Notes under the pieces: generated by a model
What the model saw: only the letters and a program-made list of their open reading frames with translations
Databases searched by the model: none
Told to the model about the DNA's origin: nothing
Made by a program: the position numbers and the translations under genes
DNA from: Octopus vulgaris
Lineage: Eukaryota
Direction of reading: 5' to 3'
Assembly (NCBI GenBank): GCA_951406725.2
Contig: OX597815.1
Span: forward strand, 90,334,001-90,398,000
Length of the DNA stretch: 64,000 nucleotides
Shown: positions 1-64,000 of the stretch, one piece after another
How the letters are laid out: every line of letters starts with the position of its first letter
Position numbering within the stretch: the stretch's first letter is position 1

Positions 1-35
1 ATTAATTTTATTGTATCGCATTTGACTTTGTTTAC

Positions 36-42
36 GTATATG

Positions 43-87
<45 letters not shown>

Positions 88-88
88 G

Positions 89-131
<43 letters not shown>

Positions 132-143
132 ATGTGTGTGTGT
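36..143. repeat. Compound microsatellite (TA)n/(TATG)n/(TATATG)n/(TG)n
   Basis: Direct sequence; explains the YI/CI-rich ORFs 22..225 and 44..412. Confidence 0.95.
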
Positions 144-817
144 ATCATCAGAAACTGCTGAAAAATACAGGTCGTTTCAGGCATTCAATATGCTTTTTGT
201 TCGCTGTCTCAGATGGCTACGATAGTTCCATGTTGTTTTCCTCGAGTAACGTATGCTATGGAAGGCCACACTTTTTTCGGACATTTTTTTTTTATTTCGG
301 CCGAAGATGGGTATTGGATTCTCTGTTATTGATGAAACAGAGTGTGACGTTGGCCCAGGGTAAGCAATGTCGCATTTATGCTTTTATAGTAGCGTTCTTT
401 TTACTTCTGTAGGATGTAAATTCTATATTTCTGTACTAATGGCTAAAACAACTTCCATTTCATAGCAGCTTCTGACGATGCCCATATATACGGGAAGGAA
501 TATGACCATAGTATGTACAAAATATATTTTTGGGATTCTGATTCGTCGTTCTTACTAGTGTTGTCCTTTTAAATTATGTAACAGTTTTCATTATTGTTGA
601 CGTTTTAAATGATGTTATAGATTACTGGTTGTTTATAAGGATTTTTATCGTTACAGTTGTTGCTATGCTGTTAGCACCATTGTTTTCGCTGTGTTGTGAA
701 TGTTGATTATTCTATTATTATCGTTGGCTTTGTTCCTGTTGTTATTGAAGCTGTCGCGGTTCACAAAGGTGTTTTCGTTGCTGTCATCGTTGTTCTTGTT
801 GCTTTTATTGTTTTCAG

Positions 818-889
818 ATTGTAGCTGCTTGGATACTTTCAGATCTTCTGCCTCATATTGAAGATCTAATAGAGGGCTACAATGGCTGA
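818..889 (+). CDS. Possible terminal coding exon (IVAAWILSDLLPHIEDLIEGYNG*), product unknown
   Basis: Pyrimidine-rich acceptor ttttattgttttcag ending at 817, then 23 open codons and TGA; no homology recognised. Confidence 0.15.
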   Translation: MVAAWILSDLLPHIEDLIEGYNG

Positions 890-3800
890 AGAAGATTTAG
901 AATGACAGTTGGATATAATTATACCTACAACCACTCTTCTATTAAATTTTATACGAGCCATCTTGGGAAAAGAAGTTTGTTAGGAAACATATATCATAAA
1001 TTTTTTTTTAAATAAACAGACACTCATTCTGTGATTAAAAGTGAGGACATCTTTTCAGTGGAAATCCAGATACATCCGTAAAGCAATGCCAGCAGGCAAA
1101 AGCAGCAACAGAAACGGAAATTTAGCAAAAAGAAAACTCAACAGCAATTTTACCAGTGTGAGAACCACGTGTGATGTTACGTGCGATGCCATGTAACTAT
1201 AACGATTGACTGCAAGTATAATGATATTAAAGAGAATATCTGTTTTAATTCTAGTGATTTTATTTGATAAATATAATTTTAAAAACAACATGCCCGCAAT
1301 ACAGCAGACCGTTTCCTGTCTGCATACATTTAGATACGCACATAGATCTAATGGAGAGCAATATCGAATGGTACTTTCTACTTACAACTATTTTAGAATG
1401 CCACTAATAGCGAGTCTGTGTGTGTGTGAAATGTGTTCGTATATATATATATATGTATCCGTGCGTGTGAGCGTTTGTGCATTTATGCACGTGTGTGTTT
1501 GCAACTTCGATCAAATCATCGACAGCAACCCTGTTCTTTCGAGAGCTCAAAAAATATAATTCTTGTTTTATGCATGTTTCCTTGTTATATTCGTTTTGTT
1601 ATTTTATGTTTCTCTTTTTGTTTGAACGTTTCCTGACTTTAAAACTAAATATGTATTAGTATATTAAATTTTTATTTTCCTCCCCTAAGATGATTAAAGT
1701 TTCATTTGTGATATCTATTAAATTATTATTCAATCTAATCCTCATCTCCTCGACAAAATCAGAGTTTGGGTACTTTTATAGTTAGTAGTGTATGTTGATT
1801 ATATCATATTTATCTCTCAAACATCCATTATTTCCACCATCTTTTGTTGTTTTACTCGGTACATGGAATTTTGTGTTTAGACTTTACTATTTAGATTTTT
1901 TTTTAAATCTCGTAATCTCATTAATTTGATTAAAAACACATAAGTAAATTTTCCGATATAGAAATGCTGTAGGATTTAATATAAAAAAGTAACCATAAAC
2001 CTGTTCAGGGAAACAGATGTTTTGTTTCTGCTTTACTTTCATTTCGCTTCCATCAACCTTTTTATTTTTTGCCTTAATATTTTTTGTTTGTTTTCTCTTC
2101 TTTGTATGTTGTTTGATTCCATCATGGAATTTCCCATTGTATTTGTTGTGACAGTAATATCTAGATTAGGTTTAAATAAATCGATATATTTACAAATTCC
2201 TTTATAGTGCTATTTTTACCTTTTTCTCTCGGACATCAACGATATTCATAGATAAATATGAAAGAAAATAGAGAATAAATGAATATTTCTAAAATATATG
2301 ATTAAATCTGGGATATGAGAATCAATCTTTTGATGTAAAATGCATTTCATTTCTTTATAATATTAAGTAGTGGTAGTTTTCAGATCTGTTGTTTCAATCA
2401 GCGTTTACTCTGCTTCGTTCAGCTAAATTCCTTGTTCAATAACTGCAAATCCATCAATATTCTAATGTCTCTTTGAACAAATACCATTCCATGATTAAGA
2501 AGGCAGACTTTTTGTGTTTCTAACGGATGTATTACGGCTATATTTCCAATAAAGCAGAGATTATCTAACTACGCAGGATATTATAAACAACCACCAAAAC
2601 AACTGCCACCATTATATATCATTATAAACAACTCAACACTTCACAATCACATTATATCGCCAGTTGTTTCATAACAAAAAAACATCCATCTCCAAGCTTT
2701 CAAATCACGAGTGACAAAATGTATATAATTCCATTTCCTATTGTTCGTTTATACCATTCTACAAGCATTATAATCAGTAATGCTGATTTTAAGTCTTCTC
2801 TGCGTAATATGATAACGCCTGTTCCAGCTATTTGTTTTTTCCAATTCTTAGCAAAATACAACAAAGAAATAGGATAGACATGTGGAGCGAACCATCTGAA
2901 TAGAAGAAAATAAAATAAAAATAAAAGTACATAACTGCACAAAACTAAACTTGAAAATTGATAACTAGTACTATTCTTGTCGGTAACTATTATTTACGAC
3001 AGCAATTCTATCAAAATTTTTCAAATAACTTTTTGCTAATTTGATATCTTAATCAACATGCAAAATGGAGACACTGAAACAATACCCATTAAATCATTAA
3101 CTGATGCAGTAAATCAAATTATAAAATGAAATAAGAAAAAAGTACATACATAGCAGCTGCTTTTACTACACCATAAGCCTAGAATAGAATTTCTATTTCT
3201 CTTACATTTCTTATTTCTGTGACTTGGACTCAAAACTCTATTGTAGATCCAGAACAGCTAATACAATCGCCTCTTTTCTTGTCTCTGCCCGTAGGAATAG
3301 TTCTGATTACTTTTAAGTAGCATTATATATATTCACAGGACATAATCAGTGTACAGCACATGTGAGACATAGTTAGCATGTAAGTGAATCTAAATTGGGT
3401 CATAAACACACTTATGATAAAAGTGTTCGTTTTAAACTACATGATGTCTAACTACATACTGGATTCTTTGGGCAAGGTAAGATATAACAGCCCTTTTCTT
3501 TTTGTTTTGTACACCCGATGCTATTTATGTATTAATTCCACTTCACTTTTATTGCAGACTTTCACGTTTTGTTCAAAAGAAATACCTCACTTTCAGCTAT
3601 TTTCCTATGTATTTCGCTTTTCTTCTCTTCTCACCGTATTATGACTTTCGGCAAGCATCACAAGCCACTATTGTTATTATGATAAGTTTGCTCTTTCTTT
3701 TTCAAATTGCCACAGAGTTTCTTGAATTCAATTAGATTCCGAGGAAATAGATCAAACCACTTCTTAACATAACAAATATTATTTCAGTGCCGAAGCAGGT

Positions 3801-4567
3801 GATTAAAATATTTAACTGATCTTTACCAAAGGTTTGTGGGCTACAACACTGGGTGAATTTCGTTTCTAATAAATATATTAGTTCATGAAGAATTCTAGAA
3901 TATTACATGTCACATTTATATTACAATTAAATGCATATTACTTATATTTATACAAAAACACTTTTGCGAAGAGGAAGGTGTGTAACGAAAACTTAGGTAA
4001 TATAGCAGAAGGCTAGGAGTTGTTTATATTAAGCAGCACATGAGTAACCTATTAATAGTAAACGGAACAGTGGCTTCAATTGGATTACTACTCCGTTGAA
4101 TCGAAAGGAATAAAGCATGAGAAACTTAATAACCGAATACGAAATTTAATATAACTATGTCCTAACTTTAGTGGTATGACCATAAATATTGGAAATAAAA
4201 TATTAGTAAATTGATGATATAGAGTAGATCACAGTGAGTTTCTTGGAGTTTTAAACCAATATAGATTTTGTTTGTAGCGTTGCATTTCTGTCGGTTTAGC
4301 TAATAAAATCGTGTTGAGGTAAAGACTGGTTGTGTGAACGGAGTGAGATAATGTGTTATGTGTGAGAGTATACATGTATATATACACATATTAATATGTG
4401 TGAATGTGCGCGTGTGCAACTTTAAAGTTTAGCATAATATTTGAATATCATTACACTCAGTGATAAAAGCGTCGTGTCAGTCTTATTGTAAATTGTAAAT
4501 GGTCGAATTGATAGGGAATTATACTGCATATGTGGGCAAATCTTATTCTGTTACAAAGTTGTGATAC

Positions 4568-4681
4568 CTGTGATGAGATCAATTCTTTAGAAGGAAAAAT
4601 ATCCACGAATACGAATTTTTTCTGATCTGTGTAAGATAATGAAGCTGTGATTTGGGGCTGAGTAATGGAAGCAATGTCCAT
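4568..4681 (-). other. Candidate 114-nt internal exon (phase 0-0: MDIASITQPQ...KELISSQ)
   Basis: Minus-strand acceptor ...gaaacag| and donor CAG|gtatca bracket an open 38-codon frame; no homology recognised. Confidence 0.2.
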
Positions 4682-5101
4682 CTGTTTCGCAACAAGTGTA
4701 ATAATAACGACTAAAATCTACTATGATAATACTCTTGTGTTTTACTCCGTCACAAAATATGAATGAGAAAAGAAACTCTGTGTGAATATATGTGTATATG
4801 TGTGTGTGTACAAGGGAAGTATGTGAATGCATGTGTGAATCAGCGTCATTTCAGTAACGGGGCCAGCTAGTACACATATATTGTACTACGTTTACTTCTA
4901 TATTAATGATTCACAACAGCTTTGAATCCGTCATAATATCCATGCAAATTCACACAACCTGAGTGTATATATGTGTATGTGAATGACTAAATCTATTTCA
5001 TCTTACGCCGTTACGGGAACAATAACACACCGATTGAAACTCGTGAAATGTGTACTTCAAAGTGGCCACATCCAATGATTGATATTAGTCAATTAATGTA
5101 G

Positions 5102-5285
5102 GGCGTTGAGCTGGTAGAATCGTTAAAATGCCGGCGGCATTTCGTCCGTCTTTACGTTCTAAGTTCAAATTCCACAGAGGTTGACGTTGTCTTTCATCTT
5201 CTCGGAGACGATAAAATAAATACCACTTGAGTACTTCAGCCTCGCCTAAACCTACTTGCCTTATGCCAAAAATTAGAAACCCATA
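5102..5285 (+). mobile_element. tRNA-related SINE, family A (octopus OK-like), diverged
   Basis: ggcgttgagctggtagaatcgtta...gttcaaattcc...ctttcatcttctcggagacgataaaataaatacca; homologous to the copies at 44801 and 45010. Confidence 0.8.
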
Positions 5286-5317
5286 TTAATATGATGCATA
5301 TTATATGCCAGTATCAA

Positions 5318-5503
5318 GGCGGCGAGGTGGCAGGATCCTTAGCATGCCGGGAAAAATGATTAGTTCAAAATACATCAAGGTCGACTATGCCTTTCATCTT
5401 TTCCAGGTCAGTAAAATAGGCACCATTTGAACACTAGAGGCGATGCAATCGAATTAATCCCACCGCTGAAACTGCTGGCCTTGTGTTACAGCTGGAAACC
5501 ATT
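5318..5503 (+). mobile_element. SINE family A, internally deleted copy
   Basis: ggcggcgaggtggcagga head; gtcgactatgcctttcatc central domain; ctggccttgtg tail. Confidence 0.75.
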
Positions 5504-5534
5504 ATATACCTGTATACATATACATACACATATG

Positions 5535-5921
5535 TTCTTTTATTCTTTAACGTGTTTCAGTCATTTGACTGTGGCCATGCTGGGGCCCCAATATCTTGAA
5601 GGATACTAGTGAAACTGATGCCTAGTATTGGTTACTTTCTGTCAAACCGCTATAATACGGGGACACCACCACTGATCGCCAAGTGGTGATGGGAGGTACA
5701 AACACCCTCCCACACACACAAATATATATACAGAGAGATAGATCGATAAATATATAGATAGATATTAATAACGGAGGGCTTCTTTTCAGTTTCCCCTACC
5801 AAATTCACTCACAATGTTTTCGTCGACTCAGAGTTATAATAAAAAAACAATTACCCAAGGTGCCACGCAGTGGAATTGAATTCGGAACCATGTGGTTGGG
5901 AAATAAGTTTCTTACCACACT
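5535..5921 (-). mobile_element. tRNA-related CORE-type SINE, family B
   Basis: Homologous to 31654-32063 (cccaaggtgccacgcagtgg, ggaaccatgtggttgg, cagtcatttgactgtggccatgctgg). Confidence 0.85.
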
Positions 5922-5949
5922 ACACTTACACTGTATATATATTATATTG

Positions 5950-6157
5950 GTAAGAAAGTTCTTGGACAAGTAATTATTGCAGGTCATTGAAGCCGATCCA
6001 ATGCAAAGTGCACGTTAACTTGCGGTACAGTTTGGCATCTCCTATGTCACTATCATCAACCACTTGCATCGTCTCCGCAAGGTCAACAAGCTTGGAAAAT
6101 GGGTGCCACATGAATTGACTGAAGCCAATAAACAAACACATGTCATAGTCTGTTCTG
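5950..6157 (+). mobile_element. Mariner transposase fragment (pseudogene)
   Basis: Reads IEADPMQSAR*LAVQFGISYVTIINHLHRLRKVNKLGKWVPHELTEANK; WVPHEL signature at 6100-6117, in-frame stop. Confidence 0.9.
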
Positions 6158-6159
6158 GC

Positions 6160-7020
6160 GAAGCCGAAGATTCGATTGGTTGGTGTAGTTGTGTGGGACG
6201 AAGTGGTGTGTAGTGTGGTGGGGTGGTATGGGATATGGGTGAGGATGGGGTGTATTGGGTGAGATGGAGTAGTATAAGGAAAAGAGGAGGTGGGTGGGAA
6301 TGAAGAGAGGAAGTAGTATCAGATGAAGTGAAGAGGGTAGTCAAATGAAGAGAGGAGAGAAGTCAGATGAAGAGAGGGGAGTTGAGCCCATGTGGCGCAA
6401 AGGAGTGAAGAGAAAAGATAGATTAATTCCTGTTCACAGGGAAAGCAGGAGTCCAGATGGCCCCTGTGCATAGGTTTTCCGAACACAGATACTGAAGTGA
6501 ATGATGACAGATGTTTTAGAGCGGAATTAACGCGAGGCCGGGGTGTCATTTCTGAGTCTGAGGTGTTCCACGAACCGGTCAGACAAGCGGCGTCCGTTTG
6601 ACATATATTCAGGGAAGGGCTGAAAGAGCTGGAGATGCAGTAAATGACGTCACTAGAAGTGGAGGTAGAGAACTCGGCGATGTGGTAAGGATGATGTTGA
6701 CTGCCTGTGAGGATGGTAGTATCGGAGAGGTAGAGGCAAGTACGCCAGCGTGGTCAGAACAGGGGAATGAGCCAGGAGTTGGGGCTGGGGAAGAAACTGT
6801 GCATGAGGAGGTCACGCAGGTTGTGGGCACGTTTGAAGGAAGTTGGGGAAGATGTTTGGCGTGGAAAGGTTGGACTGGAGTCGCATGAAGGCTCGGAAAA
6901 TAGTGCGTTGGAAGGACAAGGTGGAGGGGTGGTAGGTAAGGGGAAACGGGAGACGGGAACGGCGGGGTTGGTGCGGGGAGAAAGAGCAGAGTTACGGTTA
7001 TGGAACGTGCCCCGGCAAGG
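6160..7020 (-). mobile_element. Penelope-like element 3' fragment (linker and GIY-YIG endonuclease), frameshifted
   Basis: Across frames: SFKRAHNLRDLLMHS, PGSFPC, DVIYCIS, GRRLSDRFVEHLR, EQELI; typical PLE linker/GIY-YIG motifs, followed by a pyrimidine-rich tail. Confidence 0.8.
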
Positions 7021-7301
7021 GTAGTGCGAATAGTGGTGAGGGGATATATTGATCATAAAAACATACCAAATGAAAAAAGAGTGAACAATGAACAATAGGG
7101 AATATACGAAAGACAGCTAATCTCCAAAAGTCAACGCTAGCCAGTCAGCTATGAGCACTCAACCAGAACGACAATCACAACAAAAAAAAATCAACTGCAA
7201 AGAAAATATCCCATAACGTTACAGTCACAAGTACACACACACGGACATACACACACATACCCTCCCCCGACACACAAAACTGTGTACATATTTATATATA
7301 T

Positions 7302-7628
7302 CGTGGCACTCCATCGGTTACGACGACGAGGGTTCCAGTTGATCTGATCAATGGAGCAGCCTGCTCCACTGACACGTTACCCGTAACGTAGTTCTCGAAG
7401 AGATTCAGCGTGACACAGAGTGCGACAAGGTACAACAGAAACAGGTAGGAAGAGTGAGAGAAAGTTGTGGTGAAAGAGTACAGCAGGGTTCACCCCACCC
7501 TGCCGGAGCCTCGTTGAGCTTCAAGAGTTTTCGTTTAATAAACACTCACAAAACCCGATCTGGGAATCAAAACCGCGATCCCACGACCGCGAGTCTGGTG
7601 TCCTAACCAGTGGGTCATTGCGCCTCCA
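7302..7628 (-). mobile_element. tRNA(Arg)-like SINE, family C (octopus OR-like)
   Basis: Minus-strand head ggaggcgcaatgacccactggttagg (A-box-like), gactcgcggtc (TCG anticodon-like loop), ggttttgattccc (B-box-like), then a ~250 nt body. Confidence 0.75.
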
Positions 7629-7629
7629 C

Positions 7630-7698
7630 TTTATACATATATATATATATTTATACACACGCGCATACACACTCAAACACACACACACAAACACACGT

Positions 7699-7729
<31 letters not shown>

Positions 7730-7757
7730 CATACATATTCATAAACAATGGCACACA

Positions 7758-7794
<37 letters not shown>

Positions 7795-7890
7795 GTATGT
7801 GTGTGTATGTGGGTGCGCGCGTGTGTATGTGCGTGTATCTCTGTGTGTCTGTATGCCTGTGTACCTGTGTGCCTGTGTGTTTGTGTGTAT
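7630..7890. repeat. Compound (TA)n/(CA)n/(TG)n microsatellite
   Basis: Direct sequence. Confidence 0.9.
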
Positions 7891-8121
7891 GAATTGCATG
7901 ATGGATGCAAAGGTCCACCGAATCATTATCCGTAAAGAATTCAAAGCGGGATATTATGTGGAATAACGAATTCTCTAGCAGATTATAAATAACAGTTACC
8001 TTATTAATGTATTATTGCCATTATATCATCGCACTCTATATGTCTAAAATTCTTCCATAGTTTTTCTTTTATGTTTCCAATACATTTTCCCCGAGATCAT
8101 CAAAATGAATCTTTTAAAGCA

Positions 8122-9777
8122 CACCAGTCATAATTTTGTCTAATATATTACCTCGTATAGCAGTAGACAGCACATCTAATATTGTCTGCTTGTTCAAATG
8201 AACTGCATAAGAGTTTGAATAATAAAGGACAACCAATGTCATTCTTTATACCTTTCACATCAAGAAAAACTCGATCATCTTACAAAATGCATATTTCGCA
8301 CAGCGTAATTATCTTTCTCGCAAGAACAAGCAAAAGATCTTCTATCCTTAGTTGAATTCAACATATAGCTGAGTCCAACATGGTGGAATAATATCCATTC
8401 CTTTTCACTAAAACAATAGGCTTGTTTCTATAGATGAAGAAATGGAAGGTGGAGAAGGAACATTTGGGGAAGTTATTTACTCAACAGATTTTAGATAATC
8501 AGCGATTTATAGCTGATAATTCAAACGCTTTCACGAGATATAATGGGAAGACAATTTACTTGGCAAACAATTTCAAGTGAGGTGCATCCGAAAGCAAAAT
8601 TATAATCTAGCAAATTTTTCATTGCTGATTGTACCGTTTGATATGACAAGGAAAATAGTGATTTCTTTATAGACTTCGCTCAGTCTCATGTAGCGTCTGA
8701 CTGTCATCTATTCACTGATTCATCTTCAAGAAGCTGCAAATTTAATTAGCTCAACAGCATAACGAAGATATCAAGCAATGCCACCCTATTGTTCAGTCTA
8801 TCCATCTTAAAGGGATTTATGATTATATAAATACACTGTTTGATACCATTCAATACAATGTTCATCTAAGCTCAGTCCAGATATCAAAGTCATTGGCAAT
8901 ATAATAGACGTACAGGATCTACAAAACGACATCCTTTCTTATACCATTCACATACCGTTGTAGTAAATGTCGCTGATTACAAATAGTAAGCAATGTTCAA
9001 TCTGATTTCTTACTTTATTCAAAAAAGATAAAAGGTTTAAGGAAAACTTTGTTGAAGCTATAGATAAAATCAATGCAAGGGAATTTCAATATCTCCCCAA
9101 GAAGTTTTTAAATGCGAGCTCTGCTTACTTAAAGTTTAAATATTCAAAATGACGTTCTAAATGTTATTGAATTTGGAACACCACCTCTGGTATTTAAAGT
9201 TTTGCTTTTGATGATTATTCTAAAGTCTCTTTGCCTGTAGGGATGAAATAGAGGACCTACTGAGTGCAATTAAAGGGGAAATATGTTTCAAACTATACTT
9301 ACTACATTTCCATCTAGATTTCTTTCTTGAAAATTTCGCAATAAGTAAGCAAAAAGCAAAGAATACGGCATCATAAATTTAGGTATTCAGTAGAAATATA
9401 CCATTGGAATTCTTGAATAAAGGCATAATGGCTGACGTTCTTTATAGATACACTCATTACCACATGACGTTTGAAAAACTGAATATTGCTTATATAGATG
9501 TACAATGAGTCAATAAATAAAAAAAGGGTATTAAATGTAATTATGTATTAATTAATCAAGTGTTTGTGAAGTGTTTTCGTTAAAACAATGAGCCAAATTA
9601 TATAAAATATTATTTAATGCAGCATAATTATTGAGAACCTTGAGAAGGATAAAAACTACACATATTACAAGGAGTACACGTGACAGGAAACCTACACTAA
9701 AAACTCATTTGTAATCAATGCCTAAATGCATCCAGAAAGGCGTAGTCACCATTATAAAACTATTCTGTTGACTAGTG
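8122..9777 (+). mobile_element. Heavily decayed Chapaev3-like (CMC) DNA transposon
   Basis: Relic peptides DCHLFTDSSSRSCK (8699-8740; cf. EWRLFIDSSKRSLK), SIHLKGIYDYINTLFDTIQY, NFVEAIDK..FQYLPKKF, LYLLHFHLDFFLENF (cf. HFLHSHLDFFPEN), in the expected order; ends CACCAGTCA...TGACTAGTG. Confidence 0.7.
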
Positions 9778-12069
9778 GCAACTTCCTATTAAGAAAAAAA
9801 AAGTCCGCGTTACATTGGTAATACTAATGCATTGATATTGTTTGTCACACTTTCATTGCCATATCCAACGTATCTTTCTTAATTTTCTGAAATCTGAAGT
9901 CCTAAATTTATCATTATTTCAGACATTATTTGTTTGCATTAACAGAACATCTAATAAAATACATGACATATAAAAGAAAAACAGAGTAAAACATTAATTT
10001 TTCCAAATTAATTTTATAATCCAAAAGCAAATTAAATTTGGAAAACTAGTACTTTCGTGAAGCAAAAAATCATTTCATGAAGGTTTTATTAATTATTGAC
10101 TTGATTTACTGCTGTGAAGTAAAATTAGTCGTTGACAAATTCATAAAAAAATCCTAAAACTGCTTTTCTTATTCACCGTTTTTCGAAGGAACCGACAGTT
10201 CTTATATTTCATAATTACTAACATAATATAAGACAGCATGAAGTCATTCTGATATATTTCTTTCATAAAGTGTCTATTTGAAAAAAAAAATGAAACGTAA
10301 AATTAATAAAATACATGTTATATGCAGATATTATCATGACCAAAAGCAGCGGCAGAAACAGCATTGACAAGAACAAAGTTTAAAATAAATTTAAAATACA
10401 TAAACATAACACCGATTATGAACAATAATGAACACTAGATTACATTATTTCCAGGAAATTCTTTGTTGTTTAATTTTCTGTGGATTAATTTCATTAATTA
10501 ACTTGGCAAAACACAATTAAGCTGGAAAAAGCTTTCATCTCGATCATAATAGTGCCAATAAAAATAATAATATTAATAAAAATAATAACAATGAAAATGA
10601 AATAGCATTCTTTAAAATGTAAGATAACGGAATTTGTTTTAAGGTGTAATTTGATATTAGAATATGGGAAAAGAAATTGATTTCTGGCATAGAATGAGAA
10701 GCAATATTCCAGTCTCTAAGATTTACTCAAATAATATTCGTTATTTACGAATAGGTCCACAGTAGGTATTCCGAGGTTATCTGATGCATTCTATTTGTTG
10801 GTTGGTTAAAACGAAAGTTGAGTACATTGAATAGACTTTTCTTCTGAAATCTCTAAAATGTATGATTTAACCGGAATTAACACTCGTTATTAAAGGGAAA
10901 TTAGCGTAAATAAATACAGATATGTTTGCTGATAGCTTAATGCTGTTAAAAGTTTCAATGAGATTTTAGCGTTATATTCATCATACACTTCAACACCATT
11001 CACATCAATTCAGGAACTGAGTGGACTGTTGTGATAGCACTAGTGCCACTAGAAAATGATTAACAATTCAGTGTTTTAACATTGCCTTTCCCTTAATTTA
11101 TATACCGCCGCTCAAGAACGTATATTCGAGCTCAATCACCATCAGCCCACTTTGATTCAGGACCGCAGAAAGAATATTGCGCTATGCACATTACAAATTT
11201 TATCGCATGTATGCATCGACTATGTCCCCAGAAAGGTGTAAAATATAAGTAAAATGTATATGAAGAGTTTCGATGTTGAACATCATCAAACAAAAACAAA
11301 ATATTTCGTTCTGAATTACGGTCCAGAATATATTAAGTATAATTTGGGTATATATATGTATATGATTAAAAAAACTAAGGGGAATAATAGATTTTACTAT
11401 TTTTCCATGTTTTGGAATTTCATATGGTATGGCTTCTAACTTCCTGCAAGAATAGCGCCACTACTTTTCGTAATTGTTCTCCAATGCATTCGAGATCAAA
11501 AATGTAGCGAACGACTAATTGAGAGACATCACTGAGGCATGATATGATGGGAGTATCTATTGTAATTCAGGACTGCGTAAAAATTCCTTATGGGTAACAA
11601 GCATATCAATGCTGTTATCTCCTGCCACTAGTACGAATATTCTGAAACATGGATTACATTTTAAGACATTACACCCTATAGCTTTACGATCACGAACTAC
11701 GAACTGAATACTATCATTGAATACTATATTTTCATTTCACACTTATTTCTAAAGAGATAAACGAAGGAACAATAAAATTTCGTTCAATTTCTCGCAAATT
11801 TTGTAGTTCCTTATGTTGGTTAGCTTGATGGCTAAATGATATTTTCTGACTCTAGATATGATTCAATTTTCAAATATCATAAAGATAAATAAAAGCGTTT
11901 AAAGTGGTGTACACTGCTTTATAATATCCAGATTAGGGAAAAGGATTGTGCTCATGGCCTTTACAAACACCCTGAGACGAGTAAGACTGATTCCATTGGT
12001 GTCCGATCTAATGGCTGCTAGCCGCTACTTGTAGGACCCTGTGGGTTATAAGGGAATTCGGGGGGGGTG

Positions 12070-12900
12070 CGGCGTTGAAAAGTTTGGACATAGTCTGTTT
12101 CTAGGAAAAGTGGTACATAATCTATGACGAGAGGTTACATGCTGCTCTATACGACTTAGATAGAGATAAGTTACAACTAGGTAGTTCTGTAATACTGATA
12201 ATAAAGCTGAATAAAGAGATATCATGGCAAAAATTGGAATACGTTCGTGATGGTCTTTCGACCTTACATTTAATGCTTTGTTTTGCATGCGGTATTGAAT
12301 GTTTGTTGTATATTAGAGGCGCTGTGGAGCGGTGTTCAATTGTGAATTTTGAGCGCAAGAACATCACTGGGAGTGCGATAGCGAACAATAATAAATATTG
12401 ATGTCGTCTGGGAGTGTGATAAATATAGTGGTTGTTAAGTGATAATAAGATTTTCGCATTACGGAGGCTTATGTGTGGGAAGTTATTGGTAGATAGAGGA
12501 CATTAAAGTGAAAGGTAGATGTATAAGAAATGAAACGTTTTGTCAGGGTAATTTGAAGTAATTCCACTAGTTATTCAGCAGGTATGAGTGAACGATAAGA
12601 GAATGGATTCTTCTACGTACGCATTGAGCCATATTTAAGAGCAAATTTAAGTACAGAATATCATCTAGATATTATTGGTGGAGATTATATTAAGGGAGAG
12701 AAATGTGTGCTTCGCAAAGACAAAATATTTTTACTGCAGCAGATTCATAGATGTTCGAAAGGGATGTCAAAGTTAGTTAAAACAATGCGACGTTATTTCT
12801 TGATTGATTAATTCTCATAGAAATCGATTTTGGTTTCAATTGCTTTAGTTGTGGGTGGGTAACGAAGAAATTACAAGTATTAGTTTGTGTTTCAAATTTC
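12070..12900 (-). mobile_element. Very old Penelope-like RT/linker remnant
   Basis: Weak relic motifs TFHFLYIYL, ALNVRSKDHHERIPIF and SYRAACNL, in the same order as in PLE ORFs; many stops. Confidence 0.35.
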
Positions 12901-13284
12901 TCCATAGCTTGAATTAAACATAAAGAAGTGACACGGGAATTGACGTGTCAAGTGATCAAGATGTTCCCGTACCTAATACTTCATCCATATTCTGGCAACT
13001 GAATGAACTCTACCTAAAATACCATGGACCAGATGATGTTACTATGCATCTTGGATGTTGGGTATAATAACCACACGATTTCCAAAAACAGAAATTCTAA
13101 GACGATAATGTTTAATCGTAGTATAAGTTTATAATGGGTTGTTCTACTTGAAGCATATCCATCTTGCTTTGTATTAGCGCTTAGCAGCTTTAACAGACAG
13201 TTCTTAGACACATTGTCTTGACATTGGTTTTAGACGTCATAGAAATTAGAAAGTGATTAACCATTACAAATTGGCAACACCTAA

Positions 13285-13298
13285 TGTATACATACATA

Positions 13299-13342
<44 letters not shown>

Positions 13343-13392
13343 TGTATGTATGTATGTATGTATGTATGTATGTATGTATGTATGTATGTATA
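13285..13392. repeat. (TA)n plus (TATG)n microsatellite
   Basis: Direct sequence. Confidence 0.95.
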
Positions 13393-13954
13393 CTGGTTAT
13401 TTTTCTACTTTTACATCTCTGACTGTTATATAGCTTGCTCTCCTATTTTCTCGCATCTCTACATGATTTAATGTATCTACCTTTCCTTCTCATTAGCCTT
13501 TAATATTCTCTCTCTCTCACTGCTCCTCTTTTCCCTCTCTCATACTGTAGTGTAGTGTTATCTCCCTCTCACCCATGTTCTTTTGCACGTGTGCTCAAGT
13601 CTCTCTTTAGTGTTTACTGTTCTCTTTCAGTAGCATGTGCTCATCTCCCTCAAGTTGTGACTTTTTTAAAGACATTTTTTAGACGCCAAACTAATAATTA
13701 AAATTTATGATTGGAACATCCACCATATTATATCGTTGATATTAGTAGCCACATTGTGGTTGTCTAGGTCTAGTTAGTGATGTATCCCCTAACTTGTCTG
13801 TGAACCTTCCTCTTATTTCTTTTACACACTATTTCTTTGATCAGGATTTTTCTTCCTCTCTATGTTTGTTTTTTGTTTTTGATTTTTTTAAACAATTGAA
13901 AAACAAAGAAAATCCTTCCAGCTATTTTCCAATTTTGAAATATGTTGTGAGCAT

Positions 13955-14381
13955 ACGTCTGTATATCTATATATATATATATACGTACATATTTCTGTGT
14001 ATATATATTTGTGCGTATTTGTATATATATATGAATATGTGCATGTATGATGTATATCAATGCCTGTATATATGTGTATGAATACGCTTGTAAGTTTATT
14101 TTTTGTTTGTATGTGTATATTTATGCCTCTATATCCACGTTTGTGGGAATGCCTTTAAGAGTGTATATGCATTTAAGCGTGGTCGCGTATGTGTATATGT
14201 ATTTAAGTAACTGTGAATAAATTTAAGTGCATATGTATATATGTTTATATTTGTAGTTGTTTAATTATATACTTAGGTATAAGTATGTGTGTGTATACTT
14301 GTGTATATGTATATGTTTGTGTATATTTGTGTATGTATGTATTTGTATACATACTCATACTTATACACCCATAGACATGTA

Positions 14382-14431
<50 letters not shown>

Positions 14432-14679
14432 TATATAGTTGTATAGTTAGAAATACACATTTGTATACATGTACGCTTATGTATGTAGATATTTGTATGT
14501 AGATATTTGTATGTAGACATGTTTATATTGTGTATATGTTTGGACTTGTATGTCTGTATGTATGTAAGCATCTATATATGTATTTAGATGTGTGTATATG
14601 GGCATGTATGTGTATATATGTATAAACATTATATAGGTATATGTGCATATATGTATACAGGCACACGTGTATATATATA

Positions 14680-14725
<46 letters not shown>

Positions 14726-14900
14726 CATGTGTATGTATAAGCATGTGTGTGTATATATAGTCATGTGTATATACATATATGTATATAAGTATCTATATAG
14801 GTATGTATGAAGCTATATGTGTAAAATATATGTATGTATGCACACGTATGTATGTGTATATATGTTAGTATGTATCTGCCTATACATGTATATGTATATA
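13955..14900. repeat. Long degenerate TA/TG low-complexity tract
   Basis: About 950 bp of alternating purine-pyrimidine sequence with pure (TA)n cores. Confidence 0.9.
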
Positions 14901-16188
14901 TCTTGCTCGCTCTTTTCGTATAAGATTTTATTGTCCAAAGTAAAATAACATTTCTAATTATTTTCCTCTTCAGTTTTAATGAAACGTTCTCTAGCTTCAA
15001 GATTAATTCCCTAATCTAAAATTCCACTGTTTTATTGCTGATCCCACATTATTCCCCTTTCCCTGCTTTCGCTCTCGCATGTGAGAAGAGAAACGGTTTA
15101 ACATGGATTTATTTTAACATATACTACAGTATCTAATAGATACTAGCCATTTTGTATATTTTCCCTTTTCCCATTGTATATATATCAAGGTATTTTCTTA
15201 AGAAGAAAACGAAAACAACAGCAAACAAGCAAAACTATTTATCAATCATCTTCTAGTTGTACAAAGAATGCGCTGTCCACTTTCCTTTTTTAGGCTCTTC
15301 TGTCTGTTATTTTGACCAAAAATCAAGGGTCTAGAACATTTTTCTTATTTTTTTTAATTTCTTTTTTTTTTAGTTACCCGTATATGAGTCGTGAGTTGCA
15401 GTTTTTTTGTTAATTATACATGTGTTATGCAAGATTATTATCATAATGTTTGTAGCTATATATGTAAATATATGTATTCCCCAAATAAAGTTGCTGGTAT
15501 GTGCATTTTTCTTTTTTTTATCTTTTTCATTAAGTTAGACATGGCCTGGACCAATCTTCAGTCGAAACATAGGATACAAATCGAATAGAGATTCATTATA
15601 TTTCAGTAAATCCCAAATGATTGCCGCTGATTGATTTTTTGTTTGCTTGAAAATCATGTTTTCTGCAGCATAGATCACTATTAGTATTTAACATTGTATC
15701 AATCTTAACCATTTGATGCATGACAAGCATATGGAAAGGATTCTTCGACAAGTGAAAATCCCAATCAGAGAAAGAATATTTGTTGTAATGGGTGTAGAAA
15801 TTGTAATAACAATTAACTTTATAGGCATAGAAAAAAATGCGATCTCAACCATTAAGAATGTCAAATTTTAAGATAATAAAAAAACTATTCAAGACTATTG
15901 ACTTTAATCAGCAGATAGCCAAAGGCAAAGGCCAAGACTAGACACTCCTTCAATAATTAATTCAATAACCAGAGGAAAGGTGTGTCAAAATGTTTTTACA
16001 TAAAAAAATAGAAAAATTACTTTTTAAGTAAGTTTATTTACAATTAACCATAACTACTTCAGAGAAAAAAGTAAAGATTAAATTAAATTGTCCAACAAAT
16101 CGGTAGTACCACACGCACACTTACATACATAGACATAGACATACATGGACTCGCACGCACGCACACGCACACACATAAATATATACAT

Positions 16189-16256
<68 letters not shown>

Positions 16257-17078
16257 GTCATTGTATGTATTCATGTGTGTGTAAGTGTGTGTATATGTGG
16301 GAAACAGATAGAGAAGAAGCTACATGATGATGTGTACGCTGTTGTCTGTCTCTTTTGTGGCTCTATGCGTACGTTGTGGTATATATACATATATGTCAGT
16401 GGTTGTGTGAAATTAAGAAAATGAAGAACGTCCTTCATTTCCATTATTTTTTACTTCGCACTGTTAAAGGAAAGCAAAAAAAAACAAACAATAAACTAAA
16501 TAGAAATAATAAAACGTGGCAGAACTTTTCTAAAGAAACAAAGACGGAAAAAGAAAACGAAAACAAAAAGGATTTAATGAAATTTTGATTAACATCGGAA
16601 TTATTTAAAACTGACATCGGTCATTGAAGAATGTATATATCAAGCTAATTCAATCGATAATTCTTTTTTATCACATGATTAATTTATTGACTAGACAAGC
16701 CACCAAAACTTTTGAATAAAACCATTGCAAGTCAAAGAGAAAATTATTGTCAGGAGAAGAAAAAGGAACAAAAAATATTTTTCAATAAATGTTTAAGTAT
16801 GGTAAAAAGAAAATTCTATAAGAAAAACAAAGAGAAGGAAGTGCACCTCATCGGAAATAATGAAATGCGGATATTTTGTATGGAATAAAACAAAGTCATA
16901 GCAATCATTAAAAATATATGTGACTGAAGGGTGTTTAATTGACACAGAGGCAATAATTTGTCTTATATAAAGTAATATTAGAATAAAGGATATGTCATCA
17001 CTTATGTTACGCAAAAATCTATAGACATACACACAGTCACACACGTATATCCATATCCATATACATACACAATTATAT

Positions 17079-17132
<54 letters not shown>

Positions 17133-19827
17133 TGTGTGTGTGCAGTGAGAGAGAGAAAGAGAAGGAGAGAGAGATACATACCCGCATGCATATTTTGAAA
17201 CCTACACATACATGATATGCGTAAGTGAGAGCAGAGTTCAAATTCTCAGGGAGTATTTAAAAAATGCTGTGGGGATGGGTTGGGTTGGGTTGGGTTGGAC
17301 CGGATTGGATCGGAAGCAGATGATTAATGAGATAGCTGTGGGTGAAGAAGTGAAATAACGTATTACAAGGGACATGACTTGAATTGTAATTGACGACCGA
17401 GTAAGATGCTATTTTCGTCCGTCATTCGGAAACATTTCGTAAGATGTTTTGCTTCTGTAACAAGAGCGACCAAACCGTAATTATATTTGAATGCAGAGAT
17501 TTGTTCTCCGCCGTAGGTTTTCTATAGGAGGAATTTACACATTACGGATAAAATATTTTCTGTTCCTTTCTCGATTACATGAGCAATTAAACTGATGTCT
17601 TTCCTCGATGGAGTGCCAAGTACATAGTTCGCCGACGAAGAAATTAGAAACCCTTCATTTCTATGCTCTACTGCGCATATATATATAAAATCGTAAGAAT
17701 TATATACAATACATGTAGTAGATGTAAATTATTCATTTGAAATTTTTCAAAGGGTAAATAAAAACACATTATGAGGGTCTCTTTGGTATAATGATTATTA
17801 CAGCCGATCCATAAGTGCATGGATTCCTGCAAATGATTCTGTCTAAGAGTTATTTTACCCAATATACAACGAGGAATTTTTTAAAGTTAGATTTACATAA
17901 TTTTGAAAAGAATATTTTTTATTCAAATTGCACAATATTCATAAGAAACGAAAGAAAATTTTCTCGCGTGTACAGACAACGTTTTTACTATGAATGTTTG
18001 AAAATATCCAGAATCTCCTCGGAGTTGTATTTACCATGGTAGTTCAGTAATTGGCGACCTCTTGAATATTTTCACTTTTTTCTCTGTAAGCTTTATTTTA
18101 GGCGATACATCATGAACTTTTACTTATATCCTCATTTTCATTTGAATCTCTTCACAGGAAATATTTTCAAATTTCTTAATTAATAGCTTCACTCCAAATA
18201 CTCCATGCTTAACATCTGTTCAAACATACTCAAGTGAAATCTCTCATTGCCCTTACGATGGCAGCATACTCTGTATGTTTATTAAACTCAAATCTTGATT
18301 CTTAATTACGACTATCTGAAGCTATTTTAAGTCACAGTTGCCTTGCCTATCGGAAATGTGCAATCTGATGCTTCCCTGGGTATCAAAGGTTTCATACAAC
18401 ATATCTTAGAGGCACAACTGTCAACTGCAAGCATTCTTAAAATAAATCTATGATAGTTACATGTTTATGGGTTTTTTCCTATTTTAAGAGAAAAGACATA
18501 CATACTTTGGTTTAACTAATGCGATAATTCTAAAATGAACAAAAACAACTTAGAATTTCAGTTTCTTTGATTTCTATTCTTACTAATTTAGGCAAGCTAA
18601 ATCTTTCTGTTGGAAGTGTGAAAATTTTTTTCTTATCCAGTAGGCTGTGGATTTCTGAACATGTTGAGCTATCCTCACAGAGAACAGCAATTTAGGTTCT
18701 CGTAACAACGTCAGAATAGCATATCGTTTTCTAGAGGTATATCTACCACAAATGACCTAAAATACCTTCCAATTTATAAGTGTGCCATAAATTCATATCA
18801 TTTAATTTAAACATTATAAATTCTTTTTGGAACGATGGATCCCGAAGCAAACAATCTTTAAATAATGGCGTCTAAATATTAGATTAAAAACCTATATAGG
18901 AAATATCGAAGGATAACCATCAAAATTCAAGCTATTGTCACAAATACATCATGTAAGCTCCTCAGCGACTCTCCATCCCATGTGTCTCTTCCTGCTCTGT
19001 TTAGTTCATGAATGGACTATGACCTCGCTGAAGAGGTCATATGATATGTGAAGAAAGATTGTCTAAAAAGTTTCCATTAAAGAAAACTTACATTTTTGAT
19101 AATCTAAATTATTTTTCAAAGCGCATTTTATAAAGACATTTCAAAGCAATTTTATCTTCGTTTCTGTAAGTACGATTTCTCTAACCACAGTTTTAATGTC
19201 CTCTAATCTAAGATATTGACCGATGAAAATATGGAAATTTTTGGAGCTCTGATCTTCTTCAAAACTTCTATATGCAAATTCTAAAACATGCTTACCTCTT
19301 CAAAAAGATGATTAAAAAGTATGAAAAGAAAATATTGGAGCATTTAGAATGAAAATAATTTTATTTTTTAATTTGTACAAAACATAATCTTGCTAAATGG
19401 ACAAAAATTTGACTTGTTGCAAATGTATACACTCGCACACACACGCGTGCCCCACCACACACACAGACACAGACACAGACACACACATACACACACACAC
19501 ACACTACCACAAAATTACACGTAAATACTGAAAACCCTGTACTTTAACAAAAGTAGAGAGTTGAATTCTGCTTGACGAAAAAGTAGATGTTCTTGTAAAA
19601 TTTCCTTTAGTCGTAAATCTTTCCGAATATAGAATCAAATTTTTGCGTCCCCTCCATAACAACAAAAACTTGATGAGGAACGTGTTAGTCACCATCTAAT
19701 AGCGGAAACTACAGTTTCGTGTTATATGACTTTTACTCGTCCATCTCATAGTCCCCAAATACCTCTATTCGGCTTTATCCCACTTTACTTATTCCCTACT
19801 TATCTTTATTCTTTACCGTCTGACTGT

Positions 19828-19870
<43 letters not shown>

Positions 19871-21374
19871 ACTTTCATATATGCATCTGTATATGTGATA
19901 CAACCACACACCATATCTCACACTACAAAATAACTACTAAGCATAAATTTACTACAAACTTCTGAAAGCCTGTACCAAATTGATTTTTGTATTAGGGTGG
20001 CGTGTACTAATCTCAGATTTCGTTCCGGCTCTCCTTATGATAAGCGGTCTGATTTTACCCGGACCATTCGGTGCAAAAATATTTAACTATACTCTAACCG
20101 ACAATCATAACTAATGATTAGTTGGTCATACCTTCTGTTTAATGATGCGAGTATGACATGCAGAAAATACTCCGGTAAATTCACTTCCCGAAAACGTGAT
20201 TCTTAATTCATATTGTACTCACATTCTTACCGTACTATTATATATTATGTAAGCTCTTTTTCTGACCATCATACATACATGCACACACATACCTCATCTA
20301 ATTACAGCTAAAGCCTAGTGTCATTACTCTGAAATTATTAATATCTATATTTCCAATAGCGTTGTAATTGTCAATAAACAAAATCATAAGGAAATTTATA
20401 TAGATAAATAAATCCATTCCAAAATGAATAGGGAATTAGTAAATGATCAAATTAAATAAGCAAATAAGCAAATGTGTGTATGCGTGTGTGTGTCCGCGCG
20501 CGTGAATGCATGCGTGCAAGCATGCATGCAAGCGTGCCTGTGTGCTTATTGCTGATATTGCCTATATTTTGCTTGTTTCCAGGCATAATTTATAACCCTT
20601 TACCTCCAATATAATGTCCCTTTATGACGTGGTGCTTGTTGAACATAGGCATTAAATAAACTACTTGTATTGGCTTTCAGTTTTATAAATTATTTGCCAT
20701 TGTTGCTGAAGTATTCAGTGAGTGTATCGGAAGCAAGTAAATACTCTTACATTCAGATATTGTTTTCGCTTTTTGAAGTTTGCGACTTCAATAAAGCTAG
20801 AGGACGGTTCACTTTCAGATTGATAACTTTAGAATTATTAAACATTCAATGAAAGCACAAAGAAACATTTCATTGACTTTCAGAGAAAATAATTATTTTC
20901 AGTTTTATACATATAGACTTCTATTTTTGATTTATTTCTTCTTTAAATTTTTCGAATGAAATTATATTATTATTCATATATACGATATTTGGAAAATTTG
21001 GCAAATCTTTCACAGTGAAGTTTTTGCATCTGTCTATATATGTCCGAAAAAACATAGAAACGATGAAATATAAAAGTTCTATTCAATGTAGAATAGAGAT
21101 TTTGAAGATATTAGCCAAGCATAGATAATGTGTTTTATATAGTCTTCTTCAACTTCTAGCTTCGTTTTAGAAATTTCCATAATTACACATGCCCCAAAAT
21201 ACCCGCATACACATGCACAGCTACACACACACACACACACATACATATATATGTATTTATTATGCATGTTTCTATGTATGTATGTATGTATGTATTATTT
21301 ATTTATGCAATTATAGATGCATTCAATGATACATATTAATTATATATTTATCATGACAATGTTGGTTAAGAAGT

Positions 21375-21510
21375 TATTTAAGAAGATTGCTTAATTCCGC
21401 TCTGGGATATCTTCGGTACATGTCTTCTAATATAACGTCGTGTAAGTCCATGTGTTGTGGGTGAATTTGGATAGAAGGAAATTGTGGAGAAGCCCGTCGA
21501 ATTGATTGTA
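21375..21510 (+). mobile_element. Degenerate 5' half of SINE family B
   Basis: ttgtgggtgaatttggatagaaggaaattgtggagaagcccgtc resembles the family B core (gtgagtggatttggtagacggaaactgaaagaagcccgt). Confidence 0.5.
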
Positions 21511-22191
21511 TTCATAATTCAAAGATACAGGTTTGTGACACCGCGTGATATAACTCATTTGTAAATTTATTACCGTGATATTAATAAAAGTATAACAAAA
21601 TCGTATAGAAGATCTAGACGACTTTGCCATAATGGTAGCACAAATGTGAAATTCGCAGAAGATATGGGTTCGATTTGCCCGAGCAACGTTCGAAAATTTT
21701 ACTGACAGTGTCTTAGGTTGGCCACAGTCTTTGGGCTGGACCATATGAAAGAAAGAACATCTGTATGTCAATCCATGTCAGCTTGTGTAGAGTGCAATAA
21801 TAAATACGTTTGAGAATTTACAAGGCCGCTTCGCCCGGTAAACACTATTCTTCAAAATATATGCCATTCCTATTAAAAGAAAATTAGCCTTATAAGAAAA
21901 GATATCGTATCTAGCAGAGAAATTGAAAACTTCTTATTACAGTATGTTAACAATTTCTATCTGGTATACAAATTATGTTTTCAAAATATTATCTGAATCC
22001 TAATGTCATACAAATACTTTTAGAAATATTTTCATACAAATATTTTCAATATATATTCCTTATTTAAGTAGCTGTTAATGGAACATTAGAAATACTTCGG
22101 TGGGTGTTCTATTTTCCAAGGAAAGAATTCAAACTATTAAGAAAAACAATAATTTTAGTAACCGTTTACTTACTATCAATATTACAAAAAG

Positions 22192-22227
<36 letters not shown>

Positions 22228-24309
22228 CCGAATGTTCGCTGTTACAAGTCGTAGGTAAATGGAATTATTCCAACATTTATTGTCGTTTTAATTGATGCCA
22301 TAACGTATTTATCGTTAGCAAAATTATTTTAGATGTTCTACTGGTTTAATAGAATTTATATCGCACATTATGGAATGAACATCTCTTTTAATAAAATACC
22401 TAGTATAAACTTAATATAACATTATGCAAAATAACAAATTGTGACACTCATAATATTTTTTTAAATGACAAAATTTCGTATATACATGATTTTTAAAAGT
22501 TTCGTTCGTGGAAGCTAGAAAACGATTTTGAATACTGGCTGATAAATTACATTATTAAAAACCATTTTCCGCGAAACAAATTTTAAGTAACTATAAAATC
22601 AAATATTATTCTCTTTACTTACCTGTAGGTTAATCTTTATTTCAAACGGTACACGGAAACAAAGGAAATGCAATAATACAATAAATAATACTCTGTACAT
22701 AAAATACAGGCGATATACGAAATTGCTTTTACAAGTTGATTATAGTCTTATTCGTCTATATATCGCCGTTATATATGCCGTGAAAAATCATTCTAAGTAT
22801 TGTTGTATATGTATTAAACTGCTCCAGTGTAACGTGTTCGGATTATATCTGATGGAACTTCGAGGTCAACTCATATATAGAGCTACAACATTTAAATCTT
22901 AGCTTCATAAATGTTTCTTCATTATGCGTATCGTGTGCATATCATTACGTTCATCATTATATATACATACCCTTTTTTGTTCTTGTAACTCAATTAGATG
23001 TTCTTATTGAATTTAGGCCTGATTGTGCAAACATATCAAAGGTATTCCAGCTTTAACTATCCCGTTGTTTCTGTCAACTAGAGTACATTGAAGCATATTA
23101 TTAAATATGTTATATTCAAAACTCCACTCCTCCCCAAAAGTGTGGTTTAACAGGAATTGTTCTAACATTTCCATTTATTTGAGCAACTAAGTAGCAGTCA
23201 TTTCGCTTGCCATTCAATCAATCGATTATATGACGTATCACTGTATGTTAAAATATAGCAGTAGATTCATTACGAGGCTCAAATTACAAAATTCAAATTT
23301 CAATTAGTTTAGAATCGGGTTAGATTTTTTTTAAAGTGAGATTCCTCTAATATATTTTATTGATATCGCATCTAATATGCGTTAAAATTGAATATTCAAT
23401 ACGTTTTCTGAATTGACAGACAAAATCAAATGCCAATTATTTGATAACCGATGATTTTAGACATGCATAGAATAATACCCTACTTTTTAACTTGGCAAAT
23501 CATTGGTTTACCACTTGGAAATTGTTTACAAAATGCTTCACAATATACGAGCAATTCTATATTCAGGCATCACCAATGCTTTTAATGAGGCTTAGCTCTC
23601 AGTCAGACTAATGGGTGAAATGATGTCCATTGTCGTAAAACAGTAAAGCTCAATATAATGAAATAGGGTAATACATTAAAATAAAGTTTAAGCTGAAACT
23701 ACATTCAAAAAGTAAGTTTGTCTTTAATAGAAATGAAATATCAGATCTCTCTAATATAAATGAGAATAATTGAGAATTAGATAAACATTAAGAAATAAAA
23801 TATTTTAAGGCCAGCCTGTTTTGAAGGGTTAGGTATTTTGAAGTACTTCAATAAACCCACTCATTTATCAGCTTTGATCAAGATTAAACTTTAGATCATC
23901 TCATAGTGATTCATAGTGATTCAATGGGAAAACATAAGAATATTTTTTCAGATATACAATAATAAGAATCATCATGTGCATGAGCATTAGGTTTTTTGTG
24001 TATTCAAATGTCTTGCAAAGGAAAATTTAATATATTGCTCAGATTCACTTTTAAAAATCTGTGTCAAAAAAACCTTTCAAGTTATCTGATATTTTAAATC
24101 AACCTAATATAGTTATAAGCTAATCTTCAGCTGTAATTAATTTTACACAAGAAACGATCAATTTTGAAAGATACGCATTGAAGAATCGTTTACTTGTTTA
24201 CAAAAATAGCATGAATATTTTCTATTTCTGAGCAATGTTTTGGAAGAAACTAATCGTAATTTAACATAAGATGATGAATGAAACACCCATGTTTAAAGAA
24301 GCGAATTAT

Positions 24310-25700
24310 TTAAACCCCAAAGACTTCCTCTCAATACATGGCTATGCTGCTACCTCAGTACTCCTGCTAGTGATCAGCGATGCTCATACCGCTAGATAAC
24401 AAGGTTATGCTCAACCGGTTATGGTCAAACAACTGACAAGCGAATCTGTGGTACTCAGCAGAATATTTCTTATAGCCCATCTTTTAACCAAAACAAGCAT
24501 GTACGTGATAACACTTTAAATCAGTTGAGATCAGAAGCCATGATAGCGACTTACTGGTATTGCACCAGGGCATTTATTATCATCACTGTTCAACATATAC
24601 TAGTTTCAGCAAATGTCTACTGCATCACCCGCCACACCTCAGTGTTGCTGAGGTGTGTACAGCATTGTGTTTTTTTTTTTGTTGTTGAAAGTGTGAAAAC
24701 TCTTCCCGGTATTTCATTGACTCAGTTTCTTTATTTTTTACATGTGGTGCAGTATTTTATTGTATTTGTGATTGTATTGTGTGTTGTTCGAGTAATGCGT
24801 TGAGTAACCGGTTTGCTGGTGGTAGTTTATTTTATTGAATATTTGTTGCATATTTCTTATATTGTTGTCTTGTGTTTGTGGATTGCTTTGTTTAGGGTGT
24901 ATTATTGAATTGATGGTGTCTTGCGTACGATTTGAGCTATCCCTAGCAGGGCTAAATTTTTGGATCATGTAGTGTTGAGGATCCAGGTATAGCGTCTATG
25001 TTTTTGTTGATGTGTATTTTTTTATCATGCCCAATGTACCAGTTATTACTGGTATTATTTTCACCTTCATGCCTCACATCTTCAATACTTGTATTTCGAG
25101 GTCTATGAACTTTGAAATTCTCTCCACTTCTTTTTTTACAATATTTTGGTCAGAAGGTAAAGCAATGTCTATCAGTAAACAGATGATTATTATGTCTGGG
25201 GGATATGCTTTTATTTCTTTGTCTGTTTGAACAAACTATCCCAGATGTACATTGTTAGGAACATATTTATACCATTTTTTGTCAGTTTCTTTTTTATGTT
25301 ACATTGTCGGTATATTGTCCCGTGAATATAACTACTTAGTCGATCGTTTATGTATATATATTCAGGTTTGAGTTGATATGAGAAAATGTCAAATTGTGCT
25401 GGTTGACTATTCTGCATTTGGTGTTAGGGCCTGTTTTCATTACTTTGCTTTTATAGTTGTTCGTAGACAGATATTGGCTTTGTGCAATGAGAAACTCCTT
25501 CCGTTTCAGTTTTTACTCCAGAGTTTTTGAGACCTTGTTGGTGTTTACTTATGCAAACGTCTCTCTCAAGCCTTCAAGTGTATTGGACATGGAGTCATTT
25601 TTTTCCTACTTCTACTTTGGTATGTTTTGTAATTCTGTTTTCATGTTTTATATTAATTTGGTTTTCTCACTTTGAGCATTTTTTGTCTCTCTGACCATTT
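24310..25700 (-). mobile_element. Dong/R4-type non-LTR retrotransposon 3' remnant (zinc knuckle, RLE endonuclease, probable 3' UTR)
   Basis: Minus strand reads QTDKEIKAYPPDIII..CLLIDIALPSDQNIVKKEVERISKFIDLEI...KIIPVITGTLGMI (about 25020-25230), the R4-clade PD..D-K endonuclease pattern. Confidence 0.75.
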
Positions 25701-25844
25701 CTTCTATGTCGTCATCTAATGTCAGTGTATCGGTATAGCTTGTTTCCGATTTGGATTTTGTGGCCACCTTGTGAATTGAGAAAAAAGTTTTCTTTTTCTC
25801 ACGTTGCGTAATTACATGTAGTATTCTTCTACACTTTGTTTCTG

Positions 25845-26225
25845 AGTGTTGTATCTATCTAACTTTTCGTCTTCCTTCTTGACTTTTCGTGGGTCAAAAG
25901 GGCATGCAACACCAACTATATAGCATATGTGGTGCACCTTGTCCACCACCACTAGGTCCGGTATTTTAAGCTCTAGCACCTGATCTGTTTGTATTGGGAA
26001 ATCCCAGAGGATTTTTCTAGTCTCCGACACAGCTTATCTCTGCGGTCTGTGCTTATACCACGTCTCTCTCTAGCCCCCACGTTTCGCACTGTTTCCAATG
26101 TAGCCCTTTCGCTACCTGGTCGTGTCGCCACAACTTGTAGTGTTTGGGGCAAGTATAGGGCATTCGTTTGTGATGCGGGCAATGGTTGCATCCACTCTAT
26201 TGCAGATACGACACAGCCGAGACAC
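25845..26225 (-). mobile_element. Second, distinct Dong/R4-type RLE fragment
   Basis: CRIC...ITNECPILA, LHWK, KILWDFPIQTDQVLELKIPDLVVVDK..CYIVGVACPFDPR..KEDEKLDRY (ORF 25812..26030 and adjacent frames). Confidence 0.85.
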
Positions 26226-27359
26226 ACTCATTCCTAAGGTATTTCTGCACCCCCACTCGCATATATCCAGAAGTATATGTATTAAATGTGGTTGTATAGA
26301 TAAATATATAGCTGAATATCTATGTTTATTCGCACATGTGAGTATACATGTATACAAGGTTATGCTCATATATGTATATATAATTTTTCTAATGTACATG
26401 AAGCAGAAACCATATAAATAACTCACTTTTAGAAATCTGAATTTTATATTTCGACAAACATTTAGTTAGTGATACAAATGAAAAAACAATCAATTATACT
26501 GAAACACTTTAAATATTAAAATAAGAAGAAAAATAAGAAACTTATACTTATATATATATATCGATATGAAAGGATGGATTATAAATGGAATTTATTTCAT
26601 AATTATTCTACTGAGAATCACGTTTACTTAACACAGCTGTTGTGAAGTTGCGAAAATTGATGCACTTAGAATATAAAGGTTTTCATGCTATATTTATGCT
26701 CTGGGTAGTAGCGATATAGAGGGATAGGATATCTGTGATGAACAGAAATCGTATCAGTCATCATGTGTTTACAAGAGGGATTTACTGATAGAATATCTCA
26801 AGGATAAAATAATGCAAAAAAATTTTGAATCCTAATTAAAATTACAAAATTTCCGCCACCTTCCATCGAACCCGTTTAATTATAGTTTAACATTAATTCC
26901 CTCTCTTCACATGTAAGTTATATTAATATAATTTATTTCTCACTATATAAAGTATTTAAGAAACCCTTCGATTGGTATTTTTATGTATATATTTCCTTCA
27001 GTTTCCTTGTATATTTCAGTACACTTTTTCCATAATATATAGGAGTAATCCACGCTATCTCTCATTAGTGTTTGAAAAGGCTGTTTATAACGGGAGATCT
27101 AATAATGCAGAAAGAAGTGGGTTAATTAGAGAAATTGTGATATTTAAGAGTAATGAAAACCTCCCGTTTTTGCTAAGCATTCTATTCTATCAACAATTTC
27201 ACTACGTTTAGAGGATTGAATCATGGGATGAAAATTGGACAGGTGTGAGGGAATAGATTAGAGCGAGATTGGTGAATTGAGACAGACAGACAGTGACACA
27301 TTCTCCAATGTAATTCCCTAATGATGTGTATTCCCCTACTTGTATCAAAATGGAGATAC

Positions 27360-27776
27360 ATAGGTAGGTAGGTAGATGGGTACGTACGTATGTAGATAAG
27401 TAGATAGCCAAGTAGGTAGGTATGAAGGTAGGTAGATAGTTACGTACGTACGTAGCCAAAACGGGTAGGTAGTTAGATAGTTAGATAAGTAGGTTGGTAG
27501 GTAGGGAGGTAGGTAGGTAGGTAGGTAGGTAGGTAGGTATGTAGGTAGGTAGGTAGGTAGGTAGGTAGGTAGGTAGGTAGGTAGGGAGGTAGGTAGGTAG
27601 GTAGGTAGGTAAGTAGGTATGTAAGCAGGTAGGTTGGTTGGTAGGCAGGCTGGTAGGCAGGTAAGTAGGTAGGTATGTAGACAGATAGGTAGGTAGGTAG
27701 GTAGGTAGACAGATAGGTAGGTAGGTAGGTAGGTAGGTAGGTAGGTAGGTAGGTAGGTAGGTAGGTAGGTAGGTAA
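27360..27776. repeat. (TAGG)n tetranucleotide microsatellite, partly degenerate
   Basis: Direct sequence. Confidence 0.95.
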
Positions 27777-28707
27777 GAAGATATGAGTGTCTGTGATATT
27801 TTATCTTGGTATGCCTCTAAATGAATACATGTCTACCTTTTTTATATACTTGTGGCGATACGTGTTTATATACAATTGCATATGTATATAACAAACATTT
27901 CTGTAAAATACGTGGTTTTCATTAATATAAGAACGTATCGCGCGATATTGAAAATATATTGAATGCTGTGGTTCGTTAGTGGGAGGAAGTATAGATAGAA
28001 GCTGTATAGCGGAAGAGCAATCTTAATGGAGAAAATACTGTACATAATTAAATAGAGAAGAATATACAGGATACAGCAGTCCCAAAAGAGCGTGGAAAAC
28101 ATGTGGAAATATGAAATAATGACAGCTGATTACAGGAAAAGGAATATCTGACAGTTCATGCTTGTGGAGATATGCAGTTAAATATGCATCACACTTGCAT
28201 ATTAGGCTGCACGTCTGTATATATGAATCAGGATACCAATTTTGCCTGTTTATATGTCGTCAATATGCTTCTGAACGTGCATGGGTGGATCGCGTATGAT
28301 ATTTTTTAAAGGTGTCGGAACCAAAAGACGTAACACCGCTCTAAAAAGAGATGATTATCTACTGTGTTGCGACATATCATGTTCTCACACACCAGATAGA
28401 GAGATCATCTATTAGAGATCTTAATTTGTGTTGCTTTGGAGATAGTTTTACTGTTATATAAGAAGAGTTAGGATATCACGGCCTTAGCACACATACATTG
28501 TTAAGTTAGTACCGACCAAAGATATCGGTGTAGAAAGTTAGTAACCTTCAAGCATGTGTACAACTTATATCGATGACAAAAGGTTGACAAAATGCGATAA
28601 AGAGAGTTTATCAAACATCGTACGTCACACACTTCATCCCATATCGAAAGGACATTTCGATAAGCTTTTAGAAGCTAAAGCTTTTAAAATGCATATGAAA
28701 ATCTCGG

Positions 28708-28709
<2 letters not shown>

Positions 28710-28792
<83 letters not shown>

Positions 28793-28800
28793 ATATGGAT

Positions 28801-28886
<86 letters not shown>
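28710..28886. repeat. (TA)n(TG)n(CA)n(TA)n compound microsatellite
   Basis: Direct sequence; source of ORFs 28554..29075 and neighbours. Confidence 0.95.
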
Positions 28887-28887
<1 letters not shown>

Positions 28888-29024
28888 ATACAAGCAATGC
28901 ACTCCGACATGGAATCATATTGTATTATTTGTCCCTTTCTTATGGCCAGAACCGACACACGAGAATTTTGAAGAAAACAACTCTTCTTTATAAATATGTT
29001 TTTCGATCTTTTTCTGATGAACAA

Positions 29025-29180
29025 TGCTACAGTTTCTGTCTATCAAATTCAGTTACAAGTCTGTGGTTAGCCTAGGGCTACAGTAGAAAAAACTTGCCCA
29101 ATGTACTATGCAGAGGGACTGTACGTGGAACCATGTTGTTCGGAATCAAACTTCTCAACCACAGAATCATTCTTTCACCT
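29025..29180 (-). mobile_element. Degenerate SINE family B (5' half)
   Basis: cagtttctgtctatcaaattc...acttgcccaatgtactatgcagagggactg...ggaaccatgttg. Confidence 0.65.
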
Positions 29181-29817
29181 AATATGTGTTTGTGCTTACA
29201 TTTGTTGTTAAATCGAGTATTGTGCCCCACTATGTCTCAAAGTTAGCAGTTCATGAACTAGATATCTATAAAATAAATGCCAGATTGAAATATGTACTGA
29301 GGTCCGTATGATCAATTAAAGCTTTGAAGGTAATACCCCATCATTGTGATGTTTAAAGGCTTAATGGCTCCTAATTTAAGGTAATTGATTATTAACCACA
29401 AGATAATGAGTCCAGAACTTCGTATTGAACTTCCGCTCTATACGATACTACTATATGTACATCTCGATCTACTTGATTTCCAACAATTAACAATTCTAAT
29501 TAGAAGTTGAATGGTTAGCAGTAAGACAGGTGTCCCGATTTCTTTTAAAACTTATAGTGCAAAATATTGAGAAAAATTATTCTTTTCATCACAACGAAAC
29601 ACACACTTATGTGTGTCTGTGGTAATTTGAGTTACTAGAAATAGCAGCCAAATCTCTGTTAAAACACACCCATTAATCAAAAGAAAGAACAGATTTGCAG
29701 TATTTCAGCACGAAAAAAACAAAAAAACTAAAAACAAATCTGGGACACACGAAACACAGACAAACATACTTCACGTGAAAATCTACTAAATAATACTAAT
29801 AGAGTTGACGGTATTAG

Positions 29818-29864
<47 letters not shown>

Positions 29865-29900
29865 TAAATTAGAGATAAAACCACTATTAGGCAAATCAAA

Positions 29901-31362
29901 CGGAGGCCAAGAACTACAGACCTATCTCTCTGACCTCATACATCAGCAAGGTCATGGAACCAATAGTCAGAAGGAAACTAATCGCTTTCCTTGAAGAAAA
30001 TAACTTGCTGCCTGACACACAACATGGTTTCGGACCAGGAAGGAGCTGCCTACCTCAGCTCCTACAACACTATGACTGGGTGCTGAAACAACTGCTCAAG
30101 CACTCAAGTGTGGAAGTGATATATCTCGACTTTGCAAAGGCCTTTGATAAAGTCGATCATGGAATGATATGTCACAAACTGCGTGATCTTGGCATAGTTG
30201 GAAAATTGGGAGAATGGCTTCATGACTTTCTGAAGGATAGAAGTCAGGTGGTAGTAGCCAATGAGGCCACCTCCATTAACACGCAAATAGTGAGCGGTGT
30301 TCCACAAGGTACTGTATTGGACCGCTACTGTTCATAATGGCCCTCTCAGACATGCCCTCAGCCACGCAGAGAGCCATGATCGCAAGTTATGCAGATGATA
30401 CAAAAGTCTCACAGGCAATACAGAACCCTGATGACACCATGCACCTGAAATGTGAGCTGGACAAAATATACAAGTGGGCTGAAAAGAATAGCATGTATTT
30501 CAATGCTGAAAAGTTTCAAGCTTTATGCTATCAGCATGCAAAACTAAATGCAATACCCAATAAATACACTGGACCTGGAGGGATTGCAATCCCAGAGGCA
30601 CAATCAGTGCGAGACCTGGATATTTACATGAGTGATGATGCAACCTTTCATGGCAATGAAATGTAGGCGGCTGACCGGATGGATTCTTAGAACCTTTAGA
30701 ACAAGTGACCATGATGGTCCTCTGGAGGACACTTGTCCTAAGCTACTTTGACTATTGCATTCAGCTATGGTCACCATCCAGTGTCAAGTTAATCACAGAA
30801 CTTGAGGTGATCCAACGAAGCTACACGAAGAAGATAGCTTCTGTGCAGCATATAAGCTACTGGAAAAGACTCAAGAGATTAAACCTCTATTCCTCAGAGC
30901 GTAGGCGAGAAAGATATGCCATAATATACAACTGGAAGATCCTGGAATGACTTGTCCCAAACTTCCGCATCGAGAGTTACACAAATACTAGAACTGGGCG
31001 CCACTGCATAGTGCTAAGGACTCCAAATTTGCCGTCAAGATGTAGGACATGATACTGTGATAGCCTGGGCTTCAGAGGTCCACAGCTCTTCAATATCCTC
31101 CCGAAGGACCTGCGAGACCTGTATGGGGTGGATGCAGATGTCTTTAAAATAAAACTGGATCTCTTCCTGTCAGGTGTCCCAGATGAACCAACTTCACGGC
31201 AGGAGATGCAGATGAGGGCAGCTGCATCGACCTCTCTCATGCACCAAATGGCAATTGCTAAAAAGCATTCGTGAAGTAAAATCATGGAGCAACACCGAAT
31301 GGCGGTGCCCCAGCATGGCCACGACTCGTGAGCTGATACTAGATAAAATAAATAGATAAAAT
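29901..31362 (+). mobile_element. 5'-truncated CR1/L2-group LINE: RT domain to 3' tail, frameshifted
   Basis: KNYRPISLTS, QHGF, IYLDFAKAFDKVDH, SGVPQGTVL, YADDTK, LWSP, YSSERRRER across ORFs 29954..30337, 30337..30666 and 30705..30950; ends in a short AT-rich repeat tail. Confidence 0.95.
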
Positions 31363-31653
31363 ATATATCCGTGTAACTGGGGAACAGGTTTACATTTTAT
31401 AAATCTTTTATTAAACACACGACTACGTTCCAATTTTGTCTAAATATCATTTTTTTGTTTTTGTTTTATTTCTGTAAGCCACTTCTATCTAAATTAGAGC
31501 AAGTTCTTAGATCCCTATTCATTGTTTCTATAATTTCCTAATCTCTTTGTCAGGATATGGGATCTAATTCGCAGATGCATTGCCTCTTTTATAGCAGTAT
31601 ATTTTATGTAGAATTTATCGCCAAAATGTTTAAGCGTTTCATTTCTGCTTCTG

Positions 31654-32063
31654 TTACTCTTTACTCTTTACTCTTCAGCTGGTTTCAGTCATTTGACTGT
31701 GGCCAAGTTGGAGCACCGCCTTTAGTCAAGCAAATCGAGCCCAGTACTTATTCTTTGTAAGCCTAGTACTTATTCTATCGGTACCTTTTGCCGAACCGCT
31801 AAGTTACGGGGACGTAAACACACCAATATCGGTTGTCAAGCAATGCTGGTGGGACAAACACAGACACACAAACATGTACACACATACACATATATACATA
31901 TATACAACGGGCTTCTTTCAGTTTCCGTCTACCAAATCCACTCACAAGGCTTTGATCGGCCCGACGCTATAGGTAGAAGACACTTACCCAAGGTGCCACG
32001 CAGTGGGACTGAACCCGGATCCATGTGGTTGGTAAGCAAGCTACTTTCTGCACAGCCACTCCT
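31654..32063 (-). mobile_element. Full-length CORE-type SINE, family B
   Basis: Minus: aggagtggctgtg...gggttcagtccc (B-box-like), ccttgggtaagtgtctt (CORE-like), internal microsatellite, (GAGTAAA)n tail. Confidence 0.9.
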
Positions 32064-32681
32064 ATATTTTAAGAATAAGTCACAGATATGAGTGCAAAGC
32101 AACAGGGAAATGTTCACAATATAAAATTATAAATATATATCATAGATGAATGATAATGAGCCACAAAATTTTCCCCGACGAAATCTAATTTTCAGTTATT
32201 TTCAACATAGAGAAGCCTTCATCGATTACCAAAAGTTTTATCTATGTTTATGCTTTGACGATATTTGAGGTGTTAGACAATAAGAGCATTAATATATCAG
32301 TAATATTAGACTCTACAATAAACTATTGCGATTTTAGTAGCCTTAAGAAATGCAATAGAGATGAATAGTAAGAAAAATATCAACAATTAGCCAAAATAGC
32401 AAATTGTCCGTGCAGATCGATACAGAATGAAAACAATATCAAAGAAACCACTGAAATGAATTTGTGTGATCTTACGATACTTTTTAGACAAATCGCTTTT
32501 CAAAAAATCAAAACAAAACATTGTAATATTTTCAAAGGAACAGATATCTAAATCTCGTCTTCTTTCACTAGACATCATTCATCTCATTCTTTCTTTAGCC
32601 CTCTCTTATTTGTTAGGTGTAGTATGTGTGTGTACACTTGTGTGTACGTAATACAAAATGTTTATGTGCATTTAAATATGC

Positions 32682-32682
32682 A

Positions 32683-32774
<92 letters not shown>

Positions 32775-32874
32775 TATGTATCAGCGTATCTGAATACGTA
32801 AGTTTGTGTGTGTGAGTATGTGTGTAAGTATAATTTTTATTAACTTTATATATATAAATACATATATACATATT

Positions 32875-32912
<38 letters not shown>
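32682..32912. repeat. (TA)n microsatellites
   Basis: Direct sequence. Confidence 0.95.
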
Positions 32913-32916
<4 letters not shown>

Positions 32917-33297
32917 AACACATTTCTTTGTGTTTGTCACCCTCTATGCTCAAGTGCGTATCTCCTGTCCAATGAAGTTTGAGAACGCTATCTGTTATTC
33001 CATTTTTATTTGCAGCGTAGGAATACATTTTAATGCAAAAAAATAATGGCGCAAACAATCTCTTTTTATATATAAAAATAATTCTGTGCGTCGCATCTAC
33101 GTATATGGCGTTATGATACAGGTTATTTGAAAAAAATTATTGAATACAGTGAAATGGTATCTTTATTCCCAAAAGAAGCAAATTTTTTATGACTAACCTG
33201 GGTGAATCTCGTAGTTTGTTGATCGTACTTTTGTCTTGCGTTTGTCTGTATGTACATATATACAAATGCATTCATATATATATACCCCACACACACA

Positions 33298-33359
<62 letters not shown>

Positions 33360-34274
33360 GCAAATAAGTAACAATGATGGCTGTTTCAAGCGACACCATT
33401 CATTCCATCAATGAAAATACTACATCAATTTGACATAAACCTCGGACGCAGACGACCATATACATTTCCAACATAAAGGATAGACCATTATTTTTTTGTT
33501 CGTTTTTATAAAAACTTTATCAGTACAAGATACTAACATCATCACATTGTTTCGATTTGTTATTTTTGTGGCAGAATGAATTTAGGGAAAAATATATACC
33601 TAAAGTCTATTATAAACTAGAGTGGCAGAGGAAAATAGGGGGGATCAAGAACCTCTTCTCACTCTGTCATTAACTTACTAGCAACTCTGAGATATTTCAT
33701 TTTATGTAGATAAAGCTGGATATATAGTCGCAGTAAAATAGGGGCCGGGGAAAGCGTCTGACATTAATTAATATATCATCACCAACAAATACTTCCCAAT
33801 GGATTTAATTCTAAGGAATTGTAGACAACAAGCTGCATTAAGTCTTATTAATGTGATAAAGATAAATATAAATGTAGCTATATGACCATTCCTCTTCCTT
33901 GACCCCCATTATTTCTTCTGTCACCCTAAATTGTAGTAGACCTTAGGCATACATATTTTCCCTGAGTGCATTCTGCTATAAAAATAGCAAATGGAAACAA
34001 CGTATTAATTTTAGTCTCTTGTACTGATGAAATTTTGCCAAAAAATAAAATAAAATAAAATGGTTTATCCTTTATTTTGAAAATCTATAAAGACGGCTGC
34101 TTCCGAAGATGACGGTTTATTAAGAATTGATGTAATATTTTTTTATTGATCGACTAAATGGAGCCGCTTGAAATAACACTGGTACCTGGACATCCATGTT
34201 TCTTATTAGCTTTTTATTCACCTAACTTCGAAATGCGCAGACTATACCGAACAGGATTGGTGCTTCACTGTCCG

Positions 34275-34281
34275 TGCGTGT

Positions 34282-34359
<78 letters not shown>

Positions 34360-34386
34360 TATATATGTATGTATGTATATGTGTAT
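34275..34386. repeat. (TG)n/(TATG)n microsatellite
   Basis: Direct sequence. Confidence 0.95.
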
Positions 34387-34659
34387 GCAATTAAAATGAG
34401 AAAGGAATGAGAACTGCATCGTGAATTTCATTCGCTTATAGCTATAAGACGCAATGCACTCTTACATGATTGCTTGTGTATCAAGCTATAGCTTCATCGG
34501 AGCTTCAAACATAAGGTTTAATTTTCTTCAGGAAATCATTTATATTTATATTATGTACACAGAAAAGCAACGCCAAGGAAGAAAACATAAAGGTATGTTG
34601 GAAATCAATTCGTTATTTTGAGGAGGAGAAACCCCCGCAGAACTGGAATAATAAAAATA

Positions 34660-34688
34660 TACATGTATGTATAAATATATATATATAC

Positions 34689-34754
<66 letters not shown>

Positions 34755-35308
34755 TGACAATCATGCACATATATATAGACATTCACGTAAATATATATGG
34801 AATATATATATATATATATTATATATATATATGTGTATGTATGTATGTATGTATGCATTTATGTATTATGTATATAGGCATAAACATTAAATGTATATAC
34901 TGTATATATGTATGCATATGTATGTGTGTGTGTTTGCATGTATTTATGTATTTATAGTGTGTTATATACACAGATGCACAAACTTACACAAACGCATACA
35001 TGTACAAAGGGAAGTATATCGGTATACATTTGCAGAAGCATCTGTTTATAATTCTCACACAGATAGATATATAGATTTCTGCTATATATACAGCTATGTA
35101 TAGATTTATATTTACGCTTTCTCACCCTCACAGACATGCACAGAGAAACACTTATACAGAGATAACTACATACATACATACCCACTGATATATACATATA
35201 TATATACACGCGGATATATAGGGATACATACATTTCCTTACATATATATATATATACAAATGACTGAAAAAAGTAAAAGAGTATATAAACCGAATATAAT
35301 TCTATATG

Positions 35309-35402
<94 letters not shown>

Positions 35403-35460
35403 TGTGTGTGTATGTCTTCCTCTCTCTCTTTCTCTCTCTCGCTCTCTTGATATATATACA
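34660..35460. repeat. TA/CA/TG/TC compound low-complexity region
   Basis: Direct sequence. Confidence 0.85.
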
Positions 35461-35771
35461 TGAAAATACATGCAAATAAAACCCACGAAGGATTCGTATG
35501 GAAGGATGTGGGCGAAAGAGAGAACCGATAAAAATTATTTTGTACTAAAAATAAGAACGGGTAAAAATTTCAATTAAATGAGCTATAAAGTTCGATGTGC
35601 ATTTTTCAAAAATATATAAATGGTATATAAGATTCATAAAACAGTTCGAGGAAGTCCACTTTCTACGCCCATTTCTAGAGTTCTCCTTGTAGAAAAATTA
35701 ATAAACTCTGGAAACGGCCGTAAAAAATGGACTTCCTCGAACTGTATTGTATACCTTAAATTCGGTTTATA

Positions 35772-36172
35772 TACTCTTTTACTAGTTTCGGTCATTTGAC
35801 TGCGGCAATACTTGAGCACCGCCTTTTGTCGAGTAAATCGCCCCCAGGATTTATTCTTTGGAAGCCTAGTACTTATTCTATCGGTCTCTTTTGCCGAACC
35901 GCTAAGTTACGGGGACGTAAACACACCAACATCGGTTGTCAAGTGATATTGGAGTGGGGACAAGCACAGACACACAAACATATACACACACATACATATA
36001 TAAATACATATATACAGCGGGCTTCTTTTAGTTTCTGTCTGCCAAATCCACTCACAAGACTTTGGTCGGCACGAGGCTATAGTAGAAGACACTTGCCCAA
36101 GGTACCACGAAGTGGGACTGAACCCGGAACCATGTGGTTGGTACACAAGCTACTTAACACACAGCCACTCCT
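35772..36172 (-). mobile_element. Full-length SINE family B
   Basis: High similarity to 31654-32063 along its whole length. Confidence 0.9.
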
Positions 36173-36343
36173 GGGACGGGGGCCAGTCGATTAGATCGAC
36201 GCCAGTACGCAACTGGTGCTTAATTTATCGACGCTGAATGGATAAAAGGCAAAGTTGACCTCGGCGGAATTTGAACTCAGAACGTAAAGATAGACGAAAT
36301 ACCGCTAAGCATATCGCCCGGTGTGCGAACGTTTCTGCCAGCT
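36173..36343 (-). mobile_element. SINE family A
   Basis: Reverse complement of the 45010 copy (aaaggcaaagttgacctcggcggaatttgaactcagaacgtaaaga). Confidence 0.9.
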
Positions 36344-36708
36344 TTAAAAAAATCACATCGAACTCTATGGATCTTCTTACTGAAACCCTTGGCCGCTCTT
36401 AATTCTGGTACAAAATAATTTTTATCGGTTCTGTTTTTCTCAGACTCCCTTCCATAAGTATCCCACGCGGATTTATTTGCATATATTTTTATGTATATTT
36501 ATATATCTACTTATGTTTTATACATATTTTTTTTAAATATTCATGTGTCGACATGTATTAATATATGTATACGCATTTTAAGTCGAATTTATAACTGTAT
36601 GAGTATGATTGCCTAATTTGAGTTTATATCCTATTCTTATCTATTCTCTCAGCTTCGACCCGAGCACTTTTTAAGCAGTTCTATATATTTCGTAAGGAAG
36701 AACAATAA

Positions 36709-36743
<35 letters not shown>

Positions 36744-36765
36744 TACATATATATATACATATATA

Positions 36766-36811
<46 letters not shown>

Positions 36812-36955
36812 TATATGCATACATATATATATATACATACATATATATATATATATATATATGCATATATACATATATACACTTATATACATACATACAA
36901 TACATGCATATGCACACACATTTATATACAGGTATATACATATACATATATATTA
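36709..36955. repeat. (TA)n/(TACA)n microsatellite
   Basis: Direct sequence. Confidence 0.95.
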
Positions 36956-37242
36956 CATTTACGAAAACACTGTTCACAGTATAAGTACAAAATTAAGATC
37001 TTTGGCCTGTAAAATAAAGGCATTACTTGAAACAATCATGGAATGAGGATTAAAGTTCGTATTATAGTGTGCATTTGATCAATGTGGAAAGATATTCTAA
37101 GTATACGAACGACAGTTATACAGTGTGTTACATTCCAGTATTAAACTCTTTATGCCTTTTGATTTAGTTTGGTTAAAATTTAGTTTCAGCTTACACAACA
37201 TTAAAGGTTCCTGACTACTCATGATAGCTACAGCACAGAATC

Positions 37243-37446
37243 CGTTCTTCTACAGGCAGAAGGCCTGAAATTTGGTGGGAGGCGACCAGTCGATTACATC
37301 AACCTCAGTACTCAACTGGTACTTATTTCATCGACCCGGAAATGATGAAAGGCAAAGTCTACCTCGGAGCAATTTGAACTCAAACCGTAGCGACGGGCGA
37401 AATACCGCAAAGCATTCCGTCCAGCGTGGTAACGCTTCTGTCAGCT
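37243..37446 (-). mobile_element. SINE family A
   Basis: aactggtacttatttcatcgacccggaaatgatgaaaggcaaagtc...aatttgaactc. Confidence 0.85.
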
Positions 37447-38654
37447 ATGAGTGATGAACATACTGCATAATACATGATTAATATGTAGGCTTTGAGTTGA
37501 ATTAATCGCTCATTATCTACTGAAATGTAGTTGACTCCTTTTTACCTCAGTTGCTTATACTCACTGATAACTGTACATTCGATGGAAATGACATATTTTC
37601 TCTCTTTCTTCTTACGACCTATATTTAATAAATATTTGTTCCGACTGTGTAGAATGTAATAGTGTCGTCTAATATCTATAATTCAATAGAAGTAAAATAA
37701 GAAAGTTAACTGAGATATTTTCAATTTAGATTATGGTCTATTATATCTGTTGAAGAATAATACATATTTTTGTTTAATAACACTTCTAATCATTCGAACT
37801 TTCACGGTGCTTTGCCTATTTTTAATATTTTGGGACATTCAAATGAAAGAAGAGAAAAAGCGAACGAAATGTGCAATAAAAGAGGCATCAACATGAGCAT
37901 TTTCAATTTATTTGAAGTTGCATTTTATTTATTTATTATGTAAATATAGCTTCAAATTTTTAATCTATTTTGTGGGGTTTTTTCCCTTCTCCTCACTAAG
38001 GCTCTAAGCATCTCGAAAAGTATTTCTACCTTTAATCATTAACTATTAAAATATTCTCATTTCTCTCACTGTCTTTTCTTGTTCATATTTTGCTACTGCT
38101 GTATATTTTCTATCCCCACACTTCAGTTCCAGCTAATTTGTAGTTTTCCCACCAAAATACCTTTACCTTGGGTGCATTTTCTCTATTTTCTTTATTTTTC
38201 CATCTTCCACTTCGATTATCAATCAATTTTCGCTTCCTGTGCTGAACATCTGCATCCTAATTACACTTTATTAGAATTACCCTCCAGCATCATTTGCTAG
38301 TGCTTAGAGATATAAATACATATCTAAACTGAATCAGTTAAAAGGATCAAATTAAGAAACGTTTACAAATAATTACATGGAGAATACTTGAAAATGCGAA
38401 AACGTGTATGATTCTAATTTTTAAGCAAACAACAAACAAAATTCAGTTATTAATTCAGTAGAAAAAGTATGTGAGCAAATTTCCGTTAAAAATATACTAA
38501 TGGTGTAGCGTGAATTATTCATAAAAGACTTCCATCTATGTACTATTCTTATTATGCATATATATTGAAAACATGCTTGATAACAATATAATGTCATTCT
38601 ATATAGGATTACATCATATTTGTAGATATTATTTTGACACTTCCTCATCATTTG

Positions 38655-39005
38655 CTAGCTTCAGTCATTGGAATGCGGTCATGTTGGGGCACGGCCTTGA
38701 AAGGTTTTTTTGGAATTAAATCATCTCAATATATTTTTATGTGTGGAACACATTTTATGGGATACCTTCTGCTGAACCGCTAAGTTGTGCTGGCGTAAAG
38801 AAACCAACACTGGTTGTCATGCGATGTGTGGAGAACACACATATAAACATATACGACAGGCTTCTTTTAGCTTTCGGCAAACACATCTACTCGCAAAGCT
38901 TTGTTAGGAATGGGGCTATAGTAGAAAACGCTCGACCTCTGTACTATGTCGTGGGACTTTATCCGGAACCATGTGGTCGGAAATTAAACAGCCAACCCTC
39001 AGCCT
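38655..39005 (-). mobile_element. SINE family B, diverged
   Basis: cagtcattggaatgcggtcatgttggggcac...gctgaaccgctaagtt...ggaaccatgtggt. Confidence 0.75.
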
Positions 39006-39194
39006 ATATAGCGAGAACAAATGAGATAAAAAGACATGGATACAGGAAACACAGCGAAATTATAAACATTTCTAGTATACAGGCCAGACAACACAGCGTA
39101 TCGTAGATTCGATAGGAAAGAGCAAATAACAAACTATAGGAGGGAAAAATGATGATTTTTTTTTGTTTTCTATTTCTCGTGTTTGCAAATATCT

Positions 39195-39405
39195 GTTTCA
39201 AATTTTGTCACAAGACCAGCAATTTCGAGGAAGGTATTTAGCCGATTACATAGACCCTAGTGTTCCCCTACAACTTATTTTATCGACCCTGAAAGGATGA
39301 AAAGCGAAGGTGACAGCGGTGGAATTTGAACTCAGTATGTAAAGACTGATGAAATGCTGCGAAGCATTTTGCACGGCGTGCTAATAATTCTGCCAGCTTG
39401 CCGGC
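39195..39405 (-). mobile_element. SINE family A, diverged
   Basis: ttattttatcgaccctgaaaggatgaaa...ggaatttgaactcag...ttctgccagcttgcc. Confidence 0.8.
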
Positions 39406-40307
39406 TTACGATTATCTTTAGTATATTATGTGACAAAGATTATTTTAATTTCATTTATAGAATGGACATTTCCTATATTTATATTTACGCTGCATATGCA
39501 TAGGCTTGGTTCAGGGTCTTTATGAAACATTTAATTGTTCAATACAAATGTGACAAAATTTGAATTAGTAACCTTTTCTCTAAATTTCATGGTGGCGTTC
39601 TAATACACTGCTTTAATGGCTTAAACAAAGAGGGAAGGATAGTGCTCTTGCCATCTTCCGAAGAAGCTAAGCTCAGACCGAAAATGTGGTATATGCAACT
39701 GATTGAAAGTTAAAGGCACCTGAGAGTAAATAATTGGTATTAAAACGGCGACTGATTACGCCTACTACCCAGATACATAAGAGAGCTTCTAGACAAGTTT
39801 ACTGGGCAAATTGTCGGTGAATCTAACGATACAATAGGCGCCGTGAAGTTGGACCAATGTCCAGTGCATGTAATTGTGAGGCTAATTTTTTTAAGTTTGC
39901 AGCTATACATATACCATACTACGAAGCAATCCAATAATGAATATTCTGATGAAGATCAGAAACAAAAGTGATACAAATCTAATTTACTTGAAAATATTTT
40001 GAATATAATCTATAAATATAATATTACAGTGTGAAACATAATGTTAAATGCAACTCATAGCTACAGATGTTTTGCATATGACTGTGTAACATGTAAAAAC
40101 ACGATGAATATGTATGAGAGGTGACGATATTCACATATTCATAATCGTACCAGTGGAGTACGTTAAATGACAATGAGTTTGAAGTAGATTCTGAGTTATT
40201 TATCGCAATCGGGTATTACTTGGTTTGCAGAAAAATTCTGCAAGAGATAATTCCAAATATATGTACATATATATATATATATATGTATATATACACATAT
40301 ACATGCA

Positions 40308-40363
<56 letters not shown>

Positions 40364-40378
40364 AACATATACATACAA

Positions 40379-40414
<36 letters not shown>

Positions 40415-40419
<5 letters not shown>

Positions 40420-40760
40420 TGCAGCGTGGGAGGTGTTTATAAGCCATTTAAGAAACACACAAAAAGCCGTTCGATTCACTCCAACATTTAAGTTTAATTT
40501 GTCAAAATATTTTCGTCGCTAAAATCCGCGACCTGTTCACTGACAAAGTCCGTGATGCAGCACGGACTTTGTCAGTGAACAGGTCGCGGATTTTAGCGAC
40601 GAAAATATTTTGACAAATTAAACTTAAATGTTGGAGTGAATCGAACGGCTTTTGTGTGTTTCTTAAATGGCTTATAAACACCTCCCACGCTGCAATTGTT
40701 TTCGTTTCAGCACACGATCTCAGATCAAATTACTTGCTATGCGAGTACATCTCCGTAATA
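40415..40760 (+). mobile_element. Palindromic non-autonomous element in (TA)n, probably a PLE pLTR plus its inverted copy
   Basis: Arms 40415-40554 and 40561-40699 are reverse complements apart from one A/T indel; 6-nt spacer; ~60 nt unpaired tail; (TA)n on both sides. Confidence 0.8.
40568..40617 (+). ncRNA. Hammerhead-like motif (minimal type I, G3-C8 core variant); mirror copy on the minus strand at 40498-40547
   Basis: TTTGTCA | GTGAACA | G | GTCGC-ggatttta-GCGAC | GAAA | ATAT | TT | TGACAAA: 7-bp stem I, 5-bp stem II, palindromic minimal stem III. Confidence 0.5.
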
Positions 40761-42229
40761 TATATATATATATATATATATACATACACACACACAAACT
40801 CATACACACACACACACACATAAATGAGTTACACTTTGTGATTTATTAGTCACGATCAAAGACACAAATACATTATTTCTCTGGCATTGTGGAACATATG
40901 AAATACAGTTATGATGAGATCAATTGCTATAATATTCTTACTGAAGATTATTAACTTGAGTGCTAACAACAGACGTATGATATCTGCTGTGCATGCAAAT
41001 GATTACCAGAGAGAAATCTGGCAAGTGGAATATAGTGGACAGAGCAACTGCCGCTGTTTGTTATTACGTGCATTGCTCTGTATGTTGGGCAAGCCTTCTG
41101 TGTACTTGACAAATGCCATGACGCTTTGTATGTAACTAAATCTATGTTAAACACTCTAGTATTTTATTAGTGTTTTCATCAAAGAATTTTCGAAATTGAA
41201 GCCAAAATCTGATGTGTAGAAGTTTTACATTACAAGAGTGAGAATTAGTAATGACTTTTTTTTTAATATTCTAAATTTAACTTTCTGTAAAATACGTGTG
41301 AAATATACTTAAGCAAAAATTTTAATTACTTCATGAGATATTTAAATGATCATGAAAACGTTTTTCAGTTCCAAGAAATACTTCAATGAAAGCAAAGATG
41401 AACCCCTTGATAAGAGAATTTGGTGCGTACTTCAAGCCTGTCATAATATGCAAAAATATTAATGAATGCATCATTTTTCAGCCGTACCACCGTAGATTAA
41501 AGCTCAAGTGTAGTAAATGTAAAATACACATGAATCACTGATTGATTATCTAATTCACTATGACAAAGTTTATCTCCTCAAAAGTCTTGAAAACAAAAAT
41601 TTTTCGGTGCCTTAATGTTACTAATTTAGAGATTCTTTCGAAGCATAACGTAATGAATTTCTTAGACGAGCACACCACGATCGAAGAATTAATCACGAAG
41701 TTAGCGTCTCTTCCTGAGCCAGATTCATTTTCTTATTGACACCAAACCACTACACAAAATTTACTGTTAATGTGTAGAAAATGTGAGTGACAATCCTATC
41801 TGTCTATTTCAGTAATACCCGCTATGGCCAAATGACTAAACACAAAACAGTTACTGCAGCATAAATTAAGAACTGTAGTACTCCAGAAATAAAAACAAAC
41901 ATTACCTTAACTCGTGAGTAATTAACATTTTGTATTATTTACCGACGTTTATTTATTATTTTTTGCAGTCATTTGGATTTATACAATTTGTCCGAACTTC
42001 ACATTCAGTATAATGTACTAGTAATCTAATGATAATTTCAATCGATTATAATATTTTCCTAGGAAGCATAGCTTTTTAAAAACATAAATTATTAATTCTA
42101 TAAGCTAGTACTATACAATAGAGCTACAGTAGATTCTGATGCATTGTCTAGTAATATTTGCAATATTTCATCATTAACGTACTTTAACTCTGAATAAAAG
42201 GATTACTGTTCTTCTGGTTCCTTTATTAA

Positions 42230-42600
42230 TCATAACCATTTTGCCCACACATGGAAAACACATCCGTTGTGTTGCAATTCCCGTTTCCACTGACGATTGA
42301 GATCATATGCATTGCGAAGAGGGCTTGGTTTGTACTTAAATTTTCAAGCGCATATACAGATACTTGTGGGTATTACAGAGAATTCATTACCATCCAAACA
42401 TATCCTTCATCTTTGCCTCATACATCATGATATTTACCACAGTTTATTCTCACACGATTCAGTCAAATCTTCATAACCACCAAAAATTCAATCATCCACT
42501 GGTCATTCGACAAACTAAATTTACTACAAAATCACCACTTGTAATATTTTTCTTCTGCTGTAATAACGATTCACATCTAAGTTGCTTTATATGACTTGAC
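42230..42600 (-). mobile_element. Possible decayed I/Nimb-clade LINE ORF1 remnant
   Basis: Relic peptides KNITSGDFVV, YKPSPLR and NCNTTDVFSMCGQNG resemble the KKLRSGDLL / YxPNPLRC / CCHC knuckle pattern; frameshifted. Confidence 0.3.
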
Positions 42601-43019
42601 CTTAAATTGGAAAGAGCTGTAACTAAATACACTTGCACCCTGGCCGGCAACGATTCTGCACTAGAAAGTCTATGCTTTTTGTGTTTATTTTCGTTTAGCT
42701 TACATTTATGTCGAAATGGATTTATTGAATACTGAAAGTTAGTTTCTTATTAGTATTGAAAGTTTCTTTATTGAGGATACAATTTTATATACTTAACGGA
42801 ACATATATATTGACGATAATTATTTATCTATCGATATTTTTTATAATGGCTGTAATAGAAATTACCAAAGAATTTCCATCTTGATTTTTTTTTAATGGCA
42901 ATCCAATACTAATTATATATTAAGTCACTTTCCTTAGTAACTTATTTTGAATCTGTTACAAGTGACTTTCATCAACTTGCATACTCTCACACACACACAC
43001 ATTCTTATATGTACATATG

Positions 43020-43050
<31 letters not shown>

Positions 43051-43089
43051 GAACACGCATTTATATATCTATGTCTATCTAGCTATATA

Positions 43090-43952
43090 CGAGGGGGTAC
43101 CCAAAAGTAACCGGAACTGTTCTCTGTTGCACAAGCCCGTTGTAGTGCAGGCTTCCGCCGCTAAAAGTCACTTGATTCCACCCTCGAGCACCAGTCTGTC
43201 GACCGGCATTGTTAAGTGGATCAACTGCCATGTGGTGTGACATTGTTATGCAGTACTTCTGCTCTGTTCCGTGAAATTATTTTTTCCGCTGGGGAAAACG
43301 GAGGCCGAAACAGCTGTTATGCTTCAAAAAAGCTTACAAGGACGCTGCCATGAGCAACACACAAGTTTACGAGTAGTTTCCACGCTTTAGGAACGGTCAC
43401 TTGTTGCTTGACGACCAGCCTAGTTTAGGGCGACTATCAAACACCCGAACGAATGAAAACATCATGAAAATTCAAGAACTGTTCTTCGAGGACCGCCACC
43501 GAACAAGTGACGGACTTTTTGATATAACTAATGTCTCCTGGAGTATCTGCCAACGGATCTTGAGTGGGGAATTTCCAATGAAAGGAGTTGCAGCAAAATG
43601 TGTGCCTCACTTGCTCACGGAATATCAAAAGCAGTCACGACTGAATGCGTGTCGTGAACTGAAGAAAACAGTTGGAAGTTGATCCTGACCTTTTGTTGAA
43701 GGTCACCACAGGAGACGAAAGCCCGTGCTACGGAATTTGAAGATGGGGAAGAGGTGAAGAAAGAAAACGACGGAGGCGTTACAAGGCATCACTTCGTGAG
43801 TGTTCCAGCACTACATCAAACATTGGAAAGCGTATCTGAATCGATGCATTGCTTTAAATGGAGATTACTCTGAGGGCCATAAATGTGTACACATAAAACT
43901 AAGTGAATAAAATAATATTGCGAAAACTCTGTTTCTTTTGGGTACACCCTCG
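43090..43952 (+). mobile_element. Internally deleted mariner element with both TIRs
   Basis: TA|CGAGGGGGTACCCAAAAG ... CTTTTGGGTACACCCTCG|TA; relic transposase DQPSLGRLS, AKCVPHLLT, VTTGDES; the middle of the catalytic domain is missing. Confidence 0.92.
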
Positions 43953-44029
43953 TATATGTGTATGTGCGCTTATGCGTGTAAGTATACAGGTACACTCACA
44001 TTTATATAGATGCGTATTTTTATATTTGT

Positions 44030-44112
44030 GTGTATATGTTGTGTATGTATGTATGTATGTATGTATGTATGTATGTATGTATGTATGTATGTATGTATGC
44101 ATGTATGTATGC
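44030..44112. repeat. (TATG)n microsatellite
   Basis: Direct sequence. Confidence 0.95.
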
Positions 44113-44282
44113 GAGTGCAGAAATCAGTGTGTGTGTACATTTGTACATTAATTTAGCAACAATTTTCATATTGTTTTTTTTTTTTACTTTGGTCCATGGT
44201 GTATGTTATAATGCATTTTTTCCAAATTAAATCGGCGTGAGGATGGAGAAGTTTAAGCTTCTTACATCTCTGAAGATTTCAG

Positions 44283-44318
<36 letters not shown>

Positions 44319-44800
44319 ACACGCGAAACACACATATACATGATCACACGCACGTACAAAATATTCTATTTTAGTATGGCAAATATAAGAGAAAAAATGA
44401 GTGAATATGTGTTTATTTCCTTTTGTTCTTTAGGTGAGCTTATTTGAAACAAAGATAAATTTAAATAAACATATTTAACTTCCATAATTTATTTCCGCAT
44501 TCTACGCTGTTTTCTGAAAGGTGAACTTATATTTTTTGTGCCGTGTTCGTGTAACTTCACTGTTGCTGCTATGGTAGCAGATAATTGTTCTTTACTAAAT
44601 TTTTCAGATAGTCATACATTCGTATCAAAATTCTACAGGTGAGCAACGGACAATTATTTTTCTTTATACCGCTAACATTTTTTTTTCTTTTTTAAGATGA
44701 AACGTTATTTGAATTCGTCTAGGCAGTTCTTCGTTGAGGCTTCTGGAGTTGGCAAGCGTAATCCGCATACTTATCTAATGTAATGTCTATAAATTTGAAA

Positions 44801-44993
44801 GGCGGCGAGCTGACAGAAACGTTAACACGTTTTTACGTACTTTACGTTCTGAGTTCAAAGTTCGCCGATGTCAACTTTGCCTTTCATCCTTTCGGAGTCC
44901 ATAAATTAAGTATCAGTTGCGCACTGGAGTCGATCTAATCTATTTGCTCCCTCACCTAAAATTTCGAGCCTTGTGCCTAGAGTAGAAAAGAAT
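44801..44993 (+). mobile_element. SINE family A, first of a tandem pair
   Basis: ggcggcgagctgacagaaacgttaacacg...ccttgtgcctagagtagaaaagaat. Confidence 0.9.
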
Positions 44994-45009
44994 ATCCATA
45001 AATTTGAAA

Positions 45010-45223
45010 GGCGGCGAGCCGGCAGAAACGTTAGCACGCCGGGCGATATACTTAGCTGTGTTTCATCTGTCTTTATGTTGAGTTCAAATTCTGCCGAGGT
45101 CGACTTTGCCTTTCATCCTTTCGGAGTAGATAAACTAATTACCAGCTGCATACTGGGGTCGATCTAATCGACTGGTCCCCTCCCCCAAAATTTCGGGTCT
45201 TGTGCCTAGTATAGAAAATAATA
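45010..45223 (+). mobile_element. SINE family A, full length, second of the tandem pair
   Basis: ggcggcgagccggcagaaacgttagcacgccgggcg...gagttcaaattc...gtcgactttgcctttcatcctttcgg...cttgtgcctagtatagaaaataat. Confidence 0.92.
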
Positions 45224-46193
45224 TCCATAAATTTGAGAATGTGTATTTTAGATATGGAAACAAATGTGTCTGTTCGTGTTACACGAAATTCATTGCCAGT
45301 GCTATCTTGCAACAACTCACTTCCCAAATGACGACTGAATAAATGCTATGAAACTAGATATTTGAATCTGTATTTCGGAAACTGATACCAACAGTAGCTA
45401 GAAACTGAACTGTATCAACTTGAGACTGCTTTATTGTCAAACAAATAAATAATGTATGTGCACGTATATATCTATGTATCTGTGTATTTATGTAATTAGG
45501 TTTTCAACGATGCGGAGTTGCCTAAATATAAACGATAGAAATTTGTGAATATTCTCTTCAGAAATTTGTATTCTGCAACAGAGTATTATGCTAGTGCAGA
45601 ATGGGACGCATTTCGTAAGTTGTTGAAAGAGTAAGAATTACCAGGGATCTAACCACACATTTAGTTTTCCTCATATATATCATATAAAAGAACGGTTCTT
45701 ATGGATGAAGTAGGTGAATAAGCAAATGGAGACCATTAATGGTAGTTTAGAGGTCCCTCCTACATGAAAAAATGTAGTGGTACAAGTATATTTAACACGA
45801 ATATCATTAAAAAGTTAACTAAAAAGCAGGAAGCATTTAAAAACTAGCTAGAAAAACCGTGCACTTAGAAAATACAAAATAAGTCAAAGATTAATATAAT
45901 TTTCATTTTGTTGTGAAGTACAGGCCACAGACTCAGAGTTTTTCGCTTTTATTTATCGAAGCATACCTCTCAACGTAATTGACAAATAAGAGATTAATAA
46001 CTCAAATGCAAAATTCTATATTGATTATGCAATGGAAAATAGACATTCCCTGAGAATAAATAAATCATACACGTTATCGGTTTTAGTGTAGGCTGCGTGT
46101 ATATATTCTTTAATACTTTCACGACAGTACAGACTAATGGTATAATAAATAAGACTTCAATATGTATATGTGGGTGTCTGTGTGCGTGTGCAT

Positions 46194-46194
<1 letters not shown>

Positions 46195-46291
<97 letters not shown>

Positions 46292-46345
46292 TTATACGTA
46301 TATATGTGTATGTACGTACGTATGTGTGTGTGTATATGTATGTAT
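46195..46345. repeat. (TC)n(TA)n(TG)n compound microsatellite
   Basis: Direct sequence. Confidence 0.95.
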
Positions 46346-46969
46346 AATTAAATCAGAAAACCATTAGACGTGATACTTTTTCAAGAATTCTAATACAATG
46401 CTAATCTCACAATTAGGTGAGACATGACGTAGTTAGCCTACAGGGTTCTCTTTTTCTGTACAATGGAACATATTAACGTGTTATTCATATATGAACACAG
46501 GACGTCGGTACTGATAAATACATATTAAATATTTCACTCGATGGCTTAAGCAAGCAACTAAATACACGAGTCAATATGTATGGGTGAATGTCTGAATGTG
46601 TACGCGATGTGTATTTGTACTTTGCATCTACATAACATTATATATTTTCGAAACTGCAACATAAAATTCACACATTATTTTCACAGCATTATCGACTAAA
46701 ATTAATATCCACCTGCATACGTGCGTGAAACGATGATATCTATTTCAAGTTTTATCTACTAAAATTAAATACAGTTAGTGTAGCTTGTCAGCATTTCTAT
46801 GCGTATTTAACACTGTCTTATTTACATATAAAGCCAAACGAATGCACAAATCATTTTTCTTTGAGCGTCTTTGTGTCTACATGTAATTCTCCACAATACA
46901 TTCACGCACACAAACACACAAACACACACACATACACACAAACGCACGCACACAAATCTCTCTCTCTCT

Positions 46970-47016
<47 letters not shown>

Positions 47017-47313
47017 GTGTGAGAGAGTGTGTGTTTGTGTCTGTGTCTGTGTTTTATGTATATACGCAAATATTACAATGTCTGTTTTATAGTTCTCTAG
47101 CAAAATGTGTTAAACATTAAAACGGTGTATGTCTCAATAATTTTCTGTTAAGTAATATACATATTCTATTTTTACGACGAAATATATATATGGAAATACA
47201 CACAGACACACACATATGCACGAGTAAACGCATAAATGCAAAACAAAGTAGAAAAATAGTACTCGAAAACTGAAGGTAGAATAATAATGCTTTTTTTTTA
47301 AAGCTACAAAAGC

Positions 47314-47368
47314 ATCACAAAAACTGTTAGTCAGAGTTTCACGTTCCCGTTCATCCGACAGTTGTGAT
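47314..47368 (-). ncRNA. Degenerate minimal type I hammerhead ribozyme, probably a PLE relic
   Basis: Minus: AACTGT | CGGATGA | ACG-ggaa-CGT | GAAA | CTCTGAC | TA | ACAGTT; U4>G in the core and a broken stem III. Confidence 0.55.
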
Positions 47369-48089
47369 CAAGACTGGAATAAAATCCTAGCCCACTTCCG
47401 CTGTTTACAGCAGTGATTCGAAGGAATGAGTGCAGCGTGTGATCGTCGCATTGACCATGACAGAGAAAATTGAGCAGAGAATCTACATCAAATTTTGCCA
47501 AAAGCTTGGTGATACCTACTCAGAAGGCCTAAACAAAGGTTTCAAAAAGATTTTATAGTTCTCGAAATAATCAAGGAGATCTTGTACGACTGATTTGCGA
47601 GTGATTTTTGGGTGAGATGAAAACAGTTTTGGCACAAACTTGGCAGATACATGTCTCATACCCAAATCTCCGGTGATAATGGACTGAACTGAAACGTAAC
47701 ATTCTCTGATAACTCACGGACGGTGATTCGACGATTTCCCCTCACAGCTGCACGCACATCTACGATATTTTTGTCAATTCTGCTGATAGCGGATCCCCCA
47801 AAACGATCGACATTTTTTCGGCCATCTTGGAAACGTCTGAACCACTCGTACCCTTGTGTGCGGCTGATACACTCCTCTCCATACACTTTCTGCAACTTAG
47901 AGTAGGCCTCTGAGTAGTTATCGCCAGTACGACTTTCTCTGTCGTGGTCAATACGACGATCACATGTTCCACACCTTTCCAAGCTGTGTTGTAAGCAACG
48001 GAATTGAGCTAGAACGTTAAAAACTTAGCATGCATGTACAGCTTTTTGTTACTAGGGTAACAGCCCGAATACTTATTGATCAGCCCGCG
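47369..48089 (-). mobile_element. Mariner derivative carrying two inverted 5' ends
   Basis: Minus ORF 47656..47982 (KLQKVYGEECISRTQGYEWFRRFQDGR...NRRITVREL); TIR ...ttgatcagcccgcg|ta; a diverged copy of the same 5' region (MTEKIEQRIYIKFCQKLG) on + at about 47430-47535. Confidence 0.85.
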
Positions 48090-48171
48090 TATACATATTG
48101 TCAAATACGTGCACTAACACATGCAGACACACATACATATATGAACAAACGCTAGGACATATACTTACACA

Positions 48172-49097
48172 CAGGGGTTGGACAAAATAATGAAAACCCT
48201 TTAAAATTTCAAACAGACTTATTTTAACATGTGGTAGGGCCGACTTTGGCAGTAATTACAGCTTAAATTCTACGAGGTATGGACTTGTACAAGGTTTGGA
48301 TTGTTTCCAAAGGAATTTTTGTCCATTTCTCCGTTAAAACCTTCTCCAGTTCTTGTAGTGATGATGGTGGAGGTTATCGACTCCTTACTTGATTTCTTTT
48401 TCTAATATGCACCATAAATGTTCCTTAATATTGAGGTCTGGGTAAAGGATGACTCGTCCGAGAAAATCACATGCTTCTACTGCTCTTGGGACCAATTCTA
48501 TAGGTTTTGACTCCAATCTAAACGCTTTGCAACGTTTGTTTTTGAAAGTAGTGGTTTTCTGATTGCAGCCCTCCCGTGAAATGCGGCTTTGTGCAGCTCC
48601 CGGCGAACAGCTTTTGTAGAAGCTGGGTTCCGGAGATGGTCATTAAGCACTGCAGTAATTTTGGGAGCTGTAGTTTTGTGATCCTTTCTAACAAGTCGCG
48701 TAAGAGTCCGACCATCCTTATCTGACAGTTTTGGTTTTCTTCTGGAGTTTTGATTCGACGAGGAGGTTTTTCCCTCTTCCTCAAAAATTGTCGTTACTTT
48801 TGCGTCAGTACTTCTTGATACACCAAACATTTTGGCTGTGTTGGTTACGCTAGCGCCTGCTGTACGAGCACCAGCAATTTGACTTTTTTTAAAGTCCGAT
48901 AGATATGTCATTTTGATGAATTTTAATTACCTTTTTCTGATAATATCTGAAACGAAAGAGCAATTTTAGCAAAACATATTAAGCAGCACAAATAATAAAT
49001 CAAAAACAAAAATAAACAAGCTTTTGACGGTTTAATAGATATTTCAAAATTATGATGCTTTGATGCTAGGTGTTTCCATTATTTTGTCCTACACCTG
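48172..49097 (-). mobile_element. Tc1-like element, internally deleted, both TIRs present
   Basis: CAGGGGTTGGACAAAATAATGAAAAC ... GTTTCCATTATTTTGTCCTACACCTG|TA; ORF 48498..48911 is the paired HTH region (RKPKLS, RKPLLS); VIFSDESS follows out of frame. Confidence 0.92.
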
Positions 49098-49484
49098 TAT
49101 GTCTGTTCCTGCGTTAGTCGCTATGTTCGTAATGCCACTTATGAACGAAACCCCCATATATATGCGCTGAAGAAGTAAAGGTTATTGATGGCTTCATTGG
49201 GCTGTTTTTACTACACCAACTAATCCATAATTTCGCGGAACTCGCTGCAAGACTAATCTGAGACGAAATCTGTTAACTATGTATTGCAGTATATCGCTTC
49301 GGAAAGGATTATGCATTCTTTAGATATTTTAATCTCTCTTCTTTTTTCAGAACTATTGTCTACACCTTCTTCACCATAAACTATACGGTGTATTCCGCGT
49401 AAAGGAGACATTTGGCATAAAAAGAAAAGAAAACACAATATCAACTCCAAAATTGAATGTATTTTAAAAATTCGAAAAATAACA

Positions 49485-49940
49485 ACTATATTATTGACAG
49501 CAGCTATCCGCCATGGCTTCAAGGCGGCTCCGAAAGCTGGCACATACTTTCATCACTGAGTCCTTGGAAAGGTCTTTGAAAACAACCTTGAACACAGCCA
49601 GCAACTTGGCCTTGGTTTTGTATGCAGATTGGTTGGTGTCTTTCCCAGCCTTGCCCCATACATAGCAATCCATGGGGTTACAATTGGGGGAATTAGGAGG
49701 CCAGAAATTGGGGCTGGCGAAGTCGTAGAAATTCTTCGATAAAAACTTTCGCCTCGTTCTAGTGGCAGGAAAAATGAATGCTCCTGCCACACATATGGCC
49801 ATCCAAAGCAGTCCTCTCTAAGCTAGATTTAACTACCGTTGAACACAAGGTCATGTCCAAATATGTAGGGCAGCATGACATTACCCTCAGTGTTTGGGAG
49901 AACTTGGTTTTCATGATATGTGGAATATCACATGTAATCT
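49485..49940 (-). mobile_element. Tc1/mariner (maT/DD37D-like) transposase C-terminal fragment
   Basis: FWPPNSPNCNPMDCYVWG...CASFRSRLEAM (ORF 49491..49802), i.e. the SPDLNP.D motif region. Confidence 0.8.
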
Positions 49941-50625
49941 GACCTTGTACTAACTTTATTGATTTGTAAACTACAACGGAGTATAGTAGCTACAATCCCA
50001 GCACAGACATGAAATAAAATAAGTTATACTTTGCACAAATGAGGCTCTCAAACAAATTGTAGAGGACAATGAATTACTAAATCAAAGAAATTAAAATATA
50101 ACCTCCTGCTGACAAAGAGTTTTCTGATGATGTAGTTCGATACGAGTTCTTCCAAATAAAGGGAACAGTAAAACGCAAAGAGCAAGGCATGCAATAGCAT
50201 ATGATATTCCCTTATTTAATTAGTTCCAGCTTTACGAAAGTTTGCGCAATGAGGAGCATTTCCGTCTGTGGTAATTTACTTCAGCGGAAGGTCTAGCTAC
50301 GTCTGTATGTACATGAACGTGTGAACTATTGTTGCAAATGCTTATAACACTTTAATTAACGATAACATGATACCGCTAAACAACATGGGTTGTCGATATT
50401 GTTTCTGTTAATTATGTTAAAGAAAGTATCTGTGTACTTGTATGTATTAGGTCGGAGCATAATTATTGTGACTTTTTTCAACAAAATTTATTCAACAAAA
50501 ACAATAATATTTAACAAAAGTATCTTTAAATGACGGTCTGGCTGTCTATCAAGCAAATGGGAATCCGTAATTGAAGTAGATTGTGAATAAGCTCCGGAAT
50601 AATCATTTAATCCATATACATATTT

Positions 50626-50735
50626 TTAGTCATTTGAATGTGGTCCTGCTGGAAAGCACCTTGAAGGATTCTAGTGGACCAAATCGACCCTAGGATTTGT
50701 TTATTATATCGGTCACTAATGAAGAGCGGCTAAGT
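50626..50735 (-). mobile_element. 3' fragment of SINE family B
   Basis: tagtcatttgaatgtggtcctgctgga...ccttgaagg...aaatcgaccctagga. Confidence 0.55.
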
Positions 50736-50975
50736 CTTAAAATATAGTGATATTTTAAAGTCATTTCATACGTCCATCTCAGCTTTGCGTAATATATGTA
50801 AAAGAAATACAAGGTATAGCTTCTGTATTACAACCTATACGAGTCGATATCAGTACAAACTAACCAGTCTAAACTTATGCGAATAATCTTAAGACGATCT
50901 GGAATAGTTTATTACATTTCACTGGAGACGAAAATATTGGTACATTGCACCACTTCTTATTGTAACACGGAATAC

Positions 50976-51060
<85 letters not shown>

Positions 51061-51078
51061 CGTATGTCTGTTTTATAC

Positions 51079-51130
<52 letters not shown>

Positions 51131-51131
51131 T
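50976..51131. repeat. (CTAT)n and (TA)n microsatellites flanking the array on the left
   Basis: Direct sequence. Confidence 0.95.
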
Positions 51132-51274
51132 AAATATAAGAGAGTGGTCACTATATTGATCACTCTAGCACCAGTTAATCCAAAAGGTTTCAACCACGAA
51201 AATACATGTTTCCCATGAAAGCCAGTACGACTGTTAGCTCACACGGACAGGGCAAATAAAAAATAACAAAAATA

Positions 51275-51368
51275 CAGATTATTTTGGGACAATTGTTTCG
51301 CTATTAATGAATTAAATGTAATATTACTTACAATAATCCATTTGTAGCTCGTCAGCCAAGACTATCTG
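51275..51368 (-). ncRNA. Type I hammerhead ribozyme, unit 1
   Basis: Minus: cagatagtcTTGG | CTGACGA | GCTA..41 nt..TAGC | GAAA | CAATTG | TC^ | CCAAaataatctg; predicted cleavage between 51288 and 51287. Confidence 0.88.
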
Positions 51369-51806
51369 GATGAAATCCACTCAATCACACGCCAGATTTT
51401 ACCATAACGATAAATACGCGTGTGGTTCAATTGATTACATCCGACGTTATAATTCAAATGCCCCAACCAACAGCGCGCCAAACTCTCACGGAAAACAAAT
51501 ACAGCATTTAGAAATAAATGCAGCATAATTATAATTAATTAATAAGGGTGAGAGAATTAGATACTAATTTAATAGTATATTTATTCCACACCAAGTGGCC
51601 TAGTGCTACGAGAAACCTGGATTATTATAATATTTTATAACATATTATAATATTTTCACAAAATAAATATAAGAGAGTGGTCACTATATTGATCACTCTA
51701 GCACCAGTTAATCCAAAAGGTTTCAACCACGAAAATACATGTTTCCCATGAAAGCCAGTACGACTGTTAGCTCACACGGACAGGGCAAATAAAAAATAAC
51801 AAAATA

Positions 51807-51900
51807 CAGATTATTTTGGGACAATTGTTTCGCTATTAATGAATTAAATGTAATATTACTTACAATAATCCATTTGTAGCTCGTCAGCCAAGACTATCTG
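51807..51900 (-). ncRNA. Type I hammerhead ribozyme, unit 2
   Basis: Same sequence as the unit 1 motif. Confidence 0.88.
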
Positions 51901-52339
51901 GATGAAATCCACTCAATCACACGCCAGATTTTACCATAACGATAAATACGCGTGTGGTTCAATTGATTACATCCGACGTTATAATTCAAATGCCCCAACC
52001 AACAGCGCGCCAAACTCTCACGGAAAACAAATACAGCATTTAGAAATAAATGCAGCATAATTATAATTAATTAATAAGGGTGAGAGAATTAGATACTAAT
52101 TTAATAGTATATTTATTCCACACCAAGTGGCCTAGTGCTACGAGAAACCTGGATTATAATAATATTTTATAACATATTATAATATTTTCACAAAATAAAT
52201 ATAAGAGAGTGGTCACTATATTGATCACTCTAGCACCAGTTAATCCAAAAGGTTTCAACCACGAAAATACATGTTTCCCATGAAAGCCAGTACGACTGTT
52301 AGCTCACACGGACAGGGCAAATAAAAAATAACAAAAATA

Positions 52340-52433
52340 CAGATTATTTTGGGACAATTGTTTCGCTATTAATGAATTAAATGTAATATTACTTACAATA
52401 ATCCATTTGTAGCTCGTCAGCCAAGACTATCTG
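52340..52433 (-). ncRNA. Type I hammerhead ribozyme, unit 3
   Basis: Same sequence as the unit 1 motif. Confidence 0.88.
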
Positions 52434-52872
52434 GATGAAATCCACTCAATCACACGCCAGATTTTACCATAACGATAAATACGCGTGTGGTTCAATTGAT
52501 TACATCCGACGTTATAATTCAAATGCCCCAACCAACAGCGCGCCAAACTCTCACGGAAAACAAATACAGCATTTAGAAATAAATGCAGCATAATTATAAT
52601 TAATTAATAAGGGTGAGAGAATTAGATACTAATTTAATAGTATATTTATTCCACACCAAGTGGCCTAGTGCTACGAGAAACCTGGATTATAATAATATTT
52701 TATAACATATTATAATATTTTCACAAAATAAATATAAGAGAGTGGTCACTATATTGATCACTCTAGCACCAGTTAATCCAAAAGGTTTCAACCACGAAAA
52801 TACATGTTTCCCATGAAAGCCAGTACGACTGTTAGCTCACACGGACAGGGCAAATAAAAAATAACAAAAATA

Positions 52873-52966
52873 CAGATTATTTTGGGACAATTGTTTCGCT
52901 ATTAATGAATTAAATGTAATATTACTTACAATAATCCATTTGTAGCTCGTCAGCCAAGACTATCTG
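52873..52966 (-). ncRNA. Type I hammerhead ribozyme, unit 4
   Basis: Same sequence as the unit 1 motif. Confidence 0.88.
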
Positions 52967-53405
52967 GATGAAATCCACTCAATCACACGCCAGATTTTAC
53001 CATAACGATAAATACGCGTGTGGTTCAATTGATTACATCCGACGTTATAATTCAAATGCCCCAACCAACAGCGCGCCAAACTCTCACGGAAAACAAATAC
53101 AGCATTTAGAAATAAATGCAGCATAATTATAATTAATTAATAAGGGTGAGAGAATTAGATACTAATTTAATAGTATATTTATTCCACACCAAGTGGCCTA
53201 GTGCTACGAGAAACCTGGATTATTATAATATTTTATAACATATTATAATATTTTCACAAAATAAATATAAGAGAGTGGTCACTATATTGATCACTCTAGC
53301 ACCAGTTAATCCAAAAGGTTTCAACCACGAAAATACATGTTTCCCATGAAAGCCAGTACGACTGTTAGCTCACACGGACAGGGCAAATAAAAAATAACAA
53401 AAATA

Positions 53406-53499
53406 CAGATTATTTTGGGACAATTGTTTCGCTATTAATGAATTAAATGTAATATTACTTACAATAATCCATTTGTAGCTTGTCAGCCAAGACTATCTG
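53406..53499 (-). ncRNA. Type I hammerhead ribozyme, unit 5, core mutant G8A (likely inactive)
   Basis: C>T at 53481 turns CUGACGA into CUGACAA. Confidence 0.8.
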
Positions 53500-54032
53500 G
53501 ATGAAATCCACTCAATCACACGCCAGATTTTACCATAACGATAAATACGCGTGTGGTTCAATTGATTACATCCGACGTTATAATTCAAATGCCCCAACCA
53601 ACAGCGCGCCAAACTCTCACGGAAAACAAATACAGCATTTAGAAATAAATGCAGCATAATTATAATTAATTAATAAGAGTGAGAGAATTAGATACTAATT
53701 TAATAGTATATTTATTCCACACCAAGTGGCCTAGTGCTACGAGAAACCTGGATTATTATAATATTTTATAACATATTATAATATTTTCACAAAATGTGAG
53801 CTAACAGTCGTACTGGCTTTCATGGGAAACATGTATTTTCGTGGTTGAAACCTTTTGGATTAACTGGTGCTAGAGTGATCAATATAGTGACCACTCTCTT
53901 ATATTTATTTTGTGAAAATATTATAATATGTTATAAAATATTATAATAATCCAGGTTTCTCGTAGCACTAGGCCACTTGGTGTGGAATAAATATACTATT
54001 AAATTAGTATCTAATTCTCTCACCCTTATTAA

Positions 54033-54036
<4 letters not shown>

Positions 54037-54100
<64 letters not shown>

Positions 54101-54105
54101 GTGTG

Positions 54106-54181
<76 letters not shown>

Positions 54182-54220
54182 TATACATACATAAAGAGAG
54201 ACAGACAGACAGACAGACAG
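54037..54220. repeat. (TA)n / (GACA)n microsatellite flanking the array on the right
   Basis: Direct sequence. Confidence 0.95.
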
Positions 54221-54533
54221 ATTCTAGGCCATTCTTTTTTCAGGCTTATATTTCATCGTCAAAGGGAAAATAACTCTAATTCTCCCAACTCCTTTTGCTT
54301 CTTTCTGTTTTCTTTTCCATTTTCCACTTTTTCCGTCTTCTAGCTTTTATATTTATTTCTTGCTCGCCTTTTCTTGCTTTTTCTCTTATTCTACCCTCCT
54401 ATTTTTAGTTTGTTGACCCATGTGAACAGTGTTCAGACAGCAGAAGAGTTAACAAACACTGTCTGGCGTGCTTTCATTGCATGAAACTAATAATAGCACA
54501 TATAAACATATATTGTGTTTATTAAATAATAAT

Positions 54534-55217
54534 GGAGGGAAAGTCAAAAATTATCCGCACTTTCGCCATAACATATCTTTATTATTGCCACACTGTCTTC
54601 TGCGCATGCGTGCTTATAGTTGGTACTATTGCGGTCAGGTGATCGACGTTTGACCCTGGCAGCGCCATTGTTCTTTCTGTCTTTACTATGTAAGCATGGC
54701 TGCTCGACTAGCAATGTGCACCAAAGAAGAACAAGGAGCAATGATCCGATTTCTCCGGTTGGCAGGAATGTCAGGTGCTGAATTTCATAGAAGGCCTTTA
54801 GTATATTTGGTTAATGGTTTCAACAGTCTGGGCTGCCGTGTTTAGGTGTGCATTGTCATGCAATAACAAAACTTTCATCGAAATTAGGTTTCGGCGCTCG
54901 TGCGAATTACTGGCTTCAGTTCGTTGGCCAGCAAAACACTTATATCTTACACTGTTGGTCGCACACTTCTTTTCCAGCATTTGACTTACCTTCCGACGAG
55001 AAAAATCAGATCGCTTCTTTTTGTTCTTCTTTAGTGCAAATTGCTAGTGGAGCGGCATTGCTTACACTGTAAGGCCAGAAAACATGGCGCGATCAGGCTC
55101 AATCTTCGATCACGTGACCACAATAGCACCAACTATAACTACGCATGCGTAGAAGGCAGTGTGAGAATAATAAAGATATATTATGGCGAAAGTTTGGATT
55201 AATTCTGGCTTCCCTCG
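54534..55217. mobile_element. Mariner-derived fold-back element with ~250 bp inverted arms
   Basis: Both arms carry the mariner 5' end (MAARLAMCTKEEQGAMIRFL on +, AICTKEEQK on -); the centre has LLLHDNAH on -; ends ggaggg.../...ccctcg. Confidence 0.85.
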
Positions 55218-56439
55218 TGTATATGAGTGTGTGTGTGTGTGTGTGTATCAAATCTTTCTTCGGCCAAAAGTCATCATGTATTTTGAACTTGCTCCTTACG
55301 ATTCAAATTTGGAAGAGATTATTTGAGAAACAATTATCCCTCTAACATTTGTTCTCTAAGTTATAAATGGTCTTCAGGGGAAGCTTAAAAACCAATGTAA
55401 ATCAGTGCCGGTGCCGCCGGAGGTGAACACTTAATGTAAATAGATGAAATATGACTAAGTTTAAAACATATGGATACAATAATGCAATATCTTTCCAGAA
55501 GACATTCCGTTATGAAGTCAGTCGCAAGATTCATTAATATTCATGATAATTTGTACAGCCGAAATATGAACAGCGACAGCTGTGAAGAATTATGATACGA
55601 AAAATATTTTATTAACGTTCAAACGGTTCGTAAATATTCATAATTTTAGACTAATGGAAATCAAATGATGCTAGATTATCCTATAAAATAAAATATTTTT
55701 TGAAATATATAAAATTATACAATATGAAAAATAACACACCTAATAACGTACATAAAATATAAAGCAAACAATGGAAATAAAACCCTTTTTATAATGGGGT
55801 TTACGTATGTATATCCATTTATGAAACTGAAACTTCTTGTCGTTTCATCGCCTACTAAATATTCTGTAGTTAACTGCTACTGTGCGCTCACTTTTCCAAC
55901 AAATCTCTCTCTGATTTTATGAAATATTAGCGACTCACTCTTTCTACTGTATCTCTGAAGTGAGGAAAGTTGGGGTGAGCGCATGTGCGGGCGTATGATT
56001 TTCTGGTAGAAGAAGACATCTTCATAGCTGCTTCTTATATCACAGCTTAATAAAGCAATTTGATATTTGATGTAAGGTGAAGACAATCAATTTTAGTTGA
56101 TGTCAATGATTCACAATTCTGCAGGGAAAAAGAGCTGAACTTCTCTTAAATCACAACCTATCCTCTTAAATAAAGATATATCGGACGATATGTTTATAAT
56201 GTATAAACTTACGAAAAGCTTACGATTAGAAGGTCTTTTATTATAGCTATGTTCGATCAGGGTTTATAGACCTTCAAACAACAGCTGCCAACATTGTTTT
56301 AAGTTAATGAAATAAAGCTGTTACGCCCTCTTCGACTCGTTAGAAATAGGGAGCAAATTTATTTTCATTTACACCCTGTAACTAAACAAAAACCCATGAA
56401 CACATTCTTCGACGTACCCCTATGCAATGATGTATGATA

Positions 56440-56566
56440 TTGCATACATACGTATGTGTGTATGTGTGCATCATGTATATGTGCGTGTGCACCATGTATA
56501 TGTGCGTGTGCGTGTGTGTGTGCCTGCATGATGTACATGTATGTGCGTGTCTGTGTGTGTTCGTGC

Positions 56567-56601
<35 letters not shown>

Positions 56602-56628
56602 CTTATGTTCGCATGTATGTATATATGT
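56440..56628. repeat. Degenerate (TG)n tract
   Basis: Direct sequence. Confidence 0.9.
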
Positions 56629-57295
56629 TTCCTTGTAAATGGAAAAAAAGCAGTTCTGTCAAACCTGTTATAAGGAGAAAAGGCGACTATATTTGAAATT
56701 AAAATATCTCAAGTAGGAATTTTCATACTTTCTTATTCGTTGTTTGTACTTAGTTTAAAAGAATAGTATTATTCCCGAATCAGTTAGTGCATTAACGCTT
56801 GAATACCTTCACCTTCTTCTCATCGGAATGAAATGAGGGTAATTATTGTATTTGTTCGAGCGTCTTTGATGTCTGTTGGAACGGATTATGAGAATACTTT
56901 TATAACTGATGAAATCGTCGTCTCCAGATTTTAAATATATTGCAGTTCAGTCCTGATAAGTTTCACTATTTATTATATGTAAAGGGTATCTGTTTATTGA
57001 TTTTGGCTTATATATTACTCTAATAGAGACATCCATTGTTAAACTCTTCCCCTTTTGTAACACACCCATGATTACAAGACCTTAAAGCGGTGCTTCTCGT
57101 GTGTATATGTTGTCCATGTTTCGACCCAACATTTATGTTCGCTTAAGTGATGGAGACAAAGAAATTAGAGACTTTCATTTTCTTAAAGATAATCAGCATT
57201 GTTTTTCTCTCGTAACACTTGGAATATTGAACCATCATTGTTGATGCTTTACCGACAACCACGCTGAGTTCAGGACGAATAAATTTGTTCTTACA

Positions 57296-57337
57296 GCATG
57301 TAGTTCCACCGCAAATATAATAGGTGGAACTACATGC
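57296..57337. repeat. Perfect 15-bp inverted repeat with a 12-nt loop
   Basis: GCATGTAGTTCCACC-gcaaatataata-GGTGGAACTACATGC. Confidence 0.9.
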
Positions 57338-57638
57338 ATTTTCAACCTCGTGTTGATATCTGGCAGGTAGTTCTACAGATTATATCTTGCAAAGAGGATC
57401 ACACTGACGATCTATATATAAGTTGTGTAAGTAAAATTACGTAATTTATTGATAGTGAAACAATTGTTTGTGATTAATCTATATTTTTGATATTTTTCAT
57501 TTGTCTTGCTCGCTTACGTTTCTGGTATGCTAAATTTTCTGGAGAACAATTCTTAGTGGTTGAGACCATAGCGGATCTTCTTCCAGCATAAGCGTTTCCA
57601 CATAGTGGTTAAAAAATTCCCCTCTTATATTTATGTAT

Positions 57639-57679
<41 letters not shown>

Positions 57680-58144
57680 TTACATATACATCGTTTGTAG
57701 AAAACATACATCCTAAAAAAGAACATACTCCAAGGTGTAGAGCAGTAAATATTAAAAATGGTGAAGGCCGGGTTATGGGATTACCTTATGTTTCCCGTCC
57801 ATAAAGAGTTTAGCTTTATGATCAAATCCCAAAACCTCTTCAAAATATGGAGGGGGAAATGCCTCACTACTCAAAGGTAACAATTGGAGATTATATATAA
57901 AATCTATCCTCCTTCCTCCACTATTCCTGGGAGGGTCAGAGTGGGTACAGTGCTCAGCCAATACCTTCATAGGGACCTGTGCATCCACAACTTAAGTAAG
58001 TGTAGCCAGAGATTGACTCGAACTACATATGTGTGTGTGTTTGTGTGTATGTGTGCGTGTGTATGTATGTGTGGGTGTGTATGTATGTGTATATGTATCT
58101 ATGTACATAGCTATGTATGCAGGCATGCATATAGATCTACATGC

Positions 58145-58392
<248 letters not shown>

Positions 58393-60094
58393 TTGATGCA
58401 TGTGTATACATGTATAATAGAAGTCCTTGGAACTAAATAAACAATCGATTGTCGAATCCTAAAATAGTCAAATGACGGATAGCTGCGTTAAAATATTGAT
58501 ATAAATGAAAGAAATTTCAAGTTATCTTCTTGTATTGAACACTTCGAATGTTTCGAAGAACTCCCTACAGGAATGCCTATGTTTGTCTCTGTGTGTTTGT
58601 GAGTGTGTGAGTGTCTATCTGTCTATTTGTCTGTCTGTTTGTATGTGCGCAAGTGAGTGTGTATTGGGAAGATTTTATGCGAGTGGTGGGAGTGTGAGGC
58701 ATATACACCAGAGCACATAACATTTTGAATCGAAATAAAATCGATTAATGGATGCAACAATTACATAATGTGAATCCCATGTAAAACTAACTTAATGGGA
58801 GCCTCTTACTATATGATGTAGTTCTGAAAACATGTTTAACAAAGCTACTGTCAGATGCTATCGGTGTGCAGAATACATTTCCAGAAAACCCGACAAATAT
58901 ATACAGATTCATAAAGAACGTAATTTAAAAGAAGTGTTATAATCCTTGAAAAGATCTAATAAAATGTGACTAACGGTTCATTTATCCCTTTGTTTAATTC
59001 AGAATATTTGTATACGCACAACCTGCTGTATACACAGAATGTAAACGAATATTTTAGATGGTCTTTTCTGAAAATGCATGTTACAGTTATGAGATGCTGT
59101 TGCTTAAGTGATACAGTCAGTACTATATACACTTCTATAAAATATCTTCTCATCCCATATTGTTATGCAACCATAAGTGTGCATAATATGCAGAATTCGA
59201 TCACAAAAGACATTGATGTATCATAAAGGTCTGTATTCTATTTTTTTACATTAAATCTTTATTGCTTTGCTTCAATCTCTGCTACATGTTAACACACCAT
59301 TTACTCCTTGCAATACTACGTCACATAGTGCGTGCGATGCTACACCAGAACTAAACCCCACCAAATTATAACATTATTTGCAATACTTAACATCTTGTGA
59401 CATCATACCCACCAAAAATTCTTTCACACTGCACAATATTATGAGACTAGATTTTATCCAAGTACGTAGTGGTTATACCGCATCACTTATCACATAATAC
59501 CTGTCACTAGACATGACTAAAGAAAAGTTAAGCAATTAGCACAACAATAGTAATTACAGTAATTCAAGCCTAATAACATGTCACGATATCTCTTCCATGC
59601 AAACAAACGCAAACAACAATATGCATTTACATAGTAATTATAACATATCGAATTCTAATCAAATACATTTTCTCACAAAACAGCTAAATTGTTTCTGTAA
59701 CATAGCGTTGTAAATAATCATGAAATCTGAACTCAGGGCGCATCTCTTCATTGTTATGGGAGCGATAAATAAAGTACCATTCTTGGGCATTGGATTAGCG
59801 TAATTTGTTAGCGCGTCGGATGACCTACCCGCGGTAACTATTCAAGTTGTCTTTGCACTGCGTTCAATCTCTTACAAGCTCTGAGAGAAGTTGTTAAAGC
59901 GGGCCACGACAAATATGGTCATCGGCATATTTCTATAATCTAAAAAGCTTCAACGCATGGATATTGTCATAGATATAGAAGTTTTGCTGAAGAAGTAGTA
60001 TAGAAATTGTCAGATGTTTCTATGTCCTCAGTGCGCAATAGTAGACTTTATTTTGAACTTCCCAGAAAAGCATAATTATTGTGTAGCCTAATAT

Positions 60095-60235
60095 AGATAT
60101 TGCCTTGCCACCACGAGTCCCATGTTCGATCCTACTGCGTGCTATCTTCGGTAAACATTATTTTCAATTACTCTGAAACGGTCCGTTCCATGTAATTGGT
60201 TAGACAGAAACTCCACAGAAACCCGTCGGATAGAT
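60095..60235 (+). mobile_element. Degenerate 5' half of SINE family B
   Basis: gttcgatcctactgcgtgctatcttcggtaa...ttggttagacagaaactccacagaaacccgtcg. Confidence 0.5.
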
Positions 60236-60484
60236 TACTCGTGTACTTCAAAAGTTACAATCCTGTCACACACACACACACACACACACACACCCATGGT
60301 CACAGTGATTCTACCTAATTGTTACTGCGTTTCTTCAATGAGCAGATACTGAGTAGGTAATTCACTTGATTGAAGATATATGCGTAGGATTAACCACAGA
60401 TACACACACACAAATACACTCAGACACACACACACAGTTAATACATACATATACAGTTAATAAATACATGGTAAATTCAAATTT

Positions 60485-60715
60485 TTATTTCTTTATTGCC
60501 CACAGGGAATAAACATAGAGGGGACAAACAAGGACAGACAAAGAGATTAAATCGATTACATCGACTCCTGTGCGTAAATGATACCTATTTCATCGACCCC
60601 AAAAGATAAAAGGTAAAGTCGACCTCGGCAGAATTTGAACTCAGAATGTAACAGCAGACGAAATACCACTAAGCGTTTCGCCCGGCGTGTTAACGATTCT
60701 GCGAGCTCGCTGCCC
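60485..60715 (-). mobile_element. SINE family A with a variant 3' tail
   Basis: gtcgacctcggcagaatttgaactcagaa...cccggcgtgttaacgattctgcgagctcgc; the tail (ttgcccacagggaataaacatagaggggacaaac) differs from the 45010 copy. Confidence 0.85.
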
Positions 60716-63137
60716 TATTTAAATGTTGACCAAGCAAGATTCAAATGCTGACCAAGTAGATTCAAATATTAACCAAGCAAGATCTTTTCTTCAACTCACT
60801 AAGTGCATGCAAATATTCCGAGAGTGCAAGAAGTCACTATGTGTGAATTTATTTCAGGTGCAAAAGTGTCGCTCAGCAACGAAGCCACTTTTCGGAGCAT
60901 TCAGCTATAAACCCACTGGTGCAACCGAAGCGGAGGCGATCAGAAGTGGAGTGCACTTCAAGTTGTTGTTGTTGTTTTGTTTTGTTTTTACAGGCGTTCA
61001 TTTTTCCTAGATGGAAATTCTATCGAGAAGTCGGTATGTTTCATACTCATTGGTTCACGCGAGTTCACCCAAATCTGGGACCATAACAGGTACTACTACT
61101 ACTCAGGGTCAGAGTAGATCAGGATGCAATATTGGGTAAGAGGTGGAACTATATTCCTCAAAGTCCTGGAACTATGGAACCAGAGTTAAAAACAATTGGC
61201 TGCAACTGACGAGGAACTGTGTGTCTGGGGGCGGGGTGTCTCCTACTCTGCAATTTATAGTAACGAAAGCAAAAGTTTCCTTTTTCGAATCACAGGAAAT
61301 TTGTATATTTCACAACCAGCATAAATAATCTCACAAAACCTGGAAATATAACTACGTGTTAAAACTATACTTGCTCCAACAATGAATTATTTACATACCA
61401 TCATTTGTGTGGTTAATTAGCCTGCTGGAAATAACAACTGACACCTGTCGTAAATCACACCCTACCTAACTAGGAAAAGACGAAAACTGGATAATTCAAT
61501 TTTAAATAGAACATCGTTAAATGAAAATGGAATCTCTATACCTGGAATGCATTTTATCTTACATCTGATCGATTATGAATTACTTAGGGGTAGGCACTAA
61601 CAAATCAACAAGGATTGTGCTGTCCATGTACACGAAAGGAATCTTAACATGTTACTACTTTACTTGCTGTAAGAAGAGTGAATCAACATCCCTAACTTCC
61701 TTAAATTGATTTTTTTTTCATTCACCATCCTTGCCTATGAAACAACTTATTTGTGTTCATTGTGCAATTTTCTAAACCTACAAAACTTTGGAACCGACTA
61801 AATATACTTTCATTTCCGTTGGGTATTTTATTAGTGTGTATCCAATGTTTTATAGATGGAGGCAATTACATAATGAGAATGGATTGATGAGTCGAGGGTA
61901 GGTGATAACAAACAGTGTTGTTTAAATCGATCTTCAAATTTTCAGGCTATTCCCTATATAGTAATCTGTGTTCTAAGTTCTGTTTCTAAATTTTCAAAAG
62001 TTTAAAACCGAATAAATATACTTCCATTCCCTTTAGGCAATTTATTATAATTTCATTAGTGATATAGTGACTGTGTAACAAACAACTTGGTAAAATAGCC
62101 CGGTATTTCGTACCTTATTTACTATTGTGTACTGCATTGATGTCTAAGTCGTCTGACAAGTGACTTGGTCGTGAATGCAGCTCACAATCCAGATTATAGT
62201 AATATAACTATTAATTAAATAAATGAATCTGTATGCTGACACTAAACTGTATATGCATGTTATTTTAAAAGGAAACTACACTGTCTAAGACTTCGAGCTA
62301 ATTTGTGTGTTAAAATATAAGCTTACATGTGTCGTCATATCGCTATAACTCCAGAGAGCAATGAAATAAACATGAATAATTATGGTAGTAATTGACAGTA
62401 ACTAAATAACAGTCTAAAAGGACAAAAATTGATGCAAATACTGTTAACATTCTAGACACTAAGTGAATATTCGAAATGCATAAAAATTGGCCAAGTCAAA
62501 ATGAAGATATTAGCTTCTGATTAGATACGTTGATCAATCATGGAAACTAATCTGATTAAGGTAGTTGATAGTCTCCGCATATTTGGTAATTAACACCGCG
62601 ATTATAAATTGCTCGGAAATTGTTCTCAACGAAAGCAGGCATGTAAACAGAGTTCATCTTAAATAAATTAAAATCATATGAGAAGCAAATTTTCATTTAA
62701 ATCACGTCAGTAATAAACCATAAAGATCAACATCAACAAAAATGCATGATGACTCTGATAAAACACATACAAAAAAAAATGATGGATCATAATGTTGTCT
62801 TCTAAGAAACTAATCACTTGTGAATTTCACTAGAATCTTCATATATAATTGATATCTGATTTTATCCTATTTTGAATATTATTTTAGCGAGGTTATAATC
62901 TCTGGAAATATGTGTATTGTGTTCGCCTCTCTGTCTAAGAAAACCTTTACTTCACTTACAAATATATGTTCAATGATATAGCAGTTCTACTAATACAGAC
63001 AGTGGTAGGATACCAATATTATGGTACCTACAAATAAGAGTGTAAATGATCTATACAGTGGTTATTATTTATATTTGAGATTATGAATGTTTGGCATGTT
63101 ACTTAATTTGAAATCCCACAGTGAAACTGAAAATACT

Positions 63138-63331
63138 GATTTCAAATTTTCGCACATGAACAACAATTTCCGTGGAGCGTATACATCGGTTACATCAACT
63201 CCAGTATTCAACTGGTACGTATTTTATCGACCCCGAAAAGATGTAACGCAAAAATCGACCTCAGTGGAATTTGAACTCAGGACATAAAGGCGGGCGAAAT
63301 GCCGCTAAGCATTCTGCCAGCTCTCCGCCTT
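63138..63331 (-). mobile_element. SINE family A
   Basis: aactggtacgtattttatcgaccccgaaaagatg...ggaatttgaactcag...ctgccagctctccgcc. Confidence 0.85.
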
Positions 63332-64000
63332 GAAGTTGAAATTATTGCATGCTGATAGAGCGATGATATCCATTTAAATCACGCACATACCGACATGTTG
63401 TATATTGTAATGGTATAATATAATACATTCAATAAAGTATTTTCTTGCACATTTACTATAAGGTCGTGGAAATAGTTCCATGAACGTGTTGTAGGTGTAT
63501 GGCAAAGTGATTCTACACCAAATACAATTACAATACAACCATTGTGAATATAATGCTGTGTTTCAATATAATGTCGTGTGTGCAATGTCGTGATACGTTA
63601 GAGATTTTCCTATATCTACAATATAACATAATTGATGAGATTAAAAATTTTCAGATATTGACTTTATCTTTCACCCTTTTAAGCCGTATAAAGGTATGCC
63701 TGTAATATACTGGTATGTGTACAATCGATTTTTATCCACTCTAAAAATTTCTTTGAACTATTTCAAAGAACTTAATATTTTATGATCCATTTAATTAACT
63801 GGCATAACTCACATAAACATTTCGTAATGACTGCTTTTATTAACTACTTGTGTCTCTACTTAGAACATTGAACAAATCTCTAAGCTGTTAAATTGTAATG
63901 CATAGAGTTATGTGATGAAAAGGTTATATCAAACATAATAAAACATATTTTATCATTATGCTCTTGTAATTCTATTTATATGTTTAACGGGTTGGCAGCA

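Follow-up and report, generated by a model that had tools for sequence, protein, structure and literature searches.

An origin of animal retrozymes from Penelope-like elements (PLEs) is argued from their co-occurrence and from pLTR homology (Li, Clavereau and Pollet 2026, 10.64898/2026.07.22.740005), and a two-pair stem III with a tetraloop is described as the norm for invertebrate retrozyme hammerheads (PMC7229834). In PLE hammerheads the palindromic nature of loop 3 was noted in 2014 (PMC4209133), and both the idea of a double hammerhead and its link to a tandem layout are already in print (PMC4209133; PMC6765202, a 2019 review). Penelope insertions are marked by an inverted copy and by a tail at one end only, with (TA)n as the target of the Hydra clade (PMC8557442). 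Reverse transcription by a Penelope protein begins at two RNA sites lying next to each other, and each strand of the target is extended; the tail corresponds to the gap between the two start sites (PMC11167929).

Here we describe a young non-coding repeat of Octopus vulgaris that carries a type I hammerhead in every one of its 533-bp units and is inserted with Penelope-type marks. The ribozyme likely cuts mainly as a double hammerhead through its palindromic loop, and the unit is likely a retrozyme copied by Penelope enzymes of the Hydra clade.

The hammerhead and its 533-bp unit

In the window, by which we mean the whole stretch of 64,000 nucleotides that was analysed, the hammerhead occupies positions 51275..51368 of the minus strand, is the last full copy of its array, and is recognised by its core, stems, fold and covariation. 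The 5' strand of stem I (51356..51368) pairs with the 3' strand (51287-51275) at 11 of 13 positions, one of them a G-U, and the latter strand contains, by direct reading, the word UAAUCU. The catalytic core C3-A9, CUGACGA at 51349..51355, appears as drawn in PMC4209133 and is followed by a long stem II of 49 nt (51300..51348). The fold of stem II comprises a 4-bp base, a 2x2 internal loop (51344-51343 / 51305-51304), a 9-bp helix, a 5-bp tip and a 6-nt loop. GAAA directly precedes the 8-nt palindrome of stem III and loop 3 (51296-51289), which can form 2 bp as a monomer and 8 bp between two copies, and cleavage, which in hammerheads follows the GUC triplet, is predicted between 51288 and 51287. 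The CUGANGA core, GAAA and NUH stand in order round three stems with stem I open, as in type I hammerheads. The initial annotation had proposed a minus-strand hammerhead with stem I paired at 11 of 13 positions, a stem II of about 49 nt, a 2-bp stem III and an 8-nt palindrome; each of these is found where it was placed, and the motif is confirmed as real.

The folding energy of this region is -25.8 kcal/mol, where 200 shuffled sequences give -13.2 +/- 2.9 (z -4.31) and none of them was as stable, and the stem II hairpin alone gives z -4.8. The lowest-energy fold is an inactive register, in which GAC of the core pairs with the GUC triplet and the two-pair stem III is not formed. Rfam returned no hammerhead match at the gathering score, and up to an E value of 10 only two chance-level matches to other families, a miss of which the 49-nt stem II is the likely cause. 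The hammerhead identity consequently rests on core letters, covariation and genome-wide counts, a match in the Rfam library being no part of the biochemical definition of a hammerhead.

A genome search for the core with a stem II of 30-60 nt and any four-base loop gave 37,104 matches against 1,658 for a reversed control, while the short-stem-II pattern gave 15,379 against 1,231; the long stem II is the majority hammerhead form of this genome. Over both patterns there are about 52,000 hammerhead-core matches against about 2,900 in the controls, a few being counted in both. Since short forms with the same loops are also spread, the length of stem II is not a requirement, and since the long form escapes Rfam, ribozyme surveys of such genomes are likely to undercount.

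In order to follow the stems across families, 60 stretches were taken (57 round listed pattern matches, spread over families with the 533-bp family excluded, and three from another search) and pooled with all other loci, yielding 178 distinct ribozymes in 59 clusters at 70% likeness. The mean stem I run in these clusters is 3.4, against 0.7 in swapped controls, and the basal stem II run 4.3 against 1.7. Pair-by-pair covariation was scored in 12 close relatives hand-picked from 43 sequences: 11 of 24 pairs change on both sides, among them six of the seven core-proximal stem I pairs and five of the ten lower stem II pairs, and 91.9% of cells pair, compared with 32-43% when the strands are slid, the tip of stem II varying on one side only. 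Three of five covariation measures beat all 500 shuffles and two did not (64 and 472 of 500). The 2x2 loop after the fourth stem II pair carries an invariant A on each side in all 12 relatives, and UAAUCU of stem I is likewise invariant in 12 of 12 and its partner strand varies. Canonical hammerheads make loop contacts at this place; it is plausible that the A-rich internal loop at the base of stem II docks on stem I, and protein binding, the other role suggested for stem II in the initial annotation, may belong to its tip.

Five hammerhead copies, all on the minus strand, lie in the window at a spacing of 532-533 bp. Four of them are intact, namely the one described above, copy 4 (51807..51900), copy 3 (52340..52433) and copy 2 (52873..52966); the innermost, copy 1 (53406..53499), has core G8 changed to A and is likely inactive. 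Five turns of the unit make up a main arm of 2.67 kb (51128..53795, minus strand; locus L070), its outer end at a site, e1, near unit position 160, and an inverted arm of 247 bp (53795..54041, plus strand; unit positions 45-291) ends outward at a second site, e2. Both arms run into a (TA)n target microsatellite, at 51081..51127 on the left and 54042..54193 on the right. The 533-bp unit has 33% GC and a single type I hammerhead, and its coding capacity is nil: no frame exceeds 63 stop-free codons round the circle, for which reason a coding role was rejected. The predicted 533-nt circle is strongly self-paired (z -7.4), a value that does not pick a strand, as the opposite one scores -8.0.

A 33-base piece of the ribozyme has 2,046 exact copies in the 2.8-Gb genome and a control piece has none; the 100 copies listed fall, counted by eye, into 33 loci, 14 of them single-copy. 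A DNA search gave 781 candidate loci, of which the 40 best-matching were scored and found to be mostly 99-100% identical, being by that choice the youngest. The repeat is young, dispersed over many chromosomes and recently mobile.

Other elements share the window. An older sister retrozyme at 57308-57632 (plus strand; unit of about 535 bp, copies 87-94% alike, 2,683 candidates) has a hammerhead at 57404-57468 with a different stem I, a U-U at the base of stem II and a GUU triplet, and shares the palindrome and both end motifs with the 533-bp unit; at its 5' end a perfect 14-bp inverted repeat (57299-57338, plus strand) is likely a short fold-back arm. From their motifs, we take 29891-30666 (plus strand) to be a LINE reverse transcriptase fragment and 47656-48926 (minus strand) to be fragments of Tc1/mariner-like transposases.

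Array ends and Penelope-like enzymes

With unit positions numbered from the predicted cut site, all 40 scored arrays end at about 160 (e1) or about 291 (e2), two sites 131 nt apart, and ends at the cut site are not seen as a rule in these loci. Fifteen are one-armed, nine of them ending at e2 and six at e1. The other 25 consist of two arms back to back, both longer than one unit in 15 cases, and all 25 combine an e1 end with an e2 end, an outcome of p ~1e-8 if ends were chosen freely. Other hammerhead families, ORF-bearing loci included, obey this one-of-each rule in 16 of 16 back-to-back pairs, and in them the tail measures about 100-155 nt, compared with 131 nt in the 533-bp family. The arrays are short, near-identical and placed in (TA)n, and they display the Hydra-type marks of an inverted 5'-truncated arm, a tail at one end only and a (TA)n target. 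For an L1-type twin priming on linear RNA, one arm's inner end should meet the outer end of the other; it does not, and this mechanism was rejected. By its testable features the 533-bp unit behaves as, and likely is, an animal retrozyme mobilised by the Penelope machinery, and its strict end rule, which is new for this family, extends the two-start-site mechanism described in vitro to a non-coding passenger. One array (L057, G000:C2:61104611-61107171) was the only one seen with a clear target-site duplication, of about 11-15 bp, and it lies beside (TA)n, not inside it.

In five two-armed loci (L050, L055, L057, L058 and L062) all units of the two arms have a private variant in common, as expected from a single template. 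Mosaic arrays, namely that of the window at unit position 195 and L060, are not predicted by a single monomer circle and argue for mixed templates, later conversion or assembly error, and the end rule, being found in ORF-bearing elements too, does not prove a circle. Fourteen sequencing runs guessed to be RNA contain 70-94% of the unit's words; none is on record as RNA, and they are evidence neither way. The unit is also covered, at about 99%, by contigs from four further runs; that one of these contigs closes on itself after 533 bases does not imply a circle, since tandem DNA gives the same. A contig of run X18 over window positions 51279-51329 (135 bases, depth 6) carries 20 differences, of which 13 or more read as A-to-G when the hammerhead strand is taken, with two inside the palindrome; the pattern resembles A-to-I hyper-editing, for which back-to-back arms may have supplied the double-stranded RNA, in a single contig of a run of unspecified type with no matched DNA.

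Candidate enzymes were sought by a protein search of the genome, in which the best 150 of 8,680 candidates were scored and open frames reached 1,091 aa from stop to stop. ORFs measuring 940-1090 aa fit the Hydra alignment by eye, having RWK, DKT and CxCX5C motifs as well as a nuclease region at the C-terminus, and the three proteins examined in full have RWK or RWR, DKT and the nuclease region, two of them with an intact CxCX5C. Pfam, NCBIfam and PDB gave no matches for the Hydra-type ORFs; in the atlas the first match (0.98) was to RT-related clusters, and the pairwise match to another Penelope reverse transcriptase is weak (E 0.004). Long-stem-II hammerheads adjoin the ORF in most of the 14 ORF loci. 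Judged by these sequences, intact Hydra-clade Penelope elements with like ribozymes exist in the same genome. In the young elements of loci L174-L187, including L175:1676-4618 and L179:1672-4941 (both minus strand), the long intact ORFs contain inserts that are long and rich in Asn; the tails measure about 120 nt and the hammerheads are of the long-stem-II form.

No blastn similarity was found between the 533-bp unit and the 14 ORF loci or five two-armed loci (L143-L147), so that its partner family is not pinned among the PLE loci compared. A Penelope-like remnant, presumably Neptune-like, with a zinc-finger linker and a nuclease motif lies at window positions 6400-7150 (minus strand; 3,079 candidates, relatives 71-77% alike). 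This degenerate element (window 6.4-7.1 kb) was rejected as the partner, its copies being old (70-77% identical) and the hammerhead unlinked: 11 of 12 remnant loci have no linked hammerhead, and an unrelated-looking one stands at the edge of the twelfth.

Loop 3 and probable pairing between copies

For the double-hammerhead model, later papers refer to Forster et al. 1988 and Lunse et al. 2017. Among 100 listed matches of the long-stem-II pattern, inspected by eye, 65 have strict palindromes of ten kinds as loop 3, 27 are self-complementary with G-U and eight are neither, where chance would give 6% strict palindromes and 14% self-complementary with G-U. Because the 59 clusters are related to one another, they do not count as separate events; 46 of them have a strict palindrome as their majority loop, compared with 9.6 +/- 2.6 when the halves are shuffled (maximum 21 in 20,000). 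The AAUU clusters had been enriched by the searches and were hence left out of a second count, which gave 30 of 43 against 5.3 +/- 2.1 (maximum 15). Eight different palindromes serve as cluster-majority loops. As single hairpins the observed loops gain nothing over random ones (2.40 against 2.39), but as duplexes they reach -7.8 against -2.8 kcal/mol, AAUU with -6.4 kcal/mol being among the weakest palindromes seen; this matches the prediction of selection for pairing between copies. Selection for a stable monomer tetraloop was rejected, given the equal hairpin energies and the absence of GNRA or UNCG from the loops of the 59 clusters. Many loops in the genome, those of young ORF-bearing elements included, are one CpG-type change off a palindrome and yet remain G-U paired. 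Covariation of stems and palindrome across families, which the initial annotation had named as its own test, is present, and a stem III of 1-2 bp with a loop kept palindromic is the form of a double hammerhead. This count of loop covariation within one genome is new, and it indicates that selection likely favours loop 3 as a pairing partner of another copy, not as a stable hairpin, and that double-hammerhead folding is likely what is selected.

The folding model was applied to a natural two-unit stretch, in which the double fold costs 5.7 kcal/mol for two cores, compared with 13.6 for two single folds; one single fold in this stretch costs 6.5-7.5 kcal/mol, and 5.9 in a lone unit. The lowest-energy fold of the stretch already has a swapped stem I. 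The computed active share is 6-7e-5 for the lone unit and 9e-5 for the double form in tandem, which is about equal, in a model that omits core and tertiary energy; the omitted core energy would count twice for the dimer. The model gives the dimer only a modest predicted edge, and we regard dimer folding as probably the main cleavage route. The dimer dependence suggested in the initial annotation is accordingly retained in part: the palindrome is kept for pairing, but a strict need goes beyond this evidence, given published two-pair forms that cut as monomers and so modest a modelled edge. Its further suggestion, that a need for dimers explains the tandem layout, is weak. The arrays carry marks of Penelope reverse transcription, a like neighbour on the same strand within 3-4.5 kb was found in none of 60 loci of other palindromic-loop families, and the layout needs no dimer argument, since two cut sites are required to free a unit anyway.

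The same element, mobilised in the same way, could instead carry a ribozyme that cuts well as a monomer, through docking of stem II on stem I or through a protein, with the palindrome as an optional or inherited second route. In its favour, the two-pair stem III with a tetraloop is described as the invertebrate norm, coral and mussel retrozymes reach rates of about 0.8 and 0.1 per min in monomer constructs, 22% of the axolotl two-pair form is cut in an hour (PMC7229834), the stem I of the octopus ribozyme is long (11 of 13), the two internal-loop A residues and UAAUCU are invariant in the 12 relatives as for a tertiary contact, and the model populates the single active fold as much as the double one. 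The lizard Penelope hammerhead moreover needs protein to cut (PMC11167929), and one of nine frog retrozyme dimers cut in vitro (10.64898/2026.07.22.740005). Such a ribozyme has, however, no reason to keep self-complementarity through many loop changes, a stable tetraloop is absent from the 59 clusters, the published monomer constructs could pair in trans under co-transcription, and both axolotl forms, one of them two-pair, cut much better as dimers (PMC7229834). We hold efficient cleavage as a monomer to be unlikely, though it is the most serious of the competing readings.

It is more improbable that the hammerhead is a passenger or a protein-binding fold, and that the element spreads from uncut linear multimer transcripts with little part for cleavage or circles. 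Ribozyme mutants of the lizard Penelope insert normally in vitro, where the hammerhead is dispensable and uncut RNA is the main template (PMC11167929), and the absence of array ends at the cut site as a rule, the mosaic arrays and the one-of-each rule of ORF-bearing elements all suit this reading; against it, many families preserve the core letters and all three stems by compensating changes, the five loci have private variants in all units of both arms, and RNA circles have been shown for coral, mussel and axolotl retrozymes (PMC7229834). An ordinary satellite, grown by unequal crossing-over and bearing a chance hammerhead-like fold, might be imagined from the missing Rfam match and from the readiness of AT-rich DNA to make hairpins. 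Arrays that are short, dispersed, near-identical and ended at two fixed sites in (TA)n speak against it, as does the excess of core-pattern matches over the reversed control; we consider it refuted by these pattern counts, the fixed array ends and the loop covariation, and its chance of being right is very slight.

Proposed cycle and comparison with known systems

Double-hammerhead cleavage and copying by Hydra-clade Penelope enzymes, the reading that we prefer, would give the following cycle. The array would be transcribed on the hammerhead strand, and neighbouring units would exchange strands of stem I and join their palindromes as a stem III of 8 bp, whereby multimers would be cut better than single units. 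Circularisation of the 533-nt piece would then follow, and the circle should be fairly stable, since the lone ribozyme folds mostly in the inactive register. A Penelope protein pair would nick both strands of (TA)n, and from two start sites on one RNA, separated by 131 nt, reverse transcription would produce multi-unit arms placed back to back. The long stem II would likely dock on stem I with the A-rich internal loop at its base, its distal part being perhaps a family-level extra.

More tentatively, and with rather less than even confidence, we hypothesize that the ribozymes of this genome are mainly hammerheads of a long-armed, palindrome-gated form (about 35,000 above background), which standard descriptors have missed; that the palindrome and the swapped stem I act as a family-specific lock, whereby only multimers are cut and single circles survive; and that the Penelope protein pair copies one circle from two fixed sites simultaneously. 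If this is true, the arrays are a natural record of twin rolling-circle reverse transcription.

The octopus unit resembles the non-LTR retrozymes of animals (Cervera and de la Pena 2020, PMC7229834) in being a non-coding, low-GC tandem unit with one type I hammerhead, a highly self-paired predicted circle and a two-pair stem III with a tetraloop. In contrast, the retrozyme units reported there measure 170-400 nt and their canonical stem II has 4 bp and a loop, whereas the octopus unit has 533 nt and a stem II of 49 nt; it also differs from the portions of the retrozyme accounts compared by its two-armed insertions and two fixed ends. RNA circles were shown for those retrozymes (PMC7229834), and for the octopus unit a circle is predicted. 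With PLE hammerheads (Cervera and de la Pena 2014, PMC4209133; PMC6765202) it shares a short palindromic stem III, the proposed dimer folding, a larger than usual stem II and a tandem layout proposed to aid pairing, but in these stem II has 7-8 bp, compared with 49 nt, and stem I 4-5 bp, compared with 13 (PMC4209133). The 533-bp element, unlike PLEs, is without an ORF, and the palindrome is counted here across 59 clusters of one genome.

Hydra-clade PLEs (Craig et al. 2021, PMC8557442) likewise have a (TA)n target, an inverted 5'-truncated copy, a one-end tail and a hammerhead near the 3' end; their tail is 30-40 bp long, against 131 nt in the octopus unit, which has no ORF, and the published hammerhead of Hydra-1_Obim has a 7-bp stem II, against 49 nt. 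Cores split by 35-50 nt are listed in that paper as 'half core', and octopus Naiad (Naiad_Ovul row of its supplement) is listed with such a hammerhead. These 'half core' hammerheads may be the long-stem-II form unrecognised, and if they are real ribozymes of this form, the claim that Naiads lack hammerheads softens. No account of the 533-bp family or of the long stem II was met in the mostly open-access literature searched, though Lunse et al. 2017 and the supplements of PMC7229834 and of the 2026 preprint may show long variants; the prevalence of the long stem II is new.

Since earlier papers already give the class, the idea of dimers and the connection with Penelope, this is not a new system. 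A near-invariant 533-nt unit and intact candidate enzymes in one genome make it possible to test directly if dimers are a requirement of animal retrozymes and if circles serve as templates for Penelope enzymes. The in vitro system of Poseidon of the green anole (Frangieh et al. 2024, PMC11167929) is similar in its two internal RNA start sites, the extension of both target strands and its AT-rich target, and differs from the octopus unit in that its two sites are adjacent, the element is autonomous, and the ribozyme needs protein and is itself not needed for insertion.
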